64,000 nt of DNA from Anaerolineae bacterium (GCA_027021705.1 JALUTT010000008.1:10365-74364); one strand, 5' to 3'. Positions 1 through 64,000 are shown, counted from the stretch's first letter. Notes: generated by a model not told the origin, from the letters alone. A program made the numbers and translations.

Positions 1-792
1 GTAGGTCCGTGCTTCGGGTTCGACGTGGTCCAGGATCACCTCGATGACGGCGGCCAGATCGTCTCCGGTGGCCAACAGGTAGTTGGCCAGGGGGTAGCCC
101 CGCGACCGCTGCTGAATCTGAGGGGCCTGACCGGCCTTACCGGGCACCTGGCGCTCCAACTGGGCTTTCGTCGTCTCCACGTCGAAGGGGGCCAACGTCC
201 GCTCTTCGACGTAGAGGCGCAGCTCCGGCGCGACCCAGGGGTAGGGCTTGCCCCGACCGGCCAGCACCAACAGCACCCGGGGCAGGGTGGCCAGGGGGGC
301 CAGCAGCCGGCGCTCCAGTTCGGCCAGGAGAGCCTCGTCGGCCTCGTAGACATGGTCCACCAGCAGCACCAGCGGGGTCCGGTGAACCAACCGCTCCACA
401 TCCTGCCGCAGAAACCGGCTCAGATCGTCCAGGGGGACGTCCCCCCCTTGGGGGACCAGAGGGTCGGCCCCCTGCCACCGGGCAACCTGCTTCCCCAGGG
501 CGCGGATCAGGTCGGCGACCTGGTGCCAATCGAGGAGGCTGAGGTAGACGGCGTGAGCTCCCGTACCCTCCAGTCGGTTCCCTGTCGGATGGTCGGATGG
601 GGGAAGGGTCACTTCGGCCAGATGGCGCAACAGCCAGGTCTTGCCGCTCCCTCGCTCGCCGGCGAAGATGATGGTGCGCCGTCGCACTACCTGGTTCCCA
701 CCGATCTCCCGCGCCCTCCTCACCACCAGGTTGATCTCCTGCTCCCGGTTGACGAAGCGCTCGGGATGGTAATCAGGTATCCCATCGTTCAT
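1..792 (-). CDS. P-loop ATPase (AAA_16/STAND-like), truncated by the window edge
   Basis: Not in the ORF track. My translation from ATG 792 (RBS GGGAGGTG): MNDGIPDYHPERFVNREQEI..., Walker A GERGSGKT, Walker B LVLLVDHVYE, GYPLA motif. Open to base 1. Confidence 0.85.
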   Translation of the reverse strand, partial: MNDGIPDYHPERFVNREQEINLVVRRAREIGGNQVVRRRTIIFAGERGSGKTWLLRHLAEVTLPPSDHPTGNRLEGTGAHAVYLSLLDWHQVADLIRALGKQVARWQGADPLVPQGGDVPLDDLSRFLRQDVERLVHRTPLVLLVDHVYEADEALLAELERRLLAPLATLPRVLLVLAGRGKPYPWVAPELRLYVEERTLAPFDVETTKAQLERQVPGKAGQAPQIQQRSRGYPLANYLLATGDDLAAVIEVILDHVEPEARTY

Positions 793-866
793 GCTCACCT
801 CCCGCCGTCGCCTCTCCAATCCCTGCCCAGGATCAACCTGGGGGAGGGAGAAGGGGACTCCATCGG

Positions 867-2171
867 CTACGATGACGTCCCCTTGCTCACATTCTGCTTC
901 CCTCCGGCCCCTGCCGGGTCACTGCCCTCGGCGGACTGCCGGGCGTACCAGGCCAGGGCTGCCTCCAGGTCCTCCGACGAAAGGCGGCCCTCCGGCCCTG
1001 CCCGGAGGATGTGCTCCAGGAAGAGCCGCTCCGCGACCAGGAGCAGCTCCCGAGGGTAGGGCCGGACCTCGTCCACCAGCCTCTCATCGGCATCGTACAA
1101 TCCCGGATCACCCAAGGCCCCCAACCGGTCGAACCGACCTTGACTGGCCGCCAACAGCCGCTGGCGCAAGAGGGCCAAGAGGGACGAACGATTCCACGCT
1201 ATCATAGCAACTCTTGGCTCCGGTGTCAAGAGCTCCTCGACCCTTTCTTGCCAGGGCCTCGCTTCCTGAGGCAGGAACGCCTTCAGAAAGGCCCCTGGAG
1301 CCCGATCGTTCCATTGGCGGAGGAGGTGTAGGAGGGGGGCCAGGACCTCCGCGATCCGGTCCGGGCGGTTCAGCGTCTCCGGGTAGGCGTCCACCCCGTC
1401 CAGGAGCAAGTAGACCGCCTGATAGCCCAGGAGGTCGGTGAGCAACTCATGTAAGCTCTGCCAGCGGCTGTCGGCATCCTGTTGAGAGGAGGGGGCGGTG
1501 GAGAGACTTTCGGCCAGCGCAGCTTTCAGCCGTTGAAGGCGCCGAGCTGTGGGCGGATTCGCCATCGTGAAGGTGGGATCATACCCTTCCCCCAGCACGG
1601 AGAGGTCTTGGGCTGTCTGCACGGAGGCCAGGAGGTGGGTCGGCGGTGTGGGGAGGTTGTGGGCAAGCCAGGAAGCCAGGCGGCGGCGTTGAGAAGGCGG
1701 GAGGTCCAGGTAACGTTCAGGGCGGTAAGCAAGGGTCAAAAGCAACTCCAGCGCTGCCGCCTCTAGGATCGTCTCCCGATAGCTCCGCCGCCGATCCGGG
1801 GGAGCCGCCTGCACGACACGCTCGGGGAGCGTGTAGACAATGGGGAAGATACGCCGCCCGTCCCGACCGGCCCGGCAGGCGTGGGCCAGCCAGACGCGGA
1901 AGGCGCTCTTCCCTCCCCTGGCGGGGGCGAAGACCAGCGACGGCCAGTCTCCCCAAAGGATCTCCAGCACCTGGTGTCCGACCAAGTACTGGCTCAGCCG
2001 AGGATCGGCAGCAGCATCCAGAACGCGAAAGGGATCGAAAGCCAGGCCAAAGGAAGCCAGCCAGCGGTCAATCTGCGCTTCTGGTGAGTCAGGCGCTTGT
2101 TCAGAGAGGTCTGCCGGCGTCGGACGGGAGGTTGAGTTAGAGGATGGATCATCTTGGAATAAGGCTCTCAT
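867..2171 (-). CDS. P-loop ATPase, Sll1717-like; start uncertain (ORF open to 2216)
   Basis: FGLAFDPF..AAAD..L..YLV N-motif, Walker A variant APARGGKS, Walker B VYLLLDGVD, YPRELL near the C-terminus. Confidence 0.75.
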   Translation of the reverse strand: MRALFQDDPSSNSTSRPTPADLSEQAPDSPEAQIDRWLASFGLAFDPFRVLDAAADPRLSQYLVGHQVLEILWGDWPSLVFAPARGGKSAFRVWLAHACRAGRDGRRIFPIVYTLPERVVQAAPPDRRRSYRETILEAAALELLLTLAYRPERYLDLPPSQRRRLASWLAHNLPTPPTHLLASVQTAQDLSVLGEGYDPTFTMANPPTARRLQRLKAALAESLSTAPSSQQDADSRWQSLHELLTDLLGYQAVYLLLDGVDAYPETLNRPDRIAEVLAPLLHLLRQWNDRAPGAFLKAFLPQEARPWQERVEELLTPEPRVAMIAWNRSSLLALLRQRLLAASQGRFDRLGALGDPGLYDADERLVDEVRPYPRELLLVAERLFLEHILRAGPEGRLSSEDLEAALAWYARQSAEGSDPAGAGGKQNVSKGTSS

Positions 2172-2365
2172 CACCCGCTCACATACACTACCATCTTCTG
2201 CGTGTAAAGACCACAAAGTGAATACTCAAGACCTAGGATGAGTTGATAGGCGGCGCTGGCTCATCCCGGGGACCCTATCGTAGCCTGAAGATCCAGACGG
2301 TATTGTGTAGTTGCTTTGCAAGAAGCTCATCCTTGGCTCGCGGCAACCTCACCCCAACCTCACCC

Positions 2366-3757
2366 TCACCAAGCATTCTCCAAGCGCACACCTTTACCCT
2401 TGACCGTCACCACCAGGACCGGGTTCTTGGGGTCCGGCTCCAGGACCTGGCGGAGACGCCAGAGGGCGGTATCCAGCGTGCCGGCGTACTCGGCGGGGCG
2501 GGCATCGGGGTCCCCGTGGCTGCCGGGGTACGCGCTCACGTACTGCAGGTAGAGGGGCCGACGGTGGCAGACCGTCCCCCGGTGGCGGTAGAGGAAGCGG
2601 AGCATCGCCTCTAGGCCGGGGGCCAGGTCCTCCACCCGCCGCCAACCGACGGTCACTCGGCCTGTCTCCTCGTCGAAGAAGAGACGCGGGGGGTGGCGTC
2701 GCTTGATCTCCTGGGATGTGTCGGGGGAGAGGGGCCGAGGCCGACCCTCCTGCTCCGTCTGGGCCAAGTAGGCGGCCAGGAAGGGGCGGGTGAACTCCAG
2801 CCACCCTTTGGGTACCTCGCCGCCGCAGCGGGCCAGCCACGTCGTCAGCTTCCTATCCCGACTCAGGTCCCGGAGGGTGAAGCCGGGGAGGCCCAAGGCC
2901 AGGGAGAGACGGGCCTCGACGATGGCGATCAGGTCCTCTCGCCGCCATTGGATCCGGTAGACCTCCACCCGCCGCCGGGCGACGGCCCCGGCCGACCAGA
3001 GGGAGGACTCCAACTCGGCGGGGAGGAAGAACTTGTAGGCAAAGCGCGGGTGCTCGAAGAGGGCCAGGGTGGAGAGGAAGGCCTGAAGGCTCTCTACCAG
3101 CCGGTCCGGGTTCATCTCCAACCAGGGGGTGACGTCGTCCATCAGCACGCGGACCCCCTCGATCCCGAGGGTGCGGAGCGCCTTCGTCAATTCGGCCACC
3201 ACCAGCATCGGGGGGGCTTGGGAATGGAGCAGATCCCGAGACGGGGCCTGGAGGATCTCGCGGAGCAGGGCTCGGCCTTCCACGGGGGCTTCGGTCCCGG
3301 CCGTGGCAACGGCGTGCTCCAGATCCCCCTGGAAGTACCGGTGTAGGAACCAGACCAGCGTTTCGTGGGCCCAGGGGGGGGCTGCCCCCCACCTCGCCAG
3401 ATGGCGGGCCAGGTACTCCAGCAGGCTGCGGGCCACGGCGTCCATCACCTGGTTCCGCAGGACGATCACCAGGTCGGTGCCGGCAAGGTCAGGCTGGAAG
3501 AGCAGGCTCACGGGCCAGGGGACGAGGAGCCAGCGGGGGGGAGTTCCTGGGGGGTTCCATCGGCGCATCAGGGCCAGGCGCAGCGCCGTCTTGCCGCTGC
3601 CCACGTCGCCGAAGATGAGGGCGGATCGGGCGCCGGCGATGAGGGGAAAGTCTCGAGGCGGCACGTAGCAGTCGCTCAGCCAGGGTTCATCCTCGGCCCG
3701 CAGGCTATCAAAGGCGGCCAAGCCCAGGGGTTCCTGCATCGCTGCTTCTGAAGCCAT
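2366..3757 (-). CDS. P-loop ATPase (Sll1717-like) with C-terminal OmpR-type winged-helix domain
   Basis: RBS AAGGAG; FDSLRAEDE..L..CYV, Walker A GDVGSGKT, Walker B VRVLMDDV; C-terminus LDTALWRLRQVLEPDPKNPVLVVTVKGKGVRL resembles Trans_reg_C. Confidence 0.8.
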   Translation of the reverse strand: MASEAAMQEPLGLAAFDSLRAEDEPWLSDCYVPPRDFPLIAGARSALIFGDVGSGKTALRLALMRRWNPPGTPPRWLLVPWPVSLLFQPDLAGTDLVIVLRNQVMDAVARSLLEYLARHLARWGAAPPWAHETLVWFLHRYFQGDLEHAVATAGTEAPVEGRALLREILQAPSRDLLHSQAPPMLVVAELTKALRTLGIEGVRVLMDDVTPWLEMNPDRLVESLQAFLSTLALFEHPRFAYKFFLPAELESSLWSAGAVARRRVEVYRIQWRREDLIAIVEARLSLALGLPGFTLRDLSRDRKLTTWLARCGGEVPKGWLEFTRPFLAAYLAQTEQEGRPRPLSPDTSQEIKRRHPPRLFFDEETGRVTVGWRRVEDLAPGLEAMLRFLYRHRGTVCHRRPLYLQYVSAYPGSHGDPDARPAEYAGTLDTALWRLRQVLEPDPKNPVLVVTVKGKGVRLENAW

Positions 3758-3771
3758 CTTCACGCTCCTTG

Positions 3772-3921
3772 CCACGGACCGCCGACCGCCGACTGCGGAC
3801 CACGGCCTCGCCCACTCGTTGCCTCATCGCCTCGATGTCGACCGCTGACCACGGACCGCCGACCGCCGACTGCGGACCACGGCCTCGCCCATTCATTGCC
3901 TCATCACCTCATTGCCTCATC
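3772..3921. repeat. Duplicated ~61 bp unit (period 77) built from GACCGCC/GACCACG heptamers and TTGCCTCA-type octamers
   Basis: CCACGGACCGCCGACCGCCGACTGCGGACCACGGCCTCGCCCA occurs at 3772 and 3849. Confidence 0.85.
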
Positions 3922-5815
3922 ACTTTATCGCCCCGCCCTCCTCCTTAATTACCACTTTCATCTCCCCTACGCTCAGCCGGCCCTTCTCCCCGAACCGCTC
4001 CAGCAGCCAGTTGCCCAGGCGGACCAGCCGGCGGGGGGAGCCCTGAGCCGCTTCAACGATCCAGCCATCGGGATCGTCGGGGCGGTCCGGTCCGAAGAGT
4101 TGAGCCAGGGACTCCCCTCCCACCTGCCGGAGACGCTGGTCAAGCAGTTGGCGGAGGTGATCGGGGCTCCACTCTAGGTGGACCGTTTCGACCGTTATCG
4201 GCACGAGCGCTTGGGGCGTTGGCACCGCTATCTTCAAGTAGCAGTTGGCTTTTTCCAACAGCGGGATCATCCTCAGCAAGGGACGGAGCCTCTCTCGGAG
4301 CAGAACGGGGGTCAGAGAATCACACCACTGTTTGGGGATGTCCAGCAGCAGCTCGTATCCCCAAAAGCCCGCCAAGTGTGCCTGGCTGAGGATGACCCAC
4401 AGCGCAATCTCGGTATCTTCTCGCGAGACTCCCGCGCCGGAGGCACTGTCACGAAGGGCAGTTGCCAAATCCCGCTCCACCCCTTTTTCAATCAGGTGGG
4501 CTTCCAGATCATCCGGGCCTATGTGGTGCAACACGAGGTTTGCGACCGCCCGTTGGTGGGTCGGCGACATACTTGGGAAGGCGTTGGAGTTGCGGATCAG
4601 GAAGTCCAGAATCGCTTCGGTGATCGTCTCGGTCAAGACCTCCAGAAGCTGACGGCGTGAGTTCGCTGTGAGAGTTGGGCGTGGAGATAACCAGACCGGG
4701 AAAAGTCCTCCCTGCTCTCGACGCTTAGAAGTCCAGAGAAGCAGCGCAGCGGTCTTGCCCATCCCTACGGCTCCCGTAAGAGCCAAGGAAAGGGAAGCGG
4801 AGATTTCCGACCAGCGTGGAGGCTCCACAAAGAAGCTCGGCAGGTCGGCCTCCTCCTCGGCCCTCTCAGGACCGAAGGGATTCTTTGACCACCCCAGAAG
4901 TTCCAACGCTTGGGCGATCAGATCAGGATCATCAGGGCGAGGGGAAGGCCAAAGGGGAGGCCATATCATCTCCTGGTCAGCGAGGATAAGCAGTCGCCTT
5001 GCCGACAGGCTGCCCTCCTCTTCACTTCGTGCCTTGTCCTCTAAGTAATTTCTGATGCGCTCTTGACGGAGCAACCACCTTCCCCGGGGATGTTTCAAGA
5101 CCGCCTGCTCGCATTCGACGATCCCCCCGGGCTGCTCGAGCAGAGTGCGTAGCCGCTCACCCAGCAGGTTCCCCAGCCGCTTTCCATAGGAACGGCCGGC
5201 CAGGAGGGCACAAGCGTGAATCCCTTCCCTAATGCTGTCAGTCCCCTCCGGCGAATCCAGCAAGTAGCGCCAAGCCCGCACTTCGGAATCCGCTCGCCCG
5301 TCAAGCTCCTCGACCATTTGAATCCAATCACGGGCCCCTGGGCGGTCGCCCTTGCCCAGCGCCTCAGCAGCTCTCGTCAGGGCATCCTGCCGCAACGAAA
5401 CCCGCCAGCGTTTCTGTAAGACTGTCAAAATATCCCTATCCCTCTCCTGCACGGCCTCCCTCCAGAGTTGCTGGAAGCGGCGGAGGCGTTCGTCTTTCTC
5501 CAGACCTGGCAAGGTGGCAATTTGCCGTCCTTGTACTGCCTGATCCAAAGGGCGCTGAGCCTCAGAAGTCTCTTCTTCCCTAGTCCTTGCTGCAAGCAAT
5601 TGTTCGACTTCGGGATCCATCGGCAAAGCCAATCGTCCACACAACCGCCGGTACTCGTCCAACCACTCGTCTAGGAGATTCTCGCGTGCCCTGATCTTCC
5701 GGGAGAGTTCTCGCCTCTTCGCCTTGTCATCCGTCATGAGAAGGTCCTCCTCCCACTCCCGAATGAGTTCAGCAACCTCGTGAATGAGGTGCTCTAGGTC
5801 CTCTTTGCGACCCAT
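3920..5815 (-). CDS. Helical N-terminal extension plus Sll1717-like P-loop ATPase
   Basis: 631 aa; LGWSKNPF..ERAEEE..L.SFFV, Walker A GAVGMGKT, degenerate Walker B YELLLDIP, GSPRRL; RBS GGAAGGGG. Confidence 0.8.
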   Translation of the reverse strand: MGRKEDLEHLIHEVAELIREWEEDLLMTDDKAKRRELSRKIRARENLLDEWLDEYRRLCGRLALPMDPEVEQLLAARTREEETSEAQRPLDQAVQGRQIATLPGLEKDERLRRFQQLWREAVQERDRDILTVLQKRWRVSLRQDALTRAAEALGKGDRPGARDWIQMVEELDGRADSEVRAWRYLLDSPEGTDSIREGIHACALLAGRSYGKRLGNLLGERLRTLLEQPGGIVECEQAVLKHPRGRWLLRQERIRNYLEDKARSEEEGSLSARRLLILADQEMIWPPLWPSPRPDDPDLIAQALELLGWSKNPFGPERAEEEADLPSFFVEPPRWSEISASLSLALTGAVGMGKTAALLLWTSKRREQGGLFPVWLSPRPTLTANSRRQLLEVLTETITEAILDFLIRNSNAFPSMSPTHQRAVANLVLHHIGPDDLEAHLIEKGVERDLATALRDSASGAGVSREDTEIALWVILSQAHLAGFWGYELLLDIPKQWCDSLTPVLLRERLRPLLRMIPLLEKANCYLKIAVPTPQALVPITVETVHLEWSPDHLRQLLDQRLRQVGGESLAQLFGPDRPDDPDGWIVEAAQGSPRRLVRLGNWLLERFGEKGRLSVGEMKVVIKEEGGAIK

Positions 5816-5938
5816 CGGTGCCCCCTTCCGCCTTTCAGCACATAAAGGCTATGACGAGCACGCAGATTAAGCGGACGCGCCCCTCAGGGGACGGTGTGGT
5901 TTAGCGTGGTGGTGAGAATCCTGTGAGGTTCCCACCAT

Positions 5939-5967
5939 AGCTTAGCATATCCGGCCCCGCTTGTCAA
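5939..5967 (-). promoter_or_regulatory. Sigma70-like promoter for the ATPase operon
   Basis: Minus strand TTGACA-17 bp-TAAGCT with extended TG. Confidence 0.55.
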
Positions 5968-5978
5968 CGCGCATCTCT

Positions 5979-6130
5979 GGTGATTACCCATATCTTTGGA
6001 GATAGGGAGACTAGCCGTCCACGAATGGGGCACGAATACACGAATTAGAGTCCGACCCATTCGTGTATTCGTGAGGATTCGCGGACGGCCCGCTACGGCC
6101 CATTCCCTCGCCCATTTGTGGGTAATCACC
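5979..6130 (+). mobile_element. MITE-like element family A, copy 1 (152 bp)
   Basis: Terminal IR GGTGATTACCCA/TGGGTAATCACC; internal CACGAAT/ATTCGTG palindrome; homologous copies at 25396 and 49916. Confidence 0.8.
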
Positions 6131-6283
6131 AACTCCGCGAGGTTCCCGTGAGAGAGACGGGATTTCCTGGCAAAGTGATGATGAGCTTCCTACGCAGAAT
6201 ATACCAGAATTGGACCCTGGTTGTAGAGTAGAATGAAGATGCCAAAGGTGAAGGCAACCTGTTGGTCCAGAGGAGGGGGTACG

Positions 6284-6475
6284 ATGATCCAAAGTGTCAT
6301 GCAGATCGGGTGTGGGGTTTTTCTCGGGATCGGGCTGCTCTTCCTGGCGATGACCAAGATCAGCCAGCGGCATGGGGATGAAGAAGGGGCCGGCTTCGCG
6401 TCTCAGATCGCTGCTTTCTCCTTCCTCCTGGCTGCGGCGGCGCTGTGGCTGGCCTATAGCATCCAGATGGGATGA
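6284..6475 (+). CDS. Small membrane protein with two hydrophobic segments
   Basis: [14 protein letters not shown] 6284, 63 aa. Confidence 0.6.
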   Translation: MIQSVMQIGCGVFLGIGLLFLAMTKISQRHGDEEGAGFASQIAAFSFLLAAAALWLAYSIQMG

Positions 6476-6493
6476 CCACGAAAGGAGCCACCG

Positions 6494-6601
6494 ATGATCC
6501 GACCATATCCCCGCAGGCTGCGCTGTGCCGTGGCCGTGCTTCCACCCCAGCCCTGGTGGATCCACCGGCTTCTCCGGCTGCTGCGCATCCTGCACAACTA
6601 G
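6494..6601 (+). CDS. Putative 35 aa basic peptide MIRPYPRRLRCAVAVLPPQPWWIHRLLRLLRILHN
   Basis: RBS AAAGGAG just upstream of the ATG; directly follows the previous small gene; below the ORF-track cutoff. Confidence 0.35.
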   Translation: MIRPYPRRLRCAVAVLPPQPWWIHRLLRLLRILHN

Positions 6602-6609
6602 CCGTCAAC

Positions 6610-6723
6610 CCTCCGGCGAGGCCGCCAGAACAGGTGCGAAAGGGGCCGATCCTCCCCGAAGGGGAAACCGCCCAAGAGCCAGGCGAACCACCGCCTTCCC
6701 TGTCCATCCCGGCCCACCGGAGA
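6610..6723. ncRNA. Candidate structured RNA (branched long hairpin), family unassigned
   Basis: Outer stem CTCCGGCGAGGCCG/CGGCCCACCGGAG, inner ACAGG/CCTGT, side hairpins AGGCG..CGCCT and a cUUCGg loop on the minus strand. Confidence 0.3.
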
Positions 6724-6760
6724 CGCGAACAACCGCATACGAGCAGAACCGGGTGCCGCC

Positions 6761-7159
6761 TCATCCTGACGGTACCCGGTTTTCTTCCCCCGGCCCCGGG
6801 GCGATCCCCCGCTCCTGCAGGAAGGCCACCACACGCTCCAGGATCTCCTCCAGCGCGAGCCCGTCGGTGTGCAGGTAGAGGTCGGCGTGCCGATGGGCGT
6901 GCGCGAGCCGCTCCCGCTGCCGGCGGACGATGGCCTCCGTCCAGTCCGTCCGCCCCAGCCGGCGGTTCACCTCGGCTGCGCCGACGTCCAGGTAGACGAG
7001 GAGGGCCGGCCGGGCCATCCGCCGCCACATCTGGGGCACGTAGGAGTGCTCCTGGGCCAGCGCCCGGGCCCGGTAGCCCCGCCGCCGCAACGCCGCCGCC
7101 AACGTGCTCTTGCCGGAGCCGCACGGCCCTACGATGGCGATGAGTGGTCGCTTGGTCAC
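6761..7159 (-). CDS. Small P-loop nucleoside/nucleotide kinase-like protein
   Basis: IAIVGPCGSGKST Walker A at the N-terminus; 132 aa. Confidence 0.75.
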   Translation of the reverse strand: MTKRPLIAIVGPCGSGKSTLAAALRRRGYRARALAQEHSYVPQMWRRMARPALLVYLDVGAAEVNRRLGRTDWTEAIVRRQRERLAHAHRHADLYLHTDGLALEEILERVVAFLQERGIAPGPGEENRVPSG

Positions 7160-7389
7160 TTGGTCAGGTGGTCCTCGGTCCTCGGTCCTCAGTCCGCACT
7201 TGGTCGCTTGGTCGCTTGGTCGCTTGGTCGGGTAGTCGAGTAGTTCTCGGTCCTCAGTCCTCAGTCCTCGGTTCGCAGTCCTCAGTCCGCTGCCAAGTCG
7301 CTAGTTCGCTATGCCGCTAGGCCGCTTGATCGGCGGTCGGATGGTTGCCCGGCTTCTCCAGTCCTTCGACTACTTGACCACCCGACCAA
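7145..7389. repeat. Mixed octamer (TGGTCGCT) and heptamer (GGTCCTC/AGTCCTC) tandem repeats
   Basis: Directly visible tandem units filling the intergenic gap. Confidence 0.85.
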
Positions 7390-8097
7390 TCACAACGGCA
7401 GCCGGACCGTCAGCCGGCGTGCTTCGTCCTCGCTTTGGCGGGGCACGATCTGGAGCACCAGGACGCTGATGTCATCGGCCGGCCTCCCTCGGTCCAGGGC
7501 CACCGCCTGGGCCAGCAGCTCGTCGGCGATGGTCTGAGCGTCCGCGCCCCGGTCCAGCAGCGCCTGCAGGGCTCCCACCACGTCCATCGGCGCTCCGTAC
7601 CGCTGCCCGGCCGTCTCCAGGCCGTCGGTGTAGACCACCACCGTCGTCCCTGCCTCCAGAGGCAACTCCGTGATCACCGGCTTGGTCCCCCGGTAGATCC
7701 CCACCGGACGGGAGGGCGCGTCCAGGACCTGGAGCGGTTCGCCCGGTTGGACCACCAACATCGGACAGGGGCTGTTCCGGGAGAGGACCAGCGTGCGGGT
7801 GAGCAGGTCCACCGAGACGATGTTGAGGGTGGCCGACACCTTGCCACCCCGGTAGGTGTAGAGGTAGTCGTGGGCGGCCCGGGCGACGGCCCCATCCCGC
7901 ACCCCCTCGGCCAGCAGTGAGATCGCCTTGCGGGCGACGACGTTGCTGATCCGCTTGGCCGCCCGCCCGGAGTGCTGCCCGTCGGCCAGGACGAAGGAGA
8001 GGCCCCCGTGAGGGCGTTCGACCATCTCCAAGGTGTCGCCGCTCTCCCGGGTGGCCCATTTGCCCACCTTGGCTGCCGCAACCTGAACTTCCAGCAT
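7390..8097 (-). CDS. PP2C/SpoIIE-family phosphatase
   Basis: ESGD, VLADGQHSG, YTDGL and DDISV motifs. Confidence 0.85.
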   Translation of the reverse strand: MLEVQVAAAKVGKWATRESGDTLEMVERPHGGLSFVLADGQHSGRAAKRISNVVARKAISLLAEGVRDGAVARAAHDYLYTYRGGKVSATLNIVSVDLLTRTLVLSRNSPCPMLVVQPGEPLQVLDAPSRPVGIYRGTKPVITELPLEAGTTVVVYTDGLETAGQRYGAPMDVVGALQALLDRGADAQTIADELLAQAVALDRGRPADDISVLVLQIVPRQSEDEARRLTVRLPL

Positions 8098-8165
8098 CGT
8101 TCTACTCGCTAATGGGGAAAACCAGTGTGGAAAGCGATGGGCCGGGATGGAAGCCGGCCTGCCCC

Positions 8166-9440
8166 TCACTCGTACCGCAGGGCGTCAATGGGGTTCAGCA
8201 GCGAGGCCCGCCGGGCCGGGTAGATGCCGAAAAAGAGACCCACGGCGGCGGAGAAGAGGGTGGCCAGCAGCACCGCCTGAAGGGAGACGACGGCCCGGAA
8301 CTGGGCATCGCTGAAGCGGTGGATGGCCGTCGTGACCCCGGCCGAGCCCAGCACCCCCAGCAGGATGCCCACCAACCCGCCGATGAGGGCCAGCACCACC
8401 GCTTCCACCAGGAACTGGGCCAGGATGTCCCGACGCCGCGCCCCCACCGCCTTGCGGATCCCGATCTCCCGCGTCCGCTCGGTCACCGAGACCAGCATGA
8501 TGTTCATAATGCCGATCCCGCCCACCACCAGGGAGATGCCGGCGATGGCCCCCAGGAAGATGGTGAGCACCCCGGTGATCTGGCCGAAGACGCTGATCAG
8601 GTCCTTCTGGGTGATGATGGTGAAATCGTCCTCGTCCCGGAAGAGGATGCCGTGGCGCTCCCGCAGCACCTCGGCCACCTCCTCGGCAGCCGCTTCCATC
8701 CGATCCTCGCTCACCGCCTGGACGTAGATGAGGCTGACCCGGTACTCTCCGCTCTGACTGCGGTGGGGGAGGAGCCGCTGGACCGTCGTCATCGGCACGA
8801 AGATGACGTCGTCCTGATCGGTGGGGCCGGACGCGCCCTTCTCCTCCATCACCCCGACGATGCGGAAGCGCACGCCGTTGATCCGCACCTCCCGACCGAT
8901 GGGGTAGGGCTCGTCGGGGAAGAGGTTCTCGACCACCGTCTGCCCCAGGACGGCGATGCGGGCCGCCCGCTGCATATCCAACTCGGAGATGAAGGTGCCG
9001 GCCGCCGGGTAGAAGTTGCGTACCTGGGGGTAGGCCGGTGTCACCCCGGAGAGCTGGGTGGAGACGGCGCGGTCGCCGGCCACCACCGTCACCGACCGGC
9101 GCATCATCGGCACCACGGTCAGCACATCGGGCAGGCGGGCCCGATCCTGCAGCGCCTCGGCATCGGCCACCGTCAGGACCCCCTCCTCACCCCGGCGGGT
9201 CCGCCGCTCGTTCAGGTCCTGCACCGTCTCCTGCCCGCCGGGGAAGACGAAGAGCAAGTTGGTGCCGATCCCCTCGAACTGCTCGGTGATGAAGAGGTGA
9301 AAGCCCTCCCCCACCGACATCAGGGTGATGACGGCGGCCACGCCGATGATGATCCCCAGCATGGTCAGGGCGGAGCGGAGTTTGTTGGCCGCCAGGGCTC
9401 GCAAGGCGATGCGCACGCTCTCCCACAGCATCATCACCAA
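8166..9440 (-). CDS. ABC transporter permease, MacB/FtsX family
   Basis: [52 protein letters not shown]. Confidence 0.95.
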
Positions 9441-10144
9441 CGCTCCTGGATGGGGTTTTCCACCCGCTCTTCCCCCACGATGCGCCCATCCTTGAGGTGG
9501 ACGATGCGCCGGGTGTGGCGGGCGACCAGGGGATCGTGGGTGACGAAGACGACGGTGATCCCCCGCTCCTGGTTCAGCCGCTGGAAGATGGCCATCACCT
9601 CGGCCCCGGACCGGCTGTCCAGGTTGCCCGTCGGTTCGTCGGCCAGGATGATGGCCGGGTCGTTGACCAGCGCCCGGGCGATGGCGACCCGCTGCTGCTG
9701 GCCGCCGGAGAGTTCGTTGGGCCAGTGGTGCAGACGGTCACCCAGCCCCACCGCCTCCAGCGCCGCCCGGGCCTTCTCCCGCCGTCGCCGGGCCCCGGCG
9801 TAGATGAGGGGGAGTTCGACGTTCTGGAGCGCCGTGGTGCGGGGCAGCAGGTTGAAGGTCTGGAAGACGAAGCCGATCTTCCGGTTGCGGATGGCGGCCA
9901 GTTGGTCGTCCTTCAACTGGCTCACGTCCACCCCTTCCAGGAAGTAGCGCCCCGAGGTGGGCTGGTCCAGGCAGCCGATGATGTTCATCATCGTGGACTT
10001 GCCCGACCCCGAAGGCCCCATAATGGCCACCATCTCGCCGGGGGCGACGGTCAGGGAGACGCCCCGCAGGGCGTGGACCTCGATCTCGCCCATCCGATAG
10101 ACCTTGGTGATCTCCTCCAGGACGATGACCGGCGACCCTGTCAC
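9434..10144 (-). CDS. ABC transporter ATP-binding protein, LolD/MacB-like
   Basis: [26 protein letters not shown]. Confidence 0.95.
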
Positions 10145-11547
10145 CGACCTCGCCTCCCGCCGAAGAAGCCCTGGAGACGCTCCACCGTGCTCCCCACAGC
10201 GACGATGTCCCCCTCGGCTAGGCCGGCGAGGACCTGGCTCACCTCCTCGCCCCGCTCTCCCAGCTCCACGGGAACCTCTTCCAGCGTCTCCCCCACCTGG
10301 CGGCTGACGTAGGCCTGGCCGGTCTCCCGGTCGAAGCGGATGGCCCAGTTGGGCACCAGGAGCACGTCTCGCAGCTCCCGGACCACGATGGTGGCCGTGG
10401 CGCTCATCCCCACTCGGATGGGGGCTTCGGTGGGGTCCAGCCGGATGGTCACCTGGTAGGCGACGATGCCGGAGGTGCTCTGCCCCACCGGCGCGATCTG
10501 CTCGATGACGCCGGTGAAGGGCTGATCGGGCAGCGCGTCCACGGTCACCGTGACCGATTGCCCTTCCCGGAGGCTGCTCACGTCCAGCTCGTCCACGTTG
10601 ACCTTCAGGTAGAGCCGGGAGAGGTCCATCAGCGTGAGGATCGGCTTCTGGGCGGGCACCGGCTCCCCTTCGGTGGCGTTGACGGCGGTGACCACACCGT
10701 CGAAGGGGGCGGTGAGGGTGGCGGCCTCCAGGTCGGCCTTCGCCTTCTCCAAGGAGAGTTCGGCAGCCTGCACCTCCAGTTGGGCCGCTTCCACGTCCCG
10801 CTCGTCGGGGCCGGCCTTGAGCCGCTCCAGCTTGTTCTTGGCCGAGACGTAGGCGTCCCAGGTGCGGGTGACCTCGTTCTGGGCCTTCTGGAGTTCCAGG
10901 TCGGCCTTCTGCTTGGCCCGCTCCAGTTCGCCCAGGGCGTTCAGGTAGGCGTCATGGGCCTCGTTCAACCGATCCTCGTCGTGGAAAGTCCCCTCGTCGT
11001 AGCGGGCCTGGAGGTTCTGGTAGACCCGGAAGGTGGCATCCACCTTGGTGCGGGCGGCCCGGACGGCGTCGCCCACCTCCGGGCTATTCTGCACCAGGTT
11101 CAGGTTGGCCTTGGCCGTCTGGTAGGCGGCCCAGGCTTCGTGGACGGCGGCCTCGGCCTCTTGGACCTCGGTCTCATCGGGGGGCGCGGTCAGCTTCTCC
11201 AGCTTCAGGCGGGCGGAGCGCAGGTTGATCTCGGCCTGGGCGACGGCCCGCTCCAGTTCGTCGGTCTTCAGCCGGGCCAAGAGGTCGCCGGCCTTCACCG
11301 CGTCGCCGACCTCGACGGGGAGGTCCGCCACGGTGCCCGGCAGGGCGAAGCTGAGGTCCCGCCGTTCCGCCGGGGCGATGTTGCCGGAGGCGTTGATGGT
11401 GATGATCAGGTCCCCTCGGACGACCCGGGCCTGGCGCAGGGGTTCCGGTGGGGATGAAGCGGACCGGGCCTGCCGGCGCAGGAGGAAGAATCCCCCCGCC
11501 GCGAGGGCTAGGAGTACGATGAGCGCTACGATCCCTTTGCGCACCAT
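10141..11547 (-). CDS. Efflux periplasmic adaptor subunit, MacA/HlyD family
   Basis: N-terminal TM segment, lipoyl half-motifs [11 protein letters not shown] and APFDGVV, long coiled coil. Confidence 0.9.
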
Positions 11548-11679
11548 TTTGCTGGGTCCTTGTTATCGTTCAAAGGAAGCAAGCAAGCCAAGCTCCCACG
11601 CCACCGGGTCGTGAAGCGTGGGAGCCCCCTATCAGAACCCAAAGGCTTGCCGAGAATTACAGCAAGTTTCACGATTGCC

Positions 11680-11811
11680 CTCATCAAACGGATTGATAAA
11701 CCGTTTGATGGAGTAATGTCTCCCATCCGCTCAATCCGTTCTCAAATCCGCTGACAGCCTTCCGTTCCCAAACGAACTGCTGTCAACGGATTAAGGGAGC
11801 GGATTGAACGG
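11680..11811. repeat. Two AATCCG/CGGATT-based palindromic elements
   Basis: CATCAAACGG..CCGTTTGATG, then ~32 bp arms CCGCTCAATCCGTTCTCAAATCCGCTGACAGC/GCTGTCAACGGATTAAGGGAGCGGATTGAACGG. Confidence 0.75.
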
Positions 11812-11962
11812 AGCTGTCGGGTCGAGCCTGCCCGCGTGCCCGACTGCCAAAGAGCATGATCCGCTCCACCCGGATCAGATGCTCTTGCAGCACGCGATGG
11901 ATCGTCTGGGTCGCTTTCTCCAGGGTACGTCGTTGTTCTTCAAGCACAGGTTTTTCCCCCAT
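11783..11962 (-). pseudogene. Truncated minimal nucleotidyltransferase (MNT)
   Basis: My translation MGEKPVLEEQRRTLEKATQTIHRVLQEHLIRVERIMLFGSRARGQARPDS breaks before the DxD motif, where the palindrome begins. Confidence 0.7.
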
Positions 11963-11996
11963 CTCGCCCTCAATTATAGTAATCTTCGCTGCCAGG

Positions 11997-13349
11997 TCAA
12001 GGAGGTGCTTCCTTCTGGTCTCGCATCTCGGTCAACCGTTTCCGAATCTCCCGTTCATAACCCTGATCGGTGGGCCGGAACCAGCCCCCCTCGACGCCCT
12101 CGGGCAGGTAGCGCTGGGCCACCCAGTGGCCAGGGTAGTCGTGGGGATACTTGTACCCCTTGCCGTGCCCCAGGGCCTGGGCGTCCCGGCTGCTATCCCG
12201 CAGGTGGAGGGGCACCGGACCGGCCCCGTGCGCTTCGATCTCGGCCAGGGCCTTCCAGTAGGCTCCCACGCTGTTGGACTTGGGAGCGGTGGCAAGGTAG
12301 AGGGTGGCCTGGGCCAGGTGGTACTGGGCCTCGGGCAGCCCCACCCACTCCAGGGCCTGGGCGCAGGCCGCCGTGACGACGATGGCCTGGGGGTCGGCCA
12401 ACCCGATGTCCTCGGCGGCGAGGATGAGGAGCCGGCGCATGATGAAGCGGGGGTCCTCCCCCGCGTGGACCATCTTGGCCAGCCAGTAGAGGGCGGCGTC
12501 GGGGTCCGAGCCCCGCACGCTCTTGATGAAGGCGCTGATGGTGTCATAGTGCTCGTCGCCGGCCCGGTCGTAGCGGACCGCCCGGCGCTGGATCGAGTCC
12601 TGAGCCACGGCCAGGTCAATGCGGATGACGCCATCCTCGTCGGGCGGGGTGGACTCGACGGCCAACTCCAGCGCGTTGAGGGCGGTGCGGGCATCCCCGC
12701 CGGCCACGCGGGCCAGATGGGCCAGGGCCTCGTCGGTGACCTCGACGGACCGCTGCCCGTACCCGCGCTCGGGGTCGGTCAGCGCCCGGCGCAGCAGGGT
12801 CAGCACCTCCTCCTCGCTCAGGGGGTGGAACTGGAAGACGCGGGCCCGGCTGAGGAGGGGGCTGATCACCTCGAAGTAGGGGTTCTCCGTCGTCGCGCCA
12901 ATGAGGACGATGGTGCCGTCCTCGACGTGGGGGAGCAGCGCGTCCTGTTGGGCCTTGTTCCAGCGGTGGATCTCGTCCACCAGCAGGATGGTCCGCCGGC
13001 CATACATCCCTCGCCGTTCCCGCGCCTCGCCGATGATGCGGCGCAGGTCGGCGACGCCGGCCAGGACGGCGCTCAGCGTCTCGAAGTGGCTCTCGGTCCG
13101 CCGGGCGATGATCATCGCCAGCGTCGTCTTGCCCGTCCCCGGCGGTCCCCAGAAGATGAGGGAGGAGAAGAGGCGGTCGGCCTCAATGGCCCGGCGGAGG
13201 AGCTTGCCCGGTCCCACGATGTGGCGCTGGCCGACGAACTCTTCCAGCGTGCGGGGGCGCATCCGGGCGGCCAGAGGGGCCTCCCGCTTCAAGCGCTCCT
13301 CGCGGGCGTGGTCAAAGAGGGTAGCTGACTTCGTCACATCTACACCCAT
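11997..13349 (-). CDS. rarA: Replication-associated recombination protein A (MgsA)
   Basis: PLAARMRP, GPPGTGKTT, DEIHR, GATTENP, ISAFIKSVRGSDPDAA, Y.YPHDY. Confidence 0.95.
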   Translation of the reverse strand: MGVDVTKSATLFDHAREERLKREAPLAARMRPRTLEEFVGQRHIVGPGKLLRRAIEADRLFSSLIFWGPPGTGKTTLAMIIARRTESHFETLSAVLAGVADLRRIIGEARERRGMYGRRTILLVDEIHRWNKAQQDALLPHVEDGTIVLIGATTENPYFEVISPLLSRARVFQFHPLSEEEVLTLLRRALTDPERGYGQRSVEVTDEALAHLARVAGGDARTALNALELAVESTPPDEDGVIRIDLAVAQDSIQRRAVRYDRAGDEHYDTISAFIKSVRGSDPDAALYWLAKMVHAGEDPRFIMRRLLILAAEDIGLADPQAIVVTAACAQALEWVGLPEAQYHLAQATLYLATAPKSNSVGAYWKALAEIEAHGAGPVPLHLRDSSRDAQALGHGKGYKYPHDYPGHWVAQRYLPEGVEGGWFRPTDQGYEREIRKRLTEMRDQKEAPP

Positions 13350-13400
13350 CTACATCGCCTTCACCTTACCCATCGTGCTCTTCCAGCCGGTAGTCTCCCC

Positions 13401-13535
13401 GTAGAGGGTTGTTCTGCCCAACCCCACCCGGACGTGAACGCCCGGGCTCAGGAGCAAAGCCCTGCGGGCTAAGATCAGCCCCCGAAGGGGGCTTGGTTGG
13501 CTGAGCCGGGCGGTTTAGCGCCCGGCGGGAGGGGC
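13401..13535. repeat. Cluster of REP-like hairpins
   Basis: GTAG-headed hairpin, CCCGGACG..CGCCCGGG, AGCCC..GGGCT, AGCCCCCGAAGGGGGCT, GCCGGGCG..CGCCCGGC. Confidence 0.6.
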
Positions 13536-13688
13536 CAGGATCATCTCCTCGCCGATCAAGGCTCCACCCTCGACGGAAGGGCCATATTGCTCCTGATGGA
13601 CGGCTTCCCGGTCCTCTCGCAGCGCCTGCGTCATCTGCGCTTCGATCCCCCCTGCCCTCTCCGCACCTCCCCCGACGGGCGAGGCAAC

Positions 13689-16238
13689 TCAGGAGAAGGC
13701 CGCTTCTACCGCCTCGACGATCTCCTCAACCCCCGGCACGGCCTCGTTCTCCAGCGTCCGGTTGTAGGGGATGGGAACCTCCCGCCCGGCGACCCGCCGG
13801 ACGGGGGCCTTGAGGGCGTGGGGCAGGATACCGGCGACCCGGGCCGCCACCTCGGCCCCAAAGCCGCCCGTCAGCACCCCGGCCTCGACGGTGACCAGCC
13901 GGCCCGTCTTGGCCACCGAGCGCAGGATCGTGGCCCAGTCGCAGGGAACCAGCGTGCGCGGGTCTATCACCTCGGCCTCGATGCCCCGACCGGCCAGCGT
14001 CTCGGCCGCCGCCAACGCCGCCCCCACCATCGCGCCCACGGCGACGATGGTCACGTCCTCCCCCCGCCGCTTCACATCGGCCACGCCCAGGGGCACCAGG
14101 TACTCCCCCTCTGGCAGCGGCCCCGTCTCCAGGTAGAGCAGCTTGTTCTCGAAGAAGAGGACAGGGTTGTTGGAGCGGATGGCGGCCTTGAGCAGCCCCT
14201 TGGCGTCGTAGGGGGTCGAAGGAGCGACGATGATGAGGCCGGGGATGCCCATCAGCAGCGCCTCCCAGCTCTGGGAGTGCTGGGCCGCCATACCGATGCC
14301 TGCCCCGCCGGGCGTGCGCACCACCAGGGGGAGCCGGTACTGTCCTCCCGACATCAGCCGCAGCTTGGCCGCCTGGTTCACCAGGGGGTCCATGCAGGTC
14401 GTCAGGAAGTCGCTGAACATAATCTCGGCCACCGGGCGCATCCCCGTCATCGCGGCACCGACGGCGGACCCGACGATGGCGTACTCGCTGATGGGCGTGT
14501 CCATCACCCGCTGGGGGCCGAACCGCTCCTGAAGCCCGGCGGTGACGGCGAAGTAGCCGCCGCTGGAGACGTCCTCGCCCAACAGGTAGACCCGCTCGTC
14601 CCGTTCCATCTCCTCGGCCAGCGCCTCCCAGAGGGCGCGGGAGACGGTGGCCTGGCGGGTGGGGCCGGCGGGCGGCTTGGCCGGGCGGTAGAGGTGGACC
14701 GGCTCCGGCGCGTAGATGACGGCCTCAACGTCGTCAAAGGTGGGCTCCGGGCTCTCCTGGGCGAAACGCCACGCCTCCTCCACCTGCCGGCGGGCCTCCT
14801 CGGCCAGCGCCCGGTAGCCCTCCTCGTCCAGGAGGTCCGCCTCCAGGAGGGCAGCTTTCCAGCGGGCGATGGGATCGCGCTCCCGCCAGCGGGCGATCTC
14901 CTCTTCGCTTCGGTAGCGGGCCGACTCCCCCTCGGTGTGGCCGCTGATCCGGTAGGTGAGGGCCTCGATCAGGGTCGGCCCCCCGCCCCGTCGGGCCTGG
15001 GCTACCGCCTCCCGCACGGCCTCGTAGACCTGCCAGACGTCGTTGCCGTCCACCTGGCGTCCGGGGATGCCGTAAGCGGCGGCTTTGTCGGCCAGCCGAG
15101 CCACCCGCGTCGTCCGCTGAGTGGGGGTGAACTCGGCGTACTGGTTGTTCTCGATGAAGAAGACGACCGGGAGGTCGAAGACGGCGGCGAAGTTGACCGC
15201 CTCGTGGAACATCCCCTGGGCGACGGCCCCATCCCCCAGGAAGGTGAGGGCGACCTGGCGGCTGCCCCGCCGTTGGGCGGAGAGGGCGGCTCCGATGGCG
15301 ATCAGGCCGGCCGCGCCGACGATGCCGTTGGCCCCCAGTGCACCGACGGCGGCCTCGGTGACGTGCATCGGTCCGCCCAGCCCCCGGCAGAGGCCGGTGC
15401 GCTTGCCCAGGATCTCGGCCATCATCGCCTTCAGGTCGGCCCCCTTGGCCAGCATGTGGCCGTGGCCCCGATGGGTGGTGGTGATGTAGTCGTCGGCCCG
15501 CAGGGCGAAGCAGGCCCCCACGGCGCAGGCCTCCTGGCCGATGGAGAGGTGCAGCGCCTCCGAGGGAACCTGCCCGGCGGCGAAAGCCTGGGCCAGCCGC
15601 TCCTCGAAGGCCCGGATGAGGAGCATGCGCCGCAGTATCTCCCGCTTGAGGGCCGCCTCGTCCTTCGGCAACCCCTGGTCCCGGTAGCGGATCGCCTCCT
15701 CGGCCACCGCCTCCTGGAGGGGGATCAGGTGGCGGGAGAGGGCCTCGAAGTCCACCGGGACAGGCCGGCGCCGACGGGGCCACAGCCGGGACAGCAGCCC
15801 ACGCCGGCGGGCTCCTGTTGGCTGCTCCCGAATGATCATCTCCTCGTAGCCCAACTCCCGCAGGACCTGGGGGTAGAGCCGAAAGGCGGGTTTGACGGCG
15901 GGTAGGAGGGCCAGGGCCTTGGGAACGGAGCCCCGGGCGATGACTTGACGGGTGGCGATGGCCCGAGGAACGTTGAGCCGACCGTGCCAGAAGCGATGGG
16001 CGGTGTCGGCCGACTGGATCATCTCGACGTGGGCGGGCAGGTCCGACTCCCCGAAGGTCCAGCGGATGGGGGCGCTCCGCATGTCTACGGTCACCACCCC
16101 GTCGGGGTTGGTGAAGCGGAAGCGGACGACCAGCCGGCCCTCGAGGAGCCGCTCGGCGATGGCCGGATCGGCGCTGATCCGGCGGAAGAGAGCGTCCAGA
16201 ACCTCGTAGAGGTGGTCGGTATCGCGGAAGACGGCCAT
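13689..16238 (-). CDS. SCP2-like domain fused to 2-oxoacid/acetoin dehydrogenase E1 alpha and beta
   Basis: HLSIGQEA, THRGHGH, GDGA..ENNQYA (TPP binding), GEDV, DTPISE, AQHSQ; N-terminal ~130 aa SCP2-like. Confidence 0.85.
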   Translation of the reverse strand: MAVFRDTDHLYEVLDALFRRISADPAIAERLLEGRLVVRFRFTNPDGVVTVDMRSAPIRWTFGESDLPAHVEMIQSADTAHRFWHGRLNVPRAIATRQVIARGSVPKALALLPAVKPAFRLYPQVLRELGYEEMIIREQPTGARRRGLLSRLWPRRRRPVPVDFEALSRHLIPLQEAVAEEAIRYRDQGLPKDEAALKREILRRMLLIRAFEERLAQAFAAGQVPSEALHLSIGQEACAVGACFALRADDYITTTHRGHGHMLAKGADLKAMMAEILGKRTGLCRGLGGPMHVTEAAVGALGANGIVGAAGLIAIGAALSAQRRGSRQVALTFLGDGAVAQGMFHEAVNFAAVFDLPVVFFIENNQYAEFTPTQRTTRVARLADKAAAYGIPGRQVDGNDVWQVYEAVREAVAQARRGGGPTLIEALTYRISGHTEGESARYRSEEEIARWRERDPIARWKAALLEADLLDEEGYRALAEEARRQVEEAWRFAQESPEPTFDDVEAVIYAPEPVHLYRPAKPPAGPTRQATVSRALWEALAEEMERDERVYLLGEDVSSGGYFAVTAGLQERFGPQRVMDTPISEYAIVGSAVGAAMTGMRPVAEIMFSDFLTTCMDPLVNQAAKLRLMSGGQYRLPLVVRTPGGAGIGMAAQHSQSWEALLMGIPGLIIVAPSTPYDAKGLLKAAIRSNNPVLFFENKLLYLETGPLPEGEYLVPLGVADVKRRGEDVTIVAVGAMVGAALAAAETLAGRGIEAEVIDPRTLVPCDWATILRSVAKTGRLVTVEAGVLTGGFGAEVAARVAGILPHALKAPVRRVAGREVPIPYNRTLENEAVPGVEEIVEAVEAAFS

Positions 16239-16338
16239 CCTACGAGCCTTTCCTCTGGGTTAAAGTCACCGGAGCGGTCAGACTTTGGATCACCGCAAGG
16301 GAAGCTTACCACAAGCGTCAACAGGTGTCAATGGACAA

Positions 16339-16372
16339 CGAAAGGGGCCGGCCTTTCCGGCCGACCCCTTCG
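16339..16372 (-). terminator. Probable intrinsic terminator
   Basis: AAGGGGCCGG..CCGGCCGACCCCTT hairpin downstream of the 16405 stop, T-rich on the minus side. Confidence 0.55.
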
Positions 16373-16404
16373 TCTGTCGCGCTCCCCGAGCGGTCTTGGA
16401 CCGA

Positions 16405-19308
16405 CTAGGGGTAGTTTCGCGTCACGATGGGCAGATAGATCTCGTACTTCGCGGCCTGAGGCTGAACCACGCCGGTGAGGGCGAAGTCGGTGAAGTGGTT
16501 GATCTGCATGGTGACGACGCGGTTCGTCTTGTCCACGGTGTAGCCCGCCGGCGCGATCCAGGCACCGGAGACGCTGGAGTAGTAGGCGGGGCGGATGTCG
16601 TCCTCGGTCAGGCCGGGCGGGAGCTGATTCGGGTCGTAGCGGAACTTGATGATCACGTTGCTCCGGAAGGGCCCGTTGAGCCCCCGATTGGTGCCGGCCA
16701 CGGTGGCGTTGAGGGCGTACTTGAAGTCCGTGGTGACGGCATCCCCTGACCGGTTCAGGTCCCGGGCCCTGGGCGTGATGTAGAGGGTGACCTTGCCCGT
16801 GTCGGTCACCGCCTTGGCCGGGATGTCTATCTCCGTGCCGTCATCCAGGACGACCTTGAAGGGCTTGTCCGCGTCAAAGGTCACGGCCATCTGCTGGGGC
16901 ACCGCCACGTTGGCCGACTTCAGCGTCAGGTTGACGCCGGTCACATCGGTGTTGCCCACCGTGACCGTCACCTCGTCGGACTCCCAGAGGTTGCCCTGGT
17001 CGTCGGTCCACATCGCCCCAACGTGCCAGGTGCTGTTGGGCGCGACGGTCAGGGTGAAGCTGCCGCTCTCGTCTACGTAGGCGTCGCTACCGCCCCCGTT
17101 CTCCTCCCAGCTCCAGACGTAGGTGAAGGTATCGGTGAAGGGCATCGTGCCGGAGAGCACCTGTCCCTGGATCTTCACGCTGGCCTGGCGGAACTGGAGG
17201 GTCAGCGGGTCGGGGGTCTGCCCGCTCACCGTGACCGTCACCGTCTGCATCGGGGGTTCGATCCAGGCCCCCGCCTGATCCGGCGGCACGCCGGCGCCCA
17301 CCTGGTAGACGTTCGCCGGCAGGGTCATCGTGAACCGCCCGCTCCCGTCGGTATCCTCGTAGAACCAGAGCCCCTCAGCCGCGTTGAAGGCGTAGGCCGT
17401 GGTGTGGGAGATCGGAGCACCGCTGGGCGACAGGACCTGGCCGGTGAGGGTGGCGTTGGTGGGCATGAGGTCGAAGTCGCGCTGCACGTCTTGGTTACCC
17501 ACGGTGACGGGCGTGTCGGCGTAGTCTCCCACGTTGGCGTAAGGCCCCTCCCAGATGATGTAGTTCAGGAACCAGTCGCCAGAGGAGACGGTGAGGGTGT
17601 AGACGTTTTGCCCGTTCTTGAACTCGATGGGAGCACTGCGGAAGGCGCCGGTGTCGGGGTTGAAGCCGTACACCTCGCCCTCCAGCGGGGAGGCGATAGG
17701 CGCACCGTTGGCGGTGAAGGTACCGTAGATGGACCGGGTATCGCGGGTGAGGGTGAAGATCACCGTCTGAGTCATCCCCGCCCCCGCGCTGAAGGTAACC
17801 GTCTGGGTGTAGGGGGTGACGGAGAACTCGGCCTCCGGGGGCAGGTAGAGCCCCACGTAGACGCTATCGCCGGGGTTGGCAGCCACCGCTATGTTGAACC
17901 GGCCCCGGTCCACCGGCCCGTCGCTCAGCGGCGCCATCCACTCGTCCATCCCCGGCTCCTGGGCGTAGGCCCAGCCGTAGAAGTCGGTGGCCAGATTACC
18001 GTTCTGATCCACCACCCGTCCGAGGAGGCGGGCATCGGCACCCATCGCCTGGAAGTCCACATCGGTCACGTGGGAGCTGTTGTCGGGCACCCAAACGGTC
18101 TGGTGGGAGGGCGTGAGCTGATAGGGCGCATCGGAGGGCAGCCACGGCTCCACCTCCCAGAGGCCGGCCGAGACGGTGAGGGTGTAGTAACCACCGGCAT
18201 CGGTGGAGGCGAAAGCGAAGCCCATCCCTTCCTCCTCCCAGGCGGCCACGCTCACGTTCGGGACACCCACCCCATTGTGAGTGATCCGACCGCTAATGAG
18301 TGCTCCCCGGGTCTCCAGGCAGATGTCGCCCAGGTCCAGGTCGCCGTCAACCGAGTAAGGCCCCCAGGTGCCAGCCGGCAGGATGAGGGGCATGTCCGTC
18401 CACAGGTACAGGTAGTAGGTACCCGCCGGGACGGTGATGGTGAAGTAACCACTTCCATCCGGTTCTGCCACGTTACCCTCGCCCGTCTCGCTGTAGGCTT
18501 CCATCAAAACCTGGTAGGCCAGGGTACCGAGCGTACCCGGTGCGCAACCCGGCGGGAGCAGCCGACCGATGATCCGGCTCTCGGCAGCTCCGACGGTGAA
18601 GGTGATGGACTTGGTCTCGGCCATCCCATTGTCTTCGAACGAGACGGTCTTGGGAAAGCCGGTGTATTCCCAGTCAGTACTCCAATCCATAGGTTCGACC
18701 CAGACGTCCCAGGTGCCAGGAGCCACCTCCAGGTCCACCTCACCCGAGGCATTCACCATCCCGGAAGCGACGGAGGGGTCGTCTATACCGGTGGCGTAGA
18801 CCTCGGCGTCGGTCACCGGAGAGCCGTCGCTCTTCTGGACCTTCACGTGGATAGTCTTCTTGCCCGACGTCTGGGCCGTAGAGCTAAACTGGAAGGTCAT
18901 CGAGAGGTACTGCCCAGACTGAATGGTCACAGTTATCGGGGCCGGGGCCATCCAGTCGGGGTGGTTGGCAGGGGGGTCGAGCATTACCCAGTAGGTGCCC
19001 GTGAAAGGCACGTTGATGGAGAACCAACCGTTGGCATTGGTCCAAGTCTCGAAGTCACTATACCGATCGGGGAACTCTTCAGGGCCCTCGAGGCCTATCC
19101 AGGCCCCATTGGCCGGCGTGGTGCCGTCGGGAGCGTAGACATATCCTTGCAATCCCTGGGCGCTGGTGGGGCCGATGGTCGGGGCAGAATTGGGAGAAGT
19201 TGTCTTGCCGAAGGCTAGCGCGGGGAACAGACCAACGAGGAGAATGAGCGCGATCACCAAGCTCCCAGCCAAAGCCGCCTGCCGCCAAAATGCCTGCTTG
19301 CTATCCAT
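16405..19308 (-). CDS. Secreted surface protein with tandem carboxypeptidase-regulatory-like beta-sandwich repeats
   Basis: Signal peptide, repeated TD.SG.F.LTV.PG.W units, INHFTDFAL, C-terminal IYLPIVTRNYP. Confidence 0.8.
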   Translation of the reverse strand: MDSKQAFWRQAALAGSLVIALILLVGLFPALAFGKTTSPNSAPTIGPTSAQGLQGYVYAPDGTTPANGAWIGLEGPEEFPDRYSDFETWTNANGWFSINVPFTGTYWVMLDPPANHPDWMAPAPITVTIQSGQYLSMTFQFSSTAQTSGKKTIHVKVQKSDGSPVTDAEVYATGIDDPSVASGMVNASGEVDLEVAPGTWDVWVEPMDWSTDWEYTGFPKTVSFEDNGMAETKSITFTVGAAESRIIGRLLPPGCAPGTLGTLAYQVLMEAYSETGEGNVAEPDGSGYFTITVPAGTYYLYLWTDMPLILPAGTWGPYSVDGDLDLGDICLETRGALISGRITHNGVGVPNVSVAAWEEEGMGFAFASTDAGGYYTLTVSAGLWEVEPWLPSDAPYQLTPSHQTVWVPDNSSHVTDVDFQAMGADARLLGRVVDQNGNLATDFYGWAYAQEPGMDEWMAPLSDGPVDRGRFNIAVAANPGDSVYVGLYLPPEAEFSVTPYTQTVTFSAGAGMTQTVIFTLTRDTRSIYGTFTANGAPIASPLEGEVYGFNPDTGAFRSAPIEFKNGQNVYTLTVSSGDWFLNYIIWEGPYANVGDYADTPVTVGNQDVQRDFDLMPTNATLTGQVLSPSGAPISHTTAYAFNAAEGLWFYEDTDGSGRFTMTLPANVYQVGAGVPPDQAGAWIEPPMQTVTVTVSGQTPDPLTLQFRQASVKIQGQVLSGTMPFTDTFTYVWSWEENGGGSDAYVDESGSFTLTVAPNSTWHVGAMWTDDQGNLWESDEVTVTVGNTDVTGVNLTLKSANVAVPQQMAVTFDADKPFKVVLDDGTEIDIPAKAVTDTGKVTLYITPRARDLNRSGDAVTTDFKYALNATVAGTNRGLNGPFRSNVIIKFRYDPNQLPPGLTEDDIRPAYYSSVSGAWIAPAGYTVDKTNRVVTMQINHFTDFALTGVVQPQAAKYEIYLPIVTRNYP

Positions 19309-19601
19309 ACAACCCTCCTCGGTTCAAGCTTCAACAGTACACGAATTGAAGGCTCTGCGTAGGACAAGACTCACACCAGAGGACACCGATGGGGAGAGGT
19401 CCGAGGAACGATCACAGGGACAAGGCATCACCTCCCTTCACAAACATAATGACTGTGGATGCGCCCAAGGGGGATAGCACCCCCTTTATACCCGGCAAGC
19501 GTGAATTTTTCGTGAAGGCGTCGCTCCGGCAAAGAGGGAGAGGTGCTCACCTCCGACACCTTCCTTCCGGTAGCCCTGGGCTTTTGTGAGAACGCGGCTC
19601 C

Positions 19602-22600
19602 CTACCCTCCTAGGAGTTCTTGGACTTGCCGGGCCTCTTCTTCCTTTCCAGCGAGGGTGAACAGTTCGGCAGCCCTCTCCAGGCAGGCCCGGCCTCGGGC
19701 GATGGTCTCCCCCTCGTCCTGGGCCTGACCTTGCTCCACCAACCAGCGACCATATCCGGCCCAGGCGCGGGCCAGTTCTCCCGGATCACCGGCCTCTTCC
19801 AAGAGGGCAATGCTTTTCCGGTAGGCCTCCTCGGCTTGGGGGGCGTTCAGTTGGGCGTAGGCAGCGGCCAGCGCCCGCCAGGCCAAGGCCAGGGCCGGTT
19901 GGTTGTCCAGGGCGTCCGCCAGTTGACGGGCGGCCTCTGCGTGTTCCAGGGCTTCCTCCGGCCTTCCCTGAATCAGCAGCACCTCGCTGAGGTTGCGATG
20001 GGGGTCTATCAGGTGGGGCTTGCTGCCCAGCGCGGCGAAGCCCTCAATGGCCTTCCGCAGGTAGCTCTCGGCTTGCTCGTAATCCCCTAGGCCCAAAGCG
20101 GCTTCCCCTAGATTGCTGTAGCACTGGGCCACCCCCCACCGGTCGCCCATCTCCTGCCGCAGGGCCAGGCTACGCCGGTAGTAGTCCACAGCTTGCTGGT
20201 AGCGGCCCTGCTTGTAGCTCACGGTTCCCAGGTTGTTGTACGATGCTGCGATGCCGTAGGACTCGCCGATGCGCTGACGGATCTCTAGGCTGCGGTGCAA
20301 GTAAGCGGAAGTCTGGTCGTACTGCCCTTGCTGCCAGTAGACGAAGGCCAAGTTGTTGTAAGAGTTGGCCAGGCCGGGCAGATCCTGCAGGGCTTCTCGC
20401 AGCCGGATGCTCGCTTTGTGGAATTCAACGGCCTCGGTGTAGTTCCCTCGCGAGGAGGCGATGCTCCCCAGGGTGTGGTAGAGCTCGGCCCGGGCCCGCT
20501 GCACCCCTTCGTCCTCCGGCCAGTCCTTCAGGTACTCCAGCCCCCGCCCGCAGTACTCCAGAGCCTGATCGTACTCCCCCCGCCGCATCAGTACCCATCC
20601 CATAGCCCCGTAGATGCGAGAGACCTCCAGAGAGGCAGGCTCTTCTCGCAATAGATCCATCGCCCGATGCAGATGCTCCAGGGCCCGATCGTACCGCCCC
20701 TGCCGCTCGTAAGCTCGGGCGATTCGGCGCAACAGGGACGCCCGCTGCTCCGAGGAACCGGCGACCTCCAGGGCCTGCCGGTAGCAACGCAGCGCCTCCT
20801 CGTAGCGACCGATGTGCTGATAGACATCGCCCAGGGACCGGTGGGCCTCTGCTGCGCGGGGATCGTGGGGAGCGATCTCCAGCGCCCGCCGGTAGTAGGC
20901 GATGGCCGACTCATTGGCGTACTTGCTCCGGGCTTCGTCCCCGGCCAGGAGCAGGTAATGGACCGCTTTGTCCCACCGCTGTCCCTGGTCGTAGTGATGG
21001 GCCAGCAGGTCGTAGACCTGGGCCGGGTTATCGGCGTAGTGCTCCTCGATGTAGGCCCCGATCTTGCGGTGTAGTTCCCGGCGGATGGCGAAGAGCAGGG
21101 TCTCGTAGGTCACCTCCCGAACGAGGACGTGCCGAAAGAGGTACTCCAACACCGGCGACACCCTCTCCAAGAGGGTCATCCCTTCCTCTTCCAGGGCTTC
21201 CAGGCGGGTGCGGAGTTCCTCCTCGCTCACCCGGTGAGGGTAGACGCCGTGCAGGAGATCGAAGCCGAAGCGAACGCCAATGACCGAGGCGACTTGGAGG
21301 GTGTTCCGTTCGGGTGCCGGCAGGCGGTCCAGACGGCTGATGATCAACCCACTGATAGTTTCAGGAAGCTCCAGTTGGGCAAGGTCAGGCTTTACCCGCC
21401 ACTCCCCATCCGCCTCCGGCATGAGGATGCCGGAGTCCACGAGCACGCGGGTGATCTCTTCGATGAAGAAGGGATTGCCTTTGCACTTCTCCTCGACGAT
21501 GGTCTCCAGGAGGGGCGGGAGGGTCTGAGCGTGCAGGAGTACGCGGGCCAGTTCCTTGCCCTCCTGAGGGGGAAGCTCCCGCAAGAGAATGGTGGTGCAG
21601 TGCTCTCCCCGCATCCAGGCCTCTGTCGGCAGATCAGGGCGGTAGATGAGGAGCAGGAGGATGGGGTCGGCGGTGATGTTGCGGGCCACGTAGGCCAGCA
21701 ACTCCCGAGAGGCCCTGTCCATCCACTGCATGTCCTCGAGGATCAGCACCAGAGGACGGTGGGAGGCTTCGATCCGCAGGATCTCGAGGACCATGGCGAA
21801 GAGGCGGCGCTGCCGGAGCTGAGGGTCCAGAGAGCGGGTGAGCACATTGTCTGGGACTTCCAGGCCCAACACCTGCCCTAGGATGGGGGCCCAGTCCACC
21901 AGGCGGGGAGCCACCTCATCCAGATGGGCGAGCAGCCGGGAGGCGGTGACCGACAGGGATTCATCGCCATACAGGTCCAGGCATGCCTTCAGCAGTTCCA
22001 CCCAGGGGTGATAGGGGGAGTGGGTCGCGTAGGAGAGGCTGGTACCCTGTAGCACCCGCATGCCCTGCTTCTGGCAGTAGTCCCGTAGCGCCTCGGCCAG
22101 GCGTGTCTTGCCGACGCCGGCCTCCCCCACGATGGACAGGACCTGTCCCTGCCCCTGCCGGGCCCGGTCGGCGACGGCCTGGGCCTGGGCCAGTTCCCGG
22201 GTCCGGCCAACGAGGGGTGTCTGCACCCGACGATGGACCCGCTCCTGCACGGCGATCACCTGGCTGATGGAAACGGGCATGCGCTTCCCCTTCACCCGCA
22301 CCGGTTCCATCTCCCGGCAGACGACGAGATCGGCCACCCAGTGACGGGTCGCCCGGCTGACGATGATCTGACCGGACCGGGCGATGGCCATCAGGCGAGC
22401 TGCCAAGTTCACCTCGTCCCCCATCACCGTGTACTCACGGCGGATGGGACTGCCTACGTTGCCCGCGACGACGTAGCCGGTGTTGATGCCAATGCGCTGC
22501 CGGAGGGGGAAGGTGCCCTGGGGTGTCTCGATGGCCTGGAACGCCTCCATGGCGGCCTGCATCTCCAGGGCTGCCCGCACCGCCCGCTCGGGATCGTCCT

Positions 22601-23735
22601 CGTGGGCCTCGGGCGCACCAAAGAGGGCCATGATGCGGTGGCCAACGGCGTAGGTATCCAGTTTGTTCACCACCCCTCCGTAGCGGGCTAAGATGCCCTG
22701 CATCGTGGTGAAGTGGCGGTCAAGGGTTTCGATGATCAGAGCGCTGCCCTCCTCGCCCAAGGTCTCGATCATCTCGTCTACGCCGTAGAAGTTGGCGAAA
22801 AGGATGGTGACCGGTCGGAACTCCCCCTCCAGCTCAGCCCCCTCCACCAACCTTTCCAGCAGACCCTCAGGCAGGTAGGGGGTCAGGCGATCCAGTTGGG
22901 CAACGGCCAGGGCCAAGCTCGTTGGCGGGGGAAAAGGGGAAGGGGGTGCTGTAGGCGATGGAGACGAGAGGATGCGCCGAACAGGGTGATAGCCCTCACG
23001 GGACGGGCCTACGACAATCCGATCCCCCACGGCGGCACGCGCTTCCTCGTTGATGACCACTTCTCCGGCCCCGGCTCGGTCCTCGGCGTGGGCCATCTCC
23101 CGCACGGCATGGCCCATCACCGCGTACTCCCGTCGCTCTCGGGTGCCCACGCTGGCTGCGAAGAGGGGGCCCGTCCCCAGCCCTACCGTCATCCGCAGGG
23201 AGAAGGTCTGGCCGAAGACCTCCACCTGCCGGAAGCGGTGCATCCTCTCCTGCATCGTCAGCGCTGCCTGGATGGCTCGCAGGGCGTGCTCCTCCCCCAG
23301 GAAGAGGGCCATAATCGCGTCACCGCCGAACTTGAGCAGCAGGCCATCGTAGGTGAGGAGGGGGGTTAGCATCTCCGTGAAATAGTCATCCACGATGCCT
23401 GTGATCTTCTCCGCCCCCTCCCGCCGCCGATCTTGGCCCCGCTCCTGGTGGGAGAGGGCCTCGGTCATCGCGGTGAAGCCGCTGATGTCGGCGAAGAGGG
23501 CCGTCCCGTACAGAAAGGCACCCCGCACGTGCTCTGGGGGAGGAACAGCGATCTCCTGGGCCACCAGGTGACGGGGCAGGTAGGTGACCACCACGTCCCG
23601 GAGGGCGGTCAGATGGGCCAGGAGGTGACGCTCCATCTCCGGTGGGAGCTCCGTCAGATCCACCGGAAGCCGACGGCGCAATGCGGAGGGGAGATAGGGG
23701 TGTAGGGATTCTGAAGGTAACGGGGGAGAGGGCAT
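19602..23735 (-). CDS. Double class III adenylate/guanylate cyclase + STAND ATPase + TPR protein
   Basis: FADISGFT/KFGGDA, second domain GDEVNLAARL, GEAGVGKT, LEDMQWMD, GNPFFIEE, many TPRs. Confidence 0.92.
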   Translation of the reverse strand: MPSPPLPSESLHPYLPSALRRRLPVDLTELPPEMERHLLAHLTALRDVVVTYLPRHLVAQEIAVPPPEHVRGAFLYGTALFADISGFTAMTEALSHQERGQDRRREGAEKITGIVDDYFTEMLTPLLTYDGLLLKFGGDAIMALFLGEEHALRAIQAALTMQERMHRFRQVEVFGQTFSLRMTVGLGTGPLFAASVGTRERREYAVMGHAVREMAHAEDRAGAGEVVINEEARAAVGDRIVVGPSREGYHPVRRILSSPSPTAPPSPFPPPTSLALAVAQLDRLTPYLPEGLLERLVEGAELEGEFRPVTILFANFYGVDEMIETLGEEGSALIIETLDRHFTTMQGILARYGGVVNKLDTYAVGHRIMALFGAPEAHEDDPERAVRAALEMQAAMEAFQAIETPQGTFPLRQRIGINTGYVVAGNVGSPIRREYTVMGDEVNLAARLMAIARSGQIIVSRATRHWVADLVVCREMEPVRVKGKRMPVSISQVIAVQERVHRRVQTPLVGRTRELAQAQAVADRARQGQGQVLSIVGEAGVGKTRLAEALRDYCQKQGMRVLQGTSLSYATHSPYHPWVELLKACLDLYGDESLSVTASRLLAHLDEVAPRLVDWAPILGQVLGLEVPDNVLTRSLDPQLRQRRLFAMVLEILRIEASHRPLVLILEDMQWMDRASRELLAYVARNITADPILLLLIYRPDLPTEAWMRGEHCTTILLRELPPQEGKELARVLLHAQTLPPLLETIVEEKCKGNPFFIEEITRVLVDSGILMPEADGEWRVKPDLAQLELPETISGLIISRLDRLPAPERNTLQVASVIGVRFGFDLLHGVYPHRVSEEELRTRLEALEEEGMTLLERVSPVLEYLFRHVLVREVTYETLLFAIRRELHRKIGAYIEEHYADNPAQVYDLLAHHYDQGQRWDKAVHYLLLAGDEARSKYANESAIAYYRRALEIAPHDPRAAEAHRSLGDVYQHIGRYEEALRCYRQALEVAGSSEQRASLLRRIARAYERQGRYDRALEHLHRAMDLLREEPASLEVSRIYGAMGWVLMRRGEYDQALEYCGRGLEYLKDWPEDEGVQRARAELYHTLGSIASSRGNYTEAVEFHKASIRLREALQDLPGLANSYNNLAFVYWQQGQYDQTSAYLHRSLEIRQRIGESYGIAASYNNLGTVSYKQGRYQQAVDYYRRSLALRQEMGDRWGVAQCYSNLGEAALGLGDYEQAESYLRKAIEGFAALGSKPHLIDPHRNLSEVLLIQGRPEEALEHAEAARQLADALDNQPALALAWRALAAAYAQLNAPQAEEAYRKSIALLEEAGDPGELARAWAGYGRWLVEQGQAQDEGETIARGRACLERAAELFTLAGKEEEARQVQELLGG

Positions 23736-23753
23736 CGTTGAAGCGGCGTTGGG

Positions 23754-24188
23754 TTAACGGGAGAGGCGGCGCAGCGCCGGCTCGTACTCGGTGATGGTCG
23801 CACGCCAGCTTTCCGGGATGGGGCGGGTGGCCCCGACGCGGTAGTCGTAGCAGACCGAGACCGTCCGGGCCTGGGCAGCCAGGGCCCCGGCCGCCTCGAT
23901 GCGGTAGGCCATGTGGAGGCTCTTGTTCCCCAACCGGCTGACCCGCAGCCAGACGACGACGGGATCGCCGTAGTAGATGGGGCGCTCGTAGGTGCAACAG
24001 GCCTCAACGATGATGAAGCCCAGGTCGTCCCAGCGACCCGAGGTCCACAGCCCCAACTGGCGGACGTACTCGACGCGGGCCTGTTCCATAAAGCTGAAGT
24101 AGGCGGCGTGGTTCACGTGGCCCTGAGCGTCAATGTCACGGTAGCGGACGGTGATGGGGATGGAGAAGCGGAAGAGATCGTCGCTCAT
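23754..24188 (-). CDS. Acyl-CoA thioesterase, 4HBT/YbgC family
   Basis: VRYRDIDAQGHVNHAAY; RBS AGGAGG. Confidence 0.9.
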   Translation of the reverse strand: MSDDLFRFSIPITVRYRDIDAQGHVNHAAYFSFMEQARVEYVRQLGLWTSGRWDDLGFIIVEACCTYERPIYYGDPVVVWLRVSRLGNKSLHMAYRIEAAGALAAQARTVSVCYDYRVGATRPIPESWRATITEYEPALRRLSR

Positions 24189-24598
24189 AGGACCTCCTGT
24201 TGGCGATCTTCGGTTCCCTGGAGGGCGCGGGCGATGCTGGCCCGCAGTTCCTTGACGGTAAAGGGTTTCACCAGGTAATCGGCGACCTCGGCGACCTGGG
24301 GCCATATCCCCTCGGTCAGCCCTTCCGTGCGCACCGTGATAACGATGACGGGGGTATCACGGAGGGCCGGGTCCTGGCGCATCCGATTAAAGACCTCCCA
24401 GCCATCAATGTCCGGCAACATCAAGTCCAGCAGGACCAGGTCCGGCTGGAGTTCCTTGATGAGCTCCCAACCCTGCTCGCCGGTGAGAGCCCAGGCGAAA
24501 CGGATATCTTCCTTGCGCAGGATAAGCGCCAACAGGTCTATCAGCTCACGCTCATCCTCGATGTAAACGATGGTCTTCTGATCCTTCTCTGCGTCCAC
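24185..24598 (-). CDS. Single-domain response regulator
   Basis: IEDE, LLDLMLPDIDG, LVKPF. Confidence 0.9.
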   Translation of the reverse strand: MDAEKDQKTIVYIEDERELIDLLALILRKEDIRFAWALTGEQGWELIKELQPDLVLLDLMLPDIDGWEVFNRMRQDPALRDTPVIVITVRTEGLTEGIWPQVAEVADYLVKPFTVKELRASIARALQGTEDRQQEVL

Positions 24599-24602
24599 CT
24601 TA

Positions 24603-25313
24603 TCACTCCTGAAACGATGATACGCCTGGCCATTCGTCATCCTGATCCTCGGCCCAGGCGTGCCGTCCGACCATCGGCACGAAGATGACCGGGACGAGCT
24701 GCTCCTGCACCCACTGCTTGCCCTTTCGGGTGAGCCGGATCAGCATCTGGTCGTAGCGATTGCCCACGGGGCCGACAAGGCGTCCCCCGTCGGCCAGTTG
24801 TTGGCGAAGGGGGAGGGGGATCGTGGGAGGGGCAGCGGTCATCAGGATGGCATCGAAGGGGGCTTCCTCCGGCCAGCCGGCGCTCCCATCGCCCACCCGG
24901 ATGGACACATTTCGGTATCCCAGCTCGGCCAGGCGGCGGCGGGCTCTCTCGGCTAGAGAGGCATAACGCTCGATGCTGTAGACCCAGCGGGCCAGCAGAC
25001 TCAAGATGGCGGTCTGGTACCCTGAACCGGTACCTATCTCCAGGACCTTCTCATCTCCCTTGAGCTGTAGGGCGGCTGTCATATAGGCCACGATGTAGGG
25101 CTGGGAGATGGTCTGGCCTTCACCGATGGGCAGGGGGCGATCCTCGTAGGCGAGGTGACGGCGATCCTCGGGGACGAAGAGGTGGCGAGGCACCCGTCGC
25201 ATCGCCTCAATCACCCGTTCGTCCCGGATCCCCCGGGCGACGATCTGCTGCTGGACCATCCGCTCGCGGCGGGCCGCGTAGTCATGGGCACGCATCCCTC
25301 GATTGGGCCCCAT
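24603..25313 (-). CDS. pcm: Protein-L-isoaspartate O-methyltransferase
   Basis: VPRHLFV, GQTISQPY, LEIGTGSGYQ, APFDAI. Confidence 0.95.
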   Translation of the reverse strand: MGPNRGMRAHDYAARRERMVQQQIVARGIRDERVIEAMRRVPRHLFVPEDRRHLAYEDRPLPIGEGQTISQPYIVAYMTAALQLKGDEKVLEIGTGSGYQTAILSLLARWVYSIERYASLAERARRRLAELGYRNVSIRVGDGSAGWPEEAPFDAILMTAAPPTIPLPLRQQLADGGRLVGPVGNRYDQMLIRLTRKGKQWVQEQLVPVIFVPMVGRHAWAEDQDDEWPGVSSFQE

Positions 25314-25395
25314 CCTGTTCCGCCTTTCAGCCCCCTTGCGCTCCTATTCGCCTATTATAACACACCTGCCAGGGAAGGGGTAGCCCGTGGGGTCT

Positions 25396-25545
25396 GGTGA
25401 TTACCTACACCTGAGCGAGCGAATGGGCCATAGCGGGCCGTCTATGAGTTTTCTCGAATGCACGAATGGGGTGGTTCCTAACTCGTGTATTCGTACCCTA
25501 TTCGTGGACGGCTAATCTCTCACCCCCAAGATATGGGTAATCATC
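25396..25545 (-). mobile_element. MITE-like element family A, copy 2 (inverted, more diverged)
   Basis: GGTGATTACC...TGGGTAATCATC; reverse complement aligns with 5979-6130. Confidence 0.75.
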
Positions 25546-25590
25546 AGTGGGAGGTCTTGTCAGAGAACTGATGGACCCTGCCGGAACCGG

Positions 25591-26454
25591 TCACGAGGCC
25601 AGGCGCAGATAGGGGTCCCGCTGACCCAGCAACCCCCTCACCAGGTAGTAGAGGGCGTAGAGCTCTAGGGCGAAAGGCAGGTATCCCCCGTAGCCCAGCA
25701 GGGGCATCTCGAAGATGCGCAGGAAATCCACAAAGGGGATGGTGTAAACCCACTTGGGAAAGGCCCAGTAGTTCCAGAACTCCCAGAAGAAGGCACAAAG
25801 CAGCACCCCGGCCCAGAGGGAGGCGACGGAACGCCAGTCGCCCCGGGCCGTCTCCTCCAGGAGCGTTCGGTGTCCCAGCCAGGCGTTGACCGGCTCCAGA
25901 ATGAAGAAGAGGGAGAGCCAGATAAAGGGGAAGCCGTAGCGGGGCCAGGTCCAGAGCACCGCCAGCATCAGCCAGCCGGCCAGGAAGAAGCCCAGGAGCA
26001 GCCGGCGCGTCGGGCGCAGCCGGGGGCCGTGGCGGAAGCGCTGGATGAAGGAGCAGGTAGACGCCAGTTCGGCAGCTTCGAAGACGGCCGGCAGGACCGT
26101 GGAGAAGGCCAGGCTGGCCAACAAGGCATACTCTAGATCGCTGAAGAGCTCCCGGCCCACGTAGTGCCAGTTCTGAGTGCGCCAGTTCAGCAACTCGAAG
26201 AGCCACCAGATGGGGGCAGAGAGGACAAAGAGCCCCACGAAAGCCTGCCAACGGCGGGTGAGGAGGGAGTGCCCTCGCCGTCGCCAGACCAGGGCATCGA
26301 GGGTGAGGACCAGGCCGGTCCACAGAGGGAAAAAGGTGAAGTGGGTCCGGGGGCCTGGTAGGAACCACGTGAGGGGCCAGAAGAGGGTGATCAGGAAAAG
26401 CCCCAACCAGCCGTGGCGGGGCCAGGGACGGGGACGGACGAGGATACGAGTCAT
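25591..26454 (-). CDS. Conserved polytopic membrane protein, function unknown
   Basis: RBS AGGAGG; Trp-rich TM segments; repeated FE..N / WEFWNY..W.Y motifs. Confidence 0.8.
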   Translation of the reverse strand: MTRILVRPRPWPRHGWLGLFLITLFWPLTWFLPGPRTHFTFFPLWTGLVLTLDALVWRRRGHSLLTRRWQAFVGLFVLSAPIWWLFELLNWRTQNWHYVGRELFSDLEYALLASLAFSTVLPAVFEAAELASTCSFIQRFRHGPRLRPTRRLLLGFFLAGWLMLAVLWTWPRYGFPFIWLSLFFILEPVNAWLGHRTLLEETARGDWRSVASLWAGVLLCAFFWEFWNYWAFPKWVYTIPFVDFLRIFEMPLLGYGGYLPFALELYALYYLVRGLLGQRDPYLRLAS

Positions 26455-26489
26455 GCCGCGCCTCCTCTCTTCACTCGCTCTCCAGTCGC

Positions 26490-26621
26490 TCAGTCAGGCA
26501 CCGTGCTGAAGGGATCAGGCGTTGCTGGATCCAGCCCCAGCGTGACCGCCATCTGCTCGGTGCTTTGGTCTACCACAAACTCCGCCCAGAGGGGGAAGTG
26601 GTCCGAGATTCGGTACGACAT
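26490..26621 (-). pseudogene. C-terminal remnant of an endonuclease/exonuclease/phosphatase (EEP) gene
   Basis: My translation MSYRISDHFPLWAEFVVDQ...; SDHxP is the terminal EEP motif; in-frame stop just upstream. Confidence 0.6.
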
Positions 26622-26660
26622 CTGCCGCGTAGCTTACCATCTCCACCTTCTGTACACCCT

Positions 26661-26689
26661 ATTGTATAACCTACCGGGGCAGGAGGCAA
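26661..26689 (-). promoter_or_regulatory. Sigma70-like promoter
   Basis: Minus strand TTGCCT-17 bp-TACAAT. Confidence 0.5.
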
Positions 26690-26806
26690 GGGGAATGTTG
26701 CAGAGTTGATGTTTTCCGTGTTTCGAGGTAAACTCTGGGGGAAGACCGAGCCGGTATGCCCCCGCCCCTCGGCCCCTTCACCAGAGCGTTTGGGGGAAGG
26801 GAGACG

Positions 26807-27592
26807 GTGAAAAGGCTTCAGGATCGCTTTGAGGGATTGCCTTCTCCCCATTGGTCCCAGTACACTGCCGGCAAGGGCCGGATTGTCCTGACTGGGACCA
26901 GCGTGCGCTTTCTTCTGGAGGGCGCTCGGGCCGGGGAACTCTCCGATGCTCAAATTGACGATTACCAGGGTCTTCCACGCCGGCGGTTCTACTGGCGTCC
27001 TCCTCTACGGATGCAGGTTCGGGCCAGGGCTTCCCATCCGGCGGGGAGGCTGCAGGGGACGGCAGGATTCGGCTTCTGGAATGCCCCCTTCGGTGTGAGA
27101 ACCCGGTGGCCGGCGTTGCCCCAGGCGATCTGGTTCTTCTACGCCTCGCCACCCTCGGAGATGCGGCTGGCCTTGGGCCTGCCTGGCTGGGGGTGGAAGG
27201 CGGCCTGTCTGGATGCGGGGCGACCAGCAGCGCTCCTGTGGGCTCCTTTCGCCCTGCCCCTGGTCCTCTTGATGCGGCTCCAGCCCGTCTACCAACGGCT
27301 CTGGCCGACCATTCAGCAGGCTCTGGCCATCCACGAACGGCTGTTGGAGGTGGACTTGACCGCTTGGCACACCTACGAACTGGTGTGGCGGCCTGACGGT
27401 GCGACCTGGTCGGTGGACGGTGAGCAGATCCTCACCGCCCCGGCGGCCCCTCGGGGTCCCCTGGCCTTCGTCGCCTGGCTGGACAACCAGACCGCCGTCG
27501 TCACACCCCAAGGCCGATTGCGCCTTGGCCTGTTAGAGGTTCCCCACCGCCAGTGGTTGGAACTGGACTGGGTCGAGATCTGTTCCTGGTGA
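26807..27592 (+). CDS. ConA-like/GH16-like fold protein
   Basis: GTAGFGFWN, WHTYELVWRPDGATWSVDG; start uncertain (26756 or 26807). Confidence 0.65.
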   Translation: MKRLQDRFEGLPSPHWSQYTAGKGRIVLTGTSVRFLLEGARAGELSDAQIDDYQGLPRRRFYWRPPLRMQVRARASHPAGRLQGTAGFGFWNAPFGVRTRWPALPQAIWFFYASPPSEMRLALGLPGWGWKAACLDAGRPAALLWAPFALPLVLLMRLQPVYQRLWPTIQQALAIHERLLEVDLTAWHTYELVWRPDGATWSVDGEQILTAPAAPRGPLAFVAWLDNQTAVVTPQGRLRLGLLEVPHRQWLELDWVEICSW

Positions 27593-27738
27593 GCGTATGA
27601 TCTGAGCGAGAAGATCGGTCAACGAAGGCTGAGCGAATAAGCGAATGGCCGCTCGCCACGGCCCAAACGAACCAAGAAAGTTGTCGGAGAACGTCGAGAG
27701 ATGGCGCGTAGAGGCTATGTTGGGAAGAGGAGTAGGAT

Positions 27739-28113
27739 ATGGCTGGTCGCGTTATGGCGATTATGGCAGATCTGTTCTTTGCCATCCGCTTGGAGGATGT
27801 AGCTCAGACGACGGGCTGTGAGATCATCTGGCCCTCCATTGCTGACGATGTGGTAGCGGTGGCGGAGGAGGAAGGGGTCGCCCTCATCCTCGTGGATACC
27901 CACACTATCCTGCCGTGGGAGCGGTGGGTGCAGGAACTCAAGGGCGATCCGAGAACAGCCCCCATTCCGATCATCGCCTTCGGAGCGCCTGCGGATTCCA
28001 AGCTCCGCCAGCAGGCACTGGAGGTAGGGTGTGACGAAGTGCTGGCCCGCTCAGAGTTCGTCTCCCGTCTGCCCTCGTTGATTCAACGGTACGTGCTCCT
28101 CCAGGAGGGGTAA
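27739..28113 (+). CDS. Atypical single-domain response regulator
   Basis: RBS GAGGAG; DLFF, LILVD, IPIIAFG; receiver-sized. Confidence 0.7.
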   Translation: MAGRVMAIMADLFFAIRLEDVAQTTGCEIIWPSIADDVVAVAEEEGVALILVDTHTILPWERWVQELKGDPRTAPIPIIAFGAPADSKLRQQALEVGCDEVLARSEFVSRLPSLIQRYVLLQEG

Positions 28114-28114
28114 T

Positions 28115-28885
28115 GTGACTTTGGACTTCTCCGGCAAAGTGGCCCTCGTTACCGGCAGCGGGCGGGGGATTGGGCGAGCGATCGCCCTCCACTTGGCCCG
28201 CCACGGGGCCGATCTGGTGGTCAACTTTTTTCGCAACCGGACGCCCGCCGAGGAGACGGCAGCCCAGATCGAGGCCCTGGGCCGACGGGCCATCGTCGTC
28301 AAGGCCAACGTGGGCGATCCCCAGGCTCTCGAACATCTTCTGACCGAGACGGAGCGGGCCTTCGGCGGGCTGGACATCCTGGTCAACAACGCGGCTTCGG
28401 GCTACAACCGCCCCGTGATGGAACAGCGGGTGAAGGGGTGGGACTGGACGATGGGGATCAACGCCCGGGCCGCGCTCTTTCTCTCCCAGGGAGCCGTGCC
28501 CCTGATGCAGCGGCGGGGTGGCGGCCACATCGTCAACATCTCCAGCGTTGGCTCCTTCCGCGTGTTGCCCGACTACGTCGTCGTAGGAGCTTCCAAGGCC
28601 GCGCTGGAGGCGGTCACCCGCTACCTGGCCGTGGAACTGGCTCCCTACAACATCGTCGTCAATGCCGTCGCCGGCGGGCTGGTGGAGACCGAGGCGCTGA
28701 AGCACTTCCGCCCCCTGCGGGAGAACCGTCGGCTGCTGGAGGAGGCGGCTCGGCGGACGCCGGCCGGCCGCAACCTCCAGCCCGAGGACATCGCTCAGGT
28801 CGTCGCCTTCCTCTGCACCCCGGCCGCCCAGATGATTCGGGGACAGGTGATCGTCGTGGACGGCGGGTACACGCTGACGGTGTGA
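28115..28885 (+). CDS. fabL: Enoyl-ACP reductase FabL (SDR)
   Basis: TGSGRGIG, NNAASG..RPVME, YVVVGASKAALE. Confidence 0.75.
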   Translation: MTLDFSGKVALVTGSGRGIGRAIALHLARHGADLVVNFFRNRTPAEETAAQIEALGRRAIVVKANVGDPQALEHLLTETERAFGGLDILVNNAASGYNRPVMEQRVKGWDWTMGINARAALFLSQGAVPLMQRRGGGHIVNISSVGSFRVLPDYVVVGASKAALEAVTRYLAVELAPYNIVVNAVAGGLVETEALKHFRPLRENRRLLEEAARRTPAGRNLQPEDIAQVVAFLCTPAAQMIRGQVIVVDGGYTLTV

Positions 28886-28897
28886 GGAGAAGCTGAG

Positions 28898-28993
28898 ATC
28901 CTCCCGCAGGTTCCTCCCACGGCCTGAAGTGCGTCACGGGCTGCCTCCGATAGGTCATTGCTGTGCCGGGCACCGCACGACCTGCGGGAGGGT
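28898..28993 (-). mobile_element. Family B-type element: same terminal IR and size, different interior
   Basis: ATCCTCCCGCAGGTT...GACCTGCGGGAGGGT, 96 bp. Confidence 0.6.
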
Positions 28994-29069
28994 TTGGGGG
29001 GAGCTAGAGAGGCTGATGGTCCGGGAGCGACGAGAGGCTGCCCGGCTCTGATCCCGATGGAGGGAGCCA

Positions 29070-30719
29070 ATGGAGGCCGAGAACCTGCGCTGGTGGGGAT
29101 GGGGACGGCGGGATGTCTCCTACTCGCTGGAGGGACGGGAGCGCTTTTGGCCCTTCCTGCAGGAACGGCTGGGTATCTCCGGACAGGTCGTCTCCCGCCC
29201 GCCTCCCTTGGAGGCGATCCTCTTGCCCCCGTCGCGTCTGACGCCGAGGGACCGGACCCACTTGGAGCGCTTGGTCGGCCCGGACGGCTGCCGGACCGAC
29301 AGACGGACCCGCATCGAGCACGCCTACGGCAAGGGGTACCGGGACCTGATCCGGGCGCGGCGAGGGGAGTTCTCCCACCCCCCCGATGCCGTCCTCTACC
29401 CCTCCGACGAGCAGCAGGTGGCCGCCCTCCTGGCCTGGGCGGCGGAGCGGGAGGTGGCCATCATCCCCTTCGGCGGAGGTTCCAGCGTCACCGGTGGCGT
29501 GGAGCCCCCGGAGGACCGCCCCGCCATTACGCTGGACCTGGCCCGGCTGAACCGGGTGCTGGCCTTGGACCTTCGTTCCCAGACGGCGACGGTGGAGGCC
29601 GGTATCTTGGGGCCGGACCTGGAGGCAGCGCTGAACGACCAGGGCTTCACCTTGGGCCACTTCCCTCAGTCTTTCCAGTTCAGCACCCTGGGCGGCTGGA
29701 TCGCCACCCGGGGGGCGGGGGCTACCTCCATCCGCTACGGCAAGATCGAGGCGATGGTCGAGGCGCTGCGGGTGGTCACGCCGGTGGGGGTGATCGAGAC
29801 CAGCCCGCTTCCGGCCGAGGCCGCTGGTCCCGACCTGAAGGCGCTCCTCGTCGGCTCCGAGGGGACCCTGGGCGTCATCACCCAGGCCACGCTGCGGATC
29901 CACCCCCTCCCCTCCGTGCGCCAGGGGGAGGGGCTCCTCTTCCCCTCCTTCGAGGCCGGCGTCGAGGCGGTTCGGACGATGCTCCAGAGCGGCACCCCAC
30001 CGGCGATGGTCCGCCTCTCCGACGCCGAGGAGACGACCGCCTACTGGGCCTTCAGCCCCACCCACCGGGGCTGGAAGGGGGTGCGGGACCGGCTGGTGGC
30101 GGCCTATTTGGCCCGGCGGGGCTACGGCCTGGACCAGGGAAGCTGCCTGATGGTGGTCCAGTACGAGGGGAGTTCCGACGAGGCCACCTTCCAGCGGCGC
30201 ACCGCCCGCCGGGCCAGACGGGCCTACGGCGGCCTCTCCCTCGGCTCCGGCCCCTTCCGCGCCTTCTACCGGGACCGCTACGCCACCCCCTATCTGCGGG
30301 ACCTGCTGCTGGACTACGGGCTGATGGTGGACACGCTGGAGACGGCGACGACCTGGGAGAGGCTGTTCCCCCTCTACCAGGCCCTGACCCAGGCCATCCG
30401 TCGGGCCATCCTGGTCCAGGCGCCGGGAGCCCTGGTGATGACCCACCTCTCCCACGCCTACCGGGATGGCGGCTCCCTCTACGTCACTTTTATGGGCCGA
30501 CAGGCGAAGGACCCCATCGCCCAGTGGTGGATGGTCAAGCGGACGGCGATGGACATCCTCATCACCCACGGCGGGGCGATCAGCCACCACCACGGCGTGG
30601 GCCGAGATCACGTCCCTTGGCTGGCCCGTCAGCGGGGGTCGCAGGGGATGGACGCGCTACGGGCGCTGAAACGGACACTGGACCCTCAGGGGATTATGAA
30701 CCCGGGGGTGCTCCTGTAG
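29070..30719 (+). CDS. FAD-linked oxidase, alkyl-DHAP-synthase-like
   Basis: PFGGGSSV, GHFPQSFQFSTLGGW, GSEGTLG, HHHGVG, DPQGIMNPG. Confidence 0.9.
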   Translation: MEAENLRWWGWGRRDVSYSLEGRERFWPFLQERLGISGQVVSRPPPLEAILLPPSRLTPRDRTHLERLVGPDGCRTDRRTRIEHAYGKGYRDLIRARRGEFSHPPDAVLYPSDEQQVAALLAWAAEREVAIIPFGGGSSVTGGVEPPEDRPAITLDLARLNRVLALDLRSQTATVEAGILGPDLEAALNDQGFTLGHFPQSFQFSTLGGWIATRGAGATSIRYGKIEAMVEALRVVTPVGVIETSPLPAEAAGPDLKALLVGSEGTLGVITQATLRIHPLPSVRQGEGLLFPSFEAGVEAVRTMLQSGTPPAMVRLSDAEETTAYWAFSPTHRGWKGVRDRLVAAYLARRGYGLDQGSCLMVVQYEGSSDEATFQRRTARRARRAYGGLSLGSGPFRAFYRDRYATPYLRDLLLDYGLMVDTLETATTWERLFPLYQALTQAIRRAILVQAPGALVMTHLSHAYRDGGSLYVTFMGRQAKDPIAQWWMVKRTAMDILITHGGAISHHHGVGRDHVPWLARQRGSQGMDALRALKRTLDPQGIMNPGVLL

Positions 30720-30739
30720 AACTGAGGGAAGGAGGGAAG

Positions 30740-31378
30740 ATGGACGAGATCGCACTGCTGGAGCGGTTGCACTGGCTGGGCCACAGCAGCTTCCGGCTGG
30801 ACGGCCCGCCGACCCTCTACTTCGATCCCTGGAAGGTGCCGGCCGACGCTCCCCCGGCGGAGATCATCCTGGTCAGCCACGACCACTTCGACCACTGCTC
30901 GCCGGAGGACGTGAAACGGATCAGCGGCCCCCAGACGGTGATCGTGGCCAATCCCTCGGCGGCGGGCAAGCTGAAGGGGTTCACCGTGCAGGTCCTGCGT
31001 CCGGGGGAGCGGACGACCGTCGGAGAGGTGGAGATCGAGGCGGTGCCTGCCTACAACGTGGGCAAGCCCTTCCACCCCCGCAGGGCCGACCATGTGGGCT
31101 TCGTCGTCACGGTGGGCGGGGAGCGCCTCTACTTCGCCGGGGACACCGACCTGATCCCGGAGATGGCCCAGGTGCGCTGCGACGTCGCCTTGCTGCCGGT
31201 GAGCGGCACCTACGTGATGACGGCTGAGGAGGCTGCCCAGGCGGCCCGGCGGATCAACCCCTGCATCGCCATCCCGATGCACTACGGCGGGGGTGTGGTC
31301 GGGACGCGGGCCGACGCCGAGCGCTTCCGAGACCTCTACGAGGGGGAGGTGGTCATCCTGGAGGCGGAGGGGGCGTGA
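30740..31378 (+). CDS. MBL-fold metallo-hydrolase
   Basis: RBS AAGGAGG; WLGHSS, SHDHFDH, AGDTD, PMHY. Confidence 0.9.
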   Translation: MDEIALLERLHWLGHSSFRLDGPPTLYFDPWKVPADAPPAEIILVSHDHFDHCSPEDVKRISGPQTVIVANPSAAGKLKGFTVQVLRPGERTTVGEVEIEAVPAYNVGKPFHPRRADHVGFVVTVGGERLYFAGDTDLIPEMAQVRCDVALLPVSGTYVMTAEEAAQAARRINPCIAIPMHYGGGVVGTRADAERFRDLYEGEVVILEAEGA

Positions 31379-32100
31379 TGGCCGTCGCCCACCCCTCCGA
31401 CCCTGAAGCAACGGCCTGGCAGGCGCTGGAGGCAGAGATCGTCGCCTGCCGGGCCTGCCCCCGGCTGGTGGCCTGGCGCGAGCAGGTAGCCCGGGAGAAG
31501 CGACGGGCCTACCGGGATGAGGTCTACTGGGGCCGGCCGGTGCCCGGCTTTGGGGACCCGGCGGCCCGCCTGGCCATCGTCGGGCTGGCCCCGGCAGCCC
31601 ACGGGGCCAACCGCACAGGCCGCCTCTTCACCGGCGACAGTTCGGGCCGGACCTTGATCCCGGCCCTCTATCGGGCGGGCTTTGCCAACCAGCCCACCTC
31701 CGCCCATCGAGAGGATGGCCTGGAGCTCTGCGACGCCTTCCTCACCGCCGTCGTCCGCTGCGCACCGCCCAAGAACCGCCCCACCCGGGAGGAACTCCGC
31801 ACCTGCCTGCCCTTCCTGCGGCGGGAGCTGGCCCTGTTGCCCAACCTGACGGTCGTGCTAGCCCTGGGGCAGATCGCCATGGAGGGGCTGCGGATCATGT
31901 GGCGGGAGGAGGGCCACCCCATCCCCCGGCTGGCTTTTCGCCACGGAGCCGTCTACACCCTGCCGCCCCCGCTGCCCACGCTGCTCGTCTCCTACCACCC
32001 CAGCCGGCAGAACACCCAGACGGGACGTCTCACCGATGCGATGCTGGACGCCATCTTTCGACAGGCCCGGCACCTCATCGAATCCCCCGCCCCTCCCTAA
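31375..32100 (+). CDS. Uracil-DNA glycosylase family 5 (UdgB-like)
   Basis: CxxCPRL, GLAPAAHGANRTGR.FTGD, HPSRQN. Confidence 0.9.
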   Translation: MMAVAHPSDPEATAWQALEAEIVACRACPRLVAWREQVAREKRRAYRDEVYWGRPVPGFGDPAARLAIVGLAPAAHGANRTGRLFTGDSSGRTLIPALYRAGFANQPTSAHREDGLELCDAFLTAVVRCAPPKNRPTREELRTCLPFLRRELALLPNLTVVLALGQIAMEGLRIMWREEGHPIPRLAFRHGAVYTLPPPLPTLLVSYHPSRQNTQTGRLTDAMLDAIFRQARHLIESPAPP

Positions 32101-32272
32101 CCCGATCGGGGAGAGCAGCCCAAGGCCCGCGATCAGAACGACTCACGGTCGGCATACGATGAAACCCCGGCTCCACATCGGCAAGACCGGGGTTCTGCTG
32201 AGATCGGACGGGGGTGGGCGGGAGAGCCCATCGAGGGACGACCAGCGCCGGTGCCCTTCCTACGCTACCGCG

Positions 32273-32518
32273 CTAGAAGGTCTCATCGTCCCACAAGGGC
32301 TCTTCATCTTCGTCCCACAGCTCCTCCTCTTCCTCCTCGTCCCACACCTCTTCCCATTCCTCTTCCAGGTCGTAGTCTAGCGCGTAATCCAGCTCGGGAG
32401 GGTCCAGCCCTACCACCTCCAGCTCGATGCCGCAGGAAGGACAGTCGAGCATATCGCCGATCTCGGCGTCCTCCGGGAGCCGAATGATCACTTCGCAGTC
32501 GGGACATCGGGCGATCAC
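32273..32518 (-). CDS. LysW-like zinc-ribbon protein with acidic Trp-rich tail
   Basis: RBS AAAGGAGG + GTG; CPDC..CPSCGIELEVV.LDP; no terminal EDWGE. Confidence 0.75.
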   Translation of the reverse strand: MIARCPDCEVIIRLPEDAEIGDMLDCPSCGIELEVVGLDPPELDYALDYDLEEEWEEVWDEEEEEELWDEDEEPLWDDETF

Positions 32519-32592
32519 GGCGATCCCCTCCTTTGCAGCCTGGGATTTCGGATTCCAAGGGTTCCGATTCAAAATACCACGACTTTCAGGGG

Positions 32593-32621
32593 TTGTCAAG
32601 AGGGAAAAGTCCGCTTATAAT
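32593..32621 (+). promoter_or_regulatory. Sigma70-like promoter; GT2 mRNA probably leaderless; overlaps a divergent TTGACA
   Basis: TTGTCA-17 bp-TATAAT, ATG 8 nt downstream of the -10, no RBS. Confidence 0.55.
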
Positions 32622-32629
32622 TGCTTGCT

Positions 32630-33616
32630 ATGCAGGTCTCCGTGATCGTCACCGTGTTGAACGAAGCCGAGAGCCTGCCGGCGCTGCTGGACTCCCTGGC
32701 GGCCCAGACCCGTCCGCCGGACGAGGTGGTCGTCGTGGACGGGGGGTCCCGCGACGGCACGCTGGCCCTCCTGCGGGCGGAGCGACGGCTCCCCCTGCGG
32801 ATCCTCGAAGCGCCGGGGACGAACATCTCCCAGGGGCGCAACCTGGCTATCGCCCAGGCGCGAGGGGAGATCATCGCCAGCACCGACGCCGGCGTCCGGC
32901 TGGATCCGGGCTGGCTGGCGGCGCTGGTCGCCCCCTTCGAGGGGGCGGACCCGCCGATGGTCGTGGCCGGCTTCTTCCGTCCGGCCCCCCAGACCCTCTT
33001 CGAGGTGGCGATGGGGGCCACCGTCCTGCCGGAGCTGCGGGACGTCAACCCCGCCACCTTCCTCCCCTCCAGCCGCTCCGTTGCCTTCCGCAAGGCGGCC
33101 TGGGAGGCGGTGGGGGGCTACCCGGAGTGGCTGGACTACTGCGAGGACCTGATCTTCGACCTGCGGCTGCGGGAGCAGTTCGGCCCCTTCACCTTCGTGC
33201 CGGAGGCGGTGGTCTACTTCCGGCCCCGCTCCAGCCTGCGGGCCTTCTTCCGTCAGTACTACCTCTACGCCCGGGGCGACGGCAAGGCGGGCCTCTGGCC
33301 CCGCCGCCACTTGATCCGCTACCTGACCTACCTGGTGGCCGTCCCCCTCATCGGGCTGGCCGGGCTTCTGCAAGGGCCGGCCTGGTGGGGGCTCTACCTG
33401 CTCTCGGTGCCCTTTATGTTCGCCACACCCTGGCGGCGGCTGACCCGGCTCTGGGTCGGCTACGGCCCTCTGGACCGGCTGCGGGCCTTCTTCTGGGTAC
33501 CCATCATCCGCGTCACCGGCGACCTGGCCAAGATGATCGGCTATCCGGTGGGCTGCTGGTGGCGACTTCGGTCGAGTAGTCCTCAGTCGGATAGTCCACA
33601 GTCCTGGGTCGAGTAG
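32630..33616 (+). CDS. Glycosyltransferase family 2
   Basis: VSVIVTVLNE, VDGGSRDGT, GRNLAI, TDAG, ED motif, C-terminal TM segments. Confidence 0.92.
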   Translation: MQVSVIVTVLNEAESLPALLDSLAAQTRPPDEVVVVDGGSRDGTLALLRAERRLPLRILEAPGTNISQGRNLAIAQARGEIIASTDAGVRLDPGWLAALVAPFEGADPPMVVAGFFRPAPQTLFEVAMGATVLPELRDVNPATFLPSSRSVAFRKAAWEAVGGYPEWLDYCEDLIFDLRLREQFGPFTFVPEAVVYFRPRSSLRAFFRQYYLYARGDGKAGLWPRRHLIRYLTYLVAVPLIGLAGLLQGPAWWGLYLLSVPFMFATPWRRLTRLWVGYGPLDRLRAFFWVPIIRVTGDLAKMIGYPVGCWWRLRSSSPQSDSPQSWVE

Positions 33617-33799
33617 TCCTTGGTCGGGTGGTCGGTTGGTCGGGTGGTCGGGTGGTCGGGTGGTCGGGTGGTCGGGTGGTCGGGTGGTCAAGTGGTCTGT
33701 TGGTCGCCTGGTCGGTTAGTCGGTTGGTCGGTTGGCTTGGTCTGTGGTCGTTGATCGGCGGTCGGCCGTCGGTGGTCGGCGGTCGGCCGTCGGCGGTCG
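33570..33799. repeat. TGGTCGGG octamer array followed by GGTCGGC heptamers
   Basis: About eight near-perfect octamers at 33621-33690 with degenerate flanks. Confidence 0.9.
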
Positions 33800-33820
33800 T
33801 GCACGCAACAGGAGTTCCCC

Positions 33821-34441
33821 ATGTCCTGGATTCGCTCGTGGTTCCGTCGTGAACGGATCGGCCTGACGCTGGTGATCCTGGCCCTCATCGTGCTGCTCTT
33901 GGCCTGGATAGCTCCCCAGGACCGAACGCTCCGGGCCGACAGCCGGATCGTCTACCTGCACGGGGCGCTGGTCTGGGCCGCCATCCTGAGCTTCCTGGCC
34001 GCCGGCCTGGTGGGGCTGGCGGCGCTGGTCTGGGACCGAGGAGCGCTCCACGCCTGGACCCAGGCCCTGGGCCGGACGGCCCTGCTCTTCTGGGCCGGTT
34101 ACCTCCCGCTGAGCATGGTCGCCTCCCGCCAGACCTGGGGCGGCATCTTCTGGCAGGAGCCTCGCTACCGCACCGCCTTCCAGGTCCTGGCTCTCAGCCT
34201 GGCGGTCCAGGCTGCCGGCACCCTCTGGGGGCGACGCCGGATCAGCAGCTTCCTCAACGTCCTGATGGCCGTCGCCCTGGTCTGGCTCCTCACCCACACC
34301 GAAGCGGTGCTGCACCCGGTGAACCCCATCGCCCGTTCGACGCCGATGATCCAGATCTTCTTCGGTCTGCTGGTGGGGGGAACCGGCCTGGCAGCCCTCC
34401 AGGTCGCCCGCTGGCACCGGGCCCGGATTCCCGGCGAGTAG
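33821..34441 (+). CDS. CcmC/CcsA-like cytochrome c biogenesis membrane protein
   Basis: RIVYLHGALVW, TWGGIFWQEPR (WWD-like), LHP. Confidence 0.6.
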   Translation: MSWIRSWFRRERIGLTLVILALIVLLLAWIAPQDRTLRADSRIVYLHGALVWAAILSFLAAGLVGLAALVWDRGALHAWTQALGRTALLFWAGYLPLSMVASRQTWGGIFWQEPRYRTAFQVLALSLAVQAAGTLWGRRRISSFLNVLMAVALVWLLTHTEAVLHPVNPIARSTPMIQIFFGLLVGGTGLAALQVARWHRARIPGE

Positions 34442-34462
34442 GCCGAGCGTAAGGAGACCCCA

Positions 34463-35758
34463 ATGCAGGTAGACCTGATCGTCCAACACGCGGCCCAACT
34501 GTGCACCGTGCCCCGCCACGAGAACGGCCCCCAGCGGGGGGAGCGCCTGGGAGACCTGGGCCTCATCGAGGACGGCGCCGTCGCCATCGCCGACGGGCGG
34601 ATCATCGCCGTCGGCCCCACGCCGGAGGTGCTGGCCGACTACCAGGCGCGGGAAGTGCTGGACGCTCAGGGCAGGGTGGTGACCCCCGGCTTCGTGGACC
34701 CCCACACCCACCTGGTCTGGGCCGGCGACCGGGCCCATGAGTTCGAGTTGCGCATCGGCGGCGCGACCTATATGGACATTATGGCCGCCGGCGGTGGGAT
34801 CATGGCCACCGTCCGGGCCACCCGCGCCGCCTCTCTGGACCAACTCGTCGCCGAGACCCGGCCCCGTCTGGACCGGATGCTGGCCCACGGGACGACGACG
34901 GTGGAGGTGAAGACAGGCTACGGCCTGACGACGGCCGACGAACTAAAGCTGCTGGAGGCGATCCGTTGGCTGGATGCCGACCACCCGGCCACACTGGTCC
35001 CCACCTTCCTGGGCGCCCACGCCGTGCCGGCCGAGTACCGGGGCCGGACCGAGGAATACGTGGACCTGGTTGTCGAGGAGATGCTGCCGGCCGTGGTCGA
35101 ACGGCGGGCCGCCTTCCCTGGCCCCTTCTTCTGCGACGTCTTCTGCGAGGAGGGGGTCTTCGACCTGGCCCAGACGCGCCGGATCCTGGAACGAGCCCAG
35201 GCGCTAGGCTTTGGCCTGAAGCTCCACGCCGACGAGTTCAAACCGCTAGGAGGGACGGCCCTGGCCGTGGCAATGGGGGCCGTCTCGGCAGACCACCTGG
35301 TCCACACCCCACCGGCGGAGATCGAGGTGCTGGGGAGGTCGGCAACGGTGGCCGTCGCTCTCCCCTGCACCCCTTTCGGGCTGGCGGAGCGGGAGTACGC
35401 GCCGGCCCGCGCTCTCCTGAAGGCCGGCGCCGCCTTGGCCCTGGCTACCGACTGCAATCCCGGCACCGCTTGGTGCGAGTCTATGCCCTTCGCTATGGCC
35501 CTGGCCTGCCGCTACATGGGGCTGACGCCGGCCCAGGCCCTGGTGGCCACCACCCTCAACGCCGCCTTCGCCGTCGGACTGGGTGATCGGGTGGGCAGCC
35601 TGGAGGTTGACAAAAACGCCGATCTGCTTATCATAGGAGCGCCGGACTACCGCCACCTGGCCTACCGCTTCGGCACCAACCTGGTCGAGGTAGTGATCAA
35701 AGCGGGGAAAGTCGTAGCAAGGCAGGGGCTTCCTGCCCATCCGACGCCCCCCCACTGA
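34463..35758 (+). CDS. hutI: Imidazolonepropionase
   Basis: PGFVDPHTH, GGGIMATV, EVKTGYG, DVFCE, HADE, ATDCNPG. Confidence 0.95.
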   Translation: MQVDLIVQHAAQLCTVPRHENGPQRGERLGDLGLIEDGAVAIADGRIIAVGPTPEVLADYQAREVLDAQGRVVTPGFVDPHTHLVWAGDRAHEFELRIGGATYMDIMAAGGGIMATVRATRAASLDQLVAETRPRLDRMLAHGTTTVEVKTGYGLTTADELKLLEAIRWLDADHPATLVPTFLGAHAVPAEYRGRTEEYVDLVVEEMLPAVVERRAAFPGPFFCDVFCEEGVFDLAQTRRILERAQALGFGLKLHADEFKPLGGTALAVAMGAVSADHLVHTPPAEIEVLGRSATVAVALPCTPFGLAEREYAPARALLKAGAALALATDCNPGTAWCESMPFAMALACRYMGLTPAQALVATTLNAAFAVGLGDRVGSLEVDKNADLLIIGAPDYRHLAYRFGTNLVEVVIKAGKVVARQGLPAHPTPPH

Positions 35759-35795
35759 CCGCTACCCAACCGTTGATCGCTTCGCAGGAGACCCT

Positions 35796-36800
35796 ATGCT
35801 GGACATCGCCCTCTCACCCCTGGCTCTGACGGTCATCGTCACCGCGCTGATCTTCAATTTCCTCAACGGCTTTCACGACAGCTCCAACCTGGTGGCCACC
35901 GCCATCTCCTCCCACGCCCTCTCACCCCGACGGGCCCTGCTCATCGCGGCGGTGGCCGAGTTCGCCGGCCCCTTCCTCTTCGGCGTTGCCGTCGCCACCA
36001 CCATCGGCCACGAGGTCGTGGTCGAGCAGGCCATCACCCTCCCGATCATCTGGGCCGCCCTGTTGGCCGCCATCCTCTGGAACCTGATCACCTGGTTCTT
36101 CGGCATCCCCTCCAGTTCCTCCCATGCCCTCATCGGGGGGATCATTGGGGCCGTCCTGCTCCGTTCTGGGCAGGCAGCGCTGCGCCAGCAGGGCCTGGTG
36201 AAGGTCATCACCGCCCTGGTCATCTCCCCTCCCATAGGGCTGCTGGTGGGCTACTTCCTGATGCGCCTCACCCTCTTCCTGGCCCGGGGCTTCTCCCCTC
36301 GCATCAACTGGTTCTTCAAGCGGGGGCAGGTGCTCACCGTCCTCTCCCTGGCCCTGAGCCACGGCACCAACGACGCCCAGAAGACGATGGGGGTGATCGC
36401 CATGGTCCTCCTGGCCGATGGGGTCATTTCCTATTTCTACATCCCTACCTGGGTCATCGTCACCAGTGCCGGGGCCATCGCCTTGGGCGTCTCCCTGGGG
36501 GGATGGCGCATCATCAAGACGCTGGGGGGGAAGTTCTACCGTATCCGTCCCATCCACGGCTTCACCGCTCAGCTCGCCTCTGCCGCCGTCATCATCGGTG
36601 CCGCGCTGCTAGGCGGTCCCGTCAGCACCACCCAGGTGGTCAGCTCGGCCATCATGGGCGTGGGCTCGGCCGAGCGCCTTTCCAAAGTCCGCTGGGGTGT
36701 GGCCCAGGAGATCGTTGTCACCTGGATTCTGACCATCCCGGCGACGGCTGCTATGGCCGCTTTGATCTACCAGGTACTCGCTGCGCTACTCGTCCGCTGA
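35796..36800 (+). CDS. pit: Inorganic phosphate transporter, PiT family
   Basis: NGFHDSSN, PSSSSHALIG, HGTNDAQK, PVSTT. Confidence 0.93.
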   Translation: MLDIALSPLALTVIVTALIFNFLNGFHDSSNLVATAISSHALSPRRALLIAAVAEFAGPFLFGVAVATTIGHEVVVEQAITLPIIWAALLAAILWNLITWFFGIPSSSSHALIGGIIGAVLLRSGQAALRQQGLVKVITALVISPPIGLLVGYFLMRLTLFLARGFSPRINWFFKRGQVLTVLSLALSHGTNDAQKTMGVIAMVLLADGVISYFYIPTWVIVTSAGAIALGVSLGGWRIIKTLGGKFYRIRPIHGFTAQLASAAVIIGAALLGGPVSTTQVVSSAIMGVGSAERLSKVRWGVAQEIVVTWILTIPATAAMAALIYQVLAALLVR

Positions 36801-36841
36801 TCCGCCGACCCCCAATCCAACCTTTGCCGAGGTGACATCCT

Positions 36842-37474
36842 ATGAGCTGGCTACGCAACCTCTTCAAAAAACAACCCGATAAGTTCATCGCTCTCCTGAT
36901 CCAACAGGCCGAGTGGACCCTCAAGGGTCTGGAGGACTTGGGCGCGTATATGAAGAACCCCACCGAGGAGATCGCCGAGCGCATCACCCTAGCGGAAAAG
37001 GAAGCCGATGAGGTCCGGCGTATCCTCATCGAGGAACTCAACCGCACCTTCGTCACCCCCATAGACCGGGAGGACATCTACGCCCTCTCCCGGGCCATTG
37101 ACGACGTGTTGGACTACGCTTACACGACCGTGGGGGAGATGGACATCCTGGAGGTAGAGCCCAACGACTACCTGCGCCGGATGACCTCGTTGCTCACCGA
37201 CGCCGCCCGTGAGATCCTGCTGGGTGTCCAGCGGCTCTCCGACCATCCCGGCGTCACCCAGGACCACGCTGTGCGGGCCAAAGCGCTGGAGAACCGAGTG
37301 GAGTGGGTCTATCGGGAGGCGTTGGCCGACCTCTTCCACCAGCCCCAGGATATGGACCATATCATGGAAATCCTGAAGCTGCGGGAGATCTACCGCCACC
37401 TGAGCAACGCCGCCGACCGAGGCGACGAGGCTGCCAACATCCTCTCGGACATCGTGGTCAAGACCACCTGGTGA
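36842..37474 (+). CDS. DUF47/PhoU-like phosphate transport regulator
   Basis: EKEADEVRR, TFVTPIDREDI; adjacent to pit. Confidence 0.9.
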   Translation: MSWLRNLFKKQPDKFIALLIQQAEWTLKGLEDLGAYMKNPTEEIAERITLAEKEADEVRRILIEELNRTFVTPIDREDIYALSRAIDDVLDYAYTTVGEMDILEVEPNDYLRRMTSLLTDAAREILLGVQRLSDHPGVTQDHAVRAKALENRVEWVYREALADLFHQPQDMDHIMEILKLREIYRHLSNAADRGDEAANILSDIVVKTTW

Positions 37475-37480
37475 GGGGGT

Positions 37481-37509
37481 TTGACAGAACCCTCCCGGTG
37501 GACTATAAT
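37481..37509 (+). promoter_or_regulatory. Consensus sigma70 promoter of secDF
   Basis: TTGACA-17 bp-TATAAT. Confidence 0.8.
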
Positions 37510-37573
37510 TCGCCCGTTTGAGCGACGCCTCACGAGACCACACCGTCCACCATCTGTTCCGAGGAAATCCAAG

Positions 37574-39076
37574 ATGCGCGATCGGACTCCCTATTGGTTT
37601 CTCTTCATCATTGTGCTCACCGCTCTGGCCCTCTGGATAGACCTGCCCGTCCAGCACCCTCAGTGGCTGAACGATCTCCTCCTGTGGCAGCCCCAGGAGG
37701 CCCGGGATAACAATCGTAGGCTGGGGCTCGACCCGGTGCGCACCCACCTGGGGCTGGACCTGCAGGGAGGGCTTCAGGTGCTTCTGGAGGCGGACCTACC
37801 GCCGGACCAGACGCTCTCCGAGGGCGCGATGGAGACGGCCCGCCAGATCATCGAGCGGCGGGTCAACGGCCTGGGGCTGGCCGAGCCGCTGGTCCAGTTG
37901 CAGGGGGAGCGACGGATCATCGTCGAGTTGCCGGGCGTCGCCAACCCCGACGAGGCCCTCGCCCTGATCCGGGAGACGGGCCTGCTGGAGTTCGTGAATG
38001 CGGGCCCCTCCTATATCCCGCCCGGCACCCGGGTGCGTACCACTTACGGGACCGGAGAGGCCGACACCGGCCCCGCCGAGGGCGCTGGGACGACCACCGA
38101 GGTCCAAGCCACTCCTACCCTCACCGCTACGACGCCCATCACCGGGAGCGAGGGCCTGACCGCCACCGAGACGATTACACCGACGGAGCCTGCTCTGCCC
38201 CTCCTGGAGACGGTGATGACCGGGGCGGCCCTGCAGGATGCTCAGGTGGTCCGCAACCCCAGGACCGGTGAGATCGAGGTCGCCTTCCAGATCCGCCCCG
38301 AGAAGGCTGCCTTCTTCGAGGAGTTCACCGGCAGCCACATCAACCAGTACCTCTGCATCGTCCTGGACAAGGTGGTGATCTCCTGCCCCGTCATCCGCAA
38401 CGCCATCCGCGAGAACGGTGTCATCCAGGGCCAGTTCACCTTGGCCGAGGCCCGCAACCTGGCCCTGCAGCTCCGCTACGGTGCCCTACCCGTCCCGCTG
38501 CGCATCGAGACGGTCCGCTCCATCGGTGCGACGTTGGGCGAGGACTCTATCCGCAAGAGCATCCGGGCCGGCATCATCGGCGTCCTGGTCGTCTTGTCCT
38601 TCATGCTCATCTACTACCGCTTCCCCGGCTTTCTGGCCGACCTGGCGCTGATCATCTATGCCCTCCTCAACCTGGCCGTCTTCAAGCTGCTGCCGGTGAC
38701 GATGACGTTGCCCGGCATTACCGGCTTCCTCCTCTCCACGGGGATGGCGGTAGACGCCAACATCCTCATCTTCGAGCGGATGAAGGAGGAGCTACGATGG
38801 GGGCGGAGCCTGCGGATGGCCATCGAGGCCGGCTTCGACCGAGCCTGGACCTCCATTCGCGACTCCAATCTCTCCACCATCATCATCTCGGTCATCCTCT
38901 ACTGGTTTGGCACCAACTTCGGGGCCAGCGCCGTCAAGGGCTTCGCCATCACCCTCATCCTGGGGGTGTTGATCAGCATGTTCACCGCCGTCATCGTTAC
39001 GCGGACCTTCCTGCGGCTGGCCTTCCACTGGGTGCAATCCTGGCTGGAAGAACATCCCTGGCTGCTGGGCGTCTGA
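37574..39076 (+). CDS. secD: Protein translocase subunit SecD
   Basis: LGLDLQGG, RRVNGLG, GALP, GMAVDANILIFER. Confidence 0.96.
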   Translation: MRDRTPYWFLFIIVLTALALWIDLPVQHPQWLNDLLLWQPQEARDNNRRLGLDPVRTHLGLDLQGGLQVLLEADLPPDQTLSEGAMETARQIIERRVNGLGLAEPLVQLQGERRIIVELPGVANPDEALALIRETGLLEFVNAGPSYIPPGTRVRTTYGTGEADTGPAEGAGTTTEVQATPTLTATTPITGSEGLTATETITPTEPALPLLETVMTGAALQDAQVVRNPRTGEIEVAFQIRPEKAAFFEEFTGSHINQYLCIVLDKVVISCPVIRNAIRENGVIQGQFTLAEARNLALQLRYGALPVPLRIETVRSIGATLGEDSIRKSIRAGIIGVLVVLSFMLIYYRFPGFLADLALIIYALLNLAVFKLLPVTMTLPGITGFLLSTGMAVDANILIFERMKEELRWGRSLRMAIEAGFDRAWTSIRDSNLSTIIISVILYWFGTNFGASAVKGFAITLILGVLISMFTAVIVTRTFLRLAFHWVQSWLEEHPWLLGV

Positions 39077-39091
39077 GCATCAGGAGGCACG

Positions 39092-40015
39092 ATGTTCAAC
39101 ATTGTCGAGAAGCGAGGCTGGTACTTTCTATTCTCCGCCCTGGTGATCATCCCGGGGCTCATCGCGATGGCCTACTCAACAGCCCAATTCGGCTCGCCGG
39201 TCCGGCTGGACGTGGACTTCACCGGAGGAAGCCTCTTCGTCCTCAAATTCCAGGAGATCACCTCGGAGGACGCTATCCGGGCCGTCTTCGAGAGCCAAGG
39301 GCTTCTGGACCCCTCCATCACCCGGCTGGGCGCCCCGGAGGAGAGGACCTGGCAGGTGCGGACCGATTTCGTCACCCAGGAGCAGTCAGAGGCCCTCTTC
39401 GACGCCCTGGAGCAACAGATCGGTCCCGTGGACCGCGATGCCTCCAGCGTGGACAGCGTGAGCCCGGCCATCGGCAGCGAGGTGACCCAGGCGGCGACCA
39501 TTGCCGTCGTCGCCGGGGCCGTCGTCATCCTGGCCTTCATCGTCTTCGCCTTCCGGCGGGTACCCCATGCCTTCCGCTACGGCACCTGCGCCATCGCCGC
39601 GATGGTCCACGACATCCTGGTGGCGATGGGCTTCATGTCCATTATGGGGCTGCTGCGGGCCTGGGAGGTGGACGCCCTCTTCCTGACGGCGATGCTGACG
39701 GTGATCGGCTTCTCCGTCCAGGACACCATCGTCGTCTTCGACCGCATCCGGGAGAACATCCCCAAGCGCCGGGGGGAGCCCTTCGAGACCATCGTGAACC
39801 GAAGCCTGCTGGAGACCCTGCACCGATCGCTGGCCACCCAGCTCAACGCCATCTTCGTGATGGTCGCCATCCTGCTCTTCGGCGGGGCGAGCATCAAGCA
39901 GTTCATCGCCGTCCTGCTGGTCGGGCTGATCAGTGGCACCTACTCCTCCATCTTCAACGCCGTGCCCCTGCTGGTCGTCTGGGAGAAGTGGAGCCAGCGA
40001 TACGCCCTCGCCTGA
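39092..40015 (+). CDS. secF: Protein translocase subunit SecF
   Basis: DFTGGS, HD, DTIVVFDRIREN, GTYSSIF. Confidence 0.96.
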   Translation: MFNIVEKRGWYFLFSALVIIPGLIAMAYSTAQFGSPVRLDVDFTGGSLFVLKFQEITSEDAIRAVFESQGLLDPSITRLGAPEERTWQVRTDFVTQEQSEALFDALEQQIGPVDRDASSVDSVSPAIGSEVTQAATIAVVAGAVVILAFIVFAFRRVPHAFRYGTCAIAAMVHDILVAMGFMSIMGLLRAWEVDALFLTAMLTVIGFSVQDTIVVFDRIRENIPKRRGEPFETIVNRSLLETLHRSLATQLNAIFVMVAILLFGGASIKQFIAVLLVGLISGTYSSIFNAVPLLVVWEKWSQRYALA

Positions 40016-40044
40016 TCCTCCCTTCCTTGAGACCTCCATCCGCA

Positions 40045-40071
40045 AGAGGCCCAGTCCAACGCTGGGCCTCT
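40045..40071 (+). terminator. Hairpin after secF, possible terminator
   Basis: AGAGGCCCAG..CTGGGCCTCT; weak U-tract. Confidence 0.4.
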
Positions 40072-40084
40072 GACGCAATTCTAT

Positions 40085-40191
40085 ACCCCCCCGCAGGTCA
40101 CCGGTCGGGGGCGCTTTCAGCCCCGATGGGCTACTTGCAGCACGGTTCCGCGTCGGAAACGCGCCTAACCTGCGGGAGGGTGAGCAGTTAC
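40085..40191 (+). mobile_element. MITE/structured repeat family B, copy 1
   Basis: 97 bp core ACCCCCCCGCAGGT...ACCTGCGGGAGGGT plus GAGCAGTTAC; near-identical to 53992 and 56124. Confidence 0.8.
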
Positions 40192-40351
40192 TTTGGAGGA
40201 GCAGGTTGACACTTCCCTCGGTCTGTAGTAAAGTAACGCCGAGCCTCTGGTGACCGGCACCTTCAGAAGGCGGCGGTGGAAGAGCCCGTTATAGGCCCCG
40301 GCCTGCCGGATGGTGCATCCGGCAAGAGCGGAGAAAAAGGAGGCGCGCCCG

Positions 40352-42316
<1,965 letters not shown>

Positions 42317-42394
42317 GCGCGTCCGGCCCGGAATGAGAGGAGCCGGATGAAACAAGCCGAGGGCCTATCCGCCGAGGGGTGGGTAGGCCCTCGG

Positions 42395-42787
42395 TTATTG
42401 CACGTGCTCCAGCACCTCGTGCAGCAACTGTCCCGTGTGGTCGTCGTCCAGCGAATAGTAGGCCAGCCGGCCCTCCTTGCGGTACTTCACCAGCCGGAGG
42501 TTGCGTAGCAGGCGCAATTGATGGGAGACGGCGGAGATACTGAGCCCCAGCAGGGCTGCCAGATCGCACACGCACAGCTCAGCCCGCGAGAGGGCGAAGA
42601 TGATCCTGACCCGTGTGGGGTCGCTGAGCACTTTGAAGATGTTGGCTACTTGCTGAATCGTCTCGTCGGCCGGCATCTGAGCGGCGACGGCCTTGACACG
42701 CGGTTCATCCACGTACAGGATTTCGCAGACGTCGTCTTGAGCCTTGGCGATGGGTTCGGAAACGACCTTCAGGTTTGCTTCGGCCAT
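42395..42787 (-). CDS. ArsR/SmtB (CadC/ZiaR-like) metal-sensing repressor
   Basis: FKVLSDPTR, ELCVCDL, SAVSHQLR, DDDH..EH. Confidence 0.93.
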   Translation of the reverse strand: MAEANLKVVSEPIAKAQDDVCEILYVDEPRVKAVAAQMPADETIQQVANIFKVLSDPTRVRIIFALSRAELCVCDLAALLGLSISAVSHQLRLLRNLRLVKYRKEGRLAYYSLDDDHTGQLLHEVLEHVQ

Positions 42788-42794
42788 CTCTTCC

Positions 42795-44138
42795 TCATCC
42801 GTTGGTTATCCGTTGATCCACGATTTTCAGGGCTTTGATCTGGTCTCCCAAGTCCACACCTGTCTCAACTTCCAGGAACAGGTTGCCGTTCTGGACGTTG
42901 GTTGGTAGTTCCGGATAAGCATCGTACAGAGCCTGACGTACCACGTTCGCGTTAACGTCTCCCCCCTCAACGCGCACCCGCAGGCGATCCGTCAGACCAA
43001 CCTTGTCCAGTACCAGCTCGACCCGTCCTGTGGCTCCCGGTACCTGGGCTATCCGCTCGGCGATGACCTGGCCATAGAGGTTCATATCGCCGGCCACGAG
43101 CATATCATCAATACGTCCCAAGAGTCGAATGCTCCGGAATGGCAGCCAGCAGGGACAATCTGCCCAGCGGGCGCGATCACCGGAACGGTATCGTACCAGC
43201 GGCATAGCCTCGCGGGTCAGCGTGGTGAAGACCAACTCACCCTCGTCGGCCGGCACACCGCTACTCGGATCCACGATCTCGGTCACCAGATGCAGATCGT
43301 TCAGGTTGAAAGCAATACATTCCGGCAAAGCGATGGTCTGGGCACCCCCTATCTCCGTGCTGCCGTAAGCGTCAAAGACTTGCGCCCCCCAGTACTCCTG
43401 GAAGTAACGTTTATGCGCCGCGGTGAGCATCTCTCCGCCTAGCAGAATGGCCTCTAGCCGGGCTTGATACCCTTGACGCTCGGCCTCGCGGGTCAGAGCC
43501 GTCATATAGGAGGGTGACGACATAACCACATTGGGCTCGAAGCGCTGCATCCACCGTAACGTCTCCGCCGGACTCCCGGCTCCTACAGGGATGGGCAGGC
43601 CACCAGCCCGCTCCACGGCACGCGCGGCCATAGCCGCCCCCATCCACAACCCGTGACCGATGGGCAGGGCGATGAGTGCCCATAGCCGGCCCGGATGTCC
43701 CACGCGCAGACTTGCGGCTGCCAGATTGGTGAGCATCTGCATCTCGCGCCAGGTGTAGAAAACGCGCTTGGGCTCGCCGGTACTGCCTGAGGTCGTGAAC
43801 ACCGCACTCACTTCATCCTCCGGCACGCAGAGAAACTGGCGCCAATCCCGGATGTCGTTGGAGGTGGTGAAAGGGAACCACTGCAAATCGGCCAGATCCC
43901 GGACGTCACGGGGGCGCACCCCATAGACGTCGAACTGCTGCCGATAAAAGGGCGAGCGCCTGTAGACGTAGGCCATCACCCGCTGCAGGCGGAGACGCTG
44001 GATCTCACGGACCAGATCGGCGTCCATACCTCGACCGACCAGCTTTTTCAGCATTCTCGCAGCCTGCTTGACCGTCCTCGGGTTGGCCACGCGCTCCTCA
44101 AAAGCCCGCAATCCCCGGTCAACAGCCTCAGCGATCAT
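42795..44138 (-). CDS. Phenylacetate--CoA ligase (PaaK)-family adenylate-forming enzyme
   Basis: TTSGSTGEPK, YGSTE, GELVFTTL..EAMPLVRYRSGD, GRIDD; RBS AAGGAG. Confidence 0.85.
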   Translation of the reverse strand: MIAEAVDRGLRAFEERVANPRTVKQAARMLKKLVGRGMDADLVREIQRLRLQRVMAYVYRRSPFYRQQFDVYGVRPRDVRDLADLQWFPFTTSNDIRDWRQFLCVPEDEVSAVFTTSGSTGEPKRVFYTWREMQMLTNLAAASLRVGHPGRLWALIALPIGHGLWMGAAMAARAVERAGGLPIPVGAGSPAETLRWMQRFEPNVVMSSPSYMTALTREAERQGYQARLEAILLGGEMLTAAHKRYFQEYWGAQVFDAYGSTEIGGAQTIALPECIAFNLNDLHLVTEIVDPSSGVPADEGELVFTTLTREAMPLVRYRSGDRARWADCPCWLPFRSIRLLGRIDDMLVAGDMNLYGQVIAERIAQVPGATGRVELVLDKVGLTDRLRVRVEGGDVNANVVRQALYDAYPELPTNVQNGNLFLEVETGVDLGDQIKALKIVDQRITNG

Positions 44139-44187
44139 AGCTTTTCTCCTTGCAAACAAGGAGCATCCGAACCCCCCAGCATAGTGC

Positions 44188-46350
44188 CTACCCTCGCAAC
44201 ATCCGCAGCCCGCTCCCGATGACCACGAACTCGCTGATCTCGTGGCCCAGCACGGCGATGGGAAGGGTGAACCAGCCGGCCACGGCACCCACGACCAAGC
44301 CGCCGATGACCAGCGCCGAAAGAGCCAGGTTCTGGCGTACCACAGCCTGGTTACGCCGTGCCAGTTGGATGGCGTAAGCCACTTTCTCCAGGTCGTCGGC
44401 CATCAGGGCCACATCCGCCGTCTCTAGCGCCACGTCTGTTCCGGCAGCGCCCATAGCGATGCCCACGGTGGCCTCGGCCAGGGCCGGTGCGTCGTTCACC
44501 CCGTCCCCCACCATAGCCACGTGGCCATAGCGCTGGGCCAGCTCCCGCACCTTGGCCACTTTGTCCTCCGGCTTCAGGTCGGCGTAGGCCTCGTCAATGC
44601 CCAGTTCTCGGGCGATGGCCTGGGCCGTGCGCGGATTGTCGCCGGTGAGCATAACCACCTTTTCCACTCCGGCGGCGTGGAGTGCCGCGATGGCCTCCTT
44701 GGCGTTGGGTCGGATGGTATCCCGGATGGCGATGAGGCCCAGCACGACCGCCGGCTGCTGATCGCCAACCGCCATCTCGGTTCCCACCAGGACAACGGTC
44801 TTGCCTTCGTGTTGGAGGCGCTCGATCTGCCGGTGCAGGTCGCCGTTGGCGGCCACGGCCTCGGCGAACAGACCGGGGCTGCCCACCAGGAGGGACTGCC
44901 CGTTTACCCGACCGCTGGCTCCGGCCCCCGGTAGTGCCCGGAAGTCGCTCACCGGAGGCACGGATACCCCCTGCTTCTCAGCCGCGCGCACAATGGCCTG
45001 CGCCAACGGGTGCTCGCTCCGACTTTCCACTGCAGCGGCAAGCCGGAGAACTTCGGACCGTGGGTCGTGGCTTGTGGGTTGGAAGGACGAGCCTGAGATC
45101 ACCACGTCTGTCACTTCTGGCTCCCCCCGTGTCAGCGTGCCCGTCTTGTCCATAGCCACGACCTTCACCTTCGCCAGTTCCTCGACGTACACCCCCCCCT
45201 TGATGAGCACGCCATAGCGGGCGGCGGTGCCCAAGGTGGCCACCAGGGTGATGGGAATGGAGATAACCAGAGCACAGGGGGCAGCGGCGACGATGAACAC
45301 GGTGGCGCGTGTGACCCACGTGACCCAGGGCGCGCCGAAGAGCAGCGGTGGCACCACGGCGATAAGGAGGCCGGCGAGCAGCACCGTTGGGCTGTAGCGG
45401 GCACCGAAGCGCTCAATGAAGCGCTGACTGCGGCTCTTGCGCTCCTGGGCTTCCTCCACCATCTGGATGATGCGGCTGATGGTGTTGTCGGCAAAGGTCT
45501 TCGTCGCCCGCACCTCCAGCGCCCCCTCTTGGTTGATGCTGCCCGCGAAGACGGTATCCCCTTCCACCTTCTCCACGGGGATGGACTCCCCCGTCACCGG
45601 CGATTGGTCCACGCTGGAGCGACCCAGGATCACCACACCGTCGGTGGGCACCGACTGACCCGGCTTGACGATGAAGACGTCGCCGACTCGGAGCTCTTCG
45701 ACGGGGATCTCCACCTCGCGGCCGTCGCGGCGCACCAGCGCCACTTTAGGGGCCAGGTCCATCAGCGCCCGGATGGCGGCGCGCGTCTTTTCCTCAGTGT
45801 AACCCTCGGCAGCTTCGCTGATGGAGTAGAGGAAAACCAGCATCGCCCCCTCGGCGGCCTGCCCCATCAGGGCGGCGACGACGGCGGCGATGCTCATCAG
45901 CAGCTCAATACCGATCTCCCGCTCGAAGATGAGTTCCTCGATGGCCTCACGACCGAAGAAGTAGCCTCCGGTGACAATGGCCAGCCCGTAGACGACGGTT
46001 GGCACGACCTCCGGCACGCCGGCCCGTCCCAGAAGCCAGCCGATAAGCAGCAACAGCCCTGAGGCCGCTGAGGAGAGCACTTTGGGATTGCGCCAGGGTT
46101 TGGGCGGCCCGGCCATCTCCAGGCCCCTTTGGGCCGGGAAGCCAAGGGCCTCCAGCCGACGCCGGAGGGTTTCTGCGTCGGTGGCAGCGGGGTCGAAGGT
46201 CAGGCGTACTTTGGAAGCCTTGGGGTAGACCTTCAGGTCCACCAAGCCCGGGGATCCACGCAGACCGCGCTCGATAGCTGCCGCGTCGTGCTCGCAGTCC
46301 AGATTGGCAACTCGCAACTCCAGTTGTTGGATTGGGGTTTCGGGGTTCAT
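44188..46350 (-). CDS. Heavy-metal P1B-type ATPase (CadA/ZntA/CtpG-like)
   Basis: TGES, APCAL, DKTGTLT, SEHP, GDGVNDAP; N-terminal HMA-like domain. Confidence 0.95.
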   Translation of the reverse strand: MNPETPIQQLELRVANLDCEHDAAAIERGLRGSPGLVDLKVYPKASKVRLTFDPAATDAETLRRRLEALGFPAQRGLEMAGPPKPWRNPKVLSSAASGLLLLIGWLLGRAGVPEVVPTVVYGLAIVTGGYFFGREAIEELIFEREIGIELLMSIAAVVAALMGQAAEGAMLVFLYSISEAAEGYTEEKTRAAIRALMDLAPKVALVRRDGREVEIPVEELRVGDVFIVKPGQSVPTDGVVILGRSSVDQSPVTGESIPVEKVEGDTVFAGSINQEGALEVRATKTFADNTISRIIQMVEEAQERKSRSQRFIERFGARYSPTVLLAGLLIAVVPPLLFGAPWVTWVTRATVFIVAAAPCALVISIPITLVATLGTAARYGVLIKGGVYVEELAKVKVVAMDKTGTLTRGEPEVTDVVISGSSFQPTSHDPRSEVLRLAAAVESRSEHPLAQAIVRAAEKQGVSVPPVSDFRALPGAGASGRVNGQSLLVGSPGLFAEAVAANGDLHRQIERLQHEGKTVVLVGTEMAVGDQQPAVVLGLIAIRDTIRPNAKEAIAALHAAGVEKVVMLTGDNPRTAQAIARELGIDEAYADLKPEDKVAKVRELAQRYGHVAMVGDGVNDAPALAEATVGIAMGAAGTDVALETADVALMADDLEKVAYAIQLARRNQAVVRQNLALSALVIGGLVVGAVAGWFTLPIAVLGHEISEFVVIGSGLRMLRG

Positions 46351-46368
46351 CGCTTCTGCTCCTTCGGT

Positions 46369-46423
46369 TATTTGCATTATTGCTCAAGTATTCAATTATA
46401 CCCTGGAAGGGGAGGGCTGTCAA
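46369..46423 (-). promoter_or_regulatory. Consensus promoter of the P1B operon, with possible ArsR operator just downstream
   Basis: Minus strand TTGACA-17 bp-TATAAT, then imperfect palindrome ATACTTGAGCAATAATGCAAATA. Confidence 0.65.
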
Positions 46424-46428
46424 GCGAC

Positions 46429-46483
46429 TTGACCAAAGTGCCAAGGTTGAGTAAAATAAGCAACAATTTAGTCTATCCTAAAT
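46429..46483 (+). promoter_or_regulatory. mntH promoter with DtxR/MntR-like box
   Basis: TTGACC-17 bp-TAAAAT, then ATTTAG-N6-CTAAAT at 46466-46483. Confidence 0.65.
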
Positions 46484-46525
46484 CTGTTTACGCGCACACT
46501 ATCCCCCTATCACGGAGTAGAAGCG

Positions 46526-48463
46526 ATGAGTAAGTCTCACCTCGCTGCCCCAAAATATCGTTCTCTCGCCGAGGTCCACGAGACAGTACCTGTGCCCGTA
46601 CGGGGAGCCTGGTGGCGGCGCTGGCTGGCCGTCACCGGGCCGGCGCTGATGGTCGCGGTGGGCTATATGGACCCCGGCAACTGGGCCACCGACCTGGCTG
46701 GTGGCAGCCGGTACAACTACACCCTAATCTGGGTGCTGCTGATGTCCAACATCATGGCGATCCTCTTACAGAGCCTGGCAGCCCGGCTGGGGATCGCCAA
46801 TCGTCGGGACCTGGCCCAAGCCTGCCACGAGGAGTACCCGGTGTGGATCACCATCCCCCTCTATATCCTGGCAGAGATCGCTATCACCGCCACCGATCTG
46901 GCCGAGGTGCTGGGTTCGGCCATCGCGCTGCAACTGCTATTCGGAATGCCGCTCATCTACGGGGTCTTGTTAACCGCTTTGGACACACTACTGTTGTTGT
47001 TTCTGTCCCACTTTGGTATCCGCAAGCTAGAGGCCGTGGTGATGTCGCTGGTGGGAACCATCGGAGCATCCTTGCTTATAGAGATCGTGCTGGGCCAGCC
47101 GGACTGGGGCGGCATCATCCAAGGCTTTGCTCCTACGCTCCCCGATACCACCGCGCTGTACATCGCCGTCGGCATCCTGGGGGCCACCGTGATGCCCCAC
47201 AACCTCTATCTGCACTCTGCGCTGGTGCAGTCGCGCAAGATTGGCCGCAATCGGGAGGAGATCAAACAGGCGATCCGTTGGAACACCATAGACTCGGCCC
47301 TGGCGCTGAACCTGGCCTTTTTCGTCAACGCCGCCATCCTGGTGATGTCGGCAGCAGTTTTCTACCGTCACGGCTACTACGAGGTAGCAGAGATCCAAGA
47401 TGCATACCGGCTCTTGGAACCGCTGCTGGGCACCACCATCGCCCCTCTGGCCTTTGCCATCGCGCTCCTGGCGTCGGGACAAAGCTCCACCATCACCGGG
47501 ACGCTGGCAGGGCAGATCGTGATGGAAGGCTACCTGAACCTGCGCATTCGACCCTGGCTGCGACGGTTGATCACCCGGTTGCTGGCAGTTACACCAGCGG
47601 TCCTGGCCATCATCTATTTCGGAGAGGGCTCTACGACCAGCCTGTTGGTGCTCAGTCAGGTGATTCTCTCCTTGCAACTCCCTTTCGCGGTGATCCCGCT
47701 CATCCACTTCGTTTCTGATCGACGCCGTATGGGCGAGTTTGCCATCCGGCCCTGGCTGCGGGCCCTGGCCTGGGTGGTGGCGAGCATCATCCTGGGGTTG
47801 AATGTGAAGCTGCTGATTGACGAGGTCAGCGCCTGGTTGGCCGAAGCAGGAAGCCGGGCATGGATCGTCCAAGTGACGGTAGTGCCGCTGGTTCTGGCTC
47901 TGGGCTTCCTCCTCCTCTACGTGACCTTCTACCCCTGGTTGCACGGGCGTTTGGAGAAGGTCGGCCGGCCGCGAAGGGCCGATGTCCACGCCGCCCCAGC
48001 GGTCGCCGAAACGGGGATTGTCACTCCGGAGCCCTACCGTCGCGTCGCCGTCGCCCTCGACTTCTCTGGGCGTGAGGAGCGGTTATTGACCGAGGCGCTG
48101 CGGGTGGCGAAGAGGGGGGAGACAAAACTATTCCTGTTGCACGTGGTAGAGAGCCCCGTGGCTCGGGTATTGGGACCTGAGGCGGCAGATCGTGAGATCC
48201 AGGCCGATCGGGAGCGCCTGGAACAACTGGCTCGGGTGTTGCTTCAAAGGGGTATCGAGACAGAGTGGCGCTTGGGGGCCGGAGAACCCGCCCTGGAACT
48301 GGCACGGATGGTGGACGAGCTAGGAGCAGATCTGGTCATCCTCGGTGGTCACGGCCATTCCGGCGTTTCAGACCTGGTGCACGGGACGACGATCAGCCGA
48401 CTGCGCCATCGGGTCCAGGCCAGCGTGTTGGTGGTGCCCCTGGATGACACCCCTCAGGCTTAA
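46526..48463 (+). CDS. mntH: Nramp divalent metal transporter with C-terminal USP domain
   Basis: YMDPGNW, GATVMPHNLYLHS, GTLAGQ; C-terminal VAVALDFS..GGHGHSG..GT USP fold. Confidence 0.92.
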   Translation: MSKSHLAAPKYRSLAEVHETVPVPVRGAWWRRWLAVTGPALMVAVGYMDPGNWATDLAGGSRYNYTLIWVLLMSNIMAILLQSLAARLGIANRRDLAQACHEEYPVWITIPLYILAEIAITATDLAEVLGSAIALQLLFGMPLIYGVLLTALDTLLLLFLSHFGIRKLEAVVMSLVGTIGASLLIEIVLGQPDWGGIIQGFAPTLPDTTALYIAVGILGATVMPHNLYLHSALVQSRKIGRNREEIKQAIRWNTIDSALALNLAFFVNAAILVMSAAVFYRHGYYEVAEIQDAYRLLEPLLGTTIAPLAFAIALLASGQSSTITGTLAGQIVMEGYLNLRIRPWLRRLITRLLAVTPAVLAIIYFGEGSTTSLLVLSQVILSLQLPFAVIPLIHFVSDRRRMGEFAIRPWLRALAWVVASIILGLNVKLLIDEVSAWLAEAGSRAWIVQVTVVPLVLALGFLLLYVTFYPWLHGRLEKVGRPRRADVHAAPAVAETGIVTPEPYRRVAVALDFSGREERLLTEALRVAKRGETKLFLLHVVESPVARVLGPEAADREIQADRERLEQLARVLLQRGIETEWRLGAGEPALELARMVDELGADLVILGGHGHSGVSDLVHGTTISRLRHRVQASVLVVPLDDTPQA

Positions 48464-48539
48464 GGTGCAACCCGTTGCCTGGCCGGCCTCCTTCAGCACG
48501 CCAGCAGCACTTTCAGGGCCCCACCGATGCCGGAAGACC

Positions 48540-48700
48540 ATCCGGGCGTCATAGGCCAAAGCCGGTTCGTCATTCAGGTCGGCTCGATCGCCTATCAGCA
48601 GGATCCCTTCGAAGGGGGAACTGTAGCGAGCCAGCAACCGGCCTAACCGCTCCAGGTTGGTCTGCGCCGAAACCGGCCAACGCGCTCTGCAGGGGGCAGC
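48540..48700 (-). pseudogene. Possible transposase fragment (IS1634/IS4-like)
   Basis: NLERLGRLL..ILLIGDRADLNDEPALAYD resembles a DDE-region segment; lies at the island edge; recognised from memory only. Confidence 0.25.
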
Positions 48701-48862
48701 CACTAGTGCTGCCCTCTTTCATTGCGCCACGAATCCAGAGAGCTGATAAGCCCTACTGAGATGGAGAGGAGCTTGACTTTCTGCGAGGTTTGTGGCATGC
48801 TCAACGCTGCACCATCAGTGGAGGCCTCGGAGGTCTTCCGATCTCGCTACGGAGGAGGGGGA

Positions 48863-49888
48863 ATGCGAAGAGACGCCGTTGTCGTCCTCAGCACGATGCG
48901 CTTTACGGAGGCGCTGCTGGAGCGCCTGCGGCGCGTTGCGCCCGACCGGCTGGAGGTCCATCAGGTGACCACGGGCAATGTGGAGGAGATCCCCGCCGAC
49001 CTGAAGGAGGCGGTGGAGGTGCTCTACACCTTCAACACGCTGCCCCGCCACCGGGAGGAGATGCCCAACCTGCGCTGGATCCAGTTGCACAGCGCGGGGG
49101 TGGAGCACGTTCCCCGCTGGCTGCGGGAGGAATCGGGGATCCTGATCACCACGACCAGCGGCATCCACGCCGTCCCCATCGCCGAGTACGTCTTTATGAG
49201 CATCTTGGCCTACTTCCGCCGCCTGCCCCGGATGCTCTACTACCAGCAGCGGGGGGAGTGGCCCCGGGGACGCTGGGCCCTCTTCGCCGACGGGGAGCTC
49301 CGGGGGGCCACGATGGGGGTGGTCGGCTACGGGAGCATCGGGCGGGAGGTGGGCCGGCTGGCCAAGGCCTTCGGCATGCGGCTCCTGGCGATGCGCCGCC
49401 ACGGAGGACGGCGGGAGGACAGAGGCTACGTGGTGCCGGGGACCGGCGATCCCGAGGGGGGGCTGCCCGACGACTGGTACACCCCCGACCAGGTGCTGGA
49501 GATGCTCCCCCAGTGCGACGTGGTGGTGGTGGCCCTGCCCCTCACCGAAGAGACCCGGGGCTTCATCGGGGCGCGGGAGCTGGCGGCGATGAAGCCCACG
49601 GCCTACCTGGTCAACGTGGGGCGGGGGCCTACCGTGGACGAAGCGGCGCTGGTCCAGGCCCTACAGAAGGGGCAGATCGGCGGAGCGGGCCTCGACGTCT
49701 TCGAGGAGGAGCCGCTGCCCCCCGACTCCCCCCTCTGGAGGCTGGAGAACGTGATCCTCTCCCCCCACGTCTCCGCCTTCAGCACCCGGTACGACGACCG
49801 GGCAACGGCCCTCTTCGCCGCCAACCTGGAGCGCTACCTGGCCGGCCGCCCGCCCTACAACCTGTACCAGCGGGAGCTGGGGTATTAG
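48863..49888 (+). CDS. D-2-hydroxyacid dehydrogenase
   Basis: SAGVEH, GYGSIG, NVGRG, LDVFEEEPL, SPHVS. Confidence 0.93.
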   Translation: MRRDAVVVLSTMRFTEALLERLRRVAPDRLEVHQVTTGNVEEIPADLKEAVEVLYTFNTLPRHREEMPNLRWIQLHSAGVEHVPRWLREESGILITTTSGIHAVPIAEYVFMSILAYFRRLPRMLYYQQRGEWPRGRWALFADGELRGATMGVVGYGSIGREVGRLAKAFGMRLLAMRRHGGRREDRGYVVPGTGDPEGGLPDDWYTPDQVLEMLPQCDVVVVALPLTEETRGFIGARELAAMKPTAYLVNVGRGPTVDEAALVQALQKGQIGGAGLDVFEEEPLPPDSPLWRLENVILSPHVSAFSTRYDDRATALFAANLERYLAGRPPYNLYQRELGY

Positions 49889-49915
49889 TCCGATGGTCCA
49901 TCGTCCATGCAGCCC

Positions 49916-50068
49916 GGTGATTACCCATACCTTTGGAGATAGGGAGACCAGCCGTCCACGAATGGGGCACGAATGCACGAATTAAGGACCGCCACATTCG
50001 TGCATTTGTGAGAAATTCGTGGACGGCCTGCTACGGACCACTCTCTCGCTCCCTTGTGGGTAATCACC
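49916..50068 (+). mobile_element. MITE-like element family A, copy 3 (153 bp)
   Basis: GGTGATTACCCA...TGGGTAATCACC; first ~65 bp nearly identical to copy 1. Confidence 0.8.
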
Positions 50069-50081
50069 GCCATACAGCCCC

Positions 50082-50110
50082 TTGCCCCTTCCGGCGAGGC
50101 GTGCTATAAT
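50082..50110 (+). promoter_or_regulatory. tRNA promoter
   Basis: TTGCCC-17 bp-TATAAT with extended TG. Confidence 0.7.
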
Positions 50111-50120
50111 TCTAGGCGCT

Positions 50121-50207
50121 GGAGGGGTGCCGGAGTGGACGATCGGGGCGGTCTCGAAAACCGTTGTGGCCGCAAGGCCACCGTGGGTTCGAATCCCACC
50201 CCCTCCG
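50121..50207 (+). tRNA. tRNA-Ser(CGA); CCA not fully encoded (CCT follows)
   Basis: Acceptor GGAGGGG/CCCCTCC + G, anticodon loop CT-CGA-AA, long variable arm, GGTTCGAATCC. Confidence 0.96.
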
Positions 50208-50284
50208 CCTGAGAGCATCGCTTAGAAGCGATCCAAACGTCCAGGGGCGTTTCCACACGCCCCTGCTTTGTTGGTGTCGGTTCA

Positions 50285-50998
50285 ATGCCCTTTCCCTCCC
50301 CCGCCGAGAAGACAACCTACGTCCGCCAGATGTTCGCCCGCATCGCCCGCCGCTATGACCTGATGAACCGGCTGATGAGCGGAGGGCGGGATGTGGCCTG
50401 GCGACGGCGGGCGGTGGAGACGGCCGCCCTCCCCCCCGGCGGGCTGGCGCTGGACGTGGGGACGGGCACAGGGGACCTCCTGTTGATGCTCCTGGAGGCC
50501 GCCCCGGCGGTCCGGGCGCTGGGCGTGGACATCACGCCGGAGATGATGGCACTGGGGAAATCCCGGCTGAGCGCCGCCGATGAGCGGGCCGCCTTCATCC
50601 AAGGAGATGCCCTCCGCCTCCCCTTCCCCACCGCCACCTTCGACGCCCTGGTCAACGGCTTTCTCCTGCGCAATCTGCCGGACCTGCCAACCGCCCTGGC
50701 GGAGATGCACCGGGTGGTGCGGCCCGGCGGGCGGGTCGTCTGCCTGGACATTACCCGTCCGCCGCGCGGTCCCTTCGGCTGGCTCTTCCACCTCTACTTC
50801 TTCCACTGGGTTCCCTTCCTGGGCGGGCTCATCAGCGGCGACTGGGAGGCTTACCGCTATCTCCCCCGCTCCGCCCAGCGCTTCGTGGACGCCGAGGAGC
50901 TGGCGGCGATGATGCGGGCGGCGGGGCTGCGGGAGGTCCGCTACCAGAAGCTGATGATGGGCACGGTGGCCCTGCACGTGGGGGTGCGGGGGGTGTGA
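50285..50998 (+). CDS. menG: Ubiquinone/menaquinone methyltransferase UbiE/MenG
   Basis: MFARIARRYDLMNRLMS, LDVGTGTGD, GDAL.LPF, AYRYLP.S. Confidence 0.85.
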   Translation: MPFPSPAEKTTYVRQMFARIARRYDLMNRLMSGGRDVAWRRRAVETAALPPGGLALDVGTGTGDLLLMLLEAAPAVRALGVDITPEMMALGKSRLSAADERAAFIQGDALRLPFPTATFDALVNGFLLRNLPDLPTALAEMHRVVRPGGRVVCLDITRPPRGPFGWLFHLYFFHWVPFLGGLISGDWEAYRYLPRSAQRFVDAEELAAMMRAAGLREVRYQKLMMGTVALHVGVRGV

Positions 50999-51013
50999 AG
51001 AGGGGGAGAGGCG

Positions 51014-51760
51014 ATGTCACCGTCGGAGCAGGCGGCCTCGCGGGGGGAGCCCAGCTACGTCTGGCGGGCGGGCCAGGAGCGCCGCTTCCAGATGGTCCGC
51101 CGGCACGTACCCCTGGAGGGCCGCCGGGTGCTGGACGTGGGCTGTGGCCTGGGGCTCTACATGGCCGCCTTCCGCCGCCACACCCCCTACGTCTACGGCG
51201 TTGAGATCGAGTTCGAGCGGGCGCGGGAGGCGCGGGGACGGGCTGCCGGCGTCGTCGTCGCCCGGGCGGAAGCCCTCCCCTTCGCGGCCGGCAGCTTCGA
51301 TGTCGTCTTCAGCCACGAGGTGGTGGAGCACGTGGAGGACGACCGGCAGATGGTCATCGAGGCCTGTCGGGTGCTGGCCCCCGGCGGCCACCTGGTCCTC
51401 TTCGCCCCCAACCGGTTCTACTTCTTCGAGACCCACGGCTTCTACTGGCGGGGCCGCTACCACTTCGGCAACATCCCCCTGATCAACTACCTGCCCAACC
51501 CTCTGCGCAACCGGCTGGCCCCCCACGTGCGGGCCTACACCGTCGGGGGCCTGCGCCAGTTGCTGAGGGGGCTTCCCCTTCGTCTACTGCACCACACCCA
51601 GGTCTACCCCGGCTACGATCGGATCGTGGCCCGCCGTCCCCGCCTGGGCCGCCTCCTCCGGGCGGTGACCTACGCGCTGGAGCGCACCCCCCTGCGCCGG
51701 CTGGGGCTGTCGCATTTCCTTGTGGCGCGGAAAGAGGTTCAGCTCAGGCCGGGGCTTTAG
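51014..51760 (+). CDS. Class I SAM-dependent methyltransferase
   Basis: VLDVGCGLG, LPF..GSFDVV.SHEVVEHV. Confidence 0.9.
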   Translation: MSPSEQAASRGEPSYVWRAGQERRFQMVRRHVPLEGRRVLDVGCGLGLYMAAFRRHTPYVYGVEIEFERAREARGRAAGVVVARAEALPFAAGSFDVVFSHEVVEHVEDDRQMVIEACRVLAPGGHLVLFAPNRFYFFETHGFYWRGRYHFGNIPLINYLPNPLRNRLAPHVRAYTVGGLRQLLRGLPLRLLHHTQVYPGYDRIVARRPRLGRLLRAVTYALERTPLRRLGLSHFLVARKEVQLRPGL

Positions 51761-51818
51761 GATCCGGTCACCAAGCCCACAACGAGCACGAAGGACTCCA
51801 AGGGCCGTTTTCTCTTTG

Positions 51819-53090
51819 TCACGCTTGGTGCCCTTTGCGATCGTTGTACACCTTCTCCTCCACGGCGTCGGCGTCGGCGGCGTCGGCCTCCACGTCCCGA
51901 CCCCGCCGAGGCCGGGCCAGGAACTCCCGGTAGAACTCGTGCTGGATCACCAGGTTCATGATCTCGTTGGTGCCCGTCCAGATGGTGATGAGCCGCACGT
52001 CCCGCAGGAGGCGCTCTACCGGGAAGACGTTGGTGTAGCCGATGCCCCCAAGGACCTGCATAGCGTGGTTGACGACCTCCCAGGCCGCCTCGGTGGCGAA
52101 CTTCTTCGCTTCGGAGACCAGCCGGCGCACCTTGCCCGGCGGCTCCGTGCCGCTCTCGATCGCCCGCCCCACGGCGTAGTTCAGCGCCCTGGCCGCGTCC
52201 AGGAGGGTGAGGCTCTCCGCGATCTTGAAGCTGACGGCCTGGAAGCGGCGGATCTTCTGGCCGAAGGCGCGACGCCGGTCGGCGTACCGGGCCGCGATCT
52301 CCAGCGCCGCCCGCCCCATCCCCACAGCACCGCCGGCCGAGGTCATCCGCTCCGGGATCATCATCTGGTGGAAGACGGCTGTGCCGTTGCAGACCCCCGC
52401 CTCGCCCCCCAGGACGTTGGAGATGGGCACCGGCACGTCCTTGAAGACGACCCGGCCCGTACCGCCGCCCCGGGTGCCCATCAGGCCGTAGATGTGGTGC
52501 ACCTCGACGCCGGGGCCCCGCTCGATCAGGAAGGCGGTCATCGCCCGCTTCGGATCCTCAACCCCCTCCACCTTGCCGTAGATCAGAAAGAGGTCCGCCC
52601 CCTCCGCGCCGACGATGAACCGCTTCTGCCCGCTGACGTAGAAGACGTCTCCCTCGCGGCGGGCGCGGGTGGTGGCCCCGAAGAAGTCGGAGCCGCCCCG
52701 GGGCTCCGTCAGCCCCTCGGCCACGGTGAGCCGGCCGGCGATCATCGGCTTCAGGTACTTCTCCTTCTGCTCCTCGGTGCCGAAGACGTGGATCGCCTCG
52801 CCCACGATGGAGACGAGGGAGTAGAGGCAGGCCAGCGCCGTCCCCAGCACCCCTACCTCCTCCAACGCGACCAACTCCGACGTCCAGGGCAACCCGGCCC
52901 CGCCCCACCGGGGGTCGAAGCGGAGGCCGAGGAGCCCCCGCCGTCCGGCCTCCTCCAGGAACTCCCGGGGGTAGGTCACCCTATCGGCGTCCATATCGAG
53001 CAGGAGTTGCCTGGGCACCGAGGCGACGAAGTCCCGCACCCGCTCTCGGAGGGCCTTTTCCGCCCCCGTCAGCATAGCTTCTGTGGACAT
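51819..53090 (-). CDS. Acyl-CoA dehydrogenase
   Basis: [37 protein letters not shown]. Confidence 0.93.
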
Positions 53091-53141
53091 AACCCGCTCC
53101 TTGCTTGTTCCCCTGGCAATACTGACCCGGGTCTGAAGCCA

Positions 53142-53966
53142 TCACAGGATGGTGACGTCGGCGGCCAGAAGATGGTGGCGCTTTCCGGCCTCGTCCCGCA
53201 GCCAGAGGGCACCTGTCTCATCTACCGCCTCGGCCAGGCCGGCGAGCGGTCCCTGGGGGGTGTCGGCCACCACCCGCTGCCCCAGGGTGATCAGCCGGTG
53301 TTGCCACTCGGCGTAGGGGCTCCGACCGGCCAGGAGCCGGGCGTAGCGCTCGCCGACGGCGTGCAGGAGCGCCCGGAGCAGGGGGAGCCGCGCTACCGGA
53401 CGCCCCAGGGCCTCCCGCAGGCTGGTGGCCGGGGCGATGAAGGTCGGCGCAGTGCGAAAGTCCACGTTGACGTTGAGGCCGATGCCCACGACGACGTAGT
53501 CGAGCCGGGGTGGCTCCGAGGGTTGGTCCGCCCCCCCGATGCTCGTCTCGGTGAGGAGGCCGGCCACTTTGCGGAGTTCGCCGGCCACCGGCACCAGGAC
53601 GTCGTTGGGCCACTTGAGGGGCGCGTCCAGGCCGGTGACCTGGGCGATGGCGTCGGAGGTGGCGAGGGCGCAGAGCATCATCAGGAGGGAAGCCCGCTCC
53701 GGGGGGAGAGGAGGACGGAAGAGGAGGGAGAGGAGGAGGGCGCTGCCGGCCGGAGCCCACCAGCGGCGGCCCCGGCGGCCCCGGCCGGCCGTCTGTTCTT
53801 CGGCCAGAACGACCAACCCCTCGGGAGCGCCCTTGGTGGCCTCCGCCTTGGCGACGTCGTTGGTCGAGCCGATGCGCTCGTAGAAAAGCACCTGATGGAC
53901 GAAGGGAAGGCCCTGCAAGGCCCTTTCCACCGAGGCCAGCGTCAGACGCTCAGACTCGCGTTCCAT
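53142..53966 (-). CDS. birA: Biotin--protein ligase without HTH
   Basis: STND, QTAGRGRRGR.W, KWPND, KVAG.L.E, GIGLNVN. Confidence 0.93.
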   Translation of the reverse strand: MERESERLTLASVERALQGLPFVHQVLFYERIGSTNDVAKAEATKGAPEGLVVLAEEQTAGRGRRGRRWWAPAGSALLLSLLFRPPLPPERASLLMMLCALATSDAIAQVTGLDAPLKWPNDVLVPVAGELRKVAGLLTETSIGGADQPSEPPRLDYVVVGIGLNVNVDFRTAPTFIAPATSLREALGRPVARLPLLRALLHAVGERYARLLAGRSPYAEWQHRLITLGQRVVADTPQGPLAGLAEAVDETGALWLRDEAGKRHHLLAADVTIL

Positions 53967-53991
53967 TTCTCCGCCCTTATCTATTCGGCCT

Positions 53992-54094
53992 ACCCTCCCA
54001 CAGGCCACCGGTCGAGGGCGCTTTCAGCCCCGATGGGCTATTGGAAGCACGGTTTCGCGTCGGAAACGCGCCTAACCTGCGGGAGGGTGAACAG
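53992..54094 (+). mobile_element. MITE/structured repeat family B, copy 2
   Basis: ACCCTCCCACAGG...ACCTGCGGGAGGGTGAACAG; followed by a GTAG-type REP-like hairpin at about 54105-54131. Confidence 0.8.
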
Positions 54095-54137
54095 GGAGCA
54101 GCACCAGGGGCAGCACAAGGCTGCCCCCTACTGCCCT

Positions 54138-55589
54138 CTACCCTTTGACCACGGCGATGGGGCGCAGGCGGGCCACCTTGCGGGCAATGCCGGCGTTGTG
54201 CACCACCTCGACAACGCTGCTGACGTCCTTGTAGGCCGCCGGGGCCTCCTCGGCCAGCCCCCGCATGCTGCCGGCCCGGACGACGATGCCGCCCCGCTCC
54301 ATCTCTCGCTTCAGCTTGTCTCCCCGTACCGACTTGCGTGCCTTGGCCCGGCTCATCATCCGACCGGCCCCGTGGCAGGTGGAGCCGAAGGTCTGCTCCA
54401 TCGAGCCGGCCGTGCCCACCAGGACGTAGGACTCGGTGCCCATAGAGCCGGGGACCAGGACCGGCTGACCCACCTTCTGGTACTCCGGCGGCAGTTCCTC
54501 GAAGCCGGGGCCGAAGGCCCGCGTGGCCCCCTTGCGGTGGACGCAGACCTCCACCGGCTCGCCGTCAATGATGTGGGTCTCCACCTTGGCCATGTTGTGG
54601 GCGATGTCGTAGACCTGGAAGAGGTCCCAGTCGTCCACCTTGCCGGCCAGAGCCTGCTCGAAGCTCCGGCGCAGGAAGTGGAGCAGCACCTGGCGGTTGG
54701 CGAAGGCGTAGTTGGCCGCTGCCGCCATCGCGCCGAAGTAGGCCTGTCCTTCCGGCGAGTTGAAGGGGGCACAGACCAACTCCCGGTCGGGCAGGTGGAT
54801 GTTGTACTTGTGGATCGCCTGCTGGAAGCTGCGCACGTAGTCGCTGGCGATCTGGTGGCCGAACCCCCGGGAGCCGCAGTGGATCTGGACGACGATCTGC
54901 CCCTCGAAGAGGCCCAGCGCCTCGGCCGCCTCGGGGTAGAAGACCTCCTCTACCACGTCTACCTCGATGAAGTGGTTGCCGGCCCCCAGTGTGCCCACTT
55001 GGGGCCGCCCCCGCTGGCGGGCCCGCCGGCTCACACGGGAGGGATCGGCCCCCGGCAACTGGCCCTTCGCCTCCGTCCGGGCCAGGTCCTCGGGCCGGGC
55101 GTACCCCTTCTCCAGGGCCCAACGAGCCCCCTTCACCATCAGGTCCTCCAGTTCCCGGTCCGACAGGCGCAGGTGGCCCTTGGTCCCCACGCCGCTGGGG
55201 CAGTTGTGGAAGATGGAGGTCGCCAGGTCCTCCAGGTAGGGCGCGATCTCCTCCTGGGTCAGGTGGCTGCCCACCAGCCGGACGCCGCAGTTGACATCAT
55301 ACCCGACTCCTCCAGGGGAGATGACCCCCTCGGGCAGCTTCGTGGCGATCACGCCCCCGATGGGAAAGCCATAGCCCTGATGGATGTCGGGCATCGCCAG
55401 GGCGAACTTGAGGACGCCGGGCAGCGTGGCGGTGTTGATCAACTGCTCCACGGAGCGGTCTCCCAGCGTCGCCTCCAGCATCCGCTCCGTGGCGTAGAGG
55501 CGGGCCGGCACCCGCATATCCTTCCGAAAGGTCTGGGGAATCTCCCACAGGTAGTCGCTGATCTTGCGAAAGTCCTGTTTCCTGATCAT
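54138..55589 (-). CDS. rtcB: RNA-splicing ligase RtcB
   Basis: [53 protein letters not shown]. Confidence 0.96.
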
Positions 55590-55641
55590 CGCGCCCTCCT
55601 CCCGACGTGAGCCGATAACACCAGCGGATAGCGACCGGCAA

Positions 55642-56040
55642 TCAGACGTCAAAGACGATAGTCACCTCGTACCCCTCCCCGGTCCGGCGGATCACCAGGT
55701 TGTGGAAGGTGACGGCTTTGATCTGCTTCTCCAGGTTGGACACGACCTCGCCCTGGACGGTGGCTTGCAGCCGGGTTGGCGTGATCTCATGGACCTCAAA
55801 CTGGCTGAAGACCAGCCCCTCGCTCTCGGTGTACCAGAGCAACTCGCTGAGCCAGTCCACCAGCAGCGTCTCGGCGTCGAAGCTCTCCAGGTTTACCTTC
55901 CGCTCGACGAGGGGCCTCACTCTGGCGAGGTCTGTGACCAGGGCATACATCCCCTGGGCGGCCCTGGTGAAAAGTTCGGCCAGGTCGCGCCCTCGCACGT
56001 GGATTGCCCAATCGGCGGTGTGCTCGATCTCCTCGATCAT
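55642..56040 (-). CDS. Archease
   Basis: EHTAD, IKAVTFH, C-terminal FDV; upstream of rtcB. Confidence 0.95.
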
Positions 56041-56123
56041 AGGCCCTCGTGGGGATGCAGGAACGGTTTGCGAGGTGGCGGGTCAACGGGGCAACGGGGT
56101 GATGGTCGGTGCGTCTCCAGCCT

Positions 56124-56230
56124 ACCCTCCCGCAGGTCACCGGCCGAGGGCACTCCCAGCCCCGATGGGCTATTGGAAGCACAGTTTCGCGTCGGAAACG
56201 CGCCCAACCTGCGGGAGAGTGAACAGTTAC
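56124..56230 (+). mobile_element. MITE/structured repeat family B, copy 3
   Basis: ACCCTCCCGCAGGT...ACCTGCGGGAGAGTGAACAGTTAC. Confidence 0.8.
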
Positions 56231-56325
56231 GACAGGGCAATGAAAGAGGGGCGCAATCCCATTGCGTCCCTGCTCTCGGCTGCCGAAGGCACTATCTTCC
56301 ACCGCCCCGACCGGCGGGTGTGGCA

Positions 56326-56733
56326 CTACGATGACGTGGGCTTGACCTCGAATTCGAGGGTAGGGCGATAGAAGCAGATCTCAAACACCAGAAAGAAGTT
56401 CGTTTGCCCAAGAATCAGCGGCACATCGTTGCTCTTGACCCACGCGAAAGCCAAACGGACAGGCGCATACTCACCTACCTGTGCCATCACAAACAGCGGC
56501 ATCGCAGGCCGGCTACCTAGACTCCCCGCCAACCGGATGTTTGCTTTGCCGTCGTCCCATACCGCTCCAAGTTACAGGCCGACATCGTAAGGAAGCACGC
56601 TGACCGTTGCACCGCTGTCCACCAAGCCAACGGCTTCAATCTGGCGGTTGTTGTAGCGCAGCACGAGCGGTACGCGCGGCAAGCTATCAAATTCGTCTTG
56701 TGATGGGTCGGTCGTAGAGTACTTAAACCGCAT
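56326..56733 (-). pseudogene. Retropepsin-like aspartyl protease with one in-frame TAA (56572-56574)
   Basis: MRFKY..LVDSGATVSVLP..GL*LG..LILGQTNFF; both halves are in the same frame. Confidence 0.75.
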
Positions 56734-56953
56734 TTGACCACGTGCTGGGGCTGTCGGCCGCTCTCATAGCATCCATTAACACCTTGCCTGCACCAAAGGC
56801 ATTATAGGGTGTTGGCAAGTAATAAATCTTGTATGGCTCAAAGGGAAAGATGTTCTCTTCCAGATCGAGTTCTTCGGCCAAGATGCGAATAAGCCGAATC
56901 TTGTCCAGCGCCGGCAGTTGTCGAATCGCAGGAAGAATCTCGGTCAGGGTCAT
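56723..56953 (-). CDS. Small hypothetical protein overlapping the start of the protease gene
   Basis: RBS GGAGG; MTLTEILPAIRQLPALDKIRLIRILAEEL; 11 nt overlap. Confidence 0.7.
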   Translation of the reverse strand: MTLTEILPAIRQLPALDKIRLIRILAEELDLEENIFPFEPYKIYYLPTPYNAFGAGKVLMDAMRAADSPSTWSNAV

Positions 56954-56997
56954 AGCTTCCTCCAAGTGAGTCAAACTCACCACTAGGGGAGAGGGCC

Positions 56998-57122
56998 GGC
57001 TAACGACGGCGTCAGCGGCGCAGCAGGGCCGGCGCGATACGGTCGCTCACCAAAGCCGTGGCAAGCAAAGCCGCCCGTGACCGCGCGGGGCGAAGCCCTG
57101 TCCGCTGCATGCTGTGTTGGGT
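56998..57122 (-). mobile_element. Integron attC site (125 bp)
   Basis: Minus strand ACCCAAC-ACAGCATGCAGCGGACAGGGC...GCCCTGCTGCGCCGCTGACGCCGTC-GTTAGCC. Confidence 0.7.
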
Positions 57123-57168
57123 AGGTTTTTGGACCATCACCGGAAAGCGCCAAGTCCTGTCGCTTACG

Positions 57169-57486
57169 CTACTTGCTTGTGCCCCCCTGCTTGCCGCGAG
57201 CCTCCAGCCACTTCTTCAGAGACTCAGGCGTTTCCCTAGACCGCCTGCCGGCCAAAATGCCGCTCACGCTCAAATCTTCATCCAGATCCGGCCAATGGAT
57301 GATCGTCCCATCCCCAATGATCTCAAAATGTGCTCGCTCCTCCGATGTGCCGTACCATAGACGGGGATACCAGGCCAGCGGCACACTGATCACCCGCCCA
57401 TCCACCAATTCAACGGTGAGCGTCTCCTCCTTGACCTCAATATGCCGCGCTCGGGCTTCTTGGACTTCAACGACCAAAGAATTCAT
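57169..57486 (-). CDS. DUF2442 family protein (putative antitoxin)
   Basis: L.VELVDGR.ISVPLAWYPRL, IHWPDLDEDLSV.G.LAG. Confidence 0.88.
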   Translation of the reverse strand: MNSLVVEVQEARARHIEVKEETLTVELVDGRVISVPLAWYPRLWYGTSEERAHFEIIGDGTIIHWPDLDEDLSVSGILAGRRSRETPESLKKWLEARGKQGGTSK

Positions 57487-57552
57487 ACCTATACGTTTAT
57501 GGTGGGCATTATGCAAACACCGACGGCATAGGATAAAGACTGCCTCGTCCCA

Positions 57553-57614
57553 TTCTAACGGACTGCGCTTCACCTGCGCCGCGAAGCGGCGTCAGGTGCA
57601 AGCGATTGTTGGGC
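57553..57614 (-). mobile_element. Integron attC site (62 bp)
   Basis: Minus strand GCCCAAC-AATCGCTTGCACCTGACGCCGCTTCGCGGCGCAGGTGAAGCGCAGTCC-GTTAGAA. Confidence 0.8.
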
Positions 57615-57677
57615 GGCAGGTGACGGTTGTTTCATGTCGCCGCCATTGGAACTACCTGAACGAGAAAAACATGTTTT

Positions 57678-58268
57678 CTATGGCTCAACCGTTTCTGTGA
57701 AAATGGAAGTGGCAAAGGGGATGACCAAAGATGGAGGGCTCTGCGGTGATGACAAATCCCCTTGTGTAAGATACAATGTAGCTACACGCACAATGCCGAC
57801 TTCGCGTCCATTGACAGATGCTTTCTTCCCACTATCTGGGTCATATAACCATACCTCCAGACCGTAATCCCCTTCATTAACTTGTGGTGGGAATTGCAAA
57901 TAGTGTTCTGTTATCAGCCGGCCATACGTCCACGAGATGGTTTGTCCGCCGGTATTCCATACAAGTGTTCCATCAACCCTACGCAAACCAATACCAAGGG
58001 CATAAGGATAGGGTGGATTGGCGGTCACTTTCCAGTATAAACGCAAAGGCAACGGAGTGCCGGTGGATACTTGAAGACTTGGCAAGCTGTAGCCCTCTAG
58101 CACAATGCAGTCAGCGAATACATAGTCAGGCAAATTGCTTCGGGCCGGTGTAGGTGTAGTTGCCACTTGTACCGAGACTTGGAACGTGCCGCACCTTACC
58201 AAAGTCAGCGTCAAGAATAGTCCACCCAGGATTAGAGCAACTGGAAAATTTCGATTCTGTGAAGCCAT
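57678..58268 (-). CDS. Putative lipoprotein/exported protein
   Basis: Hydrophobic leader ending LVRC; L.GY.L..G..L.L.LYW..G.Y.LEV.LYD beta-rich domain. Confidence 0.65.
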   Translation of the reverse strand: MASQNRNFPVALILGGLFLTLTLVRCGTFQVSVQVATTPTPARSNLPDYVFADCIVLEGYSLPSLQVSTGTPLPLRLYWKVTANPPYPYALGIGLRRVDGTLVWNTGGQTISWTYGRLITEHYLQFPPQVNEGDYGLEVWLYDPDSGKKASVNGREVGIVRVATLYLTQGDLSSPQSPPSLVIPFATSIFTETVEP

Positions 58269-58313
58269 TTTGGTACCCCAACAAGATTATGGCTATCGGG
58301 GGGATAGATCGGC

Positions 58314-58985
58314 TCAGTGCGAGCCGACAGTATACTGAGCTAGCCAGCAGGGACAACTACCGCTATTGGTTTGGAAGTAGGTCTGCAGTAATGTCCCGTA
58401 CCCCTGTGTATACTCCTGGCCGGGGTTCAGCGACGGATGGCTGCTCAACCACTTGGCAAACCAATTATATGTAAAGCCCGTCCAGCCATCTTTCAACCAA
58501 CGATCTGTTCCTCCGTTGTTGTTTTTCCACCGTTGAAGCCAGATATATTGTCCCAAGTTTGTTTCCTTGAAGTTAGTATACTGTTCCACCTGAGTGCCAC
58601 CCAAGGTGTAGTAGGCATAGTGATCGTACCATTGCCCTGCTACCTCGTTGGGTGCGATGCCGTTTGTTTCGTGCAGTGCAATGGCTCTGGACCTGTCCAA
58701 CGGTGGGACTCTGCCCGTCAGATTCGGGCCACTGACCGGCACTAGATACATCTCCGTAGGCTTGATCACCTGAGGCTCCTCGGGTCGTTCGATCTGCGAG
58801 AGGTCGAGCGGTGGTACTTCACCACTCAGGTTAGGCCCGCTCGCCCGCGTTAGATAGGTCTCGACGGGTACATAGACAGCGGGATTTGCACCTTGGGCCT
58901 GAGCCACGCTTGCCAAGGCAAAAATCAGCGACAGCAGCAGGGTCACCCATCCGCCGGACCTTAGATAAAACATCAATCGTTCCAT
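58314..58985 (-). CDS. Secreted protein with a duplicated Pro-rich motif
   Basis: RBS GAGGAGG; signal peptide ending AQA; SGPNL(S/T)G(E/R)VPPLD twice. Confidence 0.75.
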   Translation of the reverse strand: MERLMFYLRSGGWVTLLLSLIFALASVAQAQGANPAVYVPVETYLTRASGPNLSGEVPPLDLSQIERPEEPQVIKPTEMYLVPVSGPNLTGRVPPLDRSRAIALHETNGIAPNEVAGQWYDHYAYYTLGGTQVEQYTNFKETNLGQYIWLQRWKNNNGGTDRWLKDGWTGFTYNWFAKWLSSHPSLNPGQEYTQGYGTLLQTYFQTNSGSCPCWLAQYTVGSH

Positions 58986-59068
58986 TCTGAACCTCCTCTA
59001 GTTGAGTTTAATCGGATTAATCGAGTAACCTCTACTCCCCGATAGCCTCATCTAGCATAGCAGATGGG

Positions 59069-59119
59069 TGTTACGCCCGTATAACGGTCATATATCAGCC
59101 CGGTTACACGATGTAACAA
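59069..59119 (-). promoter_or_regulatory. Putative OmpR-family binding repeats
   Basis: Minus strand TGTTACA-TCG-TGTAACC and CGTTATA-CGGG-CGTAACA upstream of a TGCTATGCT -10-like element. Confidence 0.4.
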
Positions 59120-59141
59120 TCTGGTGAAATCGCGTCTTGCC

Positions 59142-60071
59142 TTACAACTTGGGCAATCGCACGGTGAACACCGTCCCTCGACTAAGCCGACTGCGCACCA
59201 TAATGCGTCCACCGTGGCACTCGACGATTCTCTTCACCATGGCCAGGCCCAGTCCATTCCCCTCCGTGTTCCTCGCGTTCTTGCCACGATAGAGCTCCTC
59301 AAATATGTAAGGCAGGTCCTCTTTAGCAACCCCCGGCCCATTGTCTGCCACATCAACGGTCACCGCCGCGCCGTCTTCGTATACCCGAACCTCAATGACG
59401 TCGCCAGGGCGGGTAAACTTGCATGCGTTATCGAGCAGATTATAGAAAGCCAACATCAGCAAGTCTCGATCACCCTTCACAGAGGCAGGAGGCCAGGGAA
59501 TCCGTGATGTAATCAACGAGATAGATCGCCCGCTTCGTTCGGGCGTGCTCTGAACGGCGGCGATGGCCTCTTGCACAAGTTTAACCGGATCAACGGGTTC
59601 GTGTTCCAGCAAGTGAGTCTCCAAATCGACCAGCCGGCGCAAGTCTCGAATCAAACGATGCAAACGCACGATTGCGGAATGCATTACCTGTCTTTCTCGA
59701 ATGCCGAGATTACACTGTTGATCCAGACTAGCCAGACTCACCTGGAGAACCGCGAGGGGAGTCTTCATTTCGTGCTCTAGTTGGCGAACGAACCGTTGAT
59801 GCTCGCCGGCGTGGTGTTTACTTGCTTCGGCCAGTGCCCGTATACCACGTCGCAGCCAGTACCACGAAAGTACTTCCCCTGCCCACGCCACGCTGCTGAC
59901 CGTCAGACCACTCAGCAATACAAGCGTGCCTAAATCTACGGTGACCCGCCCTTCCAGAAGATGGTTAGGAAAAATGCCGCTCTGCAAGCTCAGGTCCAGG
60001 AGCAGCCCCAGTACTAAAGGAACGCTGGCGAGGACAAGGGCATAGCGTAGCCATCTAAGGGTCATAGTCAT
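59142..60071 (-). CDS. Sensor histidine kinase
   Basis: Two TM segments, HEMKTPL, NLLDNA.KF, DNGPG, GNGLGL. Confidence 0.93.
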   Translation of the reverse strand: MTMTLRWLRYALVLASVPLVLGLLLDLSLQSGIFPNHLLEGRVTVDLGTLVLLSGLTVSSVAWAGEVLSWYWLRRGIRALAEASKHHAGEHQRFVRQLEHEMKTPLAVLQVSLASLDQQCNLGIRERQVMHSAIVRLHRLIRDLRRLVDLETHLLEHEPVDPVKLVQEAIAAVQSTPERSGRSISLITSRIPWPPASVKGDRDLLMLAFYNLLDNACKFTRPGDVIEVRVYEDGAAVTVDVADNGPGVAKEDLPYIFEELYRGKNARNTEGNGLGLAMVKRIVECHGGRIMVRSRLSRGTVFTVRLPKL

Positions 60072-60793
60072 GCGCGTACCTCGACGAAGCCCACAAAACG
60101 ATAGCCCACTCCGATGATCGTCTCAATAAAGCGGGGGGCTTTGGAGTCGTCCTTCAACTTCCTGCGCAGTTCCGCGATGCGAACGTCCACTGTGCGCGTC
60201 GTGATCGGATACTCCCATCCCCATATTGCATCCAGCAGCCGCTCACGGGTGATGACCTGATCGGGATGGCACATCAGGTATTCCAGGACTGAAAAAGCCT
60301 TGGCACTTAGAGCGAGTTCATGTTTGCCCAGCCATGCCCGACGAGATAAACGATCTATAACCAAGGGACCAGAAACGAGGCGAGGAGCGCCTGCAAACGA
60401 AGATTGAACCTGCCGGGCACGACGCAACAAGGCGCGAATCCGTGCGACCAGTTCACTGGGATCAAAGGGTTTATTCAGATAGTCGTCCGCACCTTCTTCC
60501 AAACTCATAGCCCGCTCCTGAGGACTGCCGATTTGACTCAGCATGATGATCGGCGTCCAATTGCCTTGAGCCCGCAAACGTCGGCACACTTCGCGTCCAT
60601 CGGGGGCGGGTATGAGAACATCCAGCACGATCACGTCCGGCTTGAACTCTTTGATCCGAACCAACGCCGTATTGCCATCTAGCGCGGTTTCGACAAGGAA
60701 CCCCGTTCGTTTCAAAAAGGGAGCGAGGACGTCCAGGAAGGACTTTTCATCATCAACGATTAACACCCTGGCTCTAACCATATGCGCTCCCAT
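60068..60793 (-). CDS. OmpR-family response regulator
   Basis: VDDE, VLDV, GADDYLNKPF, RTVDVRIAELRRKL, GVGYRF. Confidence 0.94.
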   Translation of the reverse strand: MGAHMVRARVLIVDDEKSFLDVLAPFLKRTGFLVETALDGNTALVRIKEFKPDVIVLDVLIPAPDGREVCRRLRAQGNWTPIIMLSQIGSPQERAMSLEEGADDYLNKPFDPSELVARIRALLRRARQVQSSFAGAPRLVSGPLVIDRLSRRAWLGKHELALSAKAFSVLEYLMCHPDQVITRERLLDAIWGWEYPITTRTVDVRIAELRRKLKDDSKAPRFIETIIGVGYRFVGFVEVRA

Positions 60794-60855
60794 CAATGTG
60801 CCGCCCAACAAAAGGATTATACCACGGCGAACCACCGTTGACCACCGAAGGGCAT

Positions 60856-61557
60856 CTAGGGGATGCGCTTCCGCCAGCGCCAGGCGGCCAGGAGGACGAA
60901 GAGGGCCGCCAACCCGGTCACTCCGCCGATGAAGAAGGTCGCGTCCACCCAGAAGGGGAGCGGGAAGAGGCGGATGAGGGTGTCGTCGGCCCGGAAGAGC
61001 CAGGTATCCCCCTCGAAGAAGAGGCGGTGGAAGGCGGTGAAGAAGAGGTTGAAGTTGACCAGGGCGAGGGTCAGGATGGTGAGGAGCAGGGCCAGGGTGA
61101 GGCCGGCCCCCGCGATGAGCCCCTGGGCCGCTCGGTGTTGCAGGGCCGGGGTGAAGGCCAGGGCCAGCGTCCCCCCGATCAGGATCAGGAGCGTCATCCC
61201 GTAGACCACCCGCGCCCAGCGGATGACGCGCCGCACGTCGGCCATATGGCGGATCTCACGGGCGTTGAAGGCCGGCGCCCCGGTCCCCTCGAAGCGGGCC
61301 TCCTCCAGCAGGCGCATCCCCTCCGGGCCGACGACGGAGCGCAGCGCCCGCTCGGCCAGCGCCTGTCGCTCCTCCCGCTCCAGCGGGTAGCCGCCGGCGG
61401 GCACGTGGCGGTCCGGCGGGAAGCCGGGTCGGATGTACTCGTAGCGGATGAACCAGGGGAAGAGAAGCAACTGGACCGCCGTCAGGACCAGGAAGATGGG
61501 CACGGCGACGATGACCGCTAGGTGAAGCAGGTTCAGCAGCCAGGATGGTACGCGCAT
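60856..61557 (-). CDS. TIGR01906/DUF1461-like membrane protein
   Basis: FNAREIRHMADVR, FFTAFHRLFF..W.F..D.LIRLFP..FW. Confidence 0.85.
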   Translation of the reverse strand: MRVPSWLLNLLHLAVIVAVPIFLVLTAVQLLLFPWFIRYEYIRPGFPPDRHVPAGGYPLEREERQALAERALRSVVGPEGMRLLEEARFEGTGAPAFNAREIRHMADVRRVIRWARVVYGMTLLILIGGTLALAFTPALQHRAAQGLIAGAGLTLALLLTILTLALVNFNLFFTAFHRLFFEGDTWLFRADDTLIRLFPLPFWVDATFFIGGVTGLAALFVLLAAWRWRKRIP

Positions 61558-61595
61558 AGCTCCCTCCTAACGCAGAGACAAATGGGCAATTTGTC

Positions 61596-63134
61596 CTACT
61601 CGCCTTGGAGCAGGTAGCGGATGACGATGGCGTTGGTCAGCGACTCCACCGGAGCCCGGTCGTCGGTGAAGATGGGGCCGTCCGGCGGGACGGTGCGCAG
61701 GTTCGCCAGCGCCTCGCCCGCCACCTCCCGGAGGAAGGGGTGCTGCAACCCGTCCAGGTTGGCCGCCAAGTTCTCCGGGCTCGTCGGCTGCACGGTGGCG
61801 ATGATCAGGGCGTTGAAGGTGCCGGGCAGGTCCACCACGTGGACGCTGGGGAAGACCTGGCCCAGCGTCCGCACCATCGCCGCCACCAGCCGGTAGTCGG
61901 TGTCGGTGTGGCCCACGTTGACGGCGACGACGCCGTCGTCGGTCAGGTGATCCCGCACCTGCCGGAAGAACTCCACCGTCGTCAGGTGCCAGGGGATGTA
62001 GGGCAGCCGGTAGGCGTCCACGGCGACGAGGGTGTAGCGCCGGGGGGAGCGGGCCAGGAAGGCGCGGGCGTCGCCGACGACCACCTGCAGGTTGGGCATC
62101 GTCATCCCGAAGTAGTCCCGCCCCACCCGGACGATGGCCGGGTCAATCTCCACGCCGACGATGGGCAGCGGGCCGTAGACCTGGGTGATCTGCCGGGCGA
62201 TGGTGCCGGCGGCCAGCCCCAGGATCGCCACCCGCCGCACCCGGGCCGGCGGGTAGGGGGGCGGGTTGAAGTAGGGCGCGATGAGGAAGTAGTCCCAGGT
62301 GCCGAAGGTGCGCAGCCGGTCAGGGTGGTAGACGGAGTGAACCCCCTGCCCCTCGTTGAGGAGCAGGTAGCGGGTGCCGTCCTCTGCTTCCATGACTTGG
62401 ATGTAGTTGTAGGCCGACTCCTCCTCGTGGAGCGGGCGCCAGCCCCAGAGGGGGGGCTTGAGGGGGCCGCGCAGGAGCAGCCAGGCGGACCCCAGGAGCA
62501 GGAGGGGCATCCAGAGGTAGGCCCACCAGCGACCGCCGGCCCGGGCCAGCCCCAGGAGGGCCACCGCCATCAGCAGGCCGGCGAAGAGGAGGAAGGTGCG
62601 GGCAGTGCCGATGGCCCCGATGAGGAAGAGAACCGGCGCGAAGGTGCCGATGACGCTGCCCAGGGTGGAGAGGGCGTAGACCCGTCCGGCCACGTCGCCG
62701 GCCCGCCGCAGGTCCCACAGGGCCAGCCGGAGGGCGAAGGGGGAGACGCAGCCCAGCAGCGTCACCGGGATGGCGAAGAGGAGGAGGACGCTGAGGAAGC
62801 TCCCCCCGATGACCGCCACCTCCAGGTCGGCGAAGGCGCGGGCGGCGGCCCGGAGCAGCGGGCGGGCGAGGAGCGGGATCAGCCCGGAGGTGAAGGCGGC
62901 CCAGAGCAGCAGCCGGTAGAAGGTCTGGGGGTGGGGAGAGCGGTCGGCCCAGCGCCCGCCCAGGAAGTAGCCCAGCGTCAGGTAGATCAGGATCAGGCCG
63001 ATGATGTTGGCCCAGACAATGTTGGAAGTGCCGAAGACCGCCTCCAGCAGCCGGGCGGCGGAGACTTCCACGGCCAGCGTGGTCATGCCGGCGACGAAAA
63101 CGGTCAGGTAGAGGTATCGCGTGGATGGTCGCAT
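61596..63134 (-). CDS. Fused membrane/spermidine-synthase-like methyltransferase
   Basis: N-terminal TM bundle, ESAYNYI.V, LGLAAGT, VEIDP, GDAR, TDDRAPVE. Confidence 0.88.
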   Translation of the reverse strand: MRPSTRYLYLTVFVAGMTTLAVEVSAARLLEAVFGTSNIVWANIIGLILIYLTLGYFLGGRWADRSPHPQTFYRLLLWAAFTSGLIPLLARPLLRAAARAFADLEVAVIGGSFLSVLLLFAIPVTLLGCVSPFALRLALWDLRRAGDVAGRVYALSTLGSVIGTFAPVLFLIGAIGTARTFLLFAGLLMAVALLGLARAGGRWWAYLWMPLLLLGSAWLLLRGPLKPPLWGWRPLHEEESAYNYIQVMEAEDGTRYLLLNEGQGVHSVYHPDRLRTFGTWDYFLIAPYFNPPPYPPARVRRVAILGLAAGTIARQITQVYGPLPIVGVEIDPAIVRVGRDYFGMTMPNLQVVVGDARAFLARSPRRYTLVAVDAYRLPYIPWHLTTVEFFRQVRDHLTDDGVVAVNVGHTDTDYRLVAAMVRTLGQVFPSVHVVDLPGTFNALIIATVQPTSPENLAANLDGLQHPFLREVAGEALANLRTVPPDGPIFTDDRAPVESLTNAIVIRYLLQGE

Positions 63135-63734
63135 CTACGGCAGCAGGGAAGTGACGTCAACGGTGCAGTCGGGAAAGCGCCGAGGACGGATGGTGTCACC
63201 GGGCCCGTAGAGGGTGCGCCGGCGATAGGCAGCCCGACCGTCGGCCAGGACCACGGGCTCCCGATGGACCTCGACCTGATCCTCCACCAGGTTGACGATC
63301 CAGCACTCCGGGATGCCGGCAGCGGCGTAGAGGGGGAGCTTGATCTCCCGGTCCTCCCGCAAGCTCGATTCGGCGATCTCTACCACCAGGAGCACCTCTT
63401 CCGGCAGGGGATGACGGTCGGCGTAGCCGCCCTCTCGGGGCAGGGCCAGGGTGAGGTCAGGCTCCGGCTCAGAATCGGCCTGGGGGATGGTGATGGGGTC
63501 CTGAGCGCGGACCTCGGCCCGCTCTCCCAAAGCGGTGATGAAGGCGCGCAACAGGTAGGTCAACGCGGTCGCGTGGCGGGGTCCTTTGGGGCTCATCGGG
63601 TGCAGCACGCCTTCGATCAGCTCCACGCGCTCATCCTCCGGGAAGAAGCCCATCGCGACCAGGCGGTGGTACTCCTCCAGGCTGAGTCGGCGGATTTCCC
63701 TCGGATAGGGTGGGTGGGGCAGGGAGACGGCCAT
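63135..63734 (-). CDS. Uma2 (DUF820) family endonuclease-fold protein
   Basis: ELIEG, EPEPD, LVVEIA.SS..D..K..YA.AGI.E.WIV. Confidence 0.92.
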   Translation of the reverse strand: MAVSLPHPPYPREIRRLSLEEYHRLVAMGFFPEDERVELIEGVLHPMSPKGPRHATALTYLLRAFITALGERAEVRAQDPITIPQADSEPEPDLTLALPREGGYADRHPLPEEVLLVVEIAESSLREDREIKLPLYAAAGIPECWIVNLVEDQVEVHREPVVLADGRAAYRRRTLYGPGDTIRPRRFPDCTVDVTSLLP

Positions 63735-64000
63735 AGCAGCTCCTCTTGAGTGAGAAGATAAGGGGGATTATCCATCACTTCGCTCCTACGTGTATCGTGG
63801 CCGATCCGTAGCAAGCAGTATAGCGTAACTCTGCGCAGAAGGCAAGGCCGGAAAAGCCGGTGAACTCTCCATCAACGCGAGCGTATCGAGTTGGGGACCT
63901 ACAGGTAGCCGAAATGGGCTCTGGGCTTCGTAAAATGGTCGAAAAAGGGGGGGGAGCTTGCCCATAATGAATTTGAGCCAACCCGCGAAATAGGGTACAA

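Follow-up and report, generated by a model that had tools for sequence, protein, structure and literature searches.

The FxsABCT/FxSxx-COOH systems couple peptide processing to AP-ATPase-TPR and TIR proteins, and an alarm or toxin peptide is proposed for them (Kaur 2020, PMC7159879; 10.64898/2026.10.19.760177). They are the closest analogue of the gene cassette described here, which resembles them in its STAND-TPR protein, TIR domains in some copies, a radical SAM/SPASM enzyme, a short peptide that varies except for its conserved end, and its occurrence in multicellular bacteria. The cassette differs in that its (D/N)CAC peptide is mostly fused to the enzyme, in lacking FxSxx, the zincin peptidase, ParA, MoxR and vWA, and in having five NTPases, including a trio (A-B-C) with a wHTH. 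The FxsB and FxsT models scored far below cut-off on the cassette (53.7 versus 370 and 43.6 versus 300), and no peptidase, ParA or TIR was found among the seven proteins of the source copy. Neither MoxR nor vWA, as in the MoxR-vWA ternary systems, VMAP and iSTAND, was found in those seven proteins; one vWA occurred among 111 flanking proteins.

DS-41 is a validated single-gene anti-phage protein, whereas the cassette has three subfunctionalised paralogues in a seven-gene operon. A, B and C were homologous to the DS-41 model (NF053860; E 1e-12 to 1.5e-16), with scores of 47.8, 60.4 and 53.5 below the cut-off of 370, and to the Sll1717 ATPase model (NF047389), on which they scored 42.1, 38.0 and 34.7 against a cut-off of 75 bits; three relatives passed the latter cut-off (87.5, 81.4 and 78.1). 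Protein E shares with Avs/AVAST and other bacterial STAND (NLR-like) receptors an NTPase, a winged helix and, behind these, an array of TPRs; its Walker A was intact in 111/111 E sequences. It differs in having no N-terminal effector and in being paired with the sensor-less protein D. No Avs model matched E, and PADLOC 2023 gave only a generic TPR model. In the ORC heteromer, active paralogues are combined with degenerate ones and an arginine finger acts in trans (PMC8195603). By fold, A-B-C belong to the same AAA+ clade as eukaryotic ORC and archaeal Orc1-Cdc6, and they also comprise active and degenerate paralogues; they differ in their low identity (10-15%), their other C-terminal domains and the lack of a replication context. 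AfsR is built from an OmpR-type wHTH, an NTPase and TPRs. All of these parts occur in the cassette operon, which in this resembles the AfsR/SARP and MalT STAND transcription regulators; there they lie on separate proteins, with the wHTH at the C-terminus of B, on a different ATPase family. AfsR/SARP regulators have an N-terminal wHTH and a BTAD domain on the STAND-TPR protein, and neither was found in E.

Gene content, order and distribution

The window, a 64,000-nucleotide stretch of an Anaerolineae bacterium contig (GCA_027021705.1 JALUTT010000008.1:10365-74364), holds genes A to D, and the remaining genes of the cassette lie past base 1. Coordinates below are those of the window unless the contig is named.

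5939-5967, minus: candidate sigma-70-type promoter ahead of A, read by eye
3920-5815, minus: gene A, 631 aa, Walker A GAVGMGKT
5582-5815, minus: N-terminal hairpin of A, helical and adaptor-like
3772-3910, no strand: two copies of a 62-nt repeat in the A-B intergenic gap; the repeat is genome-wide
2366-3757, minus: gene B, 463 aa from ATG, Walker A GDVGSGKT
867-2168, minus: gene C, 433 aa from ATG (449 from TTG 2216), Walker A APARGGKS
1201-1229 (contig 11593-11565), minus: promoter-like site within C, ~400 nt ahead of D, from the consensus scan (11/12 matches, TG)
792 to base 1 and 380 bases beyond (contig 9984), minus: gene D, 390 aa when completed, Walker A GERGSGKT
contig 6333-9437, minus: gene E, STAND NTPase of about 1020-1034 aa, TPRs at the C-terminus, N-terminus without effector
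contig 5812-6336, minus: GNAT acetyltransferase, accessory
contig 4296-5852, minus: radical SAM enzyme R1, 518 aa, SPASM-type C-terminal cysteines

The initial annotation had described four consecutive minus-strand ATPase genes, each with its own Walker A, in an operon running past base 1. The genes, their motifs and the continuation were all found, as only part of a seven-gene unit (A-B-C-D-E-GNAT-R1) with five NTPases; the STAND-TPR protein E and the peptide-modifying enzyme had been overlooked. The N-terminal motif F..A(E/D).(E/D)..L..(F/Y)V, noted for the first three genes, was present in A, B and C and absent from D and E. The AAA_16-like call for the fourth gene was borne out in Pfam (D, 36.4 bits versus a cut-off of 32.6), and the Walker B motif that had looked degenerate is that of A (LLLDIPKQW).

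The single promoter predicted earlier can be read by eye ahead of A as a perfect -35 (TTGACA, 5967-5962), a 17 nt spacer and a TG-extended weak -10 (TG-n-TAAGCT, 5944-5939); the consensus scan (5 sites found versus 1.5 expected) did not include it, and its -10 matches at only 3/6 positions. The repeat between A and B is not specific to the system, with 12 matches in 10 contigs. The idea of a peptide gene hidden between D and E was rejected, as that gap holds genome-wide repeats (94 matches in 27 contigs and 24 in 16 contigs). A divergent 80-aa membrane ORF (6233-6475), without a homologue in the genome or the flanks, was not counted as part of the cassette.

Gene order was kept in dozens of Chloroflexota genomes, and the cassette was present in two single-contig genomes (G643 and G674). 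The A-B-C order was unbroken in 55/55 loci with two or more of the three genes, B was followed by C in 54/55 loci, and C by D in 56/58 loci, plus two fusions. E adjoined D in 63/79 E-picked loci, and R1 adjoined E in 55/55 metagenome loci with room. Three separate anchors for locus collection gave the same linkage. Pairwise-identity correlations between components (0.38-0.79) were not counted as evidence of co-evolution because kin share history. D was fused to E in three loci and to C in one; the single-locus C-D fusion may be a lost stop. Neither of the two outcomes that would have refuted the initial annotation was seen: the homologues were not scattered singly, and the locus did not match a named system. 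No PADLOC system model matched the cassette, and no named system was matched at NCBIfam cut-offs or in literature searches. The cassette is common in filamentous Chloroflexota and apparently lacks a name. Its spread was patchy (78/401 genomes of the class) and its flanking genes differed among genomes. Two accessory families of relatives (NYN and a membrane coiled-coil) were not found in the source genome. Among sequencing runs, none from RNA was listed as containing the cassette, a result that says nothing about expression.

Two NTPase families, slot A and a predicted B-C complex

The five NTPases belong to two unrelated families, A, B and C versus D and E. Profiles of A and C aligned at E 1.3e-40 and those of B and C at E 5.3e-30, which together with the conserved gene order goes beyond chance; C and D had only Walker A in common (probability 19%). 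D is a paralogue of the N-terminal half of E (probability 99.3% between profiles). The paralogues A, B and C are AAA+ proteins of the ORC/Cdc6-like type that divide the roles among them, and each fell in a clade of its own (A 46, B 55, C 58). Their membership of the ORC/Cdc6-STAND clade was indicated by the fold of the C model and by the sensor-II arginine. With this model (pLDDT 90.6), Foldseek returned nothing at E <=0.001, and the fold was settled by a wide structure search with Orc/Cdc6 in its top rows (Z 14.7, rmsd 3.5, 252 aligned); the nearest folds were ORC/Cdc6, MuB and TnsC. Searching PDB sequences with the profile of C gave only 3 chance matches.

Gene A encodes a helical-hairpin adaptor-like domain (residues 1-78), a helical region (87-300) and a Sll1717/DS-41-like AAA+ domain with a degenerate Walker B, and the A clade is largely pseudo-ATPase. 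B has an AAA+ domain with Walker A, a partial Walker B and a conserved arginine finger (R261-R263), followed by a C-terminal wHTH resembling OmpR/PhoB DNA-binding domains (RegX3, E 1.8e-11; Pfam Trans_reg_C, E 1.4e-5, slightly under cut-off). C keeps Walker A, Walker B (LLDGVD) and sensor II intact and has no arginine finger. D is an AAA_16 STAND-type NTPase with a winged helix and without sensor or effector. In E the NTPase starts at residue 29 (Pfam AAA_16, 34.8 bits), and a winged helix and TPR_12 repeats are also present. Across the trio, the Walker A lysine was kept in 18/45 A, 52/55 B and 57/57 C sequences, and both Walker B aspartates in 58/58 C sequences. The arginine finger was present in 43/47 B, 5/54 C and 1/25 parsed A sequences, and the sensor-II arginine (PR motif) in 58/58 C, 52/55 B and 31/46 A.

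The predicted B-C complex scored 0.82 and the best control 0.00, the controls being unrelated proteins. The pass mark was reached by 116/157 solved pairs and 2/215 mismatched pairs; B-C may owe its pass to a resemblance to AAA+ rings already solved. Between runs at least 94% of contacts agreed, with partner pLDDT of at least 87, and residues 260-263 of B were predicted to contact the P-loop, Walker B region and sensor-II R373 of C. The heteromeric NTPase complex suggested by the initial annotation gains computational support from the complementary motif loss and this prediction; the DNA-binding output suggested with it holds as a domain call, the wHTH of B.

The earlier suggestion of variable input domains holds for slot A, which is swappable among a membrane anchor, TIR and, in the source genome, the adaptor-like hairpin. 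Membrane segments were predicted in 38/43 A orthologues having an N-terminus, and the hairpin stands where most of these orthologues have a membrane-anchored N-terminus. Two operons whose E proteins were 71% identical had TIR in slot A in one case and a membrane anchor in the other. Effector-associated domains (EADs) are small helical domains at an end of a core component that recur on effector or signalling proteins of the genome (PMC7159879). The hairpin of A follows the same principle, since it is common to 10 other proteins of the source genome, at the N- or C-terminus, among them a CHAT protease, NB-ARC/STAND-TPR proteins and proteins in a CRISPR RAMP/Cas6 locus. No named EAD or bDLD model matched A or, at E <=10, a paralogous copy. 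The Atlas gave no feature match for the hairpin, only generic hairpin matches, and nothing usable for the extracytoplasmic region of an A orthologue.

The radical SAM enzyme and the Cys peptide

R1 has the motifs of a radical SAM/SPASM maturase, namely CxxxCxxC at residue 171 and auxiliary-cluster cysteines; those invariant in 31 R1 sequences were C171/175/178, C400, 418, 456, 459, 465, 469 and 487. As regards a RiPP recognition element, a conserved 100-residue region lies ahead of the radical SAM core, and Pfam gave no PqqD match for R1. The best NCBIfam matches were peptide maturases, the ranthipeptide maturases PapB, QhpD and nif11-type, all far below cut-offs. Two N-terminal DCACPD motifs (residues 20 and 44) were found in R1. 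The Cys motif, (D/N)CAC, was carried by 50/51 R1 enzymes and occurred, free or fused, at 14/16 loci with R2, an enzyme of a different radical SAM subfamily. The first cysteine was preceded by D in 78/83 motifs, and an acid stood four residues after either cysteine in only 40/83. Both motifs of the source genome read CACPD and fit the PapB pattern CXXXD (PMC12373016). R1 differs from PapB and QhpD in that its putative substrate is in cis and the invariant acid precedes the first cysteine.

Free ORFs of 50-100 aa ending in the motif were found near R2 at 8/16 loci on the same strand versus 2/16 on the opposite strand. Beside R1 such ORFs were rejected as background because they occurred at 6/49 loci on the same strand versus 7/49 on the opposite strand. 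None of 8 peptides (0/8) matched NCBIfam at E <=10, and no peptidase or exporter conserved in the cassette was found. On this sequence fit, R1 would crosslink the putative DCAC substrate, probably through Cys-to-Asp/Glu thioethers.

Effectors, genomic context and candidate functions

Effector domains were present in 18 loci of relatives (TIR, SIR2, caspase/CHAT, HEPN, Schlafen, metallophosphoesterase and kinase), with the TIR glutamate kept in 10/10. TIR, SIR2, caspase, HEPN and Schlafen recurred on the same cassette proteins and were swapped among close operons. The source copy, extended operon included, has no recognisable toxic effector, as had been noted for the first four genes. A Pfam effector was found in 5/65 loci of the source subtype versus 12/24 of the other subtype, both being lower bounds. 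The flanks comprised 111 proteins, and the majority of those that had a Pfam call were housekeeping (no control set). Defence-like proteins were limited to a methylase, one WD40, and two each of NYN and AAA_14/DUF4143, and no defence-island context was seen in the flanks.

The seven-gene cassette probably forms an alarm or immune circuit. We lean slightly towards a conflict/alarm relay in multicellular Chloroflexota that has an NTP-set threshold and is coupled to a RiPP, a peptide made on ribosomes and then modified by the radical SAM enzyme. Its computed part consists of gene order and orthology, the two NTPase families, motif loss, slot A, the effectors of relatives and the Cys peptide following the radical SAM gene. 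The TPRs of E would sense an invader protein or the modified peptide, and E would oligomerise with D, its sensor-less paralogue, which would also bridge to C. A, B and C may assemble into an ORC-like heteromer in which the arginine finger of B would complete the ATP site of C, and it is proposed that hydrolysis therefore needs both B and C. A would be a mostly dead docking subunit tying the complex to the membrane or to a TIR NADase, and in the source genome its hairpin could tie it to other NLR-like sensors and the CHAT protease. As output, the wHTH of B would alter transcription, docked effectors would be clustered and switched on, and the radical SAM enzyme would crosslink the DCAC peptide as an alarm signal or toxin. 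The relay is favoured further by the B-C prediction, the homology of A, B and C to DS-41, the patchy spread with differing flanks, and the parallel with the Fxs systems in coupling STAND-TPR and TIR proteins to a radical-SAM-modified peptide. Against the relay stand the effectorless source copy, the few effectors in its subtype, the lack of a defence-island context and the lack of a PADLOC match. Ordinary signalling is fitted equally well by a membrane receptor-like protein with an OmpR-type wHTH. An immune circuit of an ORC-like heterotrimer and a sensor/helper NLR pair, in which R1 would crosslink its own tail into an alarm or toxin spreading through the filament and the hairpin would plug in other NLR-like proteins and a caspase-like protease, is unlikely.

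Rather unlikely, too, is a non-immune regulatory circuit, in which a regulator of the AfsR/SARP or MalT kind would be split into a membrane sensor (A), an ATPase relay, the wHTH of B and a ligand-binding TPR part on E. It would control the modified peptide, and might sense it too, with the peptide acting in quorum or developmental signalling in filaments; effectors would have been grafted on in some lineages only. The membrane segments of the A orthologues, the OmpR/PhoB match of the B wHTH, weak matches of E in relatives to AfsR/AbsR2-type regulator models, the mostly housekeeping flanks and the 60/65 subtype loci without a Pfam effector agree with such a circuit; the recurrent, swapping effectors with their conserved TIR glutamate, the homology of A, B and C to DS-41, the hairpin common to NB-ARC-TPR proteins and a CHAT protease, the patchy distribution and the absence of a BTAD domain argue against it. 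The NTPases might also work on their own in abortive infection, as DS-41 or Avs do, beside an independent antiviral or metal-handling radical SAM enzyme whose DCAC tail binds metal or Fe-S and is no substrate. In favour of this, a single gene suffices for protection by DS-41, metals can be bound by CxC pairs, fewer than half of the motifs have the following acid, no peptidase or exporter is conserved, and weak pVip matches were obtained. This is improbable, given that the Cys motif survives the swap of R1 for R2 and ends free ORFs near R2, as in RiPP precursors, that R1 best matches peptide maturases, and that R1 stays beside E. Very improbable is that the cassette serves a mobile element or replicon as an ORC/TnsC-like DNA machine, its A-B-C heteromer recognising an origin or target: the nearest folds, the winged helix of B and the variable flanks would suit it, but no transposase, integrase or replication gene recurred among the flanking families, none of 102 pattern matches in viral contigs was a C relative, no plasmid matched C, and membrane anchors, TIR and peptide genes would be out of place in it.

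If the relay is true, it would be a case of bacterial heteromeric, subfunctionalised NTPase signalling, with an ORC-like trio and a sensor/helper STAND pair. It predicts that the ATPase of C needs the arginines of B and that the DCAC tail loses mass. The cassette also draws attention to a radical SAM subfamily that is uncharacterised and has its candidate substrate in cis, and to an adaptor domain that lacks a name. The coupling of NLR-like switches to RiPP alarm peptides, which has already been proposed for multicellular bacteria, would become testable.

Gene content and conservation of the cassette

The initial annotation described four consecutive minus-strand ORFs with their Walker A motifs, the first three sharing an N-terminal motif, and all of these were found as described (A at window positions 3920-5815, B at 2366-3757, C at 867-2168, and D from 792 past base 1). 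The promoter that it placed ahead of A was plausible by eye but was absent from the list of the promoter scan. When 10 kb past window base 1 were added from contig C8 of the host genome (G000), D was complete at 390 aa. The next gene, in the same orientation, is E, which encodes a protein of 1034 aa counted from the first TTG, with an AAA_16 domain and TPRs. A GNAT gene overlaps the stop of E, and R1, a 518-aa radical SAM (rSAM) enzyme, overlaps the GNAT gene. Genome-wide repeats lie in the A-B and D-E gaps.

Features in and around the cassette
Window 7145-7389, 3772-3910 and 5816-6230, and 9424-9855 of L001 (contig C8 coordinates): intergenic short-unit and dispersed repeats; the tested ones recur in 10 to 75 contigs
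Window 1229-1201, minus strand: promoter-like site within C, near-consensus, 11/12 matches in the scan
Window 6233-6475, plus strand: small membrane ORF of about 63-80 aa with two helices, in divergent orientation to A

The site inside C could allow separate transcription of D, E, GNAT and the rSAM gene. Homologues of the membrane ORF were sought in G000 and in the flanks of relatives, and none were found.

With B as query, 61 related genomes yielded 16 regions, most of them laid out as in the window. Linkage was tested from three anchors: a D profile, an E alignment and an R1 alignment. The D profile matched 78 of 401 genomes of the class (E ≤1e-20; weaker matches include other STANDs), and the D-anchored set comprised 40 of the 93 matches listed, which were strong and lay outside the profile's alignment. 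The E alignment was searched against GTDB genomes, and 79 loci were retained from 133 relatives.

Cassette genes near D-anchored and E-picked loci (present; contig edge; absent)
D-anchored, n = 40, E directly downstream: 35; 1; 4
D-anchored, A/B/C-type gene upstream: 34; 5; 1
D-anchored, rSAM downstream: 21; 16; 3
E-picked, n = 79, D upstream: 63; 5; 11
E-picked, A/B/C-type gene upstream: 60; 14; 5
E-picked, rSAM downstream: 47; 25; 7
E-picked, GNAT: 32; 18; 29
E-picked, non-duplicate, n = 60 (present): D 45, A/B/C-type 43, rSAM 34, GNAT 22

Two of the four D-anchored loci without an adjacent E carry an additional upstream D copy. Seventy-eight E-picked loci are titled Chloroflexota and one 'uncultured bacterium', which is not proof of restriction to the phylum because a single narrow search pattern was used. 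The R1 alignment gave 79 metagenome loci (window's own contig excluded; some near-identical kin), in 55 of which E adjoins R1 (47 upstream, 8 convergent), the other 24 having less than 2 kb of upstream sequence. Among 117 de-duplicated loci, the A-B-C order was intact in 55/55, C followed B in 54/55, and D followed C in 56/58, the remaining two being fusions. Fusions join D to E (L015, L041, L087), C to D (L077) and D to SIR2 (L064, L117). C matched 16 of 301 genomes of the phylum, and in five of 10 regions taken from these R1 accompanied A-B-C-D-E, two of the five belonging to single-contig genomes; relatives of C numbered 533 at 50% clustering (E ≤1e-30).

R1 and E face each other from opposite strands at L158, L159, L143, L175, L180 and L184, so R1 need not be co-transcribed. 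Surplus D or E copies or tandem D-E pairs were observed at L038, L040, L046, L095, L104, L117, L126, L128 and L160.

With anatomy and gene order established here, the cassette is real and conserved, and apparently unnamed. Source records, where they give names, read 'hypothetical', 'ATP-binding' or 'radical SAM protein'. No description was found in the literature searched, including the available portions of PMC7159879, PMC8195603, PMC13092281, 10.64898/2026.01.04.697583, 10.64898/2026.10.19.760177, PMC12839542, PMC10288494 and PMC12373016; the supplements of Aravind-group papers and PMC10288494 could list such neighbourhoods. A term search of seven supplement files of PMC13581612, the journal version of 10.64898/2026.01.04.697583, gave no match, and 'Sll1717' as a literature term returned no papers.

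Two NTPase families and their division of labour

Profile comparison shows that A, B and C are paralogues (E 1.3e-40 for A/C and 5.3e-30 for B/C); their matches to the Sll1717 and DS-41 models fall short of the cut-offs. The predicted structure of C (pLDDT 90.6) was closest to Orc1/Cdc6 (Z 14.7, rmsd 3.5, 252 aligned), followed by MuB, TnsC and a plant NLR; the Foldseek ranks were weak. D and E constitute a second family, in which D, without the TPRs, matches the first 440 residues of E (probability 99.3% by profile comparison). The C and D profiles have Walker A alone in common. E would act as the sensor, with D in a helper role. G000 as a whole is rich in NLRs, with many further large NTPase-TPR or TPR proteins (about 20 ORFs matched by the E profile); a separate nSTAND1-like NTPase with a C-terminal Trans_reg_C domain adjoins response-regulator-like genes (L157 5881-7353, contig C87).

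A tree of 192 of the 207 A/B/C-type cores (15 were too short) resolved clades of A (n = 46, support 0.86), B (n = 55, 1.0) and C (n = 58, 1.0), with the window proteins each in their own clade; 33 further sequences form a second subtype. The partition of motifs among these clades is established. Walker A GK(S/T) was present in 18/45 A, 52/55 B, 57/57 C and 32/32 second-subtype sequences, and was kept in 93/93 D and 111/111 E proteins. Both Walker B aspartates occur in 58/58 C proteins, the first aspartate in 46/55 and the second acid in 43/55 B proteins, and the second aspartate in 9/46 A proteins. An arginine eight residues N-terminal to a conserved tryptophan, which, with the help of the structure model, we take to be the arginine-finger position, was found in 43/47 parsed B, 5/54 C, 1/25 A and 21/26 second-subtype sequences.

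B (residues 5-345) and C (28-415) were the only pair modelled as a complex. The score was 0.82, against 0.00 for the best control; the pass mark was reached by 116/157 solved and 2/215 mismatched pairs, counts that are rough with the alignments used here. Runs agreed in at least 94% of contacts, with partner pLDDT of at least 87. The predicted contact includes B residues 260-263, with R261-R263, and on the C side P-loop residues 83-84, residues 258-266 in the Walker B region, and sensor-II R373. The model supports B-C binding without showing it, because many solved structures are AAA+ rings, B is a paralogue of C, and the controls were unrelated proteins. A, B and C may form a heteromer, of which B would bind DNA.

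Exchange of domains at slot A

By a simple hydropathy rule, membrane segments are predicted for 38 of the 46 proteins in the A clade; three of the remaining eight are truncated. The window A has no predicted membrane segment: residues 87-625 fit an A profile from which this protein had been left out (E 2.4e-92), and residues 1-80, a helical hairpin, replace the first 215 positions of that profile. The hairpin is present in 10 other proteins of G000, including an NB-ARC-TPR protein, a STAND-TPR protein, an NB-ARC protein, a CHAT protease retaining its His and Cys, and two proteins of a CRISPR RAMP/Cas6 locus. Three genes with small helical hairpins lie in that locus (L156 5127-8195, contig C85), two bearing the A hairpin and the third another hairpin with DUF4062 and Cas_NE0113. 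The hairpin fits the EAD principle as set out in the available portion of PMC7159879, and matched none of the named EADs. Small proteins that combine it with a second short helical domain (L149 4404-4997, L150 4885-5541, L156 6432-6908) could be adaptors between two systems.

Domain swaps at the slot are established. A TIR domain occupies it at five other loci, and L131 is, like L128, a TIR-bearing operon; the E proteins of L128, with a TIR, and L130, with the membrane-type A profile, are 71% identical. The catalytic TIR glutamate is kept in 10/10 aligned TIRs. In a Pfam scan of long or slot proteins, 18 loci of relatives carried a TIR, SIR2, caspase, CHAT, HEPN, Schlafen, metallophosphoesterase or kinase domain: 5/65 of the window subtype, 12/24 of the second subtype and one not assigned to either. 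At L020 (6503-8080) and L027 (9223-10923) a TIR insertion separates the Walker A motif of the ATPase domain from its Walker B motif, and at L062 and L125 EAD7 occurs within A/B/C-type proteins. Beside the cassette stand an NYN gene at eight loci (L050, L061, L066, L067, L094, L098, L113, L127) and an unnamed membrane coiled-coil gene at 15 (e.g. L118, L130); neither was found when sought in G000.

Putative modified peptide and proposed role

Linkage to a Cys-motif peptide is established. One to three N-terminal Cys motifs were found on 50/51 R1 enzymes, the exception being a split gene, and in 58/67 metagenome R1 enzymes with an N-terminus; Asp precedes 78/83 CAC motifs. The second subtype mostly carries a different enzyme, R2, near which a small ORF ending in a Cys pair was found on the same strand in 8/16 loci, one looking like chance, and on the opposite strand in 2/16. 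By inspection, with some starts putative, the 16 R2 loci had a free CAC-like peptide (12; free peptides occur, for example, at L028 and L044), DCAC fused to R2 (2) or neither (2). In persisting when the enzyme is exchanged, and whether fused or separate, the motif behaves like a RiPP precursor. At L061, a free 65-aa ORF with DDCSCPD (14045-14242) immediately precedes an R1 in which one DCAC is left, and is the first repeat, split off. The best matches of R1 were peptide maturases (nif11-type, PapB, QhpD), all far under the cut-off. PapB crosslinks CXXXD, according to the available portion of PMC12373016; both motifs of the R1 next to the window fit this pattern, but only 40/83 motifs overall do. 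Thioether chemistry may act on the peptide. No conserved peptidase or exporter was found in the cassette.

In its workings the cassette resembles the Fxs systems for peptide processing and their STAND-TPR and TIR partners, but in membership tests it fell outside Fxs, as it did outside DS-41, Avs, MoxR-vWA and SARP. We lean slightly towards an NTP-thresholded conflict or alarm relay coupled to a radical-SAM-modified peptide, which would serve in immunity. The lean is slight, and non-immune signalling is kept as a less probable but serious alternative, because the window copy has no effector and its subtype few, PADLOC gave no match, and the flanks are mostly housekeeping (111 proteins, from 39 of 65 long-flanked loci; no control set). 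More doubtful still is a complete immune circuit comprising an ORC-like A-B-C heterotrimer, a sensor/helper NLR pair and a self-crosslinked rSAM peptide. Favouring the relay, we place the cassette with the NTP-thresholded conflict systems, as a variant that has a peptide module.
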